Notes under the pieces: model-generated
The model's database searches: none
What the model was told of the DNA's origin: nothing
Seen by the model: the letters and a program-made list of their open reading frames with translations, nothing else
Translations under genes and position numbers: made by a program
Virus record (IMG/VR): IMGVR_UViG_3300034025_000046
Coordinates: 1-55,349 of that record
Length of the DNA: 55,349 nucleotides
Source: a virus
Taxonomy: Duplodnaviria > Caudoviricetes
Strand: one strand, 5' to 3'
Shown here: in pieces, positions 1 to 55,349 of the stretch
Layout: each line of letters opens with the position of its first letter
How positions within the stretch are numbered: the stretch's first letter is position 1

Positions 1-126
1 GGGGGGTCAGGCGATCGCCTGGAGCGCGGTCAGCGTGCTTCGGGCCAGACGCTCCCCGATCTGGCGCGCGCCATAGACCCCGCCGGGGTGGACGTTGTCG
101 GCCCCGATCACGCCCGTGCCCGGAGC
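1..126 (+). repeat. Terminal direct repeat, copy 1 (identical to 55219-55344); circular assembly overlap
   Basis: Bases 1-126 match 55219-55344 exactly; only 5 unmatched nt follow. Confidence 0.95.
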
Positions 127-1302
127 GCTCTCATAGAGCGTGTTGTCGAGCCAGAGGCAGCGCGGGCTTCCCGCAGCGGCGGCCAAGAACCCGGCCTTCT
201 GCGCCGCTACGCGCGCGGCCGGTGCGGCGGCGGACGATGAGAACTGGCGAGGCAGGCCGACGATGATCGCGTTGGGCTGAGCGACCATGAGCCCCGCCGT
301 GGCGCTCTGCATCCCGGCCTGGAGTTGGGCGTCGGTTACGACGGCGACGGTGCCGGTCGGGTAGAGGGTCAGAGAGTCGTCGTTCACCGAGCCTTGGAGC
401 ACGGCGAGATCCTGGCTCCCGATGCGTGAGGCGTCCATGTCGCCCGCCGCGATGCGCGCGCCGAAGGTCAGATAGTTGTTCGCCGCATTGGTGGCGAACA
501 GGCCCGTCGAGCCGACGCCGTTCACGGTCGGGATGTTGGCGCCGAGCATGGCGGCGAACCAGTCCACGACGGACAGGCGAAGATTCAGCGTGCCGTCGTT
601 CATCGAACCTTCCGCGAAGCTGTCGCCCACCCAGGCGATCTTCGGCTGTTGCGAGAGGTCGGCAGGCCAGATGCTATAGCCGGTCGGGACGTTGATGCCG
701 CCGAAGTTGCCCGACAGCCCGATGTAGATCTCGACCAGCCGACCGGATGCGGCGGTGCTGCCGAAGTCTAGCTTGTAGTAGTTCAGGTTTGAGTAGGCCT
801 GCGGCCGGTCACTAGCTTGGATCCGCGCCCGGGTCCCGTCCGGCTGGGTGACGTAGGCGATCCAGCGCGCGCCGTTGCACCGGAGCGCGAAGTCGACCGT
901 CTGAGCGTCCGTGTAGAATGCGATGCCGGACGAGTGCCCCTGGATGCGCGCGCCGGATACCCGGGTGATCGTCTGGATGCGGCCACCCGAGAGCGGGCCG
1001 CCATAGACCGTCACGCGGGTTGCATCGGTCGGCTGATAGACCCCGCCCGTCGCCGCATTCTGGCCGGTCTGAACCGTCGAGTTCGCGCCGTCCGTGAGCG
1101 GGTCTGTGATGGTGGGCGGGGATGCCATCACGGCGGAGATGTCGCCAAGCGGGCGCTGCGCTGCCGTCAGGAGCTTGCGGGCGATAGCGTTGGGTTGGCC
1201 GGACTTCGTGAAGCTGGCCAGGAGGTCAGCGACGCTGATCTGGTCGGCTCCCGCGCCAGCATAATAGGCCGGCTGAACAGAGATGATGCGAGTGTCGGCC
1301 AT
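7..1302 (-). CDS. SGNH/GDSL esterase-domain protein, probable virion/tail-associated enzyme
   Basis: Block I IAWVGDSF, block II G (GVGSTG), block III GSVND, block V DNVHP; lies at the end of the tail cluster. Confidence 0.75.
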   Translation of the reverse strand: MADTRIISVQPAYYAGAGADQISVADLLASFTKSGQPNAIARKLLTAAQRPLGDISAVMASPPTITDPLTDGANSTVQTGQNAATGGVYQPTDATRVTVYGGPLSGGRIQTITRVSGARIQGHSSGIAFYTDAQTVDFALRCNGARWIAYVTQPDGTRARIQASDRPQAYSNLNYYKLDFGSTAASGRLVEIYIGLSGNFGGINVPTGYSIWPADLSQQPKIAWVGDSFAEGSMNDGTLNLRLSVVDWFAAMLGANIPTVNGVGSTGLFATNAANNYLTFGARIAAGDMDASRIGSQDLAVLQGSVNDDSLTLYPTGTVAVVTDAQLQAGMQSATAGLMVAQPNAIIVGLPRQFSSSAAAPAARVAAQKAGFLAAAAGSPRCLWLDNTLYESAPGTGVIGADNVHPGGVYGARQIGERLARSTLTALQAIA

Positions 1303-1320
1303 GCCGGGTCCTTTCGGGGC

Positions 1321-1347
1321 AAAGAAAAAGCCCGCTCAGAGGCGGGC
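1321..1347 (-). terminator. Intrinsic terminator-like hairpin
   Basis: GCCCGC/GCGGGC stem followed by TTTTTCTTT on the minus strand. Confidence 0.6.
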
Positions 1348-1375
1348 CAGGCGAATGGAATGCGAGCTGGCGATC

Positions 1376-1888
1376 TCACCGCCCGAAGGCGTAGACCTTG
1401 CACGGGATGCTGTAGCTGGCGCCGATGGCGAGGGCGGGAACGCTGAGAACGACCTTCAACGTGCCGGCAGGCGAGACGTAGGCGGTGTGGATCGCATAGC
1501 CCGCAGGGAACGATGCGGGAGCGGTCGGGAAGATCAGGATGTTGTCCGTGGTCAGCGAGCCGGCCAGGGGGACGGAGACGGTCCGAAGCCCAGCTGATAC
1601 CGCGAGAAGGAGATTTTCCGCCAGCGTGACGGTGCCGATGAGGGTGGCCCCGGACGGGCCGACCGGACCAGTCGGACCAGTAGGGCCGGTAAGGCCAGTA
1701 GGGCCGGTATCTCCCTTGCCGCCGGTATCTCCCTTGGGGCCTTGGATGCCGACGCCCGCCGCTCCGGTGTCACCCTTCGGACCCTGGATTCCAGGGCCGC
1801 CAGTGGGGCCGATCTGGCCTGGTTGACCCTGGGGGCCGGGCGGCCCGATTTTGCCGCGAGGCCCGATCCCCATGCTGCGGACGGACAT
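1376..1888 (-). CDS. Collagen-like (Gly-X-Y) repeat protein, probable fibre/minor tail protein
   Basis: Long G-X-Y run ([22 protein letters not shown]...) followed by a small beta-rich C-terminal domain. Confidence 0.8.
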
Positions 1889-2253
1889 TACATGCCCTCC
1901 CCGTAGGAGACTTCAAGCGGATACAGCGTGATCGGCGTCCCATCGTCCCGGGTCAGCGGAAATCCCTCGCGGGCAACGGCAAGCGCGCTCATCCAGATCG
2001 GGTTCTGCGTGGCGAACACGCTCGCGAAACTCGGGCCGAAACACCAGCCCTTGCCTTCCTCGACGGCCGTGAAAGTCGCCCCTGACCCGCTCGTCCCCAT
2101 AAGCCGGACGTGGCAAAGGTTTGAGTTCGACACGTAGAACGAGGTCGCCGCGCCTGGGATGAAGCCGGGCGGGACTTCAAGCTTGGACCCAACCGTCCCC
2201 GCTACCACAGGCACGAGCAACGGGTTCGTCAGACGACGAAAAGCACCGGCCAT
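1888..2253 (-). CDS. Hypothetical virion-associated protein
   Basis: RBS AGGAGG; stop overlaps the next start (TAATG); in the tail operon. Confidence 0.65.
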
Positions 2254-2275
2254 GGCGGCCTCCTATGCTAGAGAG

Positions 2276-2674
2276 TTAAGCCGCGCTGAGGAGGCCGATC
2301 GTGCCCGTGCCAGAGGCGACGATGCCGAAGGTGGCACCCGTCCACGTCACCGGGACCTGTGCCCCGACCGGGACAGGATAGCCGGTTGCGGCCGTCACCG
2401 CGTTCGTTGGGCCGATGAACACCGTCACCGTGCCGGCATTCGACAGGACCCGAGCATTGGAGCCCGCCGCATTGATCTGTGTCGCGGTCGTGGTGATCGG
2501 CACCTGAGAGCCGGCGAAGGATGCGCTCTGAGCCTGTTGGGTCGTCGTCGGGTTGGTGGATGTGCCTTGGGGGTTCCCGCCCGTATACATCGCCACCGGC
2601 AACGGGTTTGCGTCCCCGGTCTCACGCAAGCCTAGTGCGGAGTTGGTCCAGCTTATTGCGGTGACAGCCATCAA
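2276..2674 (-). CDS. Hypothetical beta-rich structural protein
   Basis: Thr/Gly/Ala-rich; co-oriented in the tail cluster. Confidence 0.65.
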   Translation of the reverse strand: MMAVTAISWTNSALGLRETGDANPLPVAMYTGGNPQGTSTNPTTTQQAQSASFAGSQVPITTTATQINAAGSNARVLSNAGTVTVFIGPTNAVTAATGYPVPVGAQVPVTWTGATFGIVASGTGTIGLLSAA

Positions 2675-2709
2675 GGCGTCCTTTCGATCAAGGGGAAGAG
2701 CAACGAGAT

Positions 2710-3906
2710 TCAGGCCGCGAGTTGTGCCTCGATCGTCGACAGCCGGGACTCAAAACCACGCGCCACAAAGAGCAACAGCTCGTCGACGCGGAAGCTGTAG
2801 CGGTTCCCCGCCGCCAGCCCCGACGTGGCCGCGTATCCAGGCACCGCCGGCCGGAATGCGACCTCTGGTGTCACCACCACGCCGTCATCATCGACGATAG
2901 CCGGTTGGTACGGGATCTCGGGCTGATCCGGAATCGCCGGCGTGGGCGCGACGGCGTCCCATTCGTCGAAGCAAATGAACCCATAGGCCATCGGATCCAG
3001 GCCGTGCGCGACCATGATGGCGATTGCACGCTGCACCGTCATCCCGACGTGCAGCCGTGCACCGGCGCCTTTGAAGGCGACCGAGGCGCGGAACTTGTAC
3101 ACGCCGATCTCGCGCAGAAGCGCGCCGGCCGCCGCGATCTCGGCAGGGGTGAGCAGCGGCACGAAGGTGTCGGCAAGGTCGACGCCAGCCCGGTCCGCCT
3201 TCTCCCGAGCGTCAGACGTGCTCACGACGCCGCTGGCCGCGAAGATGTTGGCGAACCGGCCTGATCCCCACCCGAGATTGAGGAGGCCGTCGTTCGTCGG
3301 CCGGAAGTCTACCACGTTCATGTTGTAGTACGGCAGGCCGGCGAACCCGAAGAAAATCCCTCCCGAGTCATTGCGGATGCGAAGCGTGCCGGCGGAAAGC
3401 CCCCCGAATAGGCTAGTTGTACCGATGCCGCTGTAGTTGGTCGAGAAGATCACTTCTGTCGTTGTAAGACTGTTGCCGAAGGTTGCAGACGAGTTAACCT
3501 GAAGCGGCCCGTTCATCGTGGCGCCACCCGTAGTACCACCCGATCCGAATGTTGCCGTCCCCGCGTTTACGACGCCTGCCGTCGCGGTGCCCGTGACGTT
3601 CAGGTTCCCAGACGTGCCGATCGTGCGGGATTCGCCCGACGCCTTGATGTAGCGGCCGTCCCCTGTGGATTGGTTCAATGCGTCCTGCGGATCCGTCGCG
3701 GTGGCCAGCCCGGTGATCTTGCGCCCATTAAACGGGATGTCTGAGATCACCGTTGATTGGCCATCCCGGCAAATCGCCATGGATAGGGCGGTCGCAATGC
3801 CGTCCATCTCGGTATCCACGCGGTCCGCGAGGATCTTGATGCCGTTGATCCGGTCCGTCACCCAATTATAGACGCGGGTGAACGTGCCTGCTCCGTTGAA
3901 AGGCAT
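2710..3906 (-). CDS. Tail fibre/spike with C-terminal peptidase S74 (intramolecular chaperone) domain
   Basis: N-terminal virion-attachment region MPFNGAGTFTRVYNWVTD; TSDAREK autocleavage motif; ends YSFRVDELLLFVARGFESRLSTIE. Confidence 0.85.
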   Translation of the reverse strand: MPFNGAGTFTRVYNWVTDRINGIKILADRVDTEMDGIATALSMAICRDGQSTVISDIPFNGRKITGLATATDPQDALNQSTGDGRYIKASGESRTIGTSGNLNVTGTATAGVVNAGTATFGSGGTTGGATMNGPLQVNSSATFGNSLTTTEVIFSTNYSGIGTTSLFGGLSAGTLRIRNDSGGIFFGFAGLPYYNMNVVDFRPTNDGLLNLGWGSGRFANIFAASGVVSTSDAREKADRAGVDLADTFVPLLTPAEIAAAGALLREIGVYKFRASVAFKGAGARLHVGMTVQRAIAIMVAHGLDPMAYGFICFDEWDAVAPTPAIPDQPEIPYQPAIVDDDGVVVTPEVAFRPAVPGYAATSGLAAGNRYSFRVDELLLFVARGFESRLSTIEAQLAA

Positions 3907-3920
3907 GCCGTGTCCTCAAT

Positions 3921-3949
3921 GAAAAAGGGCGGCCCGTAAGAGCCGCCCC
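3921..3949 (-). terminator. Intrinsic terminator-like hairpin
   Basis: GGGCGGC/GCCGCCC stem plus TTTTTC. Confidence 0.6.
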
Positions 3950-3971
3950 GTGTTGGTTCAGTGCCCTTCGG

Positions 3972-4355
3972 TTAGGGCGCTAGTAGCTGTCGTGCCGCAG
4001 CGAAGATGCCTTTGATCTGGTCCTCGAACGGCGCCTCGATGAAGAGGTGCTGACGTTCCTCGAACAGGTCCATCATGGCGATGAGCCCGGCCGCCGTGGT
4101 CGGCTTCGCCGCGCACACCGCCGACATGCGCTGTTCCCATTCCTTGTCGGTCGTTTCCCAGGCTGCATCGTCCTGTTCGGACAGGCCACCGATCCGGTCC
4201 CACACCGCCTTTTCGCGCCGGATGAGGCCCCATACGGGGTCCAGAGCCTCGGGGGACAGCATGTGTGTCGCGGCAATGGCGGCGGCGGGTGCCGTGAGCA
4301 GAAGATTACGGCGTGACGTGTTTGTGGTAGTGGCGGTCTCAGCCATCTTGATCAC
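3972..4355 (-). CDS. Hypothetical protein with a twin-arginine-like N-terminus
   Basis: SRRNLLLTAPAAAIAA; true start may be the ATG at 4346. Confidence 0.6.
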   Translation of the reverse strand: MIKMAETATTTNTSRRNLLLTAPAAAIAATHMLSPEALDPVWGLIRREKAVWDRIGGLSEQDDAAWETTDKEWEQRMSAVCAAKPTTAAGLIAMMDLFEERQHLFIEAPFEDQIKGIFAAARQLLAP

Positions 4356-4418
4356 TCCTGATGATCGTGGGTGGTTAGAGCCGGGAGGGAGGGGCCAACC
4401 TCGCTCCCGGCTTGCGTT

Positions 4419-4841
4419 TTAGAGTTTCGCGTCGCGCAGGAATGCCCCGCCGGGATTGTGGAACGCGTGCATCAAGTCGTCGAAGCTCATAGGAGCCTTG
4501 TCGGCGGAGAATTTGCCAAGAGCAAAACAATACTCTTGGTGCGCTGGTCCAGACTCTTCCTCGTCGACGTACCCATTGAAATGGTCAATCATGCCGACAA
4601 GCCCTTGCGCCATGGCATGGCAGACTATGATTGCGATCCGGTCACCGTTTCGAGCGGTCGCATAGGATCGATGATCTCCACCAAATTTTCGTGTCATCTC
4701 GACAATGCGCTTGGCGGCTTGGCGAGGTAGAAACGCTTTCGCCAGTTGTTCAACATCGACCCACGGAAAATCCGGCTCTTCATGCGGCGGCTTAAACACC
4801 GACACCTGCTTACCGTTGACGGTGATCTCGCCCAGTTTCAC
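4419..4841 (-). CDS. Hypothetical protein, possibly Bro-N/antirepressor-like
   Basis: GTG start overlaps the P63C stop (GTGA); N-terminus ITVNGKQVSVF...PWVDVEQLAKA resembles Bro-N. Confidence 0.55.
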   Translation of the reverse strand: MKLGEITVNGKQVSVFKPPHEEPDFPWVDVEQLAKAFLPRQAAKRIVEMTRKFGGDHRSYATARNGDRIAIIVCHAMAQGLVGMIDHFNGYVDEEESGPAHQEYCFALGKFSADKAPMSFDDLMHAFHNPGGAFLRDAKL

Positions 4842-5725
4842 GGGACACCTCCCGTACGAGGGTAGACCATACCGACCTGTTGACCTGGACGGTAAAACGC
4901 AACGGAGCATCGCGCTTCGAAGTCGCGATAATCAGTCGAAGACCTCGCGATCATCATCACAGCATCGCGCTGCTTTTCGAGCAATTTGAGGCCGCCGTCT
5001 TTCGTAAGCCATTGATGGGCCTTTTCACGGCCCTGGCGCGACTTAACCTCAGATATGATCTCAGGAGGGAATACCGAGAGGTAGACCTGATCCTGCGTGA
5101 TCTTGCCGATGATGGACGGGAGAGGACGATGTCGGTCGCCATACTGGAAGCCGAACAGCTTGCAGAGCGCCTTGTAATAGTCGGGGTGGAACCTCTTTTC
5201 CCAATCCGAGGCCGTCTTCCTGATCAGCTTGGAGAACAGGTCTTGAAGCGCATCCGGGGCACGATGGTGCTGATATCCCGTCGCCTCATCGATAAGCGCG
5301 ACCTCACCGGTCTCCGCGAGGGCATCCATGATGGCCATACACGGCTCGACCATGTGCTTGCGGTTCGCGCGAAGTTTTCCGGTAAGCGCCGATCGCACGA
5401 CCCCACCCGCGACCTGCGTGAGAATGCCAGCCTCGACCCACATGGCCGTGCCGCCATGGGGCATCACGACCTCAAAGCGGGAACCCGATTTCGTGAACGT
5501 CTGCAACGCCTTAACGGACGTTTCGGCGCAGAAACGCTCGAAAGCGGGAACCGGAATGTTTCGAGTCATCCCGATGGCGGCCCGCAAGCCCCGCAAAATG
5601 AACCCGCGACGGCCATCATCCAGAACGGCACACTCGACCCCGTCTTTGCTGAAGCCATGATACGCGACACGTGGCCGATCAGGCTTGTTTCCGTCCGGTG
5701 GACGGGGCATCTGAGTTTTCGACAT
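4838..5725 (-). CDS. P63C-domain protein (antirepressor-like)
   Basis: ALIDEATGYQ..R..DALQ...WEKRF..DYY signature of P63C. Confidence 0.85.
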   Translation of the reverse strand: MSKTQMPRPPDGNKPDRPRVAYHGFSKDGVECAVLDDGRRGFILRGLRAAIGMTRNIPVPAFERFCAETSVKALQTFTKSGSRFEVVMPHGGTAMWVEAGILTQVAGGVVRSALTGKLRANRKHMVEPCMAIMDALAETGEVALIDEATGYQHHRAPDALQDLFSKLIRKTASDWEKRFHPDYYKALCKLFGFQYGDRHRPLPSIIGKITQDQVYLSVFPPEIISEVKSRQGREKAHQWLTKDGGLKLLEKQRDAVMMIARSSTDYRDFEARCSVAFYRPGQQVGMVYPRTGGVP

Positions 5726-5736
5726 CTGCGCTAGTC

Positions 5737-5991
5737 CTAGCTGGCGTGGGTGGATGCGCCGCCCTGCAAGGCGGTCGCGTTCGGGACGGTGGCGGGTTTC
5801 GCCTGCAAGCTTTCGCCCGCCACCGTCGTCCCCTGGGAGAAGCCCAGGGCGTGAGCGAGGATCAGGACGATCTCGCTGTTCATCGATCTCATGTTCGCCT
5901 TGGCGCGAGAGGCAATCGCCTCACGCATTCCCTCTGGTACCCGCACCAAGAATTTGGGCGCGAGATCGCTTGGATATTCACGTCGGCCCAT
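5737..5991 (-). CDS. arc: Arc family ribbon-helix-helix repressor
   Basis: KFLVRVPEGMREAIASRAKANMRSMNSEIV; RBS AGGAG before the ATG at 5991. Confidence 0.88.
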   Translation of the reverse strand: MGRREYPSDLAPKFLVRVPEGMREAIASRAKANMRSMNSEIVLILAHALGFSQGTTVAGESLQAKPATVPNATALQGGASTHAS

Positions 5992-5998
5992 CGGCGCT

Positions 5999-6075
5999 CC
6001 TACATGGCAAACCGCCACGTAGGCTGTCTACATGGCAACCCGCCAGCATGTCAAGCGACATGGCGGTTTGCTATG
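5999..6075. promoter_or_regulatory. Divergent promoter region with three related operators (CATGGC-N5-GCCAYG-like)
   Basis: CCTACATGGCAAACCGCCACGTAGG (5999-6023), TACATGGCAACCCGCCAG (from 6029), inverted ACATGGCGGTTTGCTATG (6058-6075); minus-strand TTGACA at 6054-6049. Confidence 0.75.
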
Positions 6076-6082
6076 AGGGCGC

Positions 6083-6415
6083 GTGACCAAACATCGATCC
6101 GAATATCCGAGCGAGCAGGCCGACAAATTCGTAGTCCGCCTCCCGGACGGCATGCGCGACCGCATCGCGAAGGCCGCAAAAGAGAACGGCCGGAGCATGA
6201 ACGCCGAAATCGTCGCCACCCTTGAGGGGTATTATCCGCCTGAGCCGGCCGTTCCCGAGATCCTTGAGCAGATCGATACGTTCATTGGATGGGCGAAGAA
6301 CGAGGATTTTCCCTTCGTAAGAGCTGACGGCCGCCGCAGCCTCATCGACGCCTTGAAGGAGCTACAGGCTTCCCTCTCGAAGGAACTTCCCGACCCCGAC
6401 TCGACAGGCTCCTAG
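6083..6415 (+). CDS. Arc/Mnt family repressor with C-terminal extension
   Basis: [35 protein letters not shown]; divergent from the other arc gene, as in the P22 immI region. Confidence 0.88.
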
Positions 6416-6517
6416 CGTCCGCGCCAAAGGGTCAGCTTGTTGGAAACGTCCACCTGCTATTAGGTTGCCCTGCGGCAGGCGCGACGGCGCCTCCTTGTCC
6501 AAGAAAGGACCGTCCGA

Positions 6518-6829
6518 ATGACGCGCAGCTTGCTCTGCGTGATCGAAGGCAGGGGCTCCCAATGGGAAGCGATCTGCCTCGATCTTGATATCGCCGTCGC
6601 GAGCGACAGCCTCGACGGCGTGATGCACGACCTGGAAAAGGCCGTATCCATGTATGTTGAAGCCGCTCAGAGGGAGGCCCCGGCCGACCGAGACCGCCTT
6701 CTGTCGCGCGCTGCACCTCTGCACCTTCGCGTCACGACCGTTTGCCGTTTCCTCCTCAGCCTGATCCGAGGCCATTTCAGCCGCAACGGTGAAGGGGGCG
6801 GCAGCTTCCTGCTTCCGTGCCGCGCCTAA
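6518..6829 (+). CDS. hicB: HicB-like antitoxin (RNase H-like fold, no obvious DNA-binding domain)
   Basis: WEAICLDLDIAVASDSLDGVMHDLEKAVSMY; overlaps a HicA gene. Confidence 0.7.
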   Translation: MTRSLLCVIEGRGSQWEAICLDLDIAVASDSLDGVMHDLEKAVSMYVEAAQREAPADRDRLLSRAAPLHLRVTTVCRFLLSLIRGHFSRNGEGGGSFLLPCRA

Positions 6830-7047
6830 GCTGCACCTACACCGACTTCATCGCGATCATCGAAAGCCATGGCTTCGTCCTGGTCCGCCATGATGGAACC
6901 AGTCACCGCATGTTCCGAGGCGTGGTCGGCGGCTCAGTCCGACTGGTTCCCGTGTCCGCTCATCGCTTGGGCGACGACATCCCAATCGGCACGCTGCAAA
7001 GCATGGTTCGGCAATCCGGCCTGAGCAAGGCGCTGTTCCGGAAGTAG
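6817..7047 (+). CDS. hicA: HicA family mRNA interferase toxin
   Basis: GFVLVRHDGTSHRMF...VPVSAH...DIPIGTLQSMVRQSGL. Confidence 0.85.
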   Translation: MPRLSCTYTDFIAIIESHGFVLVRHDGTSHRMFRGVVGGSVRLVPVSAHRLGDDIPIGTLQSMVRQSGLSKALFRK

Positions 7048-7120
7048 GGGAGCTAGACCCTACAAACATACCACTCTTAGTGCCGTAGCCGGCGATCTAA
7101 TATGTTCTCCGAATGAACAC

Positions 7121-7450
7121 CTAAACGCGTCTGTCGATCGGAAAAATACCTGGATCAAATTTCACTATTCTGATTTCTAAGATTTCTGTTTTAATCTCCG
7201 CCAATCTCGACCAAGTCCTCGCCATTATGCGCCTTACGATTTCCTCGTTCGCATCTGAGATGGGTGGCCTAGGATCGATATCAATCTCAATGATAAGAAT
7301 AGACGTGATAGGCTTCGTCTTCACGCATATCCAGAGGCGACGCACACCATCAATAGGCCCGATCGCGCTCCACAACTTTTGTTCGACATCTTTGATTTTC
7401 GCGAACGTCCACTCTTCACCCATTTGATCCCCGACCGTCTTTGTTGACAA
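7121..7450 (-). CDS. AT-rich hypothetical protein (moron)
   Basis: Open frame in a visibly AT-rich island; start uncertain. Confidence 0.5.
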   Translation of the reverse strand: MSTKTVGDQMGEEWTFAKIKDVEQKLWSAIGPIDGVRRLWICVKTKPITSILIIEIDIDPRPPISDANEEIVRRIMARTWSRLAEIKTEILEIRIVKFDPGIFPIDRRV

Positions 7451-7520
7451 GAAGGTACATGCCGAGGCTTCAGGCCGGCAAGGGCTTTCGGCGGGTCGGG
7501 GCAGCGCCTATGTTCTAAGG

Positions 7521-7742
7521 ATGTCGTTCGCCACCGCCAAGGTCGTCTACGTGGTCACCTGCCTCGCGCTGTTCACGCTGGTGATGGGGGCCATTGCATA
7601 TTTCGTCGTCCGGCCGATGCAGGAATGGCTTGGGCCTTGGTTTGAAGCGAACCCGTTAATGACTTTTGTTGGGGTAGGCGCATTGGTCCCGATCTGGCTC
7701 GGCACCTATTGGTGGCTAAGGAAAACCGGTCGAGCAACCTAG
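7521..7742 (+). CDS. Small two-TM membrane protein (possible superinfection exclusion)
   Basis: Two hydrophobic segments; antisense to the late operon, next to the ejection genes. Confidence 0.6.
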   Translation: MSFATAKVVYVVTCLALFTLVMGAIAYFVVRPMQEWLGPWFEANPLMTFVGVGALVPIWLGTYWWLRKTGRAT

Positions 7743-9841
7743 CGGCTGATCATCCGCCGGCTGGCCTGTGCAGCTTCGTTCCCCTGGGAGCGCATCAAGA
7801 TCTCAGCCATCATGCGGGCCTGTTCGCCCCGCCGCTCACCAACCCCAACGTTGGCGGCGCGCCGCTCCAGCCCGCCCAGTACGCCGCTCAGTTCCTCACC
7901 GGGCTGCATCAGGAGAACACGGGCGATGTCGCGATTGCGGCCGATGTCCGCGATCCGATTTGCCTCGCCCGACGCGCTCTTAACGCCTTTCAGCACGGCC
8001 GCTGCCATCATGGCGTTCGGGCCTCCGATGGACGAGAGAGGAAGGGTTAAATCGGCCGCCCTCTCACCGGCCGGCGCGAACCGCTCAGCGGCTTGACGCC
8101 GTAGCTCCGTCATGGAGTTCTGGGTCAGTCGGTTGTAGGCGGCATCGAACGCCGCTTCCCGGTCCACGGAGGCGAACACGCGCCCCGCTTCGTCCGGCCC
8201 GAACAGTTGCGAAAGCTTTGCTCGGTTCCAATCGCCCTCGCCCTTTACCGCCTGTTTCAGAGCGACAAGGTCATTGGCCTTCGTGCCGACAAGACGGTCG
8301 ATTTCAGCGCGCGTGCCTTGTTGGACACGGAACGGCACAGCCGATGGGCCAACCATCGTGCCCTGCGGCTGGGCGGCGGTCGTGATCTCCTGTGCGAGGT
8401 CGGCGGGACGGATCGCGGTCTTGCCCCCGTCCAAAACCTGCGACCCACGCTGGAGGCCCTCGTTTTGGCGAGCCAGTTCGGCGAACTTGCCGTCTACGTC
8501 CTTGATGCCCGGGACCGCGCGAGCCAGTTCGCCATCGATTTCGGCCCGCGCCGACGAGAGAACACGGATCGTGTTCGGGTCCGTCTCCGTCGCCAGCCGC
8601 CCGTCTATGGCTTGGCGGGTACTGAGGAGAGAGCGCGGGTTCTGGTCGAGCGTTCCGGGAACGCCGGGGATGTCGAGCATGCCTCGCACGTCCCGCATGG
8701 CTCGTTGGGCATCACCCCGGGTGTTGAGGATGCCCTGTTCCAGTCGAGCTGCCAGGGACAGATTGTCCACGCGAGCGGCGTTCGCCAACACCCGCTGGTA
8801 TTCGGGCTGTAGTGCCGTCTGGCCTTGCTCAATGCCTGCCTGGATGGCGGACGGCTGAGGCGCCGGGCCGAGGTTCGCGTCAAGGTCGGTAGCGAGCCGC
8901 TGGTTCGCGCCCTGCTTGCGCGCGACCACGGGCGTCGTGATCATCTCGCGGGTCTCGGGGCGGACCACGAGACCTTGGGCGCTGCCTTCAAACGAAGGGG
9001 AGGCATCGAAAAGCCGCGCCTCGGGTCCTAGCGTGGCAAGGCGCTGCTCAATTGCCCCCCGCCCACCGGCATTGTTGAAATCCTCTGCCAGGAATGTCGC
9101 GGCCTGATTGGAGACGCCCGGGACAGGAGCGCGAGCGTCGGCGAAGCGTTGAATGATCGGCGCGGCGGCGCGGCCGATGAGTTGACCAGCAACGGGGGCC
9201 ACACCTCCAAGCGCGAACCCGCCCGCTGCTCCGGTGCCAAGGCTCCATGCTTGTTTGCCGAATGAGCCCTCTCCTTCGCCGAGACCCTGCGCCGCGCCCA
9301 TTACCCCGCCGCTCAGAGCGCCCATCCCCACCCGGGTCCCAAGCGCAGCCCCAGCCCCAAGACCGAACAGGCCTGGAGCCGCCATCATGGCTGGAGCCGC
9401 GCCAGCGACATTGCCGGCGAGCTTGCCCCCGCCGAACGCCCACGGGTGCGCCGCCTCTGCCGCAGCGTCGTTCTTGCGATAGGCGTCGCGGCTGGCGTCG
9501 TAACCGCCTCCGGTCAGCGCGCCTAAGCTACCGGCGGCCTCATCGGCAAACCCGAACGTCACGCCCTGGACCGCACCACGTCCCGCCGCGTTTCCAAGCG
9601 GGGTTGCCACCGCAAGCTGCTGGGCGCTCGGGTTCGTCGGCGCCGTCGGCATCACCGGCGTCTGGCCCGGCGCGAACACCGGCCCTTCATCGGGCATAAC
9701 GCTTGCCACGCCCTGCATCTTGGGCACGGACGGGCTGGGCGTCGGGGCGAACGACTTGAAGGCCGAAAGCGCCGTGTCCTGATCCGGCGCATCCACCTCG
9801 TAGGTGGATCCGTCAGGGTGTTGGATCTCGAAAACGGCCAT
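7739..9841 (-). CDS. Internal virion / DNA ejection protein
   Basis: 700 aa, Ala/Gly-rich; MAVFEIQHPDGSTYEVDAPD start; GAVQGVTFGFADE motif typical of podovirus ejection proteins. Confidence 0.7.
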   Translation of the reverse strand: MAVFEIQHPDGSTYEVDAPDQDTALSAFKSFAPTPSPSVPKMQGVASVMPDEGPVFAPGQTPVMPTAPTNPSAQQLAVATPLGNAAGRGAVQGVTFGFADEAAGSLGALTGGGYDASRDAYRKNDAAAEAAHPWAFGGGKLAGNVAGAAPAMMAAPGLFGLGAGAALGTRVGMGALSGGVMGAAQGLGEGEGSFGKQAWSLGTGAAGGFALGGVAPVAGQLIGRAAAPIIQRFADARAPVPGVSNQAATFLAEDFNNAGGRGAIEQRLATLGPEARLFDASPSFEGSAQGLVVRPETREMITTPVVARKQGANQRLATDLDANLGPAPQPSAIQAGIEQGQTALQPEYQRVLANAARVDNLSLAARLEQGILNTRGDAQRAMRDVRGMLDIPGVPGTLDQNPRSLLSTRQAIDGRLATETDPNTIRVLSSARAEIDGELARAVPGIKDVDGKFAELARQNEGLQRGSQVLDGGKTAIRPADLAQEITTAAQPQGTMVGPSAVPFRVQQGTRAEIDRLVGTKANDLVALKQAVKGEGDWNRAKLSQLFGPDEAGRVFASVDREAAFDAAYNRLTQNSMTELRRQAAERFAPAGERAADLTLPLSSIGGPNAMMAAAVLKGVKSASGEANRIADIGRNRDIARVLLMQPGEELSGVLGGLERRAANVGVGERRGEQARMMAEILMRSQGNEAAQASRRMISR

Positions 9842-9843
9842 GA

Positions 9844-12639
9844 TCAGTTCTTCTTCCTGATCTTGACGCCACCCACATCCGTCCAGCCGTCGTTGGCGGG
9901 AGCCGGCGCGGCGTTAGGCTTCGCGGGCGCCTGCCAAGGCTTCGAGCGCTCGAAGGTCGGGACGACGTCCTCTTCGTTCATGCGTCCACGCTTGGCGATC
10001 CCCCGATAATGCTGGGCATCCACGTCGAACTCATCCTCATAGGATTTCATCCGACCATGGGCCTCGGCCATGAGCGCGGCTCTGGTTTCAGGCTGGAGAC
10101 GAGCGCCGCCGAAGACCGATTTGGCCAGACCCGCCAGCCGGTCGTCGATACCCGCCGTGCCCTGCGCAAGGGCCATCTCACCCTCTCGAACCACGCTGCC
10201 CGGGTCCATGATTTTTCCCAAGCCGTAAATGAGATTCAGATCGGACGCCTTGCTGTCCGTTGCGGCGGTGGCCGACATCGCCCTGTAGACGGGAGCCGCC
10301 TGTTTCAGGTTCTTGTAGGAGGGGATGCCGAGCACCTCTTTGCGGACCTCGGCCACCTGTTTCGGGTCAACCGGGAGAGCGTTGGACGCAGCCGCCTCGG
10401 ATTGCTGCTTGAGCCACACCTTGGGATCAACGCCGGGAGGCGGGGCTGGAATGGCCGAGCCTGGTTGCCCCGGGAGAACGGCGCTTCCTGTTGAGGCAGC
10501 CGCCTGACCGGGAACAGTCCGCATGTTGGACGGATCGATGAAGCCGTAGCTTTCGTTGCCGTACTGGTCCTTTCCGATGACGCCATAGGTCGGGATCTTC
10601 GTCTTCGCGATCGACCCGACAAGCTTCCCACTTGGCCCGATGATGCCGATGCTGTCGCCCAAATCGACATGCTCGGTCTTCGGGTTCAACTGGCTCATCG
10701 CCCACATCTGCTGCTGCGGGGACGCCTCCGGGTTCGTCATGATGGCGACCAGGGCCGCGCGACGCGGATCTGCCGTGCTCGCCACAGGAGGCGCCACAGG
10801 ACCGTTCGGCCCTGGCACCGGCCCACCTGCCGATCCGGGCGGGATGACGGCCTGCGGGGCAGGCGAGGCCTCCACCTGGGGTGCCACTGGCGGCGGAGCG
10901 GGAATGCTCGGGTCCACCCCACGGGCAAGCTGCTGCGGCGTGAAGCCCGACGCCGATGCGCTGGGCTGAGGCAGTGGCGGTCCCGAGGCCAGGACGGCTT
11001 GGGCCAATGCGGTTCGGTCCGGCGATCCCGAGGTGCCGCCCTGACCCGGCGCATAGTTGGCCAGGGCCGCCGCGAGCGCCTGGGGATCGGCCTGGGATGC
11101 CGTGAACTGGCGTGCTCCGGCGCTGTCCGAGTTCGACAGGTCCGGACCGCCGGCCATCACGGCGCGTGCCATCGCGACAGCCTGCGCGTTCAGAGCTGGC
11201 ATGTCGGCACGCGGATCATAGCCGAGATCGGCAGGCCGGGACGGCGGCAGAGGAGCGGCGACAGCGCGCGCCAATGCCTGACGGGGTTCCACAGGCGCCC
11301 CAAGGTCTGCGGGACGCGAGGGTGGCAGCGGGGCTTCGACGCCTGATCCGCCACGCACCGTCACCGCGAGCGGGACGCTGTCCTCGACGGGAGGCGAGGC
11401 TAGGCCAGCGAGGGACTGAGCGATGGCAGGCGAAGCGTCAGGCGGAAGCGGGACGGTGGTGCCGCCATAAGTCGTTGTCGCCGGATCAAGCCCTACGCGC
11501 TTGAACTGATCCGCATTCGACAACGGCGCCAGATCTGCGAGCGAGGGCACGGCAGGACCAGCCGGTGCGGGCGGGATAAAGAACCCGGGCTCATCATCCG
11601 GGGTGCCGGTCTGGTTCCCCATCGGGTCCATGCCGGTCGGAATGGCACCAGCAGTCGGGAGGTCCGCGAACTGAGGACGAGCCGGCGGGATCGCGACCAT
11701 CGTGCCCGGATCGCCCGTCACCGGCACCATCGGGATCTGAGCGTTGTCGAACTCACCCGTGTAGCCGGACGGGGCGGATGCAGGAGCGTTGAGAGCCGAC
11801 GCATCGGCGGTCCGCTGGCCTCCCGTGCCTACCTTGGACAACGTGCTCTGGTAGGCTGCCGCGGCCTTGCTTGGGTTGTCCTTGAAGCCCGCCCAAGTAG
11901 GGGCCAAAGCCGCCGCGATCTGCGGCGTGAACCCGTTTGCCTGAAGGTCGCTGTCGAGGTTGCGGCCGGTGCGGCGCGCGTAATCGTCCTGTGCAAGCTT
12001 CAGCGCACGGCGGTCCTGGTTCTCGGGGTCGAATGCGCCACCGCCCATGCGGTCCCACGTCGTCTTCGTAAACTGGTAGCGCCCGGCCGCAGACGATGGC
12101 CCGGCCGGTCCAGGTTCGAAGATGGCGGGATGCTGAGACGTATCAGCGAAGGTTGCCCCACCCTTGGGAGTATAGCGAATGTCATAGCGCCCCCCGCTCT
12201 CTGGCGCGGCGATGGCATTGAGGAGCGCCGTCTGATGGGGCTGAAGGTCTTGCGCCACCGGCATGCTGGCGAATGCCGGGAGTTTGCCGGAGGTGTTGAA
12301 GCCCTTTAACGGGGTAGACGGGGTGGCCATAGAAGCGGGCGCCCCGGCAGAGGACGTGGGCGCGACAGCGGGTCCATTAACCCCGGACGCGACCAGCACG
12401 GCGTCCGCGAGCTGCTTACGGAGTTTCTCGCTCTCTGCATCCTCTTTGCCGCGCAGGTATCCGCCAAGCGCGCCGACCGCGACTTGTCCGAAGCCTTGAA
12501 GCGGAGAAGCGACCGGAGCCTGGGACGCCTGCATCAGCATCGCGCCCATGGACTGAGCGCGCTTGCGGCGACGCGACGTGCTGTCGTCGTCATCGCCACC
12601 GCCACCGCCGATTGATGTCGCGAAGGGATTGAGCGGCAT
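9844..12639 (-). CDS. Internal virion protein with lambda-lysozyme-like (GH104-type) muralytic domain
   Basis: LLNAIAAPES...SSAAGRYQFTKTTW...FDPENQDRRA; long Pro/Ala-rich linker; C-terminal KIMDPGSVVREGE. Confidence 0.8.
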   Translation of the reverse strand: MPLNPFATSIGGGGGDDDDSTSRRRKRAQSMGAMLMQASQAPVASPLQGFGQVAVGALGGYLRGKEDAESEKLRKQLADAVLVASGVNGPAVAPTSSAGAPASMATPSTPLKGFNTSGKLPAFASMPVAQDLQPHQTALLNAIAAPESGGRYDIRYTPKGGATFADTSQHPAIFEPGPAGPSSAAGRYQFTKTTWDRMGGGAFDPENQDRRALKLAQDDYARRTGRNLDSDLQANGFTPQIAAALAPTWAGFKDNPSKAAAAYQSTLSKVGTGGQRTADASALNAPASAPSGYTGEFDNAQIPMVPVTGDPGTMVAIPPARPQFADLPTAGAIPTGMDPMGNQTGTPDDEPGFFIPPAPAGPAVPSLADLAPLSNADQFKRVGLDPATTTYGGTTVPLPPDASPAIAQSLAGLASPPVEDSVPLAVTVRGGSGVEAPLPPSRPADLGAPVEPRQALARAVAAPLPPSRPADLGYDPRADMPALNAQAVAMARAVMAGGPDLSNSDSAGARQFTASQADPQALAAALANYAPGQGGTSGSPDRTALAQAVLASGPPLPQPSASASGFTPQQLARGVDPSIPAPPPVAPQVEASPAPQAVIPPGSAGGPVPGPNGPVAPPVASTADPRRAALVAIMTNPEASPQQQMWAMSQLNPKTEHVDLGDSIGIIGPSGKLVGSIAKTKIPTYGVIGKDQYGNESYGFIDPSNMRTVPGQAAASTGSAVLPGQPGSAIPAPPPGVDPKVWLKQQSEAAASNALPVDPKQVAEVRKEVLGIPSYKNLKQAAPVYRAMSATAATDSKASDLNLIYGLGKIMDPGSVVREGEMALAQGTAGIDDRLAGLAKSVFGGARLQPETRAALMAEAHGRMKSYEDEFDVDAQHYRGIAKRGRMNEEDVVPTFERSKPWQAPAKPNAAPAPANDGWTDVGGVKIRKKN

Positions 12640-14285
12640 CAGAGCACCTGCGCGTAGTCGACGCCCATGAAGCCGTTGGGCATCATGAACACGGCGGACG
12701 GCATCAAGGGCAGCACTTCATCGGCCATGCAGCCGACGTGCTCCGCCATGGTTGGATCGCTGCGGAACCGATAGGCGTAGAGCGGCACGCCCTTCGACGT
12801 GTTGATGCCCAGCGGACGGATTTTCTCTTTCAGGCGACGGTCGGAAGGTGATTTTCCGAAAGCATATCCGCCTGCGCTCGCGAGAGAGCCACCAAGCCCG
12901 AAGAGCCCGGACATCATGGCCTGATTTGCCGCGAGTTTTGATTTGTATTGGTCGTTTGCAATCTGCGCGGTGTTATACACGCTCGATGCGATCGGGGCCG
13001 GGTCAAAACTGGCCGACTTGAACGGCGAAAACTGCGGCACATTGATCTGTACCCCGTTCGTCAGCGCCCCGATCTCGTTAATCGGCTGATTCCGGAAGTA
13101 CGCCGCCTCCTGAAGCGCTCGCTCCCGGGCGGTGTTCGCGTAATCCGCCGCCGTCTGCGTATTGCCGAATTCGGCCTGGCCGACCTGGTTGTTGAAGGTC
13201 GCCGCCCCGACTTGGTTCCCGTACATCTGCTGGGCAGCATCATTTCCAAACCCGGCCTGAGCCGCGTACATGGCATTGTTCGCGAGCGTGCTATCCCGCG
13301 AGAACCCGGCGCGACCGAGAAGCTGGTCGTATTCCTGGCCTTGAGCGGTATTGTTCTGCTGAATAGCGCTGAGACCGAACAGCCCGCGGTCCCGGGCTTG
13401 GGAGAAACCCTGAGCCTGAGCGGAATTTTCGAACGCGGCAGTGTTGGCATTCTGCCCATAACGCTGGGCCTGAGCCGAGTTGGCGAACCCGCCAGCCAAA
13501 AGCGCATCCGCGAAGAGGCGGCTTTGCTCCTGCCCTCCGGCCGCCGTAACAGCCAGCCGCGCGTCGTTCTCCTGCCGGCTCGCCTCGTCCGCAGCGGCAT
13601 TGAACGCCGCCGTGCCCCGCGTCAGGCCTTGATTGACCAGCCGGGTTTCCAGAGCCTCACGGGTGCGAGCAAGCTGGGGGCTGAGCCGATCGTTGAGCGC
13701 CTGTTCGACGCGAAGTCGATCCGCAGAGAAGTCGGTCGGCCCAACCCTGCTCTGGATCTCCCCCGCATCCGCGATTGAGCGCGTGATCGGCCCTGCATCG
13801 CCGAATGTCGTCTCGCCGTACTGGACCCCACGGCTCGGGTCACCGAACGTGGTGGCGACGTTGTCGCTGCGATAGCCGGTCGCAAGGGCGGGGCCGTTGC
13901 CGACCCTTGAGAGCGTCGGAGCCGCCCCTAGCGAGGTAGCGGCAGCCGGCAGACCATCTGGTCCGAATGGCTGAGCGAGCGCAGTGCCGAGGCGGCCAAG
14001 CTGATCCCCGGCCGTGCGCTGCATCTGAATGTTCAGCGCGTTCGATTGATCGTAAAGCGTCTTCTCGTCCGGCGCGAGCGTCGTGTATTTTGTATAGGTC
14101 GGGACGAGTTTGCCCCCGCCGATGTCCTCCACGCCCGTCTTCTCATATCGGACGCTTCCGCCAGGTCCGAACTCGTTGGCGTTGGCCATCGCCGTGTTGC
14201 CGATCGCGGTCTCTAGATTCGCCGCGCCCTGAGCCTGAGCCGTTGCGATTGGATCCGGTGGCGGCGGAGCTGCGGGAGTTTTCAT
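12639..14285 (-). CDS. Virion/ejection protein with C-terminal peptidase S74-like domain
   Basis: Gln/Ala/Gly-rich helical body; SDRRLKEKIRPLG...LYAYRF...GCMADEV...VDYAQV. Confidence 0.75.
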   Translation of the reverse strand: MKTPAAPPPPDPIATAQAQGAANLETAIGNTAMANANEFGPGGSVRYEKTGVEDIGGGKLVPTYTKYTTLAPDEKTLYDQSNALNIQMQRTAGDQLGRLGTALAQPFGPDGLPAAATSLGAAPTLSRVGNGPALATGYRSDNVATTFGDPSRGVQYGETTFGDAGPITRSIADAGEIQSRVGPTDFSADRLRVEQALNDRLSPQLARTREALETRLVNQGLTRGTAAFNAAADEASRQENDARLAVTAAGGQEQSRLFADALLAGGFANSAQAQRYGQNANTAAFENSAQAQGFSQARDRGLFGLSAIQQNNTAQGQEYDQLLGRAGFSRDSTLANNAMYAAQAGFGNDAAQQMYGNQVGAATFNNQVGQAEFGNTQTAADYANTARERALQEAAYFRNQPINEIGALTNGVQINVPQFSPFKSASFDPAPIASSVYNTAQIANDQYKSKLAANQAMMSGLFGLGGSLASAGGYAFGKSPSDRRLKEKIRPLGINTSKGVPLYAYRFRSDPTMAEHVGCMADEVLPLMPSAVFMMPNGFMGVDYAQVL

Positions 14286-14725
14286 TGATCAGCAATCCAT
14301 GGACACTCGACGGCCAGCATCCCGTAAGTGACGAGATCCTGAATGCCGTCGAAGTCGCGAGGGTGGATGCCCTCAAGTCGGCATCCGAGAAATTCGAGGA
14401 GCGCGCGGACGCGGGCGTTGTCGGCGCTGGTCTTCGCCGTGGCCCGGACGCGCCTGAGATGGACGAATGTATATTCGAACAACCGTCGAAGGGTGCGCCG
14501 CTTGCACCATTTCGCATTGTCACACGAGATCGCGATCTCGCATCCCCATTTGGTCCAGTTCTGAAATACGACGCCACCGATCATTCGGCCGTCGTGGACC
14601 AGTCCGAGCGCACGGAAGTTGACGAATGGCGGACCACCCATCCGCGACCAAACGAAGTCGGCCGCGAGCTTATCCGCCCCGTAAAGAATGCCGTCCTGAA
14701 CGCTCGCCTGAAGAGGCAACGTCAC
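14282..14725 (-). CDS. GNAT-family acetyltransferase in the virion module
   Basis: RVRATAKTSADNARVRALLEFLGCRLEG GNAT motif. Confidence 0.75.
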   Translation of the reverse strand: MTLPLQASVQDGILYGADKLAADFVWSRMGGPPFVNFRALGLVHDGRMIGGVVFQNWTKWGCEIAISCDNAKWCKRRTLRRLFEYTFVHLRRVRATAKTSADNARVRALLEFLGCRLEGIHPRDFDGIQDLVTYGMLAVECPWIADQ

Positions 14726-16281
14726 AGAAGCCCACCGACTTCATAAGTGAGATCCACGCCGTTCAGCATAACGGGAGCGGTTGCGGCTACACGGAACGCA
14801 ACCGAAACCGTCGTACCGATCCCCTCTACGCCCTGCCAGCCCTGCGTCGAGACACTGTCAGCGCCCCAATATGCCTCATCCCAGGCCGTCACGTCCCATG
14901 CCGGGCCGGCATCGCCGGGCGGGATCGTGCGATATGGCACGGGCGACGTGTCGAGATCCGTTTTGATGTGAACCGCCGGCAGATAGCTTGGCGGGGCCAC
15001 AATTCGCGGACGCGCCATGACAAGCCGCTTGTTCGATACCGACCGGAGGTCCGTGAAGGCGTGCTGGTAGCTCGCGAGGATCGGTAGCCCGAGGTCAGCG
15101 ACCCCATCGAGACGGTAAACGGTTCCGTCGTTCCCGCCGAAGAACATGGCCGTGCCGAACCAGGCAAAACATCCCGCGTTCAGACCCGTGAACTTCGACC
15201 ATGCGCCCGTTTGCGTCGAGAAGACGTATTGGTCCTGCTGAACGCGCTCGCGGACGGGCACATTCATGACCATGAAGCCGTAGCGCGGGTTTTCGGAAAC
15301 CTGCCAGCCGAAGGACGCGGACGAGAACTCAGCGGCCTGCCGCCATGCGTTCCCAATCTTGGTCGTAAGGGCCTGGTTGGCCTGCCCCGTCTCGGACAGG
15401 CTCATGGCCTGGGAAAGCGCGATAGGGCCTTGGATCGTCAGGATGATGAGTTCGCCGCCCAGCTTGTAGGTACAGCGCCGACCCAGAGGCTCGGGGATCT
15501 TGTAGATGCCCCGCAATTGCCACGTAGCGGCGTTGTCAGGATCCGTGCCTTGGTAGACCACGACCTGACCACGCGAGGTGATAAAGGCGGCGTAGTCGTC
15601 GGGACCTTGCCCCCCATCGACCGTCCAGCTCGCGGAGGCGAGTAGCTCCCCGCCTAAAGAGCAGAACGGCCCAAGATCGAACGGCGTCGCCGTGCCCGCA
15701 ATCTGGAGCACGGGCAGGTACCAGCCCCGTAGCGTGCTCTTCTCGACGAACCAGAGGCGGCCAACATGCGGCTCGACATGGATGAAGTTATTCGCGTTGA
15801 GCGCGACCCCATTGTAGGTGCCTGTGATGACAGGCGAGGTCCAGATCGTGCCGTTATAGTGGCGGGGCGCATCGGACCCGTTCACGAGGACGAGGTACTG
15901 CCCTCCCGGCGTGGCGAAGTTGGTGTGCTGCCAGCGACCGTTCGACAGGCCAGTCTGAACCGCAGGGCCGACCGCCGCTTGGGCTGTGACATCATAGATG
16001 TTGTTCGGGACCGCCGCGAACAGCTTGTTATTGCCCGAAGCGGAGAACCACGGCATCAGGCTCTCGACGTAGGTGCCGAGACCAGTGGCCCATGTTTGTT
16101 TGCCGGGCCTGACCCGGATTCCTCCGGGTGTCACAAGCCAATTCTCCAGGGTTAGCGCATCGGCTGCGCCCATTCCCGAGAGCGGGTCGCGTGCATTCCA
16201 TCCGCCAGTTGGTGGCGAGATGGAGACCGTTCTATTGACTGAGCCCCCGCGACGCTTAGGGGCCAGGACGGCTCGCCTCAC
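14722..16281 (-). CDS. Tail tubular protein B / nozzle (head-closure) protein
   Basis: GTG start overlaps the upstream stop; PPTGGWNARD N-terminus; beta-propeller-like sequence; follows the adaptor gene. Confidence 0.75.
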   Translation of the reverse strand: MRRAVLAPKRRGGSVNRTVSISPPTGGWNARDPLSGMGAADALTLENWLVTPGGIRVRPGKQTWATGLGTYVESLMPWFSASGNNKLFAAVPNNIYDVTAQAAVGPAVQTGLSNGRWQHTNFATPGGQYLVLVNGSDAPRHYNGTIWTSPVITGTYNGVALNANNFIHVEPHVGRLWFVEKSTLRGWYLPVLQIAGTATPFDLGPFCSLGGELLASASWTVDGGQGPDDYAAFITSRGQVVVYQGTDPDNAATWQLRGIYKIPEPLGRRCTYKLGGELIILTIQGPIALSQAMSLSETGQANQALTTKIGNAWRQAAEFSSASFGWQVSENPRYGFMVMNVPVRERVQQDQYVFSTQTGAWSKFTGLNAGCFAWFGTAMFFGGNDGTVYRLDGVADLGLPILASYQHAFTDLRSVSNKRLVMARPRIVAPPSYLPAVHIKTDLDTSPVPYRTIPPGDAGPAWDVTAWDEAYWGADSVSTQGWQGVEGIGTTVSVAFRVAATAPVMLNGVDLTYEVGGLL

Positions 16282-16985
16282 TGGCCCAAGGCCCACGGAT
16301 AGGCGAAATCGTCGGCTCTTAACCGAGAGGTGCCAATCGTCAGCATGCGGCGGCCCCGGGTAGAACCGGCGGCGCGCTCGACGGCCAACTCGGCCGTCCG
16401 CATATCCTCCGCATACTCGTAGCCCTTGGCCTGCTTCCACCTCCAAATCACACCCAACGTGATGAGGCTTTCTGGGATACGGCAGACATCGGCGTCCGAC
16501 GTCCAATCCTCGGACCCGACCACGCCCAACTCGAAAAGGTGCTTGCTGACGTAGCTGAACGAGATCGTCAGTCCGGCCGGAGGTGCGGGGGCCATCTGGA
16601 GAACGCCTCCAATGGTGCGCCAGCCCGTCGTCCAGCCCGCAAAACCGTTCGTCACGCGGCGCCACTGATGATCGTTCGTCGGCCCTGCTAGGCCATCACG
16701 TCTCGCAACATCGTACAGTTCGCCGCGATCATCCTGGCGAAACGGAAACCGGCCGAAATCGTCCGGCAAGGCCCCGGCCTGCACCGTATTCGCGACCGTC
16801 GTGAACGTATGCTCGCGGATCAGCCCGTCCCAATCGATGCGCCCTGCGAGGTCCTCGGCATCGATCCGCGCCAGTTCACGCATGCCCAGCGCCAGCGGAT
16901 CCATAGACGCGACCACAGCGTTCGGGGGCACTACCCCTATGGCCGGGTTGCGGCAGGCCCGCTGGACGATGGTTAGAAGGCTCAC
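16278..16985 (-). CDS. Tail tubular protein A / head-tail adaptor
   Basis: MSLLTIVQRAC...LPDDFGR...LITLGVIWRWKQAKGYEYAED. Confidence 0.75.
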   Translation of the reverse strand: MSLLTIVQRACRNPAIGVVPPNAVVASMDPLALGMRELARIDAEDLAGRIDWDGLIREHTFTTVANTVQAGALPDDFGRFPFRQDDRGELYDVARRDGLAGPTNDHQWRRVTNGFAGWTTGWRTIGGVLQMAPAPPAGLTISFSYVSKHLFELGVVGSEDWTSDADVCRIPESLITLGVIWRWKQAKGYEYAEDMRTAELAVERAAGSTRGRRMLTIGTSRLRADDFAYPWALGQ

Positions 16986-17750
16986 TTAATGAGCCTTATC
17001 GCTGTCCGGCGCCGTGGCGATCTCCATCGCCCGCGCGACCAGCTTTTCCCGGCCGGGGTTGCCGCGCACAGGCTCACCCGTCTCGGCCTTGATGTAGGCC
17101 TTGAGTTCGGCGTCCGTGCAGTCGTCCAGGCTCTTGCCCTGATAGTCGGGCTCGGGGTCCTCCTCCGGGATGGGGGCGGGCGCCGCAGGCTGAAAAGCCC
17201 TCATCATGGCCCGCATCTCGTCCATCTCCTGCCGGAGCGCGACGTTTTCTGCCGCAAGCGCGGTGACGTCGGCGCTACCGGCGGCGTTCTCAAGATAGGC
17301 CGCAGCCTGGTTCTTCAGTTCGCGACCGCCGATGCCGAGCTGCTTGAGAGGAGTACCATCGAGCGCCGCCAGAGCCTCGGCGGTGTGGATGTTGAGCGCC
17401 TTCAGCTCGCTCCGCTTCGCGGCGGTGACGAACGGCAGCTCCTCGACAGGCGTTCCGCTGACGCTCTGCGTCGTAGACGACTTGAACTGCTGGTACTGCG
17501 GGGCATAGACCTGAGCGTAGGTGATGACCTCGCTCGAGGAAATCTCCCCGCTGGCGATGGCGATCCGGGTCGCGTTCGGCTCCGCGTCATGGGCCGGGAA
17601 CACGGCAACCTTCTGGCGATCGCCCGCGAATCGGATCTCGACGACCTCCAGGTCCTCGAAGATCGGGCGCCCCTCGGCCTTGGACCGGGTCTCATTGGCA
17701 GATGTGTGGACCCTGAACACGGGCGTGAGCAGATTAGACGTGGACGACAT
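16986..17750 (-). CDS. Head-region hypothetical protein
   Basis: SKAEGRPIFED...SGTPVEELPF...LKALNIHTAEALA; gene order. Confidence 0.7.
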   Translation of the reverse strand: MSSTSNLLTPVFRVHTSANETRSKAEGRPIFEDLEVVEIRFAGDRQKVAVFPAHDAEPNATRIAIASGEISSSEVITYAQVYAPQYQQFKSSTTQSVSGTPVEELPFVTAAKRSELKALNIHTAEALAALDGTPLKQLGIGGRELKNQAAAYLENAAGSADVTALAAENVALRQEMDEMRAMMRAFQPAAPAPIPEEDPEPDYQGKSLDDCTDAELKAYIKAETGEPVRGNPGREKLVARAMEIATAPDSDKAH

Positions 17751-17769
17751 CGGGGAGCCTTTCGGACAT

Positions 17770-17797
17770 GAAAAAGGGCGGCCCGAAGACCGCCCTC
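17770..17797 (-). terminator. Intrinsic terminator after the head genes
   Basis: AGGGCGG/CCGCCCT stem plus TTTTC. Confidence 0.65.
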
Positions 17798-17817
17798 ATT
17801 GCGGTGAGATCCCCGCC

Positions 17818-18351
17818 TTAGTTGGCGGCGCCGGCGGTGATGGACGGACGGTCGATCTCGAACTCGGCCAGGCCCGCACCGGGCACGCCCACGGCGGATG
17901 CACCGAGAGCCTTCAGCACACGGAAACCAGCGGCGACCGTGGACGACACGGTGCCCGGCGTCGCCGTCGCATAGACGAGTCCGTTGTCGGCAAAGCCGCC
18001 CGCCGCGAGACCGATCGCCTTGCCGCTGATCTGGTACCAGCCGTACTGACCGGCGACGTTCGGCGACATCGCGACCGCGACGACGCCAGGGGTCGTCTGT
18101 CCCGTGCTGAGCAGACTGGTCCCGAAATCGTCGGGGTTGAAGACGACCCAGGACCCTCGCACCGTGCCAGCGACGCCAGCGAGATAGATGAACTCGCCCG
18201 TGCCGTAGCCGGCGCTGAGATCCTGGTTGCGATGGATGTCGCCCAGCCAGGGGCCAGGGGTCGAGCGACCGGCGGCCGTGGACTGTGCGCCGGTGAAATT
18301 GATCGGCGGCTGACCGAGGTGAGGGGTATGAAAGACGGACGTTGCGGCCAT
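17818..18351 (-). CDS. Capsid decoration/cement-like protein
   Basis: Directly after the capsid gene; GEFIYLAG...GQYGWYQISG. Confidence 0.65.
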   Translation of the reverse strand: MAATSVFHTPHLGQPPINFTGAQSTAAGRSTPGPWLGDIHRNQDLSAGYGTGEFIYLAGVAGTVRGSWVVFNPDDFGTSLLSTGQTTPGVVAVAMSPNVAGQYGWYQISGKAIGLAAGGFADNGLVYATATPGTVSSTVAAGFRVLKALGASAVGVPGAGLAEFEIDRPSITAGAAN

Positions 18352-18383
18352 GATCGGCCTCCTTTGCTGTGAGGTTGAACGAG

Positions 18384-18411
18384 GAAAGGGGCGGCTTGCG
18401 TACCGCCCCTT
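18384..18411 (-). terminator. Hairpin/terminator after the major capsid gene
   Basis: AAGGGGCGG/CCGCCCCTT stem. Confidence 0.55.
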
Positions 18412-18426
18412 GGTTCGTCAGGCCGA

Positions 18427-19443
18427 TCAGGCCGCCGGGTTGCTGTCGTACAGCTTCCACTGGTGAAGCGGGTTCACCATCGTCAGCTCGCCCATGAACC
18501 CGATGTGCTGCACGACGGCGTCCTGGTTCACCGGCATCAGCGAGCGGCCGATCTTGTCGAAGTTCCGCTCGGGGTGGTAGCGCATCCGCAGGCTGTCGGT
18601 GTCGAGGCCGTAGCTGGTGTTCGCCGGCATGTTCGAGCCGATGCCGCCCTCCTGAACGATCTCGGCCATGCGCCCCGCGCCGTAGTACTTCAGCGAAGAG
18701 AAGCCGAGCTTGCCCATGTTGGACTCGTCATTGATCCGCTGGATCGCCGTCGTCGCCGCGTCGTATGCGGCGTAGTGCTCGGGCGACATGAGGATCAGAT
18801 CGGCACCCCGCTTGCCGCGCGACCGCTGGGTCATGATCGAGTTCAGCATCGGCCGGATGGTCGTGGCGTTGACCTGTGTGCCGATGGAGGGGAAGGCGGA
18901 GTTGGCGTCGAAGGACGACGTCCGCCAGATCGGCTGTGCGCCACGGTCGATGCCGCCGTAGACGCCCGAATTCACGACGGTCGGGATGGCAAGCTGGAGC
19001 CCACCGAGTTCCTTGCCGCCGAATCGGGTGCCGTTGCCGTGGAGCGAGATATCGACCTCGTCCATCAACTCCATCTCGGCCGCCGCGATGTGGGCTTCCA
19101 TGACGTCCATGAGCTGATTGGAGCCCTCGTTGTTGAGGATCTCCTCGTTCGTCAGGACGACGCTGACCGCGCACATCTTGGGGGTGTATTCGGCGTCGCT
19201 GAACAGCTCGGCCGGCACGGGGTTCAGGAAGTCGTACCCGTTGTACCAGACGGTGGATCCCGTCTTGCCGTAGAGCAGGCGCTCCCGGATGCGAGGCCCC
19301 GAATAGGTCTGGAACAGGCCCTTGCGCTTCAGGACGGACAGAAGCGCGTTGGAATTGGAGACGAGGTCCTGGTATCCCTTGGAGCGATCCTCCAGGGCAA
19401 GAGACAGGATCTCCTGGTTCTTCTCGACTGCGGTTAGGGCCAT
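18427..19443 (-). CDS. Major capsid protein
   Basis: 338 aa after the scaffold; DLVSNSNALL...YSGPRIRERL...GVYGGIDR...W; strong RBS GGAGGGG. Confidence 0.88.
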   Translation of the reverse strand: MALTAVEKNQEILSLALEDRSKGYQDLVSNSNALLSVLKRKGLFQTYSGPRIRERLLYGKTGSTVWYNGYDFLNPVPAELFSDAEYTPKMCAVSVVLTNEEILNNEGSNQLMDVMEAHIAAAEMELMDEVDISLHGNGTRFGGKELGGLQLAIPTVVNSGVYGGIDRGAQPIWRTSSFDANSAFPSIGTQVNATTIRPMLNSIMTQRSRGKRGADLILMSPEHYAAYDAATTAIQRINDESNMGKLGFSSLKYYGAGRMAEIVQEGGIGSNMPANTSYGLDTDSLRMRYHPERNFDKIGRSLMPVNQDAVVQHIGFMGELTMVNPLHQWKLYDSNPAA

Positions 19444-19464
19444 GATTGCCCCTCCATGATGCGA

Positions 19465-20724
19465 CTACCCCGCCTGCGCTGCGGCACGGCGAATGGCGTC
19501 TCTGATTGAGGAAGAGGCTTGCCGTGCAGCCGGGTTTGAGCCGGGCGAAGGCGCGCCTGCGATGGATTTCGAACCCTTTTGGGTCTGAGCCGTCAGGTCG
19601 ATGGCCGGAGCGGCGGGCGGCGGCTCCGGGGTCTGTGCTGGCGCGGTGCGCGCCGAATTCTGTGGGCCGGGTTTCAGGGTGGAGGCCATCTGGTAGGCCT
19701 CGTCCAAATCCTCGGCCAAACCGGCAGTAAGCAGCCGCGAGATGGCGGGACGGAGTTCGTCGAACCGCTCGCGACCCGGCTGGGATTTGAAATCCTCGAT
19801 CTGGCGGGTCATCGTGTCCGCCGTGACTGTCTCTTTCTCCTGCCGGAGCGAGGCGAGTTCATGCGCCTGTTGCGTCGCGAGACGCTCGAAATGGTCCGCG
19901 CGTTGGCGAAGCTGTGCCGCTGCGGCGGCCGTGGCGTTGGCGGCCTGGTCGGGTGCCCGTCCAAGGAAGGCTTCCGCCACCTGCTGGAACGATCCATGGC
20001 CGAGACGCGCCGCGATGGCCTCATATCCCTCGAACGGCGCACGCTGGAACGCGTCCTCCAGCCGCTTCATGTCCGTCAGGGCCGCATGAAGATCGCGGCC
20101 GTTGGCCTTGGCGACCTCGTGGAACTCCCGGAGCTTGCCGAACTCCTCCGCATCGCCCCGATACTTCTCGTGGCCTGCCGTCAGTTCCTTGATGGCGCGC
20201 TCGGCTTCGGCGCGGACGCTTTCCGGTGCGGCGGCCCACTCAGCCTTGGCTGCGGCGGAAAACCGGGCGGGAGGCTCGCCGGCGGTGAACGAAGGCTTGG
20301 CCGCCGTGTCGGGCGCCAGCTTTGATTGGGGGCTGTCAGCGGGGCTATCTGCGGGCTTGGACGCGGCGCCCGCGTCGGGTGCGGATGGTTCCTTCCCGGC
20401 GAACTTACCCGTGGTGTCTCGTGACGGGCCGTCAGCCTTCGCTGGCGCCTGGGCTTCGGCCTTGGCAGGCTCCACCTTGGGTACGGGTTTCTCGGCTTGA
20501 GCCTTCTGGTCGGCCGCCACCTTGTCTGCGGCGCGCCGGATGGCATCGCGCGGCGTGGGTTCGGGCTTTTTCGGCTCGGGCTCGGCCTTGGGCTCGGGGG
20601 CCGCAATCGGCTCCGCGCTGACGGGCTTGGGCGTTTGAACGCCTGGGTCCGGGCTTGCGACCGGGGTGGCGGGCGCAGAAACGCCTTCGGCTGGCGCAAC
20701 AGCGCCTCCGTCTACTTCCGACAT
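19465..20724 (-). CDS. Scaffolding protein
   Basis: Pro/Ala-rich N-terminus, RDTTGKFA motif, coiled coils; upstream of the capsid gene; TAG stop. Confidence 0.75.
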   Translation of the reverse strand: MSEVDGGAVAPAEGVSAPATPVASPDPGVQTPKPVSAEPIAAPEPKAEPEPKKPEPTPRDAIRRAADKVAADQKAQAEKPVPKVEPAKAEAQAPAKADGPSRDTTGKFAGKEPSAPDAGAASKPADSPADSPQSKLAPDTAAKPSFTAGEPPARFSAAAKAEWAAAPESVRAEAERAIKELTAGHEKYRGDAEEFGKLREFHEVAKANGRDLHAALTDMKRLEDAFQRAPFEGYEAIAARLGHGSFQQVAEAFLGRAPDQAANATAAAAAQLRQRADHFERLATQQAHELASLRQEKETVTADTMTRQIEDFKSQPGRERFDELRPAISRLLTAGLAEDLDEAYQMASTLKPGPQNSARTAPAQTPEPPPAAPAIDLTAQTQKGSKSIAGAPSPGSNPAARQASSSIRDAIRRAAAQAG

Positions 20725-20751
20725 GGTACGTCCTGTTTGAGAGGAGCGAGC

Positions 20752-21084
20752 TTAGGCGCGTTCGCCGCGTTCGAAGCGGGCCGTTGCGTGGTCCAGCGTA
20801 TCCTTGACGGCCTGACGGTCGACCTTGGGCCGCCGGCGTGTCTGCAGTCGGGCCGGATCGTTCCCGACCTCGACGACCCCAGCCCGCTTGTATTCCGCCC
20901 GGATGGCGGACTTGCTGTCGTACAGCTGCCCGTTCGTCATGGACTGGACCGGCGACATGCTGTCCGTCACCACCATCGGGCAGGCGAGGTCGGACCGCTC
21001 GACGATGCGGCGCTCGCGTCCCTCTGGGAGCCTAACCGCCCAAGACCAGTCGATGAGGGCGAAGTTGTCCTTGTAGGCGCTCAT
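20752..21084 (-). CDS. Hypothetical protein
   Basis: PMVVTDSMSPVQSMTNGQLYDSKSAIRAEYKRAGVVEVGND; between portal and scaffold. Confidence 0.7.
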   Translation of the reverse strand: MSAYKDNFALIDWSWAVRLPEGRERRIVERSDLACPMVVTDSMSPVQSMTNGQLYDSKSAIRAEYKRAGVVEVGNDPARLQTRRRPKVDRQAVKDTLDHATARFERGERA

Positions 21085-21293
21085 ATGCCTGCGCCATGGT
21101 TGAAAGTGAATGCCGAGACTTCGGCAGAAGCAATAACCGAAATCATAGCGTCGATCTGCTGTTTGTTATTTTCTCCGGCCTTGACGGCAGCCAGCGCCAT
21201 TTCGCGAGCAAGGCCGCCTGGATGCTCATAGCCCTTCTGGCGCCTGTCTTGGATAGCTAGATCAGCCACTTCAAATGCCTGCCGATAGTTCAT
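21081..21293 (-). CDS. Hypothetical protein
   Basis: ATGA overlaps at both ends. Confidence 0.6.
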   Translation of the reverse strand: MNYRQAFEVADLAIQDRRQKGYEHPGGLAREMALAAVKAGENNKQQIDAMISVIASAEVSAFTFNHGAGI

Positions 21294-23689
21294 TCCGGCA
21301 CCGCCACCATCACGTCAGGCTGGGCACTCGCTGCCGCAATCGCCATGTCCGCGTCATGCTGCTCGGCGTCGATTGCGGCAGCTTGTGCGTCGCCAGCGGC
21401 CTGCGCCCCGAGCCTCTGGATCTGCGCCTGGATCAGTTGCACCTTCAGCGCCCCAAGCTGCATGTCCTGCCCGTGCCGTTCGGCGTCCATCGCCCGTTTC
21501 GCATCAAGGGACATGGCCATGCGCTCAAACTCAGCCTGCTTGCCGGCGTTCTCGATCTGGATCGTCTGAACCCGCGCCCCGACTTCGGCCTGCTTTGCTT
21601 GGCTCTCGGCACCAATCGCGGCGACCTTCGCGGAGATCTCTTGGCCCCGTAGCGCCAGTTCGGCCTGTTTGACCTGCATCTCGGCCTGCATCCGAGCTTG
21701 GTCGGCCTCTGCGGCCTGAGCCGCGCCGTCGTCCGGCTTCGGAGCGGGCTGTTCGGCCAAGGCCTTCATCCGGTCCACAAAGTCCTCAACCGTCTGGTTC
21801 ATCTGCCGACCGGCGCGGAACTGAGCCTGCGCGAACCGGATCGTATCCCCCACGAGCGGGGCAGCTTCCGGGAAGGCCGTCAGCACCGGCATGGCCTGCG
21901 CAATGAGCGAACCCATGGCGGTGAGGTATTCCGTCGCCCGTTGCTTCTGTGCGTTCTCATCAGGCGCAATCGTCGAATCGGTCTCGATGTCGAGCACGAA
22001 GGGACGAAGCCGCTCGTCCTTCAGGAGCTTGGTGATCCGCTCCACGGTCGGGAGTTCGGCATGCTTCTCGATCTCTGCATCGAGTGCGGCGATGCGTGCC
22101 TGAGCCTTCGCGAGGCCATCCGTGATGGCTTGTACCTGTCCCTGGGCTTCTTGGAGGATCTGCTGTGCTCGCTCTGGATTTGCCCGAGCGAACCTCATCG
22201 TCTCCAGGTCCTTTTGGGCGCCCTCAATGTCCTTGATCGTCTTCGCGCGCTCGGCCTCTCCGTCCTTGATCTGTTGCTTGAGGTCGCTGCGCTTGTCTTG
22301 CAGTGGCTTGGTGCGCTTGGCAAGATCTGCGTCCGTCTCGACATCCAACTGGGACATCGCAATGAGCGTCTTGGCCTGGAAATTCTCCGCCATGATCTCG
22401 GCCGCGATCCGGACCACGTCGCGAGCGATGCGGACCAATTCGTCCTGGCGATCACGGATGCGGATCGAGCCGTACTGGCTCTTGAGTTGCTGGGCACCGA
22501 GCGTCTCGGATGCCGCCGTGGAGCCCCGCATGATGTCGGACAGGCCTGTGACCTGATAGACGTCGTCGATGAGTTGACGGCGCATCGTGACGAGCTGCTG
22601 GATCGCACCCACGACCATGTCCAGCGGAAGCCAGACGATCATGTCCTTGACCGAGCCCTCGCCAATGGCAGCCCAATTCGACACGGGGACAAGGACGACG
22701 CTGTCGCTCTGCGTCTTGACCGCAGCCTCGACCGCGTCGCTGATCTCCCCCATCCCGGCCGGGTAGAAGCCCCGAAGCTTCACCGCCTCGGACAACGCCG
22801 AAATGCGCCCGGTGAGTTCGTTGATCTCCTCCAGCTGGTCCTTGTAGAAGACCATGTCGGGCACGGGGACCAACGACCCGCGCTGTACGGTGGCATAGGC
22901 GGGTCGCGGACAGGGGAAGAAGCCCTCTAGGCTCAGATGGGGTTCTCCCTCGTCCAGGAGGACGTCAACACCTTCACTGATCCAAACGACCTTGTTTACT
23001 CCCTTGTGCCAAATCTCCCACACGGCAGCTTTCTGCCGTCCGTCGTCGGTATCGTTCGCGTCCTTACGGACCTCAAACGAAGCGTTCTGGTAGGCGTCAC
23101 GCGAATTGGGGTGGAACCGCTTCCGCATCTCACGGCGCGTCATCCACGACCGCTTACCAACCCAGTCCACCTCGCGCCAGCTACGGGCCGGCGCATGAAG
23201 GAAGTCCCGGCGCTGGATATGCTCCAGGCACACCCGCTCGGGATCGTCCTTGCTGCGCTTCTCAAACCGGACCCAGATGCAGCCGCGGGCAGTCACGACA
23301 AGGTCGTCTCGAACGAGGCGCATCAGCCCGTCGATGTCTTCCATCTCGAAGGCAACCGACGTGGATCGCTCCAGCAGCTCTGATGCGGTCTGATTGATCT
23401 GGCGGCGGTCACGGAAGCGGGGGACAACCACCGGCACAGGCGGGCGCGAATAGATCGACGGCCCAAGCACCTGAATGTTCGCCCAGAACAACTGAAACTG
23501 GCGGTCCCGGGTCATGCTGGCGAGCCTGTCCAGGCTGGCATACAGTTTGTCGATGTTGTCGGCCTTGTCGTGGTACGGGCCGAACGCCTTCTCAGCTTCG
23601 GAGACCATCGCAAGCCACGACCGCGAGGACTTCGGCTCCTTGTCGCTGATGGGGTCGTCGGTCTCGACGTTGTCGATATCCTCAGCCAC
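21290..23689 (-). CDS. Portal protein
   Basis: 799 aa after terL; FFPCPRP...GLSDIMRG...ETLGAQQLK...IETDSTI; long coiled-coil C-terminus. Confidence 0.88.
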   Translation of the reverse strand: MAEDIDNVETDDPISDKEPKSSRSWLAMVSEAEKAFGPYHDKADNIDKLYASLDRLASMTRDRQFQLFWANIQVLGPSIYSRPPVPVVVPRFRDRRQINQTASELLERSTSVAFEMEDIDGLMRLVRDDLVVTARGCIWVRFEKRSKDDPERVCLEHIQRRDFLHAPARSWREVDWVGKRSWMTRREMRKRFHPNSRDAYQNASFEVRKDANDTDDGRQKAAVWEIWHKGVNKVVWISEGVDVLLDEGEPHLSLEGFFPCPRPAYATVQRGSLVPVPDMVFYKDQLEEINELTGRISALSEAVKLRGFYPAGMGEISDAVEAAVKTQSDSVVLVPVSNWAAIGEGSVKDMIVWLPLDMVVGAIQQLVTMRRQLIDDVYQVTGLSDIMRGSTAASETLGAQQLKSQYGSIRIRDRQDELVRIARDVVRIAAEIMAENFQAKTLIAMSQLDVETDADLAKRTKPLQDKRSDLKQQIKDGEAERAKTIKDIEGAQKDLETMRFARANPERAQQILQEAQGQVQAITDGLAKAQARIAALDAEIEKHAELPTVERITKLLKDERLRPFVLDIETDSTIAPDENAQKQRATEYLTAMGSLIAQAMPVLTAFPEAAPLVGDTIRFAQAQFRAGRQMNQTVEDFVDRMKALAEQPAPKPDDGAAQAAEADQARMQAEMQVKQAELALRGQEISAKVAAIGAESQAKQAEVGARVQTIQIENAGKQAEFERMAMSLDAKRAMDAERHGQDMQLGALKVQLIQAQIQRLGAQAAGDAQAAAIDAEQHDADMAIAAASAQPDVMVAVPE

Positions 23690-23963
23690 GGAGACTGAGG
23701 CCCGACATCACGCGCGAGATGACGCGTTTACGATAATAAACCGCCCCGCAAGAACGGTCGTAGACCATTAACGAGAACGAAGTTTGGGTCGCACTCCGAA
23801 CGTAAGAAGCGATCACGAACAGCCTCTTTGTGAAGGGAACGCGCAAAGTGATCAAACGACAATCAGAGAAATACCCAACGGGGATCAAGCCGCACCCATT
23901 CCAGTCGCTCAGATTGGGACGGACGAGCTTTCCGTATTTTTTCAATAGCTGAACGCGGGTCAT
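23682..23963 (-). CDS. AT-rich hypothetical protein inserted between terL and portal
   Basis: Overlaps both neighbours; lower GC. Confidence 0.5.
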   Translation of the reverse strand: MTRVQLLKKYGKLVRPNLSDWNGCGLIPVGYFSDCRLITLRVPFTKRLFVIASYVRSATQTSFSLMVYDRSCGAVYYRKRVISRVMSGLSLRG

Positions 23964-25429
23964 ATTCTGATCCTCACGCCGCTCGACGGTATCGGCGGGC
24001 CTGGCAGCATCACTTGGCCCGGCTTCGCCTTCGGAACGGCGGCCTCAATCTTCGGCGGGAGCGCCGAACGCATCCGGTCTAGGAGCTGACCGACTAGACC
24101 CAGCGCATCCACTTGGTCGTCATGGACGCCTGCGGGGAACCGGAGCATCTCGGCTTCCAGCGCCGCTCGCCACGGTGCCCGGGTCGGGATCCGCAGGCCT
24201 TTCGTGGCGATGAGCCCGCGAAACGATTGAGCGCGGACCGACTTGTCGCCTCGGGTCGCAAACTGCTCTCGGGCCACGTAAGCGTGGCGGGCATGCATCT
24301 CGCGGGTGAGGAAGGGGCCGACGCCGGATTTGATCTGACCCGTCTCTTCAGCCCAACCGCCGGGTCGCCACTTCCGAACCAGGTCGCAGAACGCCGAAAC
24401 CCATGCGTCCGATGCGGCCTGCTCCCGCCACAGATCGACCAGCCACGGGTTGCCGTCGCTGTCCAAACCTAGAACGACATGGACCGTGTAGTCGCCACCG
24501 TTGTCGGTCACGGCGTAATCGGATGCGCCATAGATCGACAGCGCGGCACGAGGTGGGATGAGATGATCCGGGACCGGGATCAGCCATTCCCGTTTGAAAT
24601 AGTCGCCCGTGTCCGGCACCGGCTCCTGCTGATACAGCGCGGACCACGTTCGCGTATCGCTCTCAGCCTTCCGGTCCCGAAGGAACTGGCCGTAGTTGTA
24701 ACCCTTCGGATCGTCCCAAAGCATCTCGCCAAGCGGCCGGCGGAGCGGATCGTCAAGCCCCGTGGACTCTGCCCTGATCTTGAGCCGCCGAAACGGCTTG
24801 CCGATACGCGTAAGCTGATCGACGACGCGGCCCGCGAGGTCATCCTCATGGAACCGCTGGTGCATGAGGACCCGCTTGGCGCCCGGCTTGAGTCGCGACG
24901 AGAAGTCGTTGACATACCATTCCCAGCGCGAGTCACGTATGCGCTTGCTCTCTGCGTCCTCCCGGCTCCCGAACGGGTCATCAATGATGCCGAGGTCCGC
25001 GCGAAATCCCATAATCCCGACGCCAACGCCAACCGCATAATATTCGCCGCCGATCGTCGTCGACCAACGATAGGCCGCTTGACTGTCTGCGGAAAGCGGC
25101 ACCTCAAATGTTTGCTGCCATTGCGTGACGAGGTTGCGAGTACGGCGGCCCCACCGCTCGGCCAAATCGCTTGAATGCGATGACGAAAGAACGTTCTGCG
25201 CGGGTCGCCTCGCCACGATCCAAGCTGGAAACAGCCAATTGACGTAAGTGCTCTTCGCTGAACCCGGGGGCATCTCGACAAGCAGGAAGTCGTTCTCGTC
25301 GCGCTCCAGAGCCTCCAACTCGTCGATGAGCAAAGCGTGATGCGGGGCCGGCTCAAACCCGCAAAGACGCGCGAAGCTAGTGAGGTCGCGAAGCCCCGCT
25401 CGTCTCGCCATTTCCTTCCGGGCTTTCAT
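23960..25429 (-). CDS. terL: Terminase large subunit
   Basis: Walker A MPPGSAKST, Walker B GIIDDP, HQRFHEDDLAG, WSALYQQEP, C-terminal FPAGVHDDQVDA; start 25429 or 25411. Confidence 0.92.
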   Translation of the reverse strand: MKARKEMARRAGLRDLTSFARLCGFEPAPHHALLIDELEALERDENDFLLVEMPPGSAKSTYVNWLFPAWIVARRPAQNVLSSSHSSDLAERWGRRTRNLVTQWQQTFEVPLSADSQAAYRWSTTIGGEYYAVGVGVGIMGFRADLGIIDDPFGSREDAESKRIRDSRWEWYVNDFSSRLKPGAKRVLMHQRFHEDDLAGRVVDQLTRIGKPFRRLKIRAESTGLDDPLRRPLGEMLWDDPKGYNYGQFLRDRKAESDTRTWSALYQQEPVPDTGDYFKREWLIPVPDHLIPPRAALSIYGASDYAVTDNGGDYTVHVVLGLDSDGNPWLVDLWREQAASDAWVSAFCDLVRKWRPGGWAEETGQIKSGVGPFLTREMHARHAYVAREQFATRGDKSVRAQSFRGLIATKGLRIPTRAPWRAALEAEMLRFPAGVHDDQVDALGLVGQLLDRMRSALPPKIEAAVPKAKPGQVMLPGPPIPSSGVRIRI

Positions 25430-25853
25430 CGCCAGCAAGGATCGCGATGAGTTGAGCGTCGGTGAGGCCGCGAAGCTCCCCGTCGATGTCGAGCCGCTTG
25501 CGATCAACGAACATCCCCGCGATCTCTTTGCCGATGAGTTCCAGCGCCTTGTTGCTCGGCCCGAAATCGCCCTGGTCGGCCGCCTGGACGGCATTGTCGC
25601 GAAGGCGCTCTAGAACCCACTCGCGAGATAGCGACAGGCGCTCGGCCGCTTCCTGTGTGGCCTTTTGAGCTTGCGCAGCGTTCTCGGACTGGATTTCAGC
25701 CACTCGCGCTAAAATGCTATTGTCCTGCGCTAGAGAACTAGCGTTGCTCCTATGCGCCTTGAAGCCCGCTCGGCCATGCGCCTCGAACTGGCTGACACCC
25801 TTGGCGAGTTCCTGAGCGAACTTCTCGTGGCGAGGATTGGAGAGGACAGGCAC
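25377..25853 (-). CDS. terS: Terminase small subunit
   Basis: LSNPRHEKFAQELAKG...NKALELIGKEIAGMF; upstream of terL. Confidence 0.85.
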   Translation of the reverse strand: MPVLSNPRHEKFAQELAKGVSQFEAHGRAGFKAHRSNASSLAQDNSILARVAEIQSENAAQAQKATQEAAERLSLSREWVLERLRDNAVQAADQGDFGPSNKALELIGKEIAGMFVDRKRLDIDGELRGLTDAQLIAILAGDESPEGNGETSGASRPH

Positions 25854-25854
25854 T

Positions 25855-26142
25855 TCACACTGCCCCTTGCCGCTCGATCCCGATGAGCGTGTCGTCGGCC
25901 TGCGGGATGGCGCGGAGGATCTCGTCCAGCTTGGTCTGGATCGCCTTGGTGTCCGTCGCGCCCGCTACCAGGATGATCCCAGCAATCACGATAGCCGCAT
26001 CCGACAGAGCGAGGTTGAGCGCGAGGAGCGTCGTGTCAGAAAAGCCGGTGACGGCGTAGGCGATATGGCCGACGACCATCATGGCGATGGTGGCGACGAA
26101 GCCTCTCGCGCTGGAGAGGAACGTGGCGAAGCGGGGGATCAC
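25855..26142 (-). CDS. Low-affinity iron permease (Fet4-like) family small membrane protein
   Basis: Two TM segments with GFSDTTLLALNLA...DTKAIQTKLDEILRAI...LIGIE, matching the Fet4-like consensus FSD.WQL.IN...D.KA.Q.KLDEL. Confidence 0.7.
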   Translation of the reverse strand: MIPRFATFLSSARGFVATIAMMVVGHIAYAVTGFSDTTLLALNLALSDAAIVIAGIILVAGATDTKAIQTKLDEILRAIPQADDTLIGIERQGAV

Positions 26143-26241
26143 GTCAGAACCTTGAGCATGGCGACCTCGACCTCGTCCGCGCTCATGGTGGGGACCATGA
26201 GTAGGAATATACGTTTCCACGATGTTTTTTGAAATCGCCGC

Positions 26242-26276
26242 TTGACGCCCGCATAGTTGTGTCCTAATTATAGGAC
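26242..26276 (+). promoter_or_regulatory. Promoter with a palindromic operator for a two-gene moron
   Basis: TTGACG -35; GTCCTA-ATTA-TAGGAC palindrome (26261-26276) covering the -10. Confidence 0.65.
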
Positions 26277-26317
26277 GTCGGAAGGGGATTGGCCCCGCCG
26301 CATAAGGGAGAGACCCG

Positions 26318-26563
26318 ATGAAGACCTTCAGGCTCGCTGGCTTCGACAAGATCTCCGAGACCGAATTCCGGCCCGGCTACCTGTTTCTGACGCGTACGGA
26401 CGAAGGCCAATTCATCGATCGGGATGTCGGCGCTCCCGTCACGGCGAAGCGTTATGCCATGTGCGACGGCGTGCTTGCCGTTAGCATCACCAATGCTCTC
26501 GCGTGTGGATCCTTCGAGCCGAACGAGGGAGAGTGCGAGCGGGTCGGTCTCCCCATCACATGA
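26318..26563 (+). CDS. Hypothetical protein
   Basis: RBS AGGGAG; stop overlaps the next ATG. Confidence 0.65.
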   Translation: MKTFRLAGFDKISETEFRPGYLFLTRTDEGQFIDRDVGAPVTAKRYAMCDGVLAVSITNALACGSFEPNEGECERVGLPIT

Positions 26564-26781
26564 GCCGCCTACTGGCTGATACCGGCCGCGCCCTTTATGG
26601 GGAGCGATGGCAGTCCGAGATCGCCCGCGCGCTGGGCGTCTCGGATCGCACTGTCCGGAGATGGGTCGCGGGCGATGATGATCCGCGCCCCGGCGTCTAC
26701 GTGGATCTGCTGCGTCACGTCGTAGATCGGATCGTGGATCTACACGAGGTCGAGGAGCGTCTGAAGCGCGCCAGGTCGTGA
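26560..26781 (+). CDS. Small HTH DNA-binding protein
   Basis: WQSEIARALGVSDRTVRRWVAG. Confidence 0.8.
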   Translation: MSRLLADTGRALYGERWQSEIARALGVSDRTVRRWVAGDDDPRPGVYVDLLRHVVDRIVDLHEVEERLKRARS

Positions 26782-26859
26782 CCTCGCGCGTGAACTAAGG
26801 GGTCGCTCCTAACCCCTCAGAGCAAGCGGCCGTCTCAGCCCGGGGCTGCGGCGTCCTCG

Positions 26860-27066
26860 TCAGGATCTCATCTTCCGCCGACCTGGACGGTTCGTAACCT
26901 TTAGGAGAAGGGCAAGGCCGGCCAGCGGTGCGCGCCAGTACGCCATATCACGGGGTGCCATTCGTTTTACGTGAGGCCCGCGCCTACCCCTCGCCTTGCA
27001 CACATACCAACGGCACGATGAGTACGGGGTGCGGCTTCTCGGAAGAGCCCAAAGCCCTATGCTCAC
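26860..27066 (-). CDS. Basic hypothetical protein
   Basis: GTG start with GAGG; co-oriented with the late genes. Confidence 0.35.
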   Translation of the reverse strand: MSIGLWALPRSRTPYSSCRWYVCKARGRRGPHVKRMAPRDMAYWRAPLAGLALLLKVTNRPGRRKMRS

Positions 27067-27138
27067 ATCCGCCTCACGATGACCTGACCGGATGCGAGAG
27101 CACGGACAGCGGAGAGAGCGGGACAGATGGGGCGCATG

Positions 27139-27399
27139 TCAGATCGTGACCGTCGTATTCACTGGGTCATCGTACGTGATCTTGCAGGGTCCGAGGGACG
27201 ACGGATTGATCGGCGGCGGCCACTGAACAGGCGGCGGCTTTGAAGGCGAGACGATCGGGCCAAGGCTCGCCAGACTCGGCAAATTAGGCGCGACGGTCGC
27301 GAGCTTAGCCCGGATCGCTTCAAGATGCTCCGGCGTCGGATCGCCCTTGGCGCCTTCGACGAAACCGTCGAGCCAAGCTCGGAAATCGTTGAGCGTCAT
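27139..27399 (-). CDS. Hypothetical protein
   Basis: MTLNDFRAWLDGFVEG..., a common type of small phage protein. Confidence 0.65.
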   Translation of the reverse strand: MTLNDFRAWLDGFVEGAKGDPTPEHLEAIRAKLATVAPNLPSLASLGPIVSPSKPPPVQWPPPINPSSLGPCKITYDDPVNTTVTI

Positions 27400-27527
27400 C
27401 GTCCACCCTGCGCTAGCTTCTTGGCTGATGCCTGAATGAGGCGGATGAAATCAGCGAGGTCCATGGCGGACAGCCTCAGAAAAATTACCGGGTGTTTCTG
27501 TTTCCAAGCACACCCGGCGAAGCTCAT

Positions 27528-27845
27528 TCAGGCCGCGTCGGCCTTCCATTCCGAGAAACGCTGCATCCGGTCCCGGATGTCATCTGTCCCGTACTTCTTG
27601 ACGAGATGCTCGACCCGTTGCCAGGCTGGCCGCTCACGAGGCGTTGGCCTCTCCATCGCGACGTAAGCACGGCCTCGAAGGAACCCGTAGGCGAGAAGCG
27701 CTGCGCGCGCCTCTCGACGGACGTCGATGATGCGATGGGTATGCAGCGACGTCTTCGTATCGCCGCGATGCCGGCGCTCTTCCTTGCGAATGATAACCGC
27801 CTCGGCTGCGAGGCTCTTGATCTTGACCTTGAGGAACACGTTCAT
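27528..27845 (-). CDS. Basic hypothetical phage protein
   Basis: LKVKIKSLAAEAVIIRKEE...LHTHRIIDVRREARAALLAYGFLRG; RBS AGGAG. Confidence 0.7.
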   Translation of the reverse strand: MNVFLKVKIKSLAAEAVIIRKEERRHRGDTKTSLHTHRIIDVRREARAALLAYGFLRGRAYVAMERPTPRERPAWQRVEHLVKKYGTDDIRDRMQRFSEWKADAA

Positions 27846-27938
27846 CTTCGGATCTCCTGTTTCAGAATCGGCTGAATTGAGCCGAGAAACGGAGGTCCTC
27901 GCTGTCGAGCTACCTAAGCCATGATCGTCTCCTGTAAA

Positions 27939-28014
27939 TGGACCCGGTGTCGGGAATTGAACCCGCTCAATCCGCTTTAGAGGCGGTTGCTTCAACCAAC
28001 GAAGCTCCACCGGG
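27939..28014 (-). tRNA. tRNA with CUA anticodon (amber-suppressor type)
   Basis: CCCGGTG GA GCTT CGTTGGTTG AAGC A ACCGC CT-CTA-AA GCGGA TTGA GCGGG TTCAATT CCCGA CACCGGG T CCA; 76 nt, perfect 7-bp acceptor stem, encoded CCA; deviations G8, A27.A43, G49.A65. Confidence 0.8.
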
Positions 28015-28020
28015 GTAATG

Positions 28021-28103
28021 TCTCACGGGCCAGACACTACCCTGGCCGACAACCTGTTACGCCGGTGGGCCGCACCTGCGTGCTTCGTCAGGTCGCCGTG
28101 AGA
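28021..28103 (-). ncRNA. Candidate structured RNA (multi-stem junction) upstream of the tRNA
   Basis: TCTCACGG/CCGTGAGA closing stem; inner stems CGACCTG/CAGGTTG, GCAC/GTGC and GGCCAG/CTGGCC. Confidence 0.4.
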
Positions 28104-28381
28104 TCTGAATGCCTGATGCCGTAGCAGAGCAGGGACGAGTATCAGTGACCGTAATCAGCGCCCAAGCTGTCGCAAAGGCCGTCCGCCTACCCGGATTTCG
28201 TCGGACCCGTTACCTAACTTCCAAGAGTCGGGGCGAGACTTGGATTCCCGCTGGCCGAAACCACACACTGAACTTTGCCGCCGAAGCGGTCTTGAGGCGG
28301 ATCATGTAGGGGCGCTGACCGAACCTGCCGACGTCAAGCGCAAATCGGAAGACTGCATATCGCCGCACGGCGCGCTTGAAG

Positions 28382-29017
28382 TCAAGCCTTGGTAAAGCCC
28401 CACATGCGAGCGAGGATGTTTAATCCACAGCGAAGCACGCCAAGGTGCTCGGCCGATTGCAGCAAGCTCGCATCGTCCCACAGGATGACGCGGGACATGG
28501 CATAGCTAGCGCCGCGTGTTTCGAGGCGACCCTCCATCTCCCACAGGGCGGACGTGAGTTCGCTCGCATCCCGGCGAATGCGGTCGATGATGTCCCGGCG
28601 GCGGCGCGCATCCGTCTCGTCCCAGGCCAATTCCGGGTCCAGTCGGTCGTAAGGGTCGCTGCCCGACGCACACGCGATCCTCGCCAGGAGAGGGCAGCCG
28701 TAGCCGGGCCGGGTATCGTCGAGGACGGACATGGCGGCCTGGATACGAGCGAACCGCTTCCCGGCCTCGAGCTGCGACTTGGCGATGCCCCCGGCGACAT
28801 AGAGGCGCCCGAAGGCAGTGGACAGAAGCGGGTTGTCCGCGTCGCTTTTCTCGACGCCGAAGTGGCGCACGCGCGCATCAAGTCCGGCCGCCATCACGCT
28901 CTCCTTGCTCTCGCCTACATCGGCGCGCACGATCCTCCTGTTCGCGTGTCGCTGGACATTCTGCCGGGGCGGTCGCCCGGCGCCAGAGAACGTCTTCCGC
29001 CTGATCTCTGCCACCAT
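28382..29017 (-). CDS. Putative late-gene activator/antiterminator (DUF6456-like, Q-equivalent position)
   Basis: RBS AGGAGG; AGRP N-terminus, STAFGRLYVAGGI...QLEAGKRF, LRCGLNILARMWG; last gene before the late leader. Confidence 0.6.
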   Translation of the reverse strand: MVAEIRRKTFSGAGRPPRQNVQRHANRRIVRADVGESKESVMAAGLDARVRHFGVEKSDADNPLLSTAFGRLYVAGGIAKSQLEAGKRFARIQAAMSVLDDTRPGYGCPLLARIACASGSDPYDRLDPELAWDETDARRRRDIIDRIRRDASELTSALWEMEGRLETRGASYAMSRVILWDDASLLQSAEHLGVLRCGLNILARMWGFTKA

Positions 29018-29073
29018 CACGATCCGCCTCCTGTCAGGGGTGTCTTTGCGTCGGTGAAGAACGGGGACGAGCC

Positions 29074-29313
29074 TCACGCTCCACCCTCCACCGGCTCGTA
29101 TTCCTTCGTGAACAACCAATGGGCCATCGTCCTGATCTCGCCATCGGGACGGCGGAGGATCCAGGCTTCGTCGAGCGTGGCACAGGCGATCATCGCCTCA
29201 TTCTCACGGTCGGCCTCGATCTCACGCACCCATCCGGGCACAGGATCGGAGAAGCCCATGCGGAAGGCTTGGATGATGGGGCCACGGGGGCGGTAGAGGG
29301 TCATCGCGAGCAC
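29074..29313 (-). CDS. Hypothetical protein
   Basis: WILRRPDGEI....LFTKEYEPV, a common type of small phage protein. Confidence 0.6.
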   Translation of the reverse strand: MLAMTLYRPRGPIIQAFRMGFSDPVPGWVREIEADRENEAMIACATLDEAWILRRPDGEIRTMAHWLFTKEYEPVEGGA

Positions 29314-29867
29314 CTTGTGGGCGGCCGTACACCAATCGCGTGGCTAGGCAGAGACCAACGAGAAACGTACTCACCTCGGTATATACACCAACCGTTGTTC
29401 GGGATTTTCTTGCTCATGCGCTTAGCAAAAGCCCTAGTAGACCTTTTTTCGCGCCGTTTAACGGCGTCTTGTATCAAACGAGCGCGGCGGGTGTCAGGTT
29501 CTAGCAATCGTCTGAGGCACCCGATGCCATTCCTTGAGAGCAACCATGATAGCCACAATTCAACAGTGGCCGATTTTTTATAGCGAGCGGACCGCCTCTC
29601 ATACTTCGAGTATTCTATTTCACATTGATAGCAGGCAAATTCATTGCTGGCGATGAGCATGCCGAGCTCAAAACGCATTTTTCCACACAGCCTGCAATGG
29701 AATCCGCACGTGTAGACAAGATCATCTATCGTGGGACATCCCTCGAACTCAGGATTAAGGCATACCTCTAACCAGACCTCGGAAAACCGATATCTGACGT
29801 GATTAAATCCGCGGCTTTGAAATATGATCGAAGCCGCGGATTTTCTATTTTCTTCGACCGAGATCAT
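29301..29867 (-). CDS. AT-rich hypothetical protein with CxxC pairs (possible Zn-binding)
   Basis: CRLC...CYQC; basic C-terminus; ATGA overlap. Confidence 0.55.
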   Translation of the reverse strand: MISVEENRKSAASIIFQSRGFNHVRYRFSEVWLEVCLNPEFEGCPTIDDLVYTCGFHCRLCGKMRFELGMLIASNEFACYQCEIEYSKYERRSARYKKSATVELWLSWLLSRNGIGCLRRLLEPDTRRARLIQDAVKRREKRSTRAFAKRMSKKIPNNGWCIYRGEYVSRWSLPSHAIGVRPPTRCSR

Positions 29868-30142
29868 TCGGCCGCCAATTGGAGCGGTTGGTGAGGCAGT
29901 TTACGTTCCGCATCCATGTGGGCGTAAGCGTCCATCTCTAGTCTCACCGAGGAGATCGCCGCGTTCGCGAGGCGCGCGATTGCATGCGCCCGCGCTTGGT
30001 CGGACTCTCCATTGCGGAGGCTATCGATCTCATCCAACAGGACATCCCTCAGGCCAGCAGTGTTCCTCTTCATCACAAGGCGTGTGGTCATCGCGTCCAT
30101 CTTAATCTCCTGTGTGTTGAACTCATCCGTCTTGTGCTTCAT
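29864..30142 (-). CDS. Hypothetical protein
   Basis: ATGA-coupled in the operon; LRDVLLDEIDSLRNG. Confidence 0.65.
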   Translation of the reverse strand: MKHKTDEFNTQEIKMDAMTTRLVMKRNTAGLRDVLLDEIDSLRNGESDQARAHAIARLANAAISSVRLEMDAYAHMDAERKLPHQPLQLAAE

Positions 30143-31122
30143 GCCGCCCTCCCCTTCCGTCTCGCATCACGTTCGAGACGAAGCTCTTCACCCGCACCGT
30201 CCCGCAGCAGAACATCGTTCCAGTCGTCGCCAGCCGCGCTCGGGATCTCGACGCTGGCCGTTAGCCCACGCACGGCCAATCGGTGCGCGAGCGTGTAGGC
30301 CGCAGCGGCACCGCCGAATTTCGGATCGTTGTCACCGAACACGACGACTTCGCGGACACCGTCTGGCGGGATCCACGAGGCCAGCATCGTCGAGTTGAGC
30401 GCAGCCCAGCAGGGCACGCCGAACAGGCTCGACGCAGCTAGGGCCGTCTCGATTCCCTCCGCGATCCCAAGCACATCGCCAGGCTTTGCAAGCCATACCG
30501 AACTGCCTTTCGGGATTGCTCCCGGCATGATCCTTCGGGGCGCCTCGACGTTGGCCTTTTGACCGTCAGAGGTCAGATACGTCCGGTGCAGCGTGGCGGG
30601 CTTTCCATCGGGACCGACCACCATCGTGATCATTGCCGGGTGATAGCTGGGGGGATCGGCCTCGTACCTCACGCGGGATGCCGTCCGCAGGCAAATAGGA
30701 ACGCTGGACAGACCCGTGCGTCGGTGGAGATGCCGCCACACAGGATCGCCCTGCCGAACGGGCTCTGACGAGGTCCAGAGGCGATTCATGGCCGCTCGAT
30801 TGTCGCCCTCGCTGCGCTGACGACGGGGGCGCTCCACACGCGCACCCCCAATCAAGCCTTCGATGCGCGTTGCCGCCTCTTTGAAGTCGATTCGGTTGAC
30901 AGCCATGACGAGGGCCACGCCGTCACCGGCCTGCGGGTCAGTGCATTGGTGGCAGATCCACGTGCCCCGGTTATCTTTGTTGTCGAACAGGAACCGGTCC
31001 TTGCCGCCACCACATATCGGACAGGCGGTATGTTTGCCCGTGAGGTAGCGGGCATCCACCCCTAGCAACGGCAGGATCGCCCGCCAGCGACCGAGGGCGC
31101 GTTCCCTAAGCGGCGGGTGCAT
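30139..31122 (-). CDS. DNA primase (Zn finger + TOPRIM)
   Basis: HTACPICGGGKDRF...WICHQC; HRTYL; IAEGIETALA; FGDND; DWND. Confidence 0.9.
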   Translation of the reverse strand: MHPPLRERALGRWRAILPLLGVDARYLTGKHTACPICGGGKDRFLFDNKDNRGTWICHQCTDPQAGDGVALVMAVNRIDFKEAATRIEGLIGGARVERPRRQRSEGDNRAAMNRLWTSSEPVRQGDPVWRHLHRRTGLSSVPICLRTASRVRYEADPPSYHPAMITMVVGPDGKPATLHRTYLTSDGQKANVEAPRRIMPGAIPKGSSVWLAKPGDVLGIAEGIETALAASSLFGVPCWAALNSTMLASWIPPDGVREVVVFGDNDPKFGGAAAAYTLAHRLAVRGLTASVEIPSAAGDDWNDVLLRDGAGEELRLERDARRKGRAA

Positions 31123-32596
31123 GGTGCGCCCCCCGCTGTTTGGCGAACGCGATCATCCGCGATTTCACGTAGGACCGGACCTCCGGCGAAGGCGGCAGGG
31201 CGACCTCGATGTGCCCGCGTGGCCAGACCTGGAACTTCTGACGGTATTGGTTCGCAACCCAGCCGGACTTGTACCCACGCTCGTGGGCGAGCCCGAGCAG
31301 CATCGAGTACCAGCGTTGTTTGGTCTCCCGATCGGCCTTCTTCGATGCCGCCGCGAGCGGATTGCCATGCCGGTCGAACTCAATCAGCTCGCCATCCTCG
31401 CACTTGATCCCAGGTTGCTTTGTGACCTTGAAGCCGCAGGCCGGGCAGACCTGGACCTTCGGCGGACGGAGGAACGAACACGACGGACATTCCTTCGGGA
31501 GAGCCTCTTTCGTCTCCCGCTCAGCGGCCGGACGCGGAGAACCGTCGTCAAGCCGCTCGTGCCGGATGTCCGTCACGAAACCGAGCCTGAGATGCGTGTC
31601 CGAGTGATCAAGGATGAGCAGATCGTCCTTGTCCGCCGCAGTCCTCAGTCCGCGCCCGACGATCTGAACGAACAGCATCTCCGACCGGGTAGGCCTAGCA
31701 AGGACGATGCACCTCACGTCCCAATCGACGCCCGTGGTGAGGCACCCAACGTTGCAGACGACCTGGATATGCTTCTTCTCGAATCGCTTGCGGATGCTCT
31801 CGCGTTCGTCACGCGTCGTGTAGGCGTCGATGTACGCGGTCGAAACGCCGGCATCCTGGAACTTCTCCTCCAGCGACTTGGCGTGGGCCCGATCAACAGC
31901 GAAGCACAGGGTCGGTCGATCCTGCCCCTTCTCAAGCCAGGTCGAGACAACGTCCGCGACCAGAACGGGCTCGTTCATCACTTCGGCCAATTCGCCTTCG
32001 TGATAATCGCCCGCGACCGTGTGGACCTTGGACAGGTCGGGATGCGAAGGGGCATAGACCCTGAACGGGGCAAGATACCCCTCGTCAATCAGGTCTTCCG
32101 TCGTGGCGGCGATCAGCAAAGCGTCGTAATGCTTGCCGAGGCCTTTCGTCCACGGCGTCGCAGACAACCCGACGAAGGGCACGCGCTGCCACGACGGATC
32201 GGACATCCACGAACCGTACATGGCGAACCAGCGATGCGCCTCGTCCACCACGACGATGTCGGCCGGCGGAATCTGCCGGCGCTGGAGCGTCTGGACGCTC
32301 GCGATCTGGACCGGCTTCGACGGATCCGTGAAGGGGTGTCCGCCCTGCATCACGCCGACATCCCGGATACCTTCGTCGAAGAACGCCGCGAAGGTTTGGT
32401 CGATGAGCGAGAGCGCCGGAACGGTGAAAATGACCCGTTTGCCCTTGGCCCTGGCGCCCTCGACGATGGCAGCGGCAAGCAGCGTTTTTCCGAAGCCAGT
32501 CGGGGCTTGAAGCATCGGCCGACGATGCCCGGCCATGAGGGATTCTCGCAGCATGGCGAGCGCGCGGCCCTGGTGGGGACGAAGATCTCGGTTCAT
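31106..32596 (-). CDS. SF2 (DEAD/DEAH-like) helicase with C-terminal Zn ribbon
   Basis: APTGFGKT, VDEAH, LSATP, QIVGRGLR, CPSC...CPAC. Confidence 0.92.
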   Translation of the reverse strand: MNRDLRPHQGRALAMLRESLMAGHRRPMLQAPTGFGKTLLAAAIVEGARAKGKRVIFTVPALSLIDQTFAAFFDEGIRDVGVMQGGHPFTDPSKPVQIASVQTLQRRQIPPADIVVVDEAHRWFAMYGSWMSDPSWQRVPFVGLSATPWTKGLGKHYDALLIAATTEDLIDEGYLAPFRVYAPSHPDLSKVHTVAGDYHEGELAEVMNEPVLVADVVSTWLEKGQDRPTLCFAVDRAHAKSLEEKFQDAGVSTAYIDAYTTRDERESIRKRFEKKHIQVVCNVGCLTTGVDWDVRCIVLARPTRSEMLFVQIVGRGLRTAADKDDLLILDHSDTHLRLGFVTDIRHERLDDGSPRPAAERETKEALPKECPSCSFLRPPKVQVCPACGFKVTKQPGIKCEDGELIEFDRHGNPLAAASKKADRETKQRWYSMLLGLAHERGYKSGWVANQYRQKFQVWPRGHIEVALPPSPEVRSYVKSRMIAFAKQRGAHHAPAA

Positions 32597-33141
32597 GACG
32601 GCAGCCTCCCGAACGGAGCGTCGTCGGACCAAGCGAATGGGCGTGAGGGGTTGTGATCACCTCTACCGTCGAGCCTGGGACTTGCCTGATCATCGCTAGG
32701 ACCCGAAGGGTTCTGGTCTCTGGCCTCTGGTCTCTGGGCTTTATCCCGACCGTTATCCGTTGGCTTAACACGGGGGTTAACCCCTCCCTTAAGGCCGGGG
32801 TTGCCGCCGCGCCGCCCATTGGCTTTATCCCGAGCGGCCTTTTCTGAATCGCGCCTCATTCGTCGCGAGAATAGTGTCCCGTCACCATCACGGCTGAGGA
32901 CGCCGTTCTCATCAAGTTCGACGATCAAGGACCCGACCAGCTTCGACGCTATGCCGGTCAGGGCCGCAAGCTGCGCCTCCGATACCGGCTTACCCTTGAT
33001 CAGTAGAGATCCAGCCGGCTCGCTCTCGTGCATGATGCAGAGCATCTCGATCCAGAGACCGCGCGCAGCAGCGGAGCACAGCCGGAGAGCTGGGTCGGAA
33101 CGCCAGTCGGACGGATAGAACTTAAACCAGGGCGAACTCAT
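32593..33141 (-). CDS. Replication initiator-like protein (N-terminal wHTH)
   Basis: PWFKFYPSDWRSDPALRLCSAAARGLWIEMLCIMH...SRRMRRD...NGRRGGNP. Confidence 0.75.
   Translation of the reverse strand: MSSPWFKFYPSDWRSDPALRLCSAAARGLWIEMLCIMHESEPAGSLLIKGKPVSEAQLAALTGIASKLVGSLIVELDENGVLSRDGDGTLFSRRMRRDSEKAARDKANGRRGGNPGLKGGVNPRVKPTDNGRDKAQRPEARDQNPSGPSDDQASPRLDGRGDHNPSRPFAWSDDAPFGRLPS
32712..32833. other. Candidate replication origin inside the initiator gene
   Basis: GGCTTTATCCCGA direct repeat (32737, 32821), GGGGTTAACCCC palindrome (32773-32784), TCTGG repeats; lambda O-like placement. Confidence 0.45.
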
Positions 33142-33422
33142 CGCGCGCCCTTGGATGCGTTGCACGGCCCGCAAAGAGGCTGAATGTTGTCGATTGCCTC
33201 CGATCCTCCCCGTGAGATCGGGACGATATGGTCCTTTTGGAGGGCTCGATCAGACGCGCCGCAGATTGCGCAGCGACCAACTGCGTCCCGCTTGGCGACC
33301 CACTGCTCGTTCGTGTGGGTGCCGAGATCACGTGCAGCGTAGAGCCGACGGCGACGTCTCTTATAGGGCGGGAGGGACAGCAGCCATTCTTCATCCGTTG
33401 TGTTCGGATTGTAGAAGCTCAT
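33138..33422 (-). CDS. HNH endonuclease
   Basis: CAICG...DHIVPISRGG...NIQPLCGPCNASK. Confidence 0.88.
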   Translation of the reverse strand: MSFYNPNTTDEEWLLSLPPYKRRRRRLYAARDLGTHTNEQWVAKRDAVGRCAICGASDRALQKDHIVPISRGGSEAIDNIQPLCGPCNASKGAR

Positions 33423-33465
33423 CGCTGATCTCCGTCTGCGATATACAGCGGCATCCAAGGAGGGC

Positions 33466-33843
33466 TCATGCTCCCCTCCCCTGTCCGGCTTCACGCCACG
33501 GCAGATTCCATTCGCTGGCGAGGCGCTGGACATCCGCCCACGACTTCACAATCCCCACCGGATAGCCGACATCGCGGATGGCATCGTGGATGTCGCGCTG
33601 ATGGGCGGGTGCGTATTGTCCAGGTAGCTTCACCTCGACGTACCAGTGGTGCGGGCGGTCGTTCCCGTCCCGGCCGATGATCTCGAGATCAGGCCAGCCG
33701 GCGATGGCACCCATGCGTTTTTCGATTGCGCCCGCGATGGCAGAGCGAGGCTTGTTCGCGCAGTGGTGGACGATGAAGCCCGACGGAAGGCACAGCCGCA
33801 GACCTTCCACGAGCGACACCTGGAGGAGTTGTTCTCCCTTCAT
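33466..33843 (-). CDS. VRR-NUC / PD-(D/E)XK nuclease (resolvase-like)
   Basis: E..LQ...HCAN...GAIAGWPDL...YVEVK...Q. Confidence 0.8.
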   Translation of the reverse strand: MKGEQLLQVSLVEGLRLCLPSGFIVHHCANKPRSAIAGAIEKRMGAIAGWPDLEIIGRDGNDRPHHWYVEVKLPGQYAPAHQRDIHDAIRDVGYPVGIVKSWADVQRLASEWNLPWREAGQGRGA

Positions 33844-34070
33844 GGCTTCTCACCCGATGCAGCTGAGCCGAGCACCGTGGTCAGGTCAGCCTCGGCCTCG
33901 GTCGCCGGCGGCGCCTCTCCGCAGATGAGCTGGAAGGCGATCGGCGGTTCACCCCGGCATCCGGCCCACCATTGCCGGGCCGCTTCGGCATCAGCCTCGG
34001 TGAATTGTCGACCGCAGGTGCAGCGATCGGGCGGTGACGAGCAGAATGTCGTGTCGCGGAAGCACAGCAT
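33840..34070 (-). CDS. Small Cys-rich hypothetical protein
   Basis: MLCFRDTTFC...CTC; RBS GAGGG. Confidence 0.6.
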   Translation of the reverse strand: MLCFRDTTFCSSPPDRCTCGRQFTEADAEAARQWWAGCRGEPPIAFQLICGEAPPATEAEADLTTVLGSAASGEKP

Positions 34071-34073
34071 CCC

Positions 34074-34859
34074 TCAGCCCTCCCGATCCGAGGTCGCTGG
34101 CGGCGTGGTGGAGCGGCGCGGGGACGGGAGGGCATCGAAAGGCAACCAGAATTTGGGCCACAAAGGTTCCGATGTATCGTAGGCCATGACCCAAGTGGGA
34201 TCGTAATCATTTGGAGACCCGCCTTCCTCTTCTGCTACTTCCTCTGCAGTCATCCACATGACTTGGTGGACACCGGTTTGATTAAGCCACGCCCATATTA
34301 TCTGCCCGTCCTTCGGAGCAGTCTCGATCGGCCGCCAAGCCTCCGCCACGACCGGGCTGGCAGGCGCGTCGCGGAGGACGGCGTCGATCCGATTGATTTC
34401 AGGATCGCCGGCGCCGTGCTCCCCGGCTCCCACGTACCCGGATGCGACCAGATCACGTCGAGCCTGCATGAGCGCCACATGCAGCTTCGCGACATGGTCA
34501 GGGTGACTGGCGACCGGGGTGGCAGGCGGGGTGGAAGCGCGCATCCGTCGCGAGTTGTCGCGAAGGTGCGTGAGCAGCCCTTCCTTGATCATGTCGAACT
34601 GGCGATCGAACTCAGCCGTCACTCGGATCGTGTAGACCTCGAGATTCCGGATCGCCGCGTCAAAGCCATCGAGATAGCCGGTGCGCCACGCGACCTCACC
34701 CGCGCCACTCGGGGCCGGGGTGGCGGACGTGATGGCCGCCAAGGCCGCCCGCATCTTGCCAGCGGTCAAGACAACCGGGGCGGTGTCCGCCGTCAGCTTG
34801 TGCGGCGTGAGATAGGCCAGGGCTTCCGCGGCCGTCATTTTGTCCACGATGGTCGTCAT
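34074..34859 (-). CDS. Modular accessory protein with C-terminal DUF551-like domain
   Basis: WRPIETAPKDG...P.FWLP...P; Pro/Ala linkers between domains. Confidence 0.7.
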   Translation of the reverse strand: MTTIVDKMTAAEALAYLTPHKLTADTAPVVLTAGKMRAALAAITSATPAPSGAGEVAWRTGYLDGFDAAIRNLEVYTIRVTAEFDRQFDMIKEGLLTHLRDNSRRMRASTPPATPVASHPDHVAKLHVALMQARRDLVASGYVGAGEHGAGDPEINRIDAVLRDAPASPVVAEAWRPIETAPKDGQIIWAWLNQTGVHQVMWMTAEEVAEEEGGSPNDYDPTWVMAYDTSEPLWPKFWLPFDALPSPRRSTTPPATSDREG

Positions 34860-35062
34860 GCCGCCCTCCTCAATCCACGTTCAGCGGCAATCCGAGCCTG
34901 ACGGACAGGATCGTGGTTCCACCATGCGATAGGGGTGCAATGGGCTGGATACGGGCAGTACGGACGGCCCCCGTAGCCGTTTGAGCCGTAGGTGGTCTCA
35001 CCACAGGCGGAACAGATTGCGGGCGCTGGCGGGGCGTAGGTGCGGGCACGCGGGACGGCCAT
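34856..35062 (-). CDS. Small Zn-finger-like hypothetical protein
   Basis: CSAC...CPYPAHC. Confidence 0.55.
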   Translation of the reverse strand: MAVPRARTYAPPAPAICSACGETTYGSNGYGGRPYCPYPAHCTPIAWWNHDPVRQARIAAERGLRRAA

Positions 35063-35064
35063 CC

Positions 35065-35532
35065 TCAGCCCTCAGCGCACATGGCGGCAGGCGAGCCGGT
35101 ATAGGATCCGGCATACGCAGCCCGGCCGGCGCTCGACGCGCGAGCGGCGCATCCCTCGGTCGGGATGGCGACCTCGCCATGGCCGTCCTTGAAATGGTCC
35201 CGGAGGTCGAGCAGGTGTTCGTTGCAGGCTGTTTCGCGCTTCGCCGGGCAGCACCCAACGTCATCGCGACGATCCGCGCGGCGCAGCTCGGCTTCGCGGT
35301 TGCGCTCGATCTTCGGACGCGGCGGGACGACAGGCTCGCGCTTCGCGACTTCCTGGCCCGACCGGAACGACGGCTTGAAGCCCAGGTCGATGTCGAGGAA
35401 CCGCCTCGCCAACAATCGCTCTGAGATGCCCGTCTCGCGGCCAATGGCCTTCAACGGCTTGTTCTGCCGGCGCATGGCGATGGCTTTGAGGAACTGGTCT
35501 TCCGTCCAAGGTACGGGCTTGCCGGCGGGCAT
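35065..35532 (-). CDS. Hypothetical protein with GcrA-like N-terminal HTH
   Basis: WTEDQFLKAIAMRRQNKPLKAIGRETGISE. Confidence 0.6.
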   Translation of the reverse strand: MPAGKPVPWTEDQFLKAIAMRRQNKPLKAIGRETGISERLLARRFLDIDLGFKPSFRSGQEVAKREPVVPPRPKIERNREAELRRADRRDDVGCCPAKRETACNEHLLDLRDHFKDGHGEVAIPTEGCAARASSAGRAAYAGSYTGSPAAMCAEG

Positions 35533-35804
35533 CAGGCGACCTCTCGGATGGAGACGTGGGGAAGGCTGACGGGGCCGCTCGCGTCGGTCGCGATGCCCAT
35601 GCTGTCGCGGTTGCGCTCACTGCGGGCGACGCTGCGGGCAAGGCGTTGTTTCGCCTGTCGCCGCCGCTCCCTGGCGCGCCAGAGCAGGTTGTAGACCTCG
35701 GCCTCGCGCTTCCGACTGCCGAAGAACAGGGCGATTTCTTCCGTCGTAGCCCCGTGGTCCCACAGGCGGCAGACGACGGCGGGATCAATCCGACGACCGG
35801 ACAT
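35532..35804 (-). CDS. Small HTH-like hypothetical protein
   Basis: LWDHGATTEEIA...EAEVYNLL. Confidence 0.6.
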   Translation of the reverse strand: MSGRRIDPAVVCRLWDHGATTEEIALFFGSRKREAEVYNLLWRARERRRQAKQRLARSVARSERNRDSMGIATDASGPVSLPHVSIREVA

Positions 35805-36226
35805 CAGGATCGCTCCCCGATGCCGGCCTCGGCCATCAGGGCTCGCGCGGCGGCAAGGTGCCGCTCAATCTCCCCCATACGATCCGCCATCGCGCCGCCA
35901 CCCAGCGCCCTAGCCATCCCCAACTCATGGTTCAGCCTCCCGATTTCGTTCTGTAGATCTCGGATGGCGTAATCGGTCAGGCGATCCCTCACCGTCACGT
36001 CGAGCCGCTTCAAGCGGTTGCGAGCGAGCGTGTAGAGGGTGCCTGGAAGTACGCCGATCCGACGAGCGAGCCGCGCTCTCGCTTCGTCTCGCGAGCCGCC
36101 GTGGCGGCGTTGTTCTCGTTCCTCAAGGCCACGCGCCACCGTCCGCGCGTGGTCCAACACAGCCGAAGTCATGCGGCGCTCCTGCGGCTTCTTTGTCCAA
36201 GATTCTGGGATGATCGGGCCTGCCAT
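35804..36226 (-). CDS. Putative transcriptional regulator (CII-like position)
   Basis: ARARLARRIGVLPGTLYTLAR HTH-like; RBS AGGAG. Confidence 0.6.
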   Translation of the reverse strand: MAGPIIPESWTKKPQERRMTSAVLDHARTVARGLEEREQRRHGGSRDEARARLARRIGVLPGTLYTLARNRLKRLDVTVRDRLTDYAIRDLQNEIGRLNHELGMARALGGGAMADRMGEIERHLAAARALMAEAGIGERS

Positions 36227-36389
36227 CGTGGGCTCCTATGCTGGCAAGCACGGAGCAACAGACCATGGAGGCCGACGACAGAGCGACGACCGTAACGAGA
36301 GCGACGGGTGCTTGGCAGCTTTACGTCGAAGCTCTCATGGAAGGATCGAGACACTTCGCCCGTCGCGTTGGCGGGCGTGAAGAGAAGGC

Positions 36390-36454
36390 GGGCGGCTCGA
36401 TGCACGAGGCAGAGCCGCCCAAGGTTCCGGCCGCCACAGGGGAGGCGCGGCCGG
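36390..36454 (-). ncRNA. Tandem hairpins with an anti-SD-like loop (cuckoo-like)
   Basis: CCGGCCGC-GCCTCCCCTGTG-GCGGCCGG followed by GGGCGGCTC-N13-GAGCCGCCC. Confidence 0.4.
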
Positions 36455-36536
36455 GTCGGGGAAACGGACGAGCACGCCAGCCAACGCGAGACATGCGGCT
36501 GGCGGCTCTCCGATCGGGCAACGATAACGAGCCCGG

Positions 36537-36659
36537 TCATTGCGGATCATCCTGCTTGAAAGCCCAGCAGGCGGCGAAACCACACAGCGCCAGACCCGAC
36601 GCTATGAAGAGCGCGGCTCCCGCGAACAGCTTGGCGAGGATGGGATAGGCGTCGCCCAT
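36537..36659 (-). CDS. Small single-TM protein
   Basis: MGDAYPILAKLFAGAALFIASGLALCGFAACWAF. Confidence 0.45.
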   Translation of the reverse strand: MGDAYPILAKLFAGAALFIASGLALCGFAACWAFKQDDPQ

Positions 36660-36660
36660 G

Positions 36661-36873
36661 TCAGGCGACCTTGCGTCGTTTGAGGAGCCGGCCGTTCGCG
36701 GCAACTTCCCAGAGCAGCTTGCACACGCTCTCGATGATCTCGGGATCGTTGCGGATCGTGAGGATTTCCGTGCCGTCGAGCGAGAACAGCACCGCCAGTT
36801 CGCTCGTGTATCCAGCACGGACGCGAGCATGCTCGTCATCGGCATGGTGGATGAAGCCAGCGAGGTCGGCCAT
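36661..36873 (-). CDS. Hypothetical protein
   Basis: Tightly packed in the pR operon. Confidence 0.55.
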   Translation of the reverse strand: MADLAGFIHHADDEHARVRAGYTSELAVLFSLDGTEILTIRNDPEIIESVCKLLWEVAANGRLLKRRKVA

Positions 36874-36874
36874 G

Positions 36875-37060
36875 TCAGTCGAGCCCTGCCAGCTTGCGTA
36901 TCAGGGCGACCGGACGGTCTTTATGCCGCCATGCGTGGACTTCGTCGGCCTGCTCAGCGGTGCAGCCGTAGTCGGCCATGATCTGACGCTGGAGCATCCC
37001 GCCGGGGATCAGGGGCTTGCGGTCGAAGCGCCCGTAGGGCGACGCGGTGAGGCGGTTCAT
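36875..37060 (-). CDS. Hypothetical protein
   Basis: Tightly packed in the pR operon. Confidence 0.55.
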   Translation of the reverse strand: MNRLTASPYGRFDRKPLIPGGMLQRQIMADYGCTAEQADEVHAWRHKDRPVALIRKLAGLD

Positions 37061-37229
37061 GCGAGTTCTCGCACACGTACCGCCGCGCCCGCAGGCGCAA
37101 CCGGCTTCGGGGCATTCGTCGTGACCGGAACCGCCCCGGCATCGGGGCGGCGCTTGCCGGGCACGGTCCCTTGCGGAGACCGGCCCAGCCGCTCACCATC
37201 GGAAGTGCAAGGACCGATGGAGAACTGTT

Positions 37230-37493
37230 GTGGATCGACCGAAGAACTATGGTGGCGACCGGATTTCGTTGAACGAAGCCGAACTCGCACTGCGCCAAGC
37301 GCTGATGGGGGCAAAAACTCAAGAGCTTCCAACACTTCAAGCTCTGTGCGTAGGACTACTCGGCGTTTGCGAAGGACTGCAAAAAATCCGGGACGACAAT
37401 CAGCTAATTGCGAACCGATTGAGCGTAATCGCTCGCGAATTGCAGATCGATCCGACCGAGTACCGCCCTCGAAAGCTGGAGGGCGAACGGTGA
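37230..37493 (+). CDS. Hypothetical helical protein antisense to the pR operon
   Basis: Protein-like amphipathic sequence in a lower-GC segment; TTG start. Confidence 0.45.
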   Translation: MDRPKNYGGDRISLNEAELALRQALMGAKTQELPTLQALCVGLLGVCEGLQKIRDDNQLIANRLSVIARELQIDPTEYRPRKLEGER

Positions 37494-37499
37494 CGCCGC

Positions 37500-37736
37500 T
37501 CATAGCGCCGCCCTTTCAGGTTCGGGGTCGGGGTGGGCGTGGGCCTGCGCTATGTCGTTCCGGTCGAGCCTGATGCCCCGACGAGCGGCGGCCTCAACCG
37601 TTCGATCCCAATACTTTGCGGGAATACGTCCCCGCATCTTCATCACCCGGCCATAGGATGCGTAGCGAAGGCCGATGTCCGCCGCGAAGTGCTCCGCTGA
37701 CGGCCAAAGCGAGATGATGTCGGAACAGGTGGGCAT
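37500..37736 (-). CDS. cro: Cro-like repressor
   Basis: DIISLWPSAEHFAADIG...MKMRGRIPAKYW; divergent from cI. Confidence 0.8.
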   Translation of the reverse strand: MPTCSDIISLWPSAEHFAADIGLRYASYGRVMKMRGRIPAKYWDRTVEAAARRGIRLDRNDIAQAHAHPDPEPERAAL

Positions 37737-37744
37737 GATCCGGC

Positions 37745-37786
37745 ACGCTATATTTGTAGCGTCACCCTGTCAACATGTTTGTAGCG
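37745..37786 (-). promoter_or_regulatory. pR promoter and OR operators
   Basis: TTGACA-N17-TAGCGT (37773 to 37745); operators CGCTATATTTGTAGCG (37746-37761) and CAACATGTTTGTAGCG (37771-37786). Confidence 0.8.
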
Positions 37787-37810
37787 CTGCGTTTCGCTAG
37801 GCGCTAGCGC

Positions 37811-38443
37811 ATGGACGCCGCAGAACGAATCCGAGACGCCATGAGGGGCGTCAGCGTGCCTTCGGCCGCCGAACTGGCGCGGCGGAGCAAGGTGAAGGCC
37901 GTGACGATGCGGGCCTACCTCGCGTCCAGGTTCGATCCGCCGCTTGACGTTTGCGAGCGCATGGGGGCTGTTCTTGGTGTCTCGGGCAAGTGGATCTTTG
38001 ACGGCACGCCGCCGCGATTTAGCCCGGGTCCGGACGCGGCTAGTGAGGTCCGGCTTACGCGAGTACCTTTACTCGACGAGGTGACCGCAGGGCGCCTCAA
38101 AGAACCCAATTCGCAGATTCCGGCGGAGAAGGTGCCTCTTCTCGCGTTTGCTGATCTTGGACCAGGCGAGTGGTTCGCGCTGACGGTGAACGGAACTTCA
38201 ATGGATCGCATATCGCCGGACGGGTCCGTGATCGTCGTAAATAAGCGTGATCGCGCGCTCGTTTCCGGCCTGTGCTACGTCTTCGCCTTGGCGGGAGAGA
38301 CGACGTACAAGCGCTGGCAGGGCGGGGACCCCCCCTACCTCGAACCTTACTCCACGGACGCCATCCACAAACCGATCTTCGTCAAGAGGCGGCGCGATTT
38401 TGAGGTGATCGGCCGTGTTAAGAGAACGGTGCTTGACCTCTGA
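37811..38443 (+). CDS. cI: CI-like repressor (HTH + S24 autopeptidase)
   Basis: N-terminal HTH; VTAG cleavage site, GTSM catalytic Ser, TYKR catalytic Lys, VIGRV. Confidence 0.92.
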   Translation: MDAAERIRDAMRGVSVPSAAELARRSKVKAVTMRAYLASRFDPPLDVCERMGAVLGVSGKWIFDGTPPRFSPGPDAASEVRLTRVPLLDEVTAGRLKEPNSQIPAEKVPLLAFADLGPGEWFALTVNGTSMDRISPDGSVIVVNKRDRALVSGLCYVFALAGETTYKRWQGGDPPYLEPYSTDAIHKPIFVKRRRDFEVIGRVKRTVLDL

Positions 38444-38835
38444 CCGAGCAAGAGTGGCATCGTTTTGTATTCCTCGGTCAGCCGCAGACCGTTAGCGTGT
38501 GCCGTCTGCCCGAGCCTCTCAGGCTAGCAATTGGGTCCAGCTCGGACTTGGTCCGAATGAGGCACGACTACGCCCTAAAGTCGGCCCTCAAACACCGACT
38601 GCTTGCGGCTCACTTCCCGATGACGGCCTTCGCCATAGCGAGGGGACGCGTGCTTGCCGACCGGCCCCGACATTTAACAATCCTCTATGAGGACCGGGCC
38701 ATCTTCGGGACCTGGTTCCACCTGACGATCAAAGCCAGCTCGGACGGCTCAGAAGTTTGGGTCGTGTCGTTCCGAAAGACAAACTCGGTGGAGGCCCAGC
38801 GCCGCTACCGGAGAGACCCAATCGTCCGGTCCTAA
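38440..38835 (+). CDS. Putative BECR-fold (RelE/barnase/colicin-like) RNase toxin
   Basis: Frame is open from a CTG overlapping the cI stop (CTGA); KH motif, then beta-meander FHLTIKASSDGSEVWVVSFRK typical of phage BECR RNases; family assignment is inference. Confidence 0.55.
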   Translation: MTEQEWHRFVFLGQPQTVSVCRLPEPLRLAIGSSSDLVRMRHDYALKSALKHRLLAAHFPMTAFAIARGRVLADRPRHLTILYEDRAIFGTWFHLTIKASSDGSEVWVVSFRKTNSVEAQRRYRRDPIVRS

Positions 38836-38864
38836 CGAAAACGGACGGCTTTCGCCGCCCGTCT

Positions 38865-38998
38865 CGTGCGTGGTGGGCACTCCCAAACGAAACCCACATA
38901 ACGCTCAGCGCCGGATCGAAGGAGCCACCCGCAAGCGAACAAGCGGCATCTCTTATGGATCGGTCTGGCCACGGCCGGGAGATTCACCGTGTCACACG
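38865..38998 (+). ncRNA. Candidate structured ncRNA with kissing-loop pseudoknot
   Basis: Stems GTGGG/CCCAC (loop has CTCCC) and CACGG/CCGTG (loop has GGGAG) flank a long central hairpin (38907-38967); the 5' and 3' ends can pair imperfectly. Confidence 0.55.
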
Positions 38999-39098
38999 CC
39001 CGGACAATATGGGCGTCGAGCGCGCGCGTGGCAAATCACGTTTTTTTCCTGGTTGCGGATCGGTGGGCTGCGGCAGGGCGTCGCATGTAGCAGGGTAG

Positions 39099-39140
39099 CG
39101 CTACAAATATATTGACTGGGTAGCGCTACATATATAGCGT
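39099..39140 (+). promoter_or_regulatory. pL promoter and OL operators
   Basis: TTGACT-N17-TAGCGT (39112-39140); operators CGCTACAAATATATTG (39099-39114) and CGCTACATATATAGCG (39124-39139) match OR. Confidence 0.8.
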
Positions 39141-39166
39141 TCGGTCATCCCAACGGGACGACGCAC

Positions 39167-39991
39167 ATGCAGACCGACGCCGCAACTCCCACCACAGCCG
39201 AGCCGATCTGGCTCACCGACGCCAACGGCAACAGATGTTCCATCGCGTATTTCGGAACGCGTGAGAGAGCACAGGAGGCGCTCGATAGTCTGATCGATTG
39301 TCGGGACTGCTCGGACTGCTCGGACTGCTCGGACTGCTCGCGCTGCTCGCGCTGCTCGCGCTGCTCGCGCTGCTCGCGCTGCTCGCGCTGCTCGCACTGC
39401 TCGCGCTGCTCGCGCTGCTCGGACTGCTCGGACTGCTCGGACTGCTCGGACTGCTCGGACTGCTCGAACTGCTCGGACTGCTCGCGCTGCTCGCGCTGCT
39501 CGGACTGCTCGGACTGCTCGGACTGCTCGGGCTGCTCGGGCTGCTCGGGCTGCTCGGACTGCTCGGACTGCTCGCGCTGCTCGCGCTGCTCGGACTGCTC
39601 GGGCTGCTCGGACTGCTCGAATATCGCTTTTCTGAGCGGGCGCGAGAACCTGAGGGGTGATCCGAGCGCGCCCCTTGCGGCGGGGTCTCCGGTCATCCCC
39701 ACCATCGAGAATATCCACGCGAAGGTGTTGGCCGCAGCGTCCGAGCCCTGCGCGCTGGATATGGCCACTTGGCACACCTGCGGCACGACGCATTGCCGGG
39801 CCGGATGGGTCGTTCATCTCGCTGGCGAGCCTGGTTATGCGCTAGAGCGCTTTCACGGCACTGGATTGGCCGCTCAGCTTATCTACCGCGAGAGCAACCC
39901 GGCCATGCCGGTGAGCCCGGTCCGGTTCTACGAGACCAACGAGCAGGCCCTCGCTGACATGCGAGTTATGGCTGAGAGGGAGGCGCTCTGA
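39167..39991 (+). CDS. Cys-rich tripeptide-repeat protein with C-terminal WHTCGTTHCRAGW domain
   Basis: 36 Cys-X-X units; first gene after pL; stop overlaps the next ATG. Confidence 0.8.
   Translation: MQTDAATPTTAEPIWLTDANGNRCSIAYFGTRERAQEALDSLIDCRDCSDCSDCSDCSRCSRCSRCSRCSRCSRCSHCSRCSRCSDCSDCSDCSDCSDCSNCSDCSRCSRCSDCSDCSDCSGCSGCSGCSDCSDCSRCSRCSDCSGCSDCSNIAFLSGRENLRGDPSAPLAAGSPVIPTIENIHAKVLAAASEPCALDMATWHTCGTTHCRAGWVVHLAGEPGYALERFHGTGLAAQLIYRESNPAMPVSPVRFYETNEQALADMRVMAEREAL
39299..39622 (+). repeat. 9-bp tandem repeat, 36 copies (TGCTCG-GAC/CGC/GGC)
   Basis: Read directly from the sequence. Confidence 0.95.
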
Positions 39992-40383
39992 TGCCCTCCA
40001 CCGCCTTCCCCCTCGACCGTAGCGCAGCCCAGCCGGACCGGCTTTCGGCTCTCGCGGCGCTCATTGGCGCCGCCCAAGCTGTCGTCTCGTCGGGCACCGG
40101 CTTTCATCCCAGTCCAGAAGATGTCGAGCATCGCTTGGCGACCCTGCGGTCCTACGTGGTAGCCGCCGATCGGCTGCTTGGGGATGCTATCGACGAGATC
40201 GAGTCGGCGCTTTCCTGCCGTGCGTTCAATGCCGATCATCACCGCGATGCGCTGACGGACGCGTTTGACGGCAACGTCGCGCCGCCGATCCAAATCGAAG
40301 CGGACCGCATTCGCCAGCGGCGTGACGATCGTGAGCGCCGCTACGACGCGATCTACAACGCCGACGTGATGGGTGCGGCATGA
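39991..40383 (+). CDS. Hypothetical protein
   Basis: Translationally coupled in the pL operon. Confidence 0.65.
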   Translation: MPSTAFPLDRSAAQPDRLSALAALIGAAQAVVSSGTGFHPSPEDVEHRLATLRSYVVAADRLLGDAIDEIESALSCRAFNADHHRDALTDAFDGNVAPPIQIEADRIRQRRDDRERRYDAIYNADVMGAA

Positions 40384-40526
40384 GCGCCGCCCAAGAACGC
40401 CAGCACGTCCGCCAATGGGCAAACCGCCAGCATCACGCCGCGAATGTGCGGACGCTCTGGACGATCATCTTCGGGATCGGGGTCCTGTCCGGGCTCGCCC
40501 TCTATTTCCAGCAGGTGACGCAATGA
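40380..40526 (+). CDS. Small single-TM protein (48 aa)
   Basis: ATGA overlaps at both ends; LWTIIFGIGVLSGLALYF. Confidence 0.55.
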   Translation: MSAAQERQHVRQWANRQHHAANVRTLWTIIFGIGVLSGLALYFQQVTQ

Positions 40527-40903
40527 ACAGTGATGGCCTTGCCACTCGCGCTTGCGAGATTGCCCGCCAGGGCACGACGGAGCGTCTCAGGCGCCAAATC
40601 ATCGCTGGCACGGTGGACGCCGTCGTTGGGGCGTATCGTGACGGTGCTGACCGTGTCGCCGCTGAGCGCATCCGGGGCTGTGACGAGCTTGCTCGTGCCG
40701 AGATCCGTCACGCGGAACGCGCGGTCGGAGACGTTGCGGGAGACATCAGCTCGATCGGCTTCGCGATCCGCCAATCCGGCCGGGTCGATCCCAACATTCG
40801 CGAGGACGTGCAGGACCTGATTGCTCGGATTGAGGGCTTGGTAGAGGCGGCTCGGGACGTGATCCGCGAGCCGGTCCCAGTCGCTCTCTTGGCTGCGGAG
40901 TAG
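40523..40903 (+). CDS. Hypothetical protein
   Basis: RBS AGGTG; ends LLAAE like other genes here. Confidence 0.6.
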   Translation: MNSDGLATRACEIARQGTTERLRRQIIAGTVDAVVGAYRDGADRVAAERIRGCDELARAEIRHAERAVGDVAGDISSIGFAIRQSGRVDPNIREDVQDLIARIEGLVEAARDVIREPVPVALLAAE

Positions 40904-40907
40904 GCCG

Positions 40908-41657
40908 ATGTCTGCCGTGATCGCCACCATCGGCCATAACAATCCGCCAGAGCCGACCCCGTTCGAGCAATCCCGCGAGGAGATCGACGGGTTGTTTTTG
41001 GAGGCGTCAAACTGGCTCGACGGAGAGGGCGTCAACTCGCAAGAGGACGCCGACGCAGTGTCCAAGATCCTCGACATGATCCGCCAAGCCGTAAGGCGGG
41101 CGGACGAGCGCCGGATCGCGGAGAACAAGCCCTTCGACGACGGCAAGGCCGAGGTTCAGGCGCGCTACAACGCCCTGATCCAGGACAACAAGAGCGGTAA
41201 GGGTCGCGCGATCCTAGCGGCGGAGACGTGCAAAGCGGCTCTCGCACCGTACCTTATGAAGGTCGAAGCGGAGAAGCGGGCCAAGGCGGAGGTCGCTCGC
41301 AAGGAAGCCGACGCGAAGGCCGCAACCGCTCTGGAGGCCATGCGAGCCAGTCGAGCAACGGACTTAGCCGAGCGTGAACGCGCCGAAGGTCTTCTCCGCG
41401 AAGCAAGGGCGGCCGAAGTAGCCGCCACGCGAGCCGAGAACGACAAGGCCAGCGCCAAAGGCGGGGCCCGCGCTGTCACCCTACGCACGCGCTATCGAGC
41501 CGAGGTTACGGATGGGCGGGAATACGCTCGGTTCGTCTGGTCAGAGCAGCATGGCGAGTTGCTGACGTTTCTGGAGGCGCTCGCACAAAGGCAAGTCGAT
41601 GCCGGTCGTCGCACGCTGCCAGGCGTCACGGTCCACGAAGAGAGGCAGCCGGTCTGA
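40908..41657 (+). CDS. Coiled-coil recombination-associated protein (Gam/gp157-like)
   Basis: IGHNNPP start, long coiled coil, LPGVTVHEE end; upstream of the SSAP. Confidence 0.65.
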   Translation: MSAVIATIGHNNPPEPTPFEQSREEIDGLFLEASNWLDGEGVNSQEDADAVSKILDMIRQAVRRADERRIAENKPFDDGKAEVQARYNALIQDNKSGKGRAILAAETCKAALAPYLMKVEAEKRAKAEVARKEADAKAATALEAMRASRATDLAERERAEGLLREARAAEVAATRAENDKASAKGGARAVTLRTRYRAEVTDGREYARFVWSEQHGELLTFLEALAQRQVDAGRRTLPGVTVHEERQPV

Positions 41658-42379
41658 TGGATAACCTCGATCTCTGGAATGCCGTCGAGCGCACGGACCC
41701 GTCCCACACCAAGGCGATCACCGGCAAAGCGTATCAAGGCACCTCTCCGAAGCCTCATTACCTGGTCCGCAAGGCAACCGAGACGTTCGGACCTTGCGGT
41801 ATCGGATGGGGTTTCGAGATCGCCGACGAAAAGTTGCTGGACGGAGCGTTGCTTGATCCTGGCTTCTTCGAACGCATCCACATGGCCCGCGTCAGGGTCT
41901 GGTACGAATGGGACGGCAAGCGCGGAACCATTGAGCACGTTGGTCAGACCGTATTCTGCGGCAAGAGGAAGGACGGCAAGCCGTTCACCGATGAGGATGC
42001 CCCCAAGAAGTCCGTGACCGACGCGCTCGTGAAGGCGCTCTCGATGATCGGCTTTGCCGGCGACATCTTCATGGGCCGGTTTGACGACAGCAAATACGTC
42101 AACGACGTGCGGCGCGAAATTGCGGACCAATCGCGCGCTGGGGATGATCGCCAGCGGCCTCAGTTGGTCGCTTCGCGGGCGGATCCTCTGCCGACCGAAA
42201 GTGGCGCGGCCGATCACCTGATCGAACTCATCTCGCATGCCCGCAGTGAGGTCGAGCTTTCCAGGCTCACGAATGCCCCGGCGAACATCGATCTCTACGA
42301 GACGATGGATGCAGTCGACCAGGATCGGATCAGCGCGGCCCTCACCCGGCAGCGCGGCACGTTCAGGAGGGTCGGATGA
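41657..42379 (+). CDS. Single-strand annealing protein (Rad52/Sak-like)
   Basis: TETFGPCGIGWG...DEDAPKKSVTDALVKALSMIGFAGDIFMG. Confidence 0.8.
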   Translation: MDNLDLWNAVERTDPSHTKAITGKAYQGTSPKPHYLVRKATETFGPCGIGWGFEIADEKLLDGALLDPGFFERIHMARVRVWYEWDGKRGTIEHVGQTVFCGKRKDGKPFTDEDAPKKSVTDALVKALSMIGFAGDIFMGRFDDSKYVNDVRREIADQSRAGDDRQRPQLVASRADPLPTESGAADHLIELISHARSEVELSRLTNAPANIDLYETMDAVDQDRISAALTRQRGTFRRVG

Positions 42380-42777
42380 GCCGAGCACTCGTCACCCTCA
42401 ATAACCCCAGCGATCGCGCAAAGGTCGTTCGTTGGGCGCAGAATTGCCGGCCAGGGACGCGCGTAGAGTTCAAGGCGACGAAGCGCACGATCCCTCAGAA
42501 CGACAAGATGTGGGCGATGCTCACCGATGTTTCCTGCCAGAAAGAGCACAACGGTCGCCGCTACACGCCTGACCAATGGAAGGTGCTGTTCATGCACGCC
42601 TGCGGGCGTGAGGTGCTGTTCATCCCTGCTTTGGACGGCTCCACATTCCTGCCGTGGGGGCAATCGTCGTCCGATCTGTCGAAGCAGGAGATGGCCGACC
42701 TCATCGAGTGCATCTTCGCCTGGGGCGCGGAGCATGGCGTCGTGTGGTCCGATCCGGCTGAGCGGAGGGCCGCATGA
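42376..42777 (+). CDS. ninB: NinB/Orf family recombination protein
   Basis: KRTIPQNDKMWAMLTDVS...WK..F...SSSDLSKQEMADLIECIFAWGAEHGVVW. Confidence 0.88.
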   Translation: MSRALVTLNNPSDRAKVVRWAQNCRPGTRVEFKATKRTIPQNDKMWAMLTDVSCQKEHNGRRYTPDQWKVLFMHACGREVLFIPALDGSTFLPWGQSSSDLSKQEMADLIECIFAWGAEHGVVWSDPAERRAA

Positions 42778-43223
42778 CTGGCCGCAGCATCCCCGAGTGG
42801 GTCGGCAAGACCCCCGACAGCAAGGTCCCGGACCGTGTGCGCCTGCGCATCTTTCTAGCCTGCGGTGGCAGATGCCATCTGTCCGGCCGCGAGATCAGGC
42901 CGGGCGATACGTGGGACCTCGATCACGTCGTCGCTTTGACCAACGGCGGAGAGCACCGCGAGAAGAACCTGCGGCCCGCCCTCCGCGACAAGCACCGCGA
43001 GAAGACCGCTGCGGACGTGGCGGAACGAGCCCGCGTCGATGAGCGACGCGCCTCGCATGTGGGAAGCCGTAATCCGCCACCCCGTCCATTGAAGGGTAAG
43101 CCATTCGCACCGGCCGCGAGCGCCATCACGCGCGAACAGCGTCGTGCGTTCCAGGCTGAGCAAGAAGCACTTCGTCGAAAGCTCGTGCGGTCCAGCCTCT
43201 ACGTCTCCGGAGAAACCCCGTGA
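42774..43223 (+). CDS. HNH endonuclease family protein
   Basis: DLDHVVALTNGGEHREKNLRPALRDKHREKT. Confidence 0.8.
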   Translation: MTGRSIPEWVGKTPDSKVPDRVRLRIFLACGGRCHLSGREIRPGDTWDLDHVVALTNGGEHREKNLRPALRDKHREKTAADVAERARVDERRASHVGSRNPPPRPLKGKPFAPAASAITREQRRAFQAEQEALRRKLVRSSLYVSGETP

Positions 43224-43711
43224 CCCGCCCCGCCAGCACCAGCGGCAGCGCCGCGCATACGGACGCCGCCATGACCGCTGAGACGTGGACCGCGCCAGAG
43301 GTCCGGGCTAGGCAGTGGATCGTCTCCGACGACGTCGGGACATCCTCCAAGGCGATATGGGCGCGCATGATGGGCGTCGGGGCGCGTCATGGATGCGACA
43401 GTTATCCGCATGACCCTGCGGACCTCGGTAGATGCCTTCGGCTTCTCGGCCTCATCCCAGAGTGGAAGCCCCGCATCGGCGAAATGGCGCAAAGTTCAAT
43501 CCATTGGGCCCGGCTGTGCTCTCGCTGGACTGACCTTGAAATCTGCATGGACCGCGAGGTCGGGATCGACTGGTCGAAGGGCAGAAGAGCACCTGTAACT
43601 TACGACTTCATGAGGGCGATCCTGGATGGACGACAGCCGCCTCTGCCGTCCGAAGAAGACATGGCCGCAGCCTGCCGGGCCATGGCCGCTCAATCCGAGG
43701 GAGCGCGGTGA
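43220..43711 (+). CDS. Hypothetical protein
   Basis: W...DDVGTSSKAI...PHDPADLGRCLRLL. Confidence 0.7.
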   Translation: MTRPASTSGSAAHTDAAMTAETWTAPEVRARQWIVSDDVGTSSKAIWARMMGVGARHGCDSYPHDPADLGRCLRLLGLIPEWKPRIGEMAQSSIHWARLCSRWTDLEICMDREVGIDWSKGRRAPVTYDFMRAILDGRQPPLPSEEDMAAACRAMAAQSEGAR

Positions 43712-44250
43712 TGGGCGGCAATCATCGGTTCGTCGAATACACCACCAGCGGGGCGTTTTCTCTCAATCTCACGCGCAATCAGGTCCACAGCCTCGGTATG
43801 TGCGATGGCGGCTCGTTCCGCATCACCGGGACCGTCGAGAACACGCTTGAGCGCAAGGGTCTCATTGAGACGATAGCCGCTCCTGACAAATGGCAGGCGG
43901 ACCGATTTGAGTTCCGGCCGACGTTCGCGGGGCTGTTGACCCTCGGGCTACTTCGCGAGGCCGGGCTGACGAATGGTCCGGCGGACGCTGTGGCGGACGA
44001 GTTCAACGCCATGCGGGCCGAGTTGAAAAGGCTGCGGGAGGAGAATGCAGACCTCCTCGTGAAGAACCGATCCGCATTGGCGCGGAAGCAACGTGCAGAG
44101 CACGCCTTTCAGACGGCGAACTCATTCCGTCGAGGGCGGAAGCCGCGCGTGAGCTTAGCTCTCCGCGATCCAATCCCGGAAGCTTCGGACTCCGATCTAC
44201 TCAGAACGCGCCGTCAGTTTGAGGGAGGCCTCCCATGCCGGCTGACATGA
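43708..44250 (+). CDS. Hypothetical protein (wHTH-like + coiled coil)
   Basis: LERKGLIE...T..GL; operon coupling. Confidence 0.6.
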   Translation: MMGGNHRFVEYTTSGAFSLNLTRNQVHSLGMCDGGSFRITGTVENTLERKGLIETIAAPDKWQADRFEFRPTFAGLLTLGLLREAGLTNGPADAVADEFNAMRAELKRLREENADLLVKNRSALARKQRAEHAFQTANSFRRGRKPRVSLALRDPIPEASDSDLLRTRRQFEGGLPCRLT

Positions 44251-44585
44251 CGGGACCGACCGTGCGGGCGGAAGCCCCTGTCGTGACCGAGGACGGGCCG
44301 GTGCGGGCGCTGACGGAGGCGCAGAGGCGCGAGCGATCCATCATCAAAGCGATGTCCGACACCGACGCGGATTACGCCTATCTGGCGTTCGACCAGATCA
44401 GCCGACGAACCGGCATTGAGCGACGGCAGGTCCGTCTAGACGTCCGTCGCATGGCTCGGAAGGGGCTGGCGGTATTTGCGAGCGGGCTCTCCAACGACGA
44501 TGGCGAGTTCCGGGGCGCTGGATACGCACTGACCCCCGCTGGCCGCAAAGCCCTCTCGGAGAGCCGGACGGGAGGCGGGCTGTGA
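44247..44585 (+). CDS. Winged-helix protein
   Basis: ISRRTGIERRQVRLDVRRMARKGLA...GYALTPAGR. Confidence 0.65.
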   Translation: MTGPTVRAEAPVVTEDGPVRALTEAQRRERSIIKAMSDTDADYAYLAFDQISRRTGIERRQVRLDVRRMARKGLAVFASGLSNDDGEFRGAGYALTPAGRKALSESRTGGGL

Positions 44586-45346
44586 GCGGACTCGTCCTCT
44601 CGCTCTTCCCCGGCATCGGGCTTCTCGACATAGCGTTCGAGGAAGCCGGGTTCTGCATCGTGCGCGGGCCGGACCTTCTGTGGGGCGGCGATGTGCGGCG
44701 GTTCAACCCGCCGGCCGGCCGGTTCGACGGCGTGATCGGCGGGCCGCCGTGTCAGCCATTCTCGCGCCTCGTACACATGATCCGAGCCAACGGTTATGAG
44801 CCTCGGCACGAGAACCTGATCCCGGAGTATGAGCGGATCGTCGGCGATGCCGGTCCATCTTGGTTCGTGATGGAGGAGGTTCCCGCCGCCCCGATCCCGG
44901 TAATCTCCGGCTATCAGACGCACTCGCAGATTGTGAACGCCCGCCACGTCGGCAGCACGCAAAACCGGGAGCGCCGTATCACTTTCGGGACGACGGACGG
45001 TCGCCGGCTCAGCCTCCAGACCGAGGTCTTCGAGCCTTTCGAGTACGATTTCGCGGTCACTGGAGATGCTCGCCGCCGGCCCGTCGCGATGCTGGCGGGC
45101 GGCAAGCCGAAGGGCAATGAGAGCGGCGGTAGAACGTCCTCCCTAAACCGAGGCGGCGGCTCGCTCCCGTTTTCCCGAATGTGCGAGCTCCAGGGCTTGC
45201 CGCCAGACTTTCTGTCCGATGCGCCCTTCACGGAGTCGGGGAAGAAGCAGGCTGTCGGCAACGGCGTCCCGCTGGCGATGGGCCGCGCGGTCGCTGCGGC
45301 CGTCCTGCGCGCGATCCGCCCGGCCTTGCTGGACGCCGCCGAATGA
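44582..45346 (+). CDS. Orphan C5-cytosine DNA methyltransferase
   Basis: Motif I LFPGIG, IV GGPPCQPFS, VI MEEV (ENV variant), VIII QNRER, IX ELQGLP, X GNGVP. Confidence 0.88.
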   Translation: MSGLVLSLFPGIGLLDIAFEEAGFCIVRGPDLLWGGDVRRFNPPAGRFDGVIGGPPCQPFSRLVHMIRANGYEPRHENLIPEYERIVGDAGPSWFVMEEVPAAPIPVISGYQTHSQIVNARHVGSTQNRERRITFGTTDGRRLSLQTEVFEPFEYDFAVTGDARRRPVAMLAGGKPKGNESGGRTSSLNRGGGSLPFSRMCELQGLPPDFLSDAPFTESGKKQAVGNGVPLAMGRAVAAAVLRAIRPALLDAAE

Positions 45347-45379
45347 GCACCCTCTCCCCCACCCCGAAGGACCCCTCCG

Positions 45380-46351
45380 ATGTCCGTTGACCAGACCGGC
45401 GATGCTGTGCGCGCACACGATGGAGCGGGGGATCAACTCGAAGCGCTGAGCAACATGTTCTTGGACGAAGCCGAGTTCGTCCAGGGTGCTGTCACGGACG
45501 GGCTCGGGAACCCGCTTGAAGATGACGCTTGGATCACGTTTGAGGATGTCAGCATCACCTTGGAGGGGCCGAGCGCGCACGCGGTCGGTGAGTTCCTGAC
45601 GCTCGCGGGCAATCGGGCAAGGCAGGTCGCGCGTCAACGGGAGCAAGATCGAAATACTCGCGCCACGCCCGCCACCCCGGCCCCGAGTGACGCGGGTGAG
45701 GTCGAGCGGCTGGCGGAATTGAGCGCCAAGGCGACGTCCGGCGAGTGGCGTCTAGGCGACCTGGACAACCACGGCAACAGTCCGTCGGACACCTGGAAGG
45801 ATTACAGCGTCGAGGTTGGTGAAGGCTACGGACGCACCGTGCTTGATACCCTCAACAGCGACGTGGCGGAAATCAGCGAAGAGTTAGACGAGTTCGGTCG
45901 CTATGCCTGGAATGAGCAGGGCAAGCGCGACCTCTCCTTCATCATCGCCCTCGTCAACGCCTACCGCGCCGGTCTCCTGGTCCCACGCTCCACCCCGCCT
46001 GCCAGCCCGGTCGCGGAGGAGACTTGGCGGCCGATCGACGACAGCTACGTGCCGGAGGACCGCAAGTCCGTTCTCATCTCGTGGACGTCGCATGATCAGC
46101 GGACCGTCGTGGGCGAGGCCGAGTGGCGCCAGGGCGAAGGAGAGCACCGGCCTGCTGGCTGGTGGTGGTCGAACACCGACGAAGAATACGGCGACGTAAT
46201 CTTGCCCGCCCCGACCCACTGGCGTCCCCTGCCGTCCCCGCCTCGCGCCATCCAGCCTGACGGCGCAGAGATCTACGACGAAACGAAGGAACTGAATTAT
46301 CCGCGCCGTCGCCTGCGACCGAGGCTGACGAGGGGAGAGCGTGATGGATAA
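45380..46351 (+). CDS. Modular Ead/Ea22-like + DUF551-like accessory protein
   Basis: LAELSAKATSGEW...DLSFIIALVN (Ead-like); WRPID...PTHWRPLPSPP (DUF551-like). Confidence 0.7.
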   Translation: MSVDQTGDAVRAHDGAGDQLEALSNMFLDEAEFVQGAVTDGLGNPLEDDAWITFEDVSITLEGPSAHAVGEFLTLAGNRARQVARQREQDRNTRATPATPAPSDAGEVERLAELSAKATSGEWRLGDLDNHGNSPSDTWKDYSVEVGEGYGRTVLDTLNSDVAEISEELDEFGRYAWNEQGKRDLSFIIALVNAYRAGLLVPRSTPPASPVAEETWRPIDDSYVPEDRKSVLISWTSHDQRTVVGEAEWRQGEGEHRPAGWWWSNTDEEYGDVILPAPTHWRPLPSPPRAIQPDGAEIYDETKELNYPRRRLRPRLTRGERDG

Positions 46352-46619
46352 CGTTGGAACCCGTGCTTTCGCGGTCCTGCCAGATCTGCTGGGCGATCTG
46401 GTCGAGCCCCACCCGGATGGTCGAGCGTGGCGTAAGGCCTGCCCTGAGTGTGCCTATCGGGTGAACGACCCCCAAGGACTTGGGGCTGGTCCCAAGCCGG
46501 TAGAGGGGCATCACTTCTACTGCATCCACCGTCAGGACGAGGGATGTGATCGCATATGCGCCTGCTACGCCGCGATCATATCGACCCGTCTTCGCACCAC
46601 CCCCGGAGCATCATCATGA
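46341..46619 (+). CDS. Small Cys-rich hypothetical protein
   Basis: CPECAY...FYCIH...ICAC. Confidence 0.6.
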   Translation: MMDNVGTRAFAVLPDLLGDLVEPHPDGRAWRKACPECAYRVNDPQGLGAGPKPVEGHHFYCIHRQDEGCDRICACYAAIISTRLRTTPGASS

Positions 46620-47503
46620 CGACGAGCATGGACGAGAGCGCCGTGGAGGCGCTGGCCCAGAAGCGGGATGATCTGGCGGCAGACGTCGCGCAAGGAAGTC
46701 CAAGCGCGACCCGGAACGATCACGTCACCATACTTTATACGAACTGGAAGGGCCGCACGGCCGTGCGGCGGATCGTGCCGGCCCCGCCTCCCGACCTGCT
46801 GGGCGCGTGGTATCACGGCGCGTGCGAGCCTTGGCACCCCGAGCCCCAATGGCTGATGCGCGCTCTTGACGTCGACCTCGAGGAATACCGCGTGTTCGCG
46901 GTGTCGGGCGTGCGGGCCTGGGGCGTGGAGGCGGTCGACGCCGCCCTAACCGCAGCCCAGCCCGCACCGCCGGCCGCGAGCGAGGTGACAGAGGCGCTCC
47001 GCACCTTCTACGGCTATGGGCCTGGGCAATTCCCCGACCAGACCCCGCCCGCCCTGCTAACGTGGGGCGTCGCGGTGGGCAGATTGCGGGCCGCCCTCGC
47101 CACGGCCACGCGCGGCGGCCAGGGGGTGGGGGAGCGCGAGGCGCTGGAGTGGATCGCGCAGGACCGAGAGTTGTCCGTGGCCCAACTTCAGGATGTAGCG
47201 AGACGGGCACTCCCGCGCGCATCCTCCACCCTCGAACAGGGTAACGGGAGCCCGCGTGTTGCGGCGGTCGATACGGGGGAGCTGCGGGACGAGATGATCT
47301 CCGCTGCCTCTGCCGCAATCTGGAACGGCTACTTGTACGACGTGGACTCGATCGAGTTCGCAACGGCGCCGGCAGGGAACAAGCACCGGGCGGCAAACCT
47401 TTCCGACGCTGACCTTCTTGCCGCGTTGGCCGTGGACGCCGCCCTCGCCACCGTGCCCGGCCCCGTCGCATCGGGTGAGACGCCCGCCCCGGAGGGACGC
47501 TGA
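46616..47503 (+). CDS. Modular protein with WYL-like domain
   Basis: ILYTNWKGRTAVRRIVP...WHPEPQWLMRALDVDLEEYRVFAVSGV. Confidence 0.7.
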   Translation: MTTSMDESAVEALAQKRDDLAADVAQGSPSATRNDHVTILYTNWKGRTAVRRIVPAPPPDLLGAWYHGACEPWHPEPQWLMRALDVDLEEYRVFAVSGVRAWGVEAVDAALTAAQPAPPAASEVTEALRTFYGYGPGQFPDQTPPALLTWGVAVGRLRAALATATRGGQGVGEREALEWIAQDRELSVAQLQDVARRALPRASSTLEQGNGSPRVAAVDTGELRDEMISAASAAIWNGYLYDVDSIEFATAPAGNKHRAANLSDADLLAALAVDAALATVPGPVASGETPAPEGR

Positions 47504-47504
47504 C

Positions 47505-47744
47505 ATGGCGAAGCTGATTGAGTTCGGCTGGGGCGCCCCTTCCTTCGCGCAACAGCTTCCGGACCTACCCCCAAAAGATGCTGAGGCATTCGACGCCGAC
47601 AACGCCGCAATCATTCGGTTGTCGGTTCGTGGCGCGCTGACCGAGAGCCAGCGGGACAGCGCCATCCGCAAGGTGACGCGAGCGGTTGAGAGGGTGCTGG
47701 CCGGTCGCGCCGCTCTGGCCTCGGGTGAGGAGCAGGGACGATGA
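47505..47744 (+). CDS. Hypothetical protein
   Basis: RBS GGAGG; ATGA coupling. Confidence 0.6.
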   Translation: MAKLIEFGWGAPSFAQQLPDLPPKDAEAFDADNAAIIRLSVRGALTESQRDSAIRKVTRAVERVLAGRAALASGEEQGR

Positions 47745-49411
47745 GCGCGCGCTATCCGATTCCTGACGCCGCGCTGGACGATCGCCTCGCCTTCGTGGGT
47801 ACGTCCGGGTCCGGCAAGACCTACGCTGCAGGAACCGCCGTCGAACGGCTGATGCAGCGCAAGGCCCGGGTCGTCATCGTCGATCCACTCGGGGTCTGGT
47901 GGGGCCTGCGCCTTGCCAGTGACGGCAAAGGGGCCGGTTTCCCGGTCGTGATCTTCGGAGGCGAGCACGGCGACCTCGCGCTCACGGAGCATGCGGGCAA
48001 GGTGATCGGGGAGACCGTTGCCGGCATGGCCGAGAGCTGCATCGTGTCGCTCGACGGGCTCGGGTCCAAGGCCGCAGAGCGCCGGTTCATGCTCGCCTTC
48101 CTGGAGGCGATGTACCGCAAGGCGAGCGGTGAGCCCTTCCACCTGGTCTTTGACGAGGCCGATCTCTGGGCACCGCAGAAATCGAGCGAGCCGCACCTCC
48201 AGAATCTCATGGAGAATATCGTCCGGCGCGGGCGCGTGAAAGGGTTCGTGCCCTGGCTCATCACACAGCGGCCGGCCGTCCTGTCGAAGGACGTCCTGTC
48301 CCAAGCGGATGGCCTCGTGGCGATGAAGCTGACCTCCTCGCAAGACCGCGACGCGCTCGGGGGTTGGATCGAAGGTCAAGCCGACCGCGCGGAGGAGAAG
48401 CGCATCTTGGCGCGGTTGCCGCAGCTCGAGACCGGACAAGGCATCGTCTGGATCCCAGGCCGCGGCGCACTGGACGAGGCTCGCTTCCCGGCCAAGGCGA
48501 CCTTCGACTCCTCACGGACCCCGCGGCGGGGTGAGAAGAAGCGAGCGGCGACGTTGGAGCCGATCGATCTCGGTGCGCTGAAGGAGCGGCTTGGGAAGGT
48601 CGAGGCCGAGACGAAGGCGAACGACCCAAAGGTGCTCAAGGCACGCATCGCGGATCTGGAGCGCGCGGCGGCGCGGACGATCCCGGCTGCGCCGGACCCG
48701 GCGGCGGTCGCCTCTGCCGAGAGGAGCGGATACGAGCGCGGCTTCCGTGAAGGGCACGAGAGCGGTTGGAGCTCGGCGAGCGCAGCCATCGCGGAAGCCC
48801 TGCGGCGTCCGCCCGCCGGCTTGGTACCAGCGCCGGACCAGCCGAAGCATCGACCGGCCCCCGTGCCGACACCCGCCGCCGTGTCGCCCGCCCCGACGCC
48901 GCCGCTTCCCGCGCCCGGCGATGCCGCCGTATCTCCGGCCAAGCGCCGCGTGCTGGACGTGCTCGCATGGTTCCGCGCTCTCGGCGTGCCGGAGGTCGAG
49001 CGCAATCGGGTCGCAGTCATGTGCGGACTCTCGCCTAAGGCTTCGACCTTCGGCGTCTATGCGTCGGACCTCATGCGCCAGGGTCTCGTCGAGGCGGCCG
49101 GGCCGGGAATGATCCGCGGCACGCCGGCGGGCCTTGCGCTCGCCCAGAACCTGCCCGACAGCGCGACAACGATCGTCGCCGAGGTCAGGAAGCAGCTCAA
49201 GCCCGCGGCCACGAAGCTCTTCGACATCATCGTGGCTGCGGCGCCCGACGCCGTCACGCGGGGGAGGCTGGCAGACGAGATGGGCCTTTCTCGCACCGCC
49301 TCGACTCTGGGCGTCTACCTCAGCGAGCTCTCCTCGCGCGGGTTCGTCGAGAACGCCGGACCGGGTCTGGTGAAAGCCGCGGATTGGCTGTTTCTGGAGC
49401 CCGCCCGATGA
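47741..49411 (+). CDS. HerA/FtsK-like P-loop ATPase with C-terminal tandem wHTH
   Basis: GTSGSGKT, IVDPLG, VFDEAD, RRGRVKG, ITQRPA; two C-terminal wHTH-like repeats. Confidence 0.82.
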   Translation: MSARYPIPDAALDDRLAFVGTSGSGKTYAAGTAVERLMQRKARVVIVDPLGVWWGLRLASDGKGAGFPVVIFGGEHGDLALTEHAGKVIGETVAGMAESCIVSLDGLGSKAAERRFMLAFLEAMYRKASGEPFHLVFDEADLWAPQKSSEPHLQNLMENIVRRGRVKGFVPWLITQRPAVLSKDVLSQADGLVAMKLTSSQDRDALGGWIEGQADRAEEKRILARLPQLETGQGIVWIPGRGALDEARFPAKATFDSSRTPRRGEKKRAATLEPIDLGALKERLGKVEAETKANDPKVLKARIADLERAAARTIPAAPDPAAVASAERSGYERGFREGHESGWSSASAAIAEALRRPPAGLVPAPDQPKHRPAPVPTPAAVSPAPTPPLPAPGDAAVSPAKRRVLDVLAWFRALGVPEVERNRVAVMCGLSPKASTFGVYASDLMRQGLVEAAGPGMIRGTPAGLALAQNLPDSATTIVAEVRKQLKPAATKLFDIIVAAAPDAVTRGRLADEMGLSRTASTLGVYLSELSSRGFVENAGPGLVKAADWLFLEPAR

Positions 49412-49818
49412 TCCGCCCCGACAGCCAAGCGGAGCGGGAGGCGGTCGTGTGGGCCGACCTACTGAGCGAGGTCCACAAGATCCCGGCCGACTTCCCGAAT
49501 TACGGTTCCTATCCGTTGAACCTGCCAGCCGGCCATTGGCGTGAGCTGGTCTCCTTCAGTTCTCGCCTCCCGTCCGAGGACGAGATCGCGTGGGCCGTGT
49601 TCCGCCAATCATTCGCGCCGGACGAGGATGAGGCCGTCCTTGAACATTTCTGGGCCATCAATTGGAGAGACGGCCGGACAAAGGCCGTCGCCATCGCCCG
49701 CGCCGTCATCGCCATGTTCACGTCAGCCCGGGAGGCCGGGGGCGATTGTACCAAACCGCCCGAAACGACAATACCGGCCGCCGGGGTTGTAACGGGTGAC
49801 AATGGACGGGAGGAGTGA
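49408..49818 (+). CDS. Hypothetical protein
   Basis: ATGA coupling. Confidence 0.55.
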   Translation: MIRPDSQAEREAVVWADLLSEVHKIPADFPNYGSYPLNLPAGHWRELVSFSSRLPSEDEIAWAVFRQSFAPDEDEAVLEHFWAINWRDGRTKAVAIARAVIAMFTSAREAGGDCTKPPETTIPAAGVVTGDNGREE

Positions 49819-49819
49819 C

Positions 49820-50272
49820 GTGGGACGGATCGCCCGCATTCCCGTTGACCGCACGAGCGTGGAACCCGACACGCCGCTCCGCCTCGAAGTGGCGGCAGCG
49901 CTCGCCTTCCCTGACGGCAGCATGACCGTGAGCGGGCTGCGACGCGAGGCTAGCAAGGGACGCCTTGCGATCGAGGCCATCGCCGGGAAACACTACACGA
50001 CCCTGTCCGCTATCACCGAAATGAGAGCCTTATGCCGCGCCGATCAGAAGGCCCGCGTCTCAAGCTCGAAAAACCCGAACGCGACACGTCCGGTCGCCTC
50101 GTCCGACATGCAACCTGGGTTATCCGAGATCGAGGCCGGAAAACTCGCACAGGATGCCGCGAGGATGAGATTGCGCGGGCAGAGCGGTGCCTTGCCGGGT
50201 ACATTGCGGCGAAATACCAGCCGGCCCGCGAGCGCGATCGTCATGCCTCTGAGGTCTTCGTCGGAGACGTGA
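49820..50272 (+). CDS. xis: Excisionase-like protein overlapping the integrase
   Basis: PLRLEVAAALAFPDGSMTVSGLRREASKGRLAIEAIAGKHYTTLSAITEMRALC; RBS GGAGGAG. Confidence 0.72.
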   Translation: MGRIARIPVDRTSVEPDTPLRLEVAAALAFPDGSMTVSGLRREASKGRLAIEAIAGKHYTTLSAITEMRALCRADQKARVSSSKNPNATRPVASSDMQPGLSEIEAGKLAQDAARMRLRGQSGALPGTLRRNTSRPASAIVMPLRSSSET

Positions 50273-51186
50273 TCGTGGTCTATCAGGAGGACGTTGCTGA
50301 AAAGCACGCTCGTCCCAATGAGGCCCGCGCAAGGCTCGATCGGCTGAACGAGCACTTCGGCGCGATGCGACTGTCCGCCATCAACGACCAAGCATGCCGG
50401 AAATATGCGGAAAGCCGCAATTCAGGAGCGGCGCGGCGTGAGCTGGAGGATCTGCGGGCGGCGGTTCGCCACTACCACCGCCAGGGCTTCGTCAACGTGG
50501 CGGTGCCCGTGACCCTACCCGACCGCGGGCAGTCACGGGAGCGGTGGCTGACACGGTCGGAAGCTGCTCGCCTGCTATGGGCAGCTTGGCGGATGACTCA
50601 GTCGTGGAAGGGGCAAGAGAGCGACCGGCGAACCGGTCAGCACCTAGCCCGGTTCATCCTGGTTGCGCTCTACACGGGAACAAGGGCCGGCCCTGTCGCC
50701 AGCGCTGCAATTCGGCCAACGGTAGGTAAGCCTTACATCGATCTTGAGGCCGGACTTTTCTACCGCAAACCGCCGGGTGCTCGGCAGACGAAGAAGCGTC
50801 AGCCTCCTGTCCCTCTGCCGGACCGGCTCGTCGCTCACCTCACTCGGTGGGAGCGCAAGGGCCTATCCAAAGCCTTCGTCGTGGAGTGGAATGAGCAGCC
50901 GGTGAAGCGCATCCACAAGGCTTTCCGTGCCGCGCGCGTCAAGGCCGGGCTGGGAGACGATGTGATCCCGCACACCCTGCGGCATACGGCTGCCACATGG
51001 TTGATGCAGAACGGCTGCGACATGTGGGACGCCGCCGGCTATCTTGGGATGAGCGTCGAGACGCTAGAGCGTGTCTACGGGCACCACCACCCGCATCACC
51101 TCGACGGGGCGCGACGGGCAATTACGGCGGGACAGAAACGGGACCGTAACGCCAGAACCAAAACGGAACAGAGGGCTGCGGAATGA
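50032..51186 (+). CDS. int: Tyrosine recombinase (phage integrase)
   Basis: LYTGTR, HTLRHTAATW, YLGMS, VYGHH. Confidence 0.93.
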   Translation: MPRRSEGPRLKLEKPERDTSGRLVRHATWVIRDRGRKTRTGCREDEIARAERCLAGYIAAKYQPARERDRHASEVFVGDVIVVYQEDVAEKHARPNEARARLDRLNEHFGAMRLSAINDQACRKYAESRNSGAARRELEDLRAAVRHYHRQGFVNVAVPVTLPDRGQSRERWLTRSEAARLLWAAWRMTQSWKGQESDRRTGQHLARFILVALYTGTRAGPVASAAIRPTVGKPYIDLEAGLFYRKPPGARQTKKRQPPVPLPDRLVAHLTRWERKGLSKAFVVEWNEQPVKRIHKAFRAARVKAGLGDDVIPHTLRHTAATWLMQNGCDMWDAAGYLGMSVETLERVYGHHHPHHLDGARRAITAGQKRDRNARTKTEQRAAE

Positions 51187-51229
51187 GATCGTCTTCGAGA
51201 GAGATTGCCGCGTTTCGTCGCCGGGCCGC

Positions 51230-51276
51230 CGTTCGGGACGTGGGGGTCGCAGGTTCAAATCCTGCCACTCCGACCA
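51230..51276 (+). other. attP core: 3' half of tRNA-Pro(CGG)
   Basis: CGTTCGGGACGTGGGGGTCGCAGGTTCAAATCCTGCCACTCCGACCA just after int; no 5' half; CGGGAC arm-like repeats at ~51128-51146 and ~51282-51310. Confidence 0.85.
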
Positions 51277-51469
51277 GTTTTCCGGGTCTACCGGGACCAG
51301 TACCGGGACGACAACCACGCTACCCCAGCATCACTGTCGGGTTCAGCGACGGCGTGACGTGGACCGTAACTGGACGCCGCGCGGTCGAGATCGCAGCATC
51401 GTTCGGACGTCAGCCTAGCCGTCGTCCCCTCCCCCTTGCCCTGAACGGGGTCGGATCGGGAGGCGAGCG

Positions 51470-51802
51470 ATGAACTGCCCATGGGCGGACGACTTCGCTG
51501 CGGCGGGGTACAAACCATATCACGACTTCATCAAAGGCCGTCCGGAGGATCGTTTCTACAAAGGAAGCTGGCAGCGTCGTATCATCGACGATCGTGGTAC
51601 GCGCTACTTCATCAACGTCAATCTTTACGAGTTCGACGGGACGCGGGCGGCCTCAGCAGAGGTCCAGTTTCATACGCTGGACGATAGGGAGGGCGACGCC
51701 ATCAACATTGACCGTCGCGTGAACGCGATCCCTGAGATTGAGGCATTCTTCGCTGAGGTGTGGGAGAAGCTCGGCTGCGGCTACTACGAGGTAGACCCAT
51801 GA
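51470..51802 (+). CDS. Hypothetical protein
   Basis: RBS GGAGG; coupled to the next gene. Confidence 0.65.
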
Positions 51803-52191
51803 CAGGCCTCCGCGTGCTCGTCTGCGGCGGCCGGGACATGGCAGGGCGCGCCGCCTTCGACGCCCTGTGCCGGACGCTGGACGACCTTCAACGCCAGCAT
51901 GGCCCGCTCACGATCATTGAGGGCGGAGCGCCAGGAGCCGATGCAGTTGCGGCAACGTGGGCTCGTGCCTGCGCTTTGGGCGCGCATGAGACCTACCGGC
52001 CCGATTGGCGAAAGCACGGGCGTGCCGCCGGACCGGTCCGCAACGCGACCATGCTCGCGGAGGGGAAGCCGGACCTTGTCGTGGCGGCTCCTGGCGGTCG
52101 GGGGACGGCCGACATGGTGCGTCGCGCCAGAGATGCGGGGATCGAGGTGGTTGAGGTCGCAGCCCACCACGCGATGGAGGGCGGGACGTGA
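51799..52191 (+). CDS. YspA/DUF2493 SLOG-family protein
   Basis: VLVCGGRD...[10 protein letters not shown]...[18 protein letters not shown]...PGGRGTADM. Confidence 0.88.
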
Positions 52192-52424
52192 GCGAGCGCG
52201 CCGTCCACTACGTTGGGTTCCGTGACGACCGCTACTGGTCCGCGTTCCGCATCTTCGGTGGACCTCGCGTCATCCACCGGACCTGGGACAAGCGTGCCCG
52301 GCGCGAGCGCTTTTCAATCGGTCACAGCTTGGCGCATCGCAAAATGCCCGCTGCGCCAGCGCGACCACGTCACTCAATATACGCGCAACTAGCTCAATAC
52401 GCGCGCCACCGCTGCGCTTCCTAA
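52188..52424 (+). CDS. Hypothetical protein, possibly truncated at the 3' end
   Basis: [30 protein letters not shown], then an abrupt compositional change. Confidence 0.45.
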
Positions 52425-52569
52425 AATACGAGAAGCCCTAACGCCCACGGGGTCCTAACCATGCCCACGAATAGCACCACCGTCCCCGAGACGGACGCGC
52501 ATCCGCAAGCACTCTACCCTCGACATGGCGCGTCCGTCCTCCCTCAGACCCCGAACCAGGAGATGGACC

Positions 52570-52761
52570 ATGGCGACCGGTGAGATCACCTTGGAAGAGA
52601 TCGACCGAGCGGCTCGTTATCTGCGCGAGACGCAGCAAGCCGGCAAGAAGCTTACCCCGTGGGTGACGACGCCGAACGCCAGCAAGAAGAAGTGGCTCGT
52701 CCTGGCCGAAGGGACGCTCCGCGCCGCCCTCGCCAGCCCCACGGAGAGGGACGGACGATGA
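52570..52761 (+). CDS. Hypothetical protein
   Basis: RBS AGGAG; ATGA coupling. Confidence 0.6.
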   Translation: MATGEITLEEIDRAARYLRETQQAGKKLTPWVTTPNASKKKWLVLAEGTLRAALASPTERDGR

Positions 52762-52979
52762 GTGACGCTGAATTTGAAGCGCTAGTCTGCGAGCGCGACG
52801 CTGCGGCGGCACTCTTGCAGACCTACGAAATGTCTAACGTGCCAAGGGACCCCGACGAACAGCGTCGGCTCTCGATCCGGCGCGAGCACATCATCACGCG
52901 CCACGTGGTGGCAGAGGCAAAGATCGCCGCGTACCGAAAGCGTCAGGTCGAGATCGCACTATCTGAGTGTGCTTTCTGA
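52758..52979 (+). CDS. Hypothetical protein
   Basis: ATGA coupling. Confidence 0.55.
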   Translation: MSDAEFEALVCERDAAAALLQTYEMSNVPRDPDEQRRLSIRREHIITRHVVAEAKIAAYRKRQVEIALSECAF

Positions 52980-52991
52980 GCATGGGGCCGG

Positions 52992-53579
52992 TTAGTGCCC
53001 AGGCGGCGGCGACGACATGCGGGCAGCTCCCGATCCCATCTCCATCTTGTCCAAGCGTCGATTGAGGTCGCTGAGTGCATCCCGAAGGGAATAGGTGTTC
53101 CCGAAGGCTTTGGCGTTGTCGTCCAGCTGCCGTTGGATGTTGGCCGTGTTCGCCGCAGCGTTCGCCCATCGTTGCTCGTGCTCCCCCCTGGGCACGATCA
53201 TGTTGCGGATCTCCTTGAACTCCGCAGAACTGTCCCTGGAGAGAGTCTGAGTTCCCTTTTCCAGTCGCTCGATGTCAGCCTTGATCGGTGCCGTCTGGAG
53301 GGTTGAATATCCCCCAGCCAGAACCAGGATGAACCCGGCTGCGGAGATCAGGGTCGGCCAAGGCGCTTTGTTCTGTTCTGCCTGTTGAGTAAAAAGCCCA
53401 TCGATCTTGGTGCTGAGAAGGGCGACGCTTGCCCCGGAGGCCATGCGGGATTCGATGTCCCGCGTGGACTGCCAGAGCCCTCGGATGTTTTCAGCGAGGT
53501 CATCGACCCTGACACCGAGCGCGCTTACCGTTGCGTCAGGGGTTGGGGCGTCGACGCCTCTCGTGCGAAGTGTGGGCAT
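52992..53579 (-). CDS. Single-TM coiled-coil protein in the lysis cassette
   Basis: PWPTLISAAGFILVLAGGY TM segment flanked by coiled coils. Confidence 0.65.
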   Translation of the reverse strand: MPTLRTRGVDAPTPDATVSALGVRVDDLAENIRGLWQSTRDIESRMASGASVALLSTKIDGLFTQQAEQNKAPWPTLISAAGFILVLAGGYSTLQTAPIKADIERLEKGTQTLSRDSSAEFKEIRNMIVPRGEHEQRWANAAANTANIQRQLDDNAKAFGNTYSLRDALSDLNRRLDKMEMGSGAARMSSPPPGH

Positions 53580-53603
53580 TCACTACGTCCCCCGTGGCGG
53601 AGA

Positions 53604-53909
53604 TCAGCCGTTCGGACCGACGACCTTTGGGCTTGGGATGGCGTTGGCCGTGGCGGCATCGGTCACCACTTTCTGCACGCCGGGCTGGTCAGCCACCGTG
53701 GCGATGATCGCCTTGCGGGACCGCGACTTCCATCCCTGATACATGGGCCATACGACTGCCACGAGGCCGGCCATGGCGGTGGCAACGGCGATGGTGCGAT
53801 CGACGATGATCGTCCAGTCCCCGGCGCTCATCAGGCCGAAGCCGGCGACAGCGCCCCCAAGCGCGATGAGCACGCCCCGGACGGCGCCCCAGAATTGCGG
53901 ATCGTTCAT
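53604..53909 (-). CDS. Holin-like two-TM protein
   Basis: Two TM segments and a basic C-terminal tail; in the lysis cassette. Confidence 0.65.
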   Translation of the reverse strand: MNDPQFWGAVRGVLIALGGAVAGFGLMSAGDWTIIVDRTIAVATAMAGLVAVVWPMYQGWKSRSRKAIIATVADQPGVQKVVTDAATANAIPSPKVVGPNG

Positions 53910-53918
53910 GTCTCTCTC

Positions 53919-54326
53919 CTACTTGGCAATGGTGCCGGTGATGGGAACAGGCTTGCCGTTGACCACGGCTGCGCCCTGGACGGGCGCGCCCTTGCGGGGG
54001 CGACGGGGCGGTAGCGGCGGCATGTCGGCCGTGTAGGCGGCACCTGCGGTCAGAGCCCGGCACGCCACGTCCGCGAGGCTGGACGCCGTGGCGAGCGCGC
54101 CATTGGATGCCGCGTACAGCTCGCGCAGGCTTTCAGCGGCCGGCAGAATAGCGCAGGCCACCTTGGCGTAGCTCTGAGCCTTCGTGATGGTGCTCGGGCT
54201 GACCTGTGCCCCAATGGCTCCGCCGGCCGCAGAGCCGATCGTTGAGCCGATGACGGTGCCCGTCGAGGAACATCCGGCCAATACCAAGGCGCACGACAGC
54301 GCACCCGCGAAAGCGAGTTTAGCCAT
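53919..54326 (-). CDS. Lipoprotein (possible spanin component)
   Basis: Lipobox LAGC; additional Cys residues; Pro-rich C-terminus; TAG stop. Confidence 0.7.
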   Translation of the reverse strand: MAKLAFAGALSCALVLAGCSSTGTVIGSTIGSAAGGAIGAQVSPSTITKAQSYAKVACAILPAAESLRELYAASNGALATASSLADVACRALTAGAAYTADMPPLPPRRPRKGAPVQGAAVVNGKPVPITGTIAK

Positions 54327-54415
54327 GTATGGGGTCTTTCAGGTGTAAATGAGGGGAGCCTGGAAGCCGCCGGGTGCGGTTCGAACTCGAAAACGGCTTT
54401 CGAGTTGTTGCGAGT

Positions 54416-55138
54416 TCAGGCCGCAAGCGCCTTCCCGCACGTGCCGCACGTCGCAGCCGAAGCGAGGACGGGCTTCACGATGACAGGGTCGTCATCCGTG
54501 GCCGCGACGGCAAGCGCCAGAGTAACAGCCGGCTCGGGTGCCCAAGGCGTGTCGCGGATCGCCGCCCATTTCTTGAAGGCCGCAGCAAGCTTCGTGTGAT
54601 ACCCGTTCTTCGCGTACTGTGGCCCGTTATAGCCGCGAGCCAGCGCCGCCCAATTGTGGGCCCGTAGCTCATCGTCGAGATGGTTCGCCTTGATGAACCG
54701 GACGGCCGCCTCAAGTTGTTCCGCCTCGCCGTCCAGGAAGGCCGCGACCATCGCCTGCGGGCTGACATAGCCGGCATCGACGTGGTTCTCGCCCATGATC
54801 TGCCCGATGCCCCACGACGCGGACCGAAGGGCGGCCGTCTCATCAATGGCGATCGCGGCGACCAGGCGCGGGTAGCTGTCCTTGGGGTACGGCTTCGAGC
54901 CCCAGACCGGGTAGGCCAGCCCACCCTTGACCGCGAGCGCGCGCTTCGTGCCGGACAGGTTCGCGTAGAAGCGATGTGGCTCGAACAGCATCTTCGGCCG
55001 ACCATGCGCGTCGAACCCGCCTCCCGAGGTCTCCACCTCGAGGAAGGCGTGCAGCTCGTCCTCCCCCACCCCGATCATGTGACCGATGCGCGGCAGATCG
55101 CTATCCGCCAGCCGCTTGGCGGCCCCGGTGAAGATCAT
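54416..55138 (-). CDS. Endolysin, N-acetylmuramidase (DUF3380-type)
   Basis: LEVETSGGGF...PKMLFEPHRF...SASWGIGQIMGENH...ARGYNGPQY...YHTKL. Confidence 0.9.
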   Translation of the reverse strand: MIFTGAAKRLADSDLPRIGHMIGVGEDELHAFLEVETSGGGFDAHGRPKMLFEPHRFYANLSGTKRALAVKGGLAYPVWGSKPYPKDSYPRLVAAIAIDETAALRSASWGIGQIMGENHVDAGYVSPQAMVAAFLDGEAEQLEAAVRFIKANHLDDELRAHNWAALARGYNGPQYAKNGYHTKLAAAFKKWAAIRDTPWAPEPAVTLALAVAATDDDPVIVKPVLASAATCGTCGKALAA

Positions 55139-55152
55139 GTCAGTCTCCAGGC

Positions 55153-55177
55153 ATGAAAAAGCCCGCGCGAGGCGGGC
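55153..55177 (-). terminator. Terminator-like hairpin upstream of the endolysin
   Basis: GCCCGC/GCGGGC stem plus TTTTTCAT. Confidence 0.6.
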
Positions 55178-55218
55178 GGGTTAGGTCGGGGAGAGGGCCC
55201 CTCCGATGAGGGAGGGGT

Positions 55219-55344
55219 GGGGGGTCAGGCGATCGCCTGGAGCGCGGTCAGCGTGCTTCGGGCCAGACGCTCCCCGATCTGGCGCGCGCCATAGACCCCG
55301 CCGGGGTGGACGTTGTCGGCCCCGATCACGCCCGTGCCCGGAGC
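55219..55344 (+). repeat. Terminal direct repeat, copy 2
   Basis: Identical to 1-126. Confidence 0.95.
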
Positions 55345-55349
55345 TCTTT

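What the first reader, a model, noticed from the sequence alone, without database searches (positions are those of the whole stretch)
38440..39015. cI-coupled RNase-like toxin plus kissing-loop ncRNA: candidate new RNA-antitoxin / prophage defence module
Seen: between cI and pL (the position of rexAB in lambda, expressed in the lysogen) is a 131-codon ORF ending in a beta-meander FHLTIKASSDGSEVWVVSFRK. It is followed by ~170 nt with no convincing gene but dense pairing: a hairpin at 38841-38862; P2 GTGGG(38873)/CCCAC(38893) with CTCCC in the loop (38880-84); a long central hairpin at 38907-38967; P4 CACGG(38970)/CCGTG(38987) with GGGAG in the loop (38977-81); an imperfect 5'/3' closing stem; and a final CGCCC/GGGCG hairpin. 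The two loops are exactly complementary, which predicts a kissing-loop pseudoknot. Established: type III TA systems (ToxIN, CptIN, TenpIN) pair an endoRNase with a pseudoknotted RNA, but their RNAs are tandem repeats upstream of the toxin. Inference: this is a BECR-fold RNase with a single downstream structured RNA partner and no protein immunity gene, an architecture I cannot match to a named system.
Basis: partly seen in the sequence, partly recalled or inferred. Interest (0 to 1): 0.85.

Follow-up and report, generated by a model that had tools for sequence, protein, structure and literature searches.

The report
Phage RNase gene with partner RNA
Next to a prophage repressor gene lies a small RNase-like gene followed by a conserved, knotted RNA that also follows the same protein domain in many other phages, and this RNA may be what keeps the RNase in check.

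Summary
Window 38440-38835 encodes a 131-residue protein that starts at a CTG overlapping the cI stop codon. Its AlphaFold model (pLDDT 97.8) resembles BrnT, RelE, CdiA-CT and colicin D. It is homologous to the C-terminal PBECR domain of Mu-like MuF head proteins (hhalign 99.3%).

Window 38864-39001 is one member of a structured RNA family that Rfam 15 did not match. The RNA is a four-way junction (P1-P4) whose L2 and L4 loops pair as a kissing pseudoknot. On 37 sequences, 95.9% of cells pair, against 73.5% in shuffles. P1, P2, P3 and the loop-loop helix all covary. One locus has three tandem copies with three different loop pairs (CUCCC:GGGAG, CGGGA:UCCCG, CGCGA:UCGCG).

Among 22 viral loci found by protein, 20 carry the RNA directly downstream. 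Of 30 MuF loci, only 2 carry it, and both have this domain.

The link is not exclusive. Of 55 distinct metagenomic RNAs, 23 have no such gene upstream.

My best reading, an RNA that neutralises the nuclease (antitoxin or immunity RNA), is inferred and untested (about 0.4). The pair is a new variant of RNA-protein toxin systems and is worth bench work.

The parts
37811..38443 (+). cI-type repressor (HTH + S24 peptidase); its stop TGA (38441-38443) overlaps the CTG start of the next ORF
   Evidence: Pfam PF00717 E 1.3e-13; PHROG 4 'transcriptional repressor' E 1.2e-22
38440..38835 (+). Solo PBECR-type (BECR/RelE-fold) nuclease-like protein, 131 aa; inferred CTG start coupled to the cI stop; K47, H52, K98 and S110 retained
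   Evidence: The public gene call (P0002, 92 aa) starts at M40 and misses the conserved N-terminus
38841..38862 (+). Spacer hairpin between the stop codon and the RNA (ACGGACGGC-UUUC-GCCGCCCGU); no U tract follows
   Evidence: A hairpin in the same place with different sequence occurs in the solo-type loci L001, L160 and L167
38864..39001 (+). Structured RNA: four-way junction with an L2-L4 kissing pseudoknot; a member of a family that Rfam 15 did not match
   Evidence: CM R1 40.4 bits E 2.3e-6; CM R2 56 bits (R2's training alignment A8 includes the window's own RNA); covariation; Rfam negative
38866..38872 (+). P1 5' strand (pairs with 38995-39001, 6 of 7 pairs)
   Evidence: Alignment A9; all 7 P1 pairs show changes on both sides across the family
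38873..38897 (+). P2 hairpin GUGGG/CCCAC; loop L2 holds CUCCC (38880-38884)
   Evidence: all 5 P2 pairs covary
38907..38969 (+). P3, the variable arm; unusually long here (about 60 nt, against about 14-30 nt in most members)
   Evidence: all 4 modelled P3 pairs covary
38970..38991 (+). P4 hairpin CACGG/CCGUG with a 12-nt loop CCGGGAGAUUCA; GGGAG (38977-38981) pairs with L2
   Evidence: The 19-mer 38973-38991 is identical in 14 viral and 88 metagenome contigs. P4 does not vary, so it cannot be tested by covariation. Loop-loop covariation
38995..39001 (+). P1 3' strand (CACGCCC)
38996..39016 (+). Alternative hairpin ACGCCC/GGGCGU that overlaps the P1 3' strand; not seen conserved in Mu-type loci
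39026..39050 (+). Intrinsic-terminator-like hairpin plus U tract; the likely 3' end of the cI-ORF-RNA transcript
   Evidence: 1 site found; shuffles give a mean of 1.4, so the scan alone is weak
39094..39130 (.). Two copies of GGTAGCGCTACA, 25 bp apart (operator-like), flanking a TTGACT...TATATA promoter-like site for the rightward early genes; related half-sites at 37755-37791

Best explanation
The locus is a two-part module in the 3' part of the prophage's cI transcript.

Part 1 is a free-standing PBECR-type nuclease-like protein with a BECR/RelE fold. It is probably translated by termination-reinitiation at a CTG that overlaps the cI stop codon.

Part 2 is a dedicated structured RNA, about 138 nt long, in its 3' UTR. 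It forms a four-way junction whose L2 and L4 loops kiss.

The same protein domain and RNA also travel together at the end of the MuF head-protein gene of Mu-like phages, and as cargo of an IS1595-family transposon.

I propose that the RNA is the cognate partner of the nuclease domain. It would bind the domain and hold it inactive, acting as an RNA antitoxin or immunity RNA. Because the RNA begins at or just after the stop codon, it can refold next to the protein as the ribosome leaves, and so capture the nuclease in cis. In the lysogen this would give a poised RNase that is released when the labile RNA or its transcription is lost, causing abortive infection, exclusion or addiction. In Mu-like virions it would keep an injected RNase effector silent in the producing cell. 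RNA copies without the gene, and tandem arrays, would then act as orphan immunity.

Shown: the fold, the homology, the RNA structure and the linkage.

Inferred: RNase activity, toxicity, binding, inhibition, cis capture and any defence role.
For: Protein
- AF2 model: pLDDT 97.8, pTM 0.90.
- Best fold matches are nearly all BECR/RelE toxins. BrnT 3u97: Foldseek prob 1.00, TMt 0.69. VIA Z scores: 7.5 for 7vd7_A, 7.0 for BrnT, 6.4 and 6.0 for CdiA-CT toxins, 5.3 for colicin D, 5.0 for RelE.
- hhalign of the solo family against the MuF C-terminal domains: 99.3%, E 7e-21.
- 8 of 8 upstream ORFs scanned carry PF04233. PBECR3 appears in 5 of the 8, and in 2 it is above Pfam's cut-off.
- The predicted active-site pattern is kept in 58 solo homologues: H52 in 55, T/S110 in 58, K98 in 58, K47 in 56. 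This matches the pattern of a His in the N-terminal helix plus a C-terminal Thr/Ser given for PBECR in PMC5512222 (passages read).

RNA
- On A9 (37 sequences), 95.9% of cells pair, against 73.5% in shuffles (0 of 500 reach the observed value) and 36-59% when the partners are slid. 19 of 25 pairs change on both sides.
- Kissing-loop variants: CUCCG:CGGAG, CUCCA:UGGAG, CUCUC:GAGAG, CUGCC:GGCAG; CUCGC:GCGAG. Three tandem copies in L276 use CGGGA:UCCCG, CUCCC:GGGAG and CGCGA:UCGCG.

Linkage
- Protein-first, viral: 20 of 22 loci have a strong model hit directly downstream on the same strand, and 1 has a weak hit. Of the 12 loci on contigs not seen before, 9 are strong.
- RNA-first, viral: 13 of 14 contigs have the domain ending just upstream.
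- MuF control: the RNA is in 2 of 30 MuF loci. Both are among the 4 that have this domain; 0 of the other 26 have it.
- Co-mobility: in L001, 51-nt inverted repeats enclose an IS1595 transposase, a DUF4145 gene, the solo gene and the RNA. L160 also has an IS1595 transposase upstream.
- No conserved protein neighbour was found among the solo loci.

Precedent
- The prophage toxin AbiF is neutralised by its adjacent structured RNA RCd22 (abstract of 10.1101/2025.04.15.648962).
Against: - Nothing here tests toxicity, RNase activity, binding or inhibition.
- The link is not exclusive. Of 55 distinct metagenomic RNAs with enough upstream sequence, 23 have no PBECR-like ORF upstream (one of the 23 is a weak model hit, and one looks like a frameshifted MuF gene).
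- Contexts of these lone RNAs include the stop codon of a dihydroorotase-like amidohydrolase gene, a position after a TerC/CorC gene, after Mu gemA, after a Fic/DOC gene, and beside an integrase. This could point to a generic 3'-end or processing role.
- Some homologues lack a detectable RNA: L161, L162 and L166, and phages B23 and Dulem virus 31.
- The RNA lies downstream of the toxin-like gene and, in solo loci, behind a hairpin. This is the opposite order to ToxIN and does not obviously give an excess of RNA.
- The invariant P4/L4 and junction sequences would suit a ribozyme or a ligand-binding core equally well.
- The MuF-C domain of phage Mu itself is described as an inactive PBECR (PMC5512222), so not every member need be a toxin.
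- The VIA Z scores (7.5 at most) fall in the range the tool calls common. The fold call rests on the consistency of the hit list.
Confidence: 0.4

Rival explanations
1. The RNA is a cis-acting target rather than an inhibitor. The nuclease domain would recognise, and perhaps cut, this element in its own transcript. That would limit its own synthesis, or process the polycistronic message (F from G in Mu-like phages; cI-ORF mRNA here). Lone copies would be further targets.
For: The evidence is the same linkage. P1 starts -5 to +8 nt from the stop codon in 14 MuF-type loci measured. The next gene (gpG, PF05069) starts about 20 nt after P1, with no obvious Shine-Dalgarno sequence but a recurring AGUAUA box. 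From general knowledge: the BECR-fold RNase RegB of T4 cuts specific mRNA sites. RegB appears in the hit list at Z 3.5.
Against: A complex junction of about 85 nt with a pseudoknot is elaborate for a cleavage site. Solo loci end in terminators, with no downstream gene to regulate. The tandem arrays with different loop pairs in each copy look like independent folding units made in quantity, not single regulatory sites.
Confidence: 0.2
2. The RNA is an autonomous functional RNA whose function needs no PBECR protein. It could be a new self-cleaving ribozyme, a tRNA-like processing or punctuation element (RNase P or Z), a 3'-end stabiliser, or a ligand-binding aptamer. It would simply be common in Mu-like phages.
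For: - Lone copies: 23 of 55, including one at the stop codon of a housekeeping-type gene (L268) and one beside an integrase.
- Tandem copies occur.
- About 30 nearly invariant nucleotides lie in the junctions and in L4.
- The order of helices and the L2-L4 contact match the topology of a tRNA cloverleaf. This is my own reading; ARAGORN calls no tRNA there.
Against: - It is absent from the 26 MuF loci that lack this domain.
- It moves together with the solo gene into a lambda-like immunity region and into an IS1595 transposon.
- Rfam's ribozyme, tRNA and riboswitch models gave no hit at E<=1-10.
Confidence: 0.2
3. The RNA is a positive cofactor or cargo. It would form an RNP with the nuclease domain that is the active or packaged species, serving as guide, activator, chaperone, or an RNA delivered with MuF into the next host.
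For: The linkage is the same. PMC5512222 proposes an RNA-binding role for the inactive MuF-C domain of Mu.
Against: No region varies in the way a guide would. P3 varies in length and sequence but shows no target-like pattern that I could see. Solo copies in the lysogeny operon are not virion proteins.
Confidence: 0.1
4. There is no functional RNA in the window. The pairing is chance in GC-rich DNA, or the region encodes a small protein.
For: Folding energy is not unusual (z -0.59 to -1.69). ORFs of 81-113 aa overlap the region.
Against: The model hits and the covariation contradict chance. P3 length varies in steps that are not multiples of three, and the stems change by compensatory substitutions, so the region is not coding.
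Confidence: 0.02

Closest known systems
Type III toxin-antitoxin systems (ToxIN, CptIN, TenpIN)
   Same: On the best reading, both have a predicted endoRNase-like protein encoded next to a pseudoknotted RNA. Both are carried by phages and mobile elements, and the RNA can occur in tandem copies (2-3 here).
   Different: From general knowledge, type III antitoxins are short tandem repeats (about 36 nt) upstream of the toxin, are cut out by the toxin, and pair with ToxN/AbiE-type toxins. Here the RNA is an 85-140-nt four-way junction, usually single-copy, downstream of a BECR-fold protein. Processing and inhibition are untested.
AbiF (Abi_2) with RCd22 / abiF RNA motif in a C. difficile prophage
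   Same: A prophage-encoded toxic protein is neutralised, in cis and in trans, by an adjacent structured non-coding RNA through direct binding (abstract of 10.1101/2025.04.15.648962). That RNA motif, too, is conserved next to the toxin gene.
   Different: The protein fold differs (Abi_2, Cas13-related). The RNA is different and lies in a different position. No Rfam family, the abiF motif's included if Rfam holds one, matched here.
PBECR domains and MuF-C (Iyer et al. 2017, PMC5512222; Pfam PF18810/PF18812)
   Same: The same domain superfamily is involved: a BECR fold, a helix His plus a C-terminal Thr/Ser, solo versions in phages, and fusions to MuF (look-alike clusters).
   Different: The passages I read mention no partner RNA. 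The window protein itself gets no Pfam hit. I could not see that paper's supplementary files.
RelE/BrnT/ParE type II toxins and CdiA-CT/colicin D tRNases
   Same: These are the nearest solved folds.
   Different: They have protein antitoxins or immunity proteins. No conserved protein partner was found here. Sequence identity is 8-13%, and the protein has an extra N-terminal helix and strand of about 35 residues.
Lambda rexAB
   Same: The position and likely expression match: downstream of cI on the repressor transcript, before the terminator and the pL-type operator region.
   Different: The proteins are unrelated, and rexAB has no RNA component.
Orphan immunity genes of polymorphic toxin systems (CDI/Rhs; general knowledge)
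   Same: Copies of the presumed neutraliser occur without the toxin, sometimes in arrays.
   Different: Those are proteins. That the lone RNAs protect anything is speculation.

Membership tests
PBECR (phage BECR nuclease) superfamily, Pfam PBECR3 PF18812 / PBECR2 PF18810 | Match to the Pfam model above its gathering score | tested here: not met
   The window protein has no Pfam family at E<=1. Among 58 solo homologues, PBECR3 matched 1 (E 0.011) and DUF4258 matched 1 (E 4.6e-4). The MuF-fused relatives L015 (38.6 bits) and L011 (31.8 bits) pass the 30-bit cut-off.
PBECR (phage BECR nuclease) superfamily, Pfam PBECR3 PF18812 / PBECR2 PF18810 | Homology to bona fide PBECR-bearing MuF C-termini | tested here: met
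   hhalign A2 against A7: probability 99.3%, E 7e-21, 126 columns. phmmer found the MuF fusions P0098 and P0106.
PBECR (phage BECR nuclease) superfamily, Pfam PBECR3 PF18812 / PBECR2 PF18810 | BECR fold | tested here: met
   Model pLDDT 97.8. Top structural matches are BrnT, RelE-type toxins, CdiA-CT and colicin D, with Z 5.0-7.5. The Z values are moderate.
PBECR (phage BECR nuclease) superfamily, Pfam PBECR3 PF18812 / PBECR2 PF18810 | [quoted passage not shown] | tested here: met
   H52 lies in helix 42-52 and S110 in strand 106-114. They are conserved in 55 of 58 and 58 of 58 homologues.
PBECR (phage BECR nuclease) superfamily, Pfam PBECR3 PF18812 / PBECR2 PF18810 | RNase activity | not testable with these tools
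   Predicted only, both here and in PMC5512222.
Type III toxin-antitoxin system | Protein toxin that is an endoRNase and is toxic when expressed alone | not testable with these tools
   Only the fold and conserved residues are known.
Type III toxin-antitoxin system | RNA antitoxin made of short tandem repeats upstream of the toxin, separated from it by a terminator | tested here: not met
   There is a single RNA of about 138 nt downstream of the ORF. Relatives have 1-3 copies of 80-110 nt.
Type III toxin-antitoxin system | Antitoxin RNA folds as a pseudoknot | tested here: met
   The L2-L4 loop-loop helix has compensatory changes in 3 of 5 pairs, and strand-swapped variants occur.
Type III toxin-antitoxin system | RNA binds and inhibits the toxin; the toxin processes the RNA | not testable with these tools
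   No tool here models RNA-protein binding.
Type II RelE/ParE-type TA | Adjacent protein antitoxin gene | tested here: not met
   The upstream genes differ between solo loci: cI, DUF4145, IS1595 transposase, and unrelated ORFs. No conserved downstream ORF was seen.
Any Rfam 15 RNA family | Covariance-model match | tested here: not met
   In window 37500-39400 at E<=10, the only match at the RNA is STnc390 on the opposite strand (18.7 bits against a gathering score of 50); GlsR26 (15 bits) lies inside the cI gene. In 8 related loci at E<=1, nothing matched at the RNA.

The most novel reading that the evidence does not exclude
This would be a new class of RNA immunity. A single-copy RNA with tRNA-like topology (four-way junction with an L2-L4 kissing loop) neutralises a BECR-fold RNase. 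It sits at the stop codon so that it captures the nuclease domain in cis as the ribosome leaves. Mu-like phages would use it to keep an injected MuF-RNase effector silent in the producing cell. Prophages and IS elements would carry the solo gene plus RNA as an abortive-infection or addiction module. Lone RNAs and tandem arrays, whose copies each use a different loop pair, would be orphan immunity against the effectors of incoming phages.
Probability: 0.3. Interest if true: 0.9.

Novelty: new variant of a known kind. Interest (0 to 1): 0.8.

Why it matters
A large, strongly covarying RNA with a pseudoknot is tied to a predicted nuclease domain that many Mu-like phages carry in their virions. 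Rfam 15 did not match it, and my six literature searches found no paper describing it.

- If the RNA is the neutraliser, RNA antitoxins would extend to the BECR/RelE superfamily, which so far is known only with protein antitoxins.
- It would suggest how phages handle a packaged RNase effector while they are being assembled.
- It would give orphan RNA immunity as a testable idea.
- If instead the RNA is autonomous (a ribozyme or a processing element), it is still a new structured RNA class with a defined test set.

In either case the prediction is directly testable with a small gene, an RNA of about 90 nt, and loop and compensatory mutants.

Tried and rejected
- Rfam gave no family for the RNA.
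- Single-sequence folding energies were not significant (z -0.59 to -2.40 in 5 members; z -1.69). The case therefore rests on comparison, not thermodynamics.
- GenBank phages (50,697 records) and PLSDB plasmids: no meaningful blastn match to the RNA or the locus, and no tblastn match to the window protein. Two distant MuF relatives (phage B23, Dulem virus 31) have no RNA by model R2.
- A loose DNA pattern in viral contigs returned mostly chance or coding matches. Only 4 of the 78 new loci scanned were real by the model.
- Of the 88 metagenome contigs with the exact 19-mer, 12 have no model hit and look like coding matches.
A3 found no relative in viral contigs.
- PADLOC and NCBIfam gave nothing.
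- A conserved protein partner among solo loci was not found.
- A coding reading of the RNA region was rejected.
- ARAGORN calls no tRNA at the RNA.
- Inverted repeats around the L160 transposase were not found.
- The 2026 BECR-classification preprint could not be opened.
- The 'Minerva' preprint and the AcrIIIA1 paper proved irrelevant.
- Complex prediction was not used, because it cannot take RNA.
Full report
**1. Setting**

The window is itself an IMG/VR virus record of 55,349 bp, which CheckV estimates to be 91% complete. The first gene in the region, 37811-38443 (+), is a cI-type repressor. It matches Peptidase_S24 at E 1.3e-13 and PHROG 4 at E 1.2e-22.

Operator-like repeats lie on both sides of the locus. 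GGTAGCGCTACA occurs at 39094 and at 39119, and related half-sites lie at 37755 and 37780. A terminator-like hairpin followed by a U tract sits at 39026-39050. The right-hand repeats flank a promoter-like site that points rightward.

The finding therefore occupies the stretch between cI and the pL-type control region.

**2. The ORF**

In the frame of 38440-38835, the first ATG/GTG/TTG is GTG 38497. Homologues of 134 aa, however, align from residue 1: MTEEEWF and MKDVDWF align with LTEQEWH. The AF2 model also folds residues 1-39 into the domain at pLDDT above 96. I therefore infer a start at CTG 38440, which overlaps the cI stop codon (cTGA). The public gene call (P0002, 92 aa) starts at M40 and is probably too short.

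An exhaustive phmmer search over 1.84 billion representatives gave 166 proteins at E<=0.001 and 50 at E<=1e-10. Most are free-standing proteins of about 130-140 aa. Two, P0098 and P0106, are MuF proteins (PF04233) that carry the domain at their C-terminus. Long multi-hit proteins such as P0005 and P0052 are beta-propeller or repeat proteins, and I set them aside as spurious.

The window protein has no hit in Pfam, PHROGs, PADLOC or NCBIfam. Weak Pfam hits among 58 homologues point to PBECR3, DUF4258 and LPD13.

**3. Fold and family**

The AF2 model built on 58 sequences has pLDDT 97.8 and pTM 0.90. Foldseek's best match is the RNase toxin BrnT (3u97), with E 2.3e-3, prob 1.00 and TMt 0.69. No match reached E<=0.001.

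The Foldseek-independent search gave 7 chains at Z>=5:

| Z | Chain | Protein |
|---|---|---|
| 7.5 | 7vd7_A | toxin of a TA complex |
| 7.0 | 3u97_A | BrnT |
| 6.4 | 5i4q_A | CdiA-CT |
| 6.0 | 7m5f_C | CdiA-CT |
| 5.3 | 5znm_B | colicin D tRNase |
| 5.3 | 8ey4_A | CdiA-CT |
| 5.0 | 2kc8 | RelE |

Further RelE, YoeB, ParE, HigB and MqsR entries follow, with T4 RegB at Z 3.5. The tool warns that Z values of 7-8 are common. The argument is the uniformity of the hit list.

Profile-profile comparison of the solo family (A2) with the C-terminal domains of MuF proteins (A7) gives 99.3% probability and E 7e-21 over 126 columns. Those MuF proteins carry PBECR3, above Pfam's cut-off in 2 of the 8 scanned.

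Iyer et al. (PMC5512222; I read passages with 'find') define PBECR domains as phage BECR RNases. They describe solo versions and MuF or portal fusions, and an active site made of a His (or Arg) in the N-terminal helix plus a C-terminal Thr/Ser. They call the MuF-C domain of Mu itself an inactive, probably RNA-binding, version.

In the 58 solo homologues, K98 is invariant, T/S110 is kept in 58 of 58, K47 in 56 of 58 and H52 in 55 of 58. The window protein has all four. ESM Atlas look-alikes are PBECR2/3 clusters; I treat these as leads only.

**4. The RNA is real**

The first relative found was L001, from a Xanthobacteraceae MAG, with 45% protein identity. It carries the same elements downstream, and a 23-nt stretch (ACGGCCGGGAGAUUCACCGUGUC) is identical to the window's.

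The exact 19-mer occurs in 14 IMG/VR contigs and in 88 metagenome contigs. Of the 88, 76 have a covariance-model hit. The other 12 look like chance or coding matches.

The consensus is a four-way junction:
- P1 is the closing stem.
- P2 has ACUCCC in its loop.
- P3 is variable in length and sequence. It is about 60 nt long in the window.
- P4 is ACGG/CCGU with the loop CCGGGAGAUUCA.
- The junctions are conserved (CACGCGAUCC, UCCU, GUUU).

Model R1, built without the window, scores the window at 40.4 bits, E 2.3e-6. R2 scores it at 56 bits, but R2's training alignment A8 includes the window's own RNA.

On 37 sequences (A9), 95.9% of cells form standard pairs. Shuffles give 73.5% (0 of 500 reach the observed value), and sliding the partners gives 36-59%. 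Changes on both sides occur in 19 of 25 pairs: 7 of 7 in P1, 5 of 5 in P2, 4 of 4 in P3, 3 of 5 in the loop-loop helix and 0 of 4 in P4, which never varies.

Two caveats apply. The alignment is fitted to the model, and many rows were retrieved through the P4/L4 motif, so P4 and part of L4 are invariant by selection.

The kissing loop is supported by variants from sequences retrieved through the protein or through looser patterns:
- CUCCG:CGGAG, CUCCA:UGGAG, CUCUC:GAGAG and CUGCC:GGCAG.
- CUCGC:GCGAG and UCGC:GCGA, read by eye.
- Three tandem copies in L276 that use CGGGA:UCCCG, CUCCC:GGGAG and CGCGA:UCGCG. This is the strongest case.

There are exceptions. L001 and L009 have CUCCA opposite GGGAG, which is one mismatch.

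Single-sequence folding is not significant (z -0.59 to -2.40). Rfam 15 has no match.

**5. Linkage to the protein**

*Protein-first, viral contigs.* Of 22 loci, 20 have a strong model hit directly downstream on the same strand. L137 has a weak hit, and L145 and L146 have none. Of the 12 loci on contigs not retrieved before, 9 are strong. By eye, L137, L145, L146 and L165 carry a variant RNA. It has an extra 5' hairpin whose loop (GCCUGG) is complementary to the P3 loop (CCAGGC), and it lacks the P4 hairpin.

*Protein-first, 401 genomes of the class of L001's genome.* Eleven genomes hold a homologue. The ten loci other than L001's own gave these results:

| Result | Loci |
|---|---|
| Strong RNA hit | L163, L164, L167, L168 |
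| 32 bits | L160 |
| 17.6 bits (E 0.14) | L159 |
| No hit | L161, L162, L165, L166 |

*Control.* Of 30 MuF loci taken from 49 of the same 401 genomes, only 2 have the RNA. Both are among the 4 loci whose MuF carries this domain, and 0 of the other 26 have it. The 1.5-kb flanks may miss the gene end in the longest ORFs.

*RNA-first, viral.* In 13 of 14 contigs the domain ends 52-139 nt before the 19-mer. L009 has none.

*RNA-first, metagenomes.* There are 55 distinct RNAs that have a model hit and at least 450 nt of upstream sequence. Of these, 32 have a PBECR-like ORF upstream and 23 do not. I dropped 11 loci with too little upstream sequence and 12 with no model hit before this count. Among the 23, L207 is a weak hit and L272 looks like a frameshifted MuF gene.

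**6. Contexts**

In Mu-like phages the order is F(MuF-PBECR) - RNA - G (PF05069) ... I protease. P1 starts -5 to +8 nt from the stop codon in 14 MuF-type loci.

Solo genes have a spacer of 19-43 nt, often with a hairpin (window, L001, L160, L167).

In L001, 51-nt inverted repeats (1981-2031 and 4606-4656) enclose an IS1595 transposase, a DUF4145 gene, the solo gene and the RNA. L160 also has an IS1595 transposase upstream.

The upstream neighbours of solo genes are otherwise unrelated to each other.

Lone RNAs were found in these places:
- at the stop codon of a dihydroorotase-like amidohydrolase gene, ahead of a GAPDH-like gene (L268);
- after a TerC-CBS-CorC gene (L227);
- after Mu gemA, as three tandem copies (L276);
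- about 500 nt after a Mu I-gpT head gene (L282);
- after a Fic/DOC gene (L279);
- beside an integrase (L202).

Two copies occur in L006, L218, L229, L235, L260 and L281.

**7. Interpretation**

Shown:
- a BECR-fold, PBECR-type protein with its active-site pattern intact;
- a new, structured, pseudoknotted RNA family;
- strong but non-exclusive linkage between the two, and co-mobility.

Inferred: the RNA is the nuclease's cognate partner. I rank the readings as follows.

| Reading | Confidence |
|---|---|
| Inhibitor (immunity or antitoxin RNA) | 0.4 |
| Cis target or processing site of the nuclease | 0.2 |
| Autonomous RNA (ribozyme, tRNA-like punctuation, stabiliser or aptamer) | 0.2 |
| Cofactor or cargo | 0.1 |
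| Chance or coding | 0.02 |

The inhibitor reading explains several observations together:
- the co-mobility;
- the absence of the RNA from MuF genes that lack the domain;
- the absence of any conserved protein partner;
- the lone and arrayed copies, as orphan immunity.

It also has a precedent in AbiF/RCd22 (abstract read). The lone copies next to housekeeping genes and the invariant core keep the autonomous-RNA rival alive.

**8. Prior knowledge**

I ran six literature searches:
- MuF + RNA motif + toxin;
- PBECR;
- MuF + structured RNA;
- MuF + polymorphic toxin + immunity + RNase;
- RNA antitoxin + BECR;
- type III toxin-antitoxin + RelE + pseudoknot + prophage.

None returned a paper describing this RNA, judging from the listings and the passages I opened. 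I therefore call the RNA 'not found', not 'unpublished'.

Noticed in passing
window 39167-39991 (+): The first gene after the pL-type promoter encodes a 274-aa protein with a long run of Cys-Ser-X triplets (CSDCSDCSRCSR...), made by a 9-nt DNA repeat. Its ends match the PHROGs 31265 and 15341, of unknown function.
   Followed up: no
window 27939-28014 (-): ARAGORN calls a tRNA with anticodon CUA (labelled tRNA-Pyl). This would be an amber-suppressor-type tRNA in this phage.
   Followed up: no
L001 1981-4656: An IS1595-family transposon with 51-nt inverted repeats carries a DUF4145 gene, the solo PBECR gene and the RNA as passengers. L160 also has an IS1595 transposase just upstream of the pair.
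   Followed up: partly
L137 1921-2040; L145 1849-2000; L146 1860-2030; L165 downstream of the ORF: A variant RNA class follows some MuF-PBECR genes. It has an extra 5' hairpin (GGGCUGCGCCUGGUAGCCC) whose loop is complementary to a GCCAGGC loop in P3, which would be a second kissing loop. It has no P4 hairpin. Its L2:L4 pair is CUCGC:GCGAG in L145 and L146. This was read by eye only.
   Followed up: partly
L276 1788-2192: Three tandem RNA copies follow a Mu gemA gene, and each has a different, mutually exclusive kissing-loop pair. Two-copy loci: L006, L218, L229, L235, L260, L281.
   Followed up: partly
L268 3198-3285 (-); L227; L279; L202; L009: RNA copies occur with no PBECR gene nearby. One sits at the stop codon of a dihydroorotase-like gene. 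Others lie after a TerC/CorC gene, after a Fic/DOC gene, beside an integrase, and in a 12.8-kb viral locus with no homologue.
   Followed up: partly
L003 9919-9940, L011, L013, L141, L152 and others: Between the RNA and the ATG of the next gene (gpG) there is no clear Shine-Dalgarno sequence, but an AGUAUA box recurs. Solo loci have a similar CAAUAU/GAUAAU motif 8-15 nt after P1.
   Followed up: no
L167 (genome G301): A solo homologue is split into two pieces but keeps a terminator-like hairpin and the RNA (43.9 bits). It may be a decaying gene with a retained RNA.
   Followed up: no
L222, L232, L224, L266, about 70-150 nt upstream of the RNA: Several lone RNAs are preceded by another long conserved hairpin (…CUCCUGUGGAA…GGCCCCAGAUAAGGUGGCC…UUCCACAGGAG). 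This may be a second structured element.
   Followed up: no
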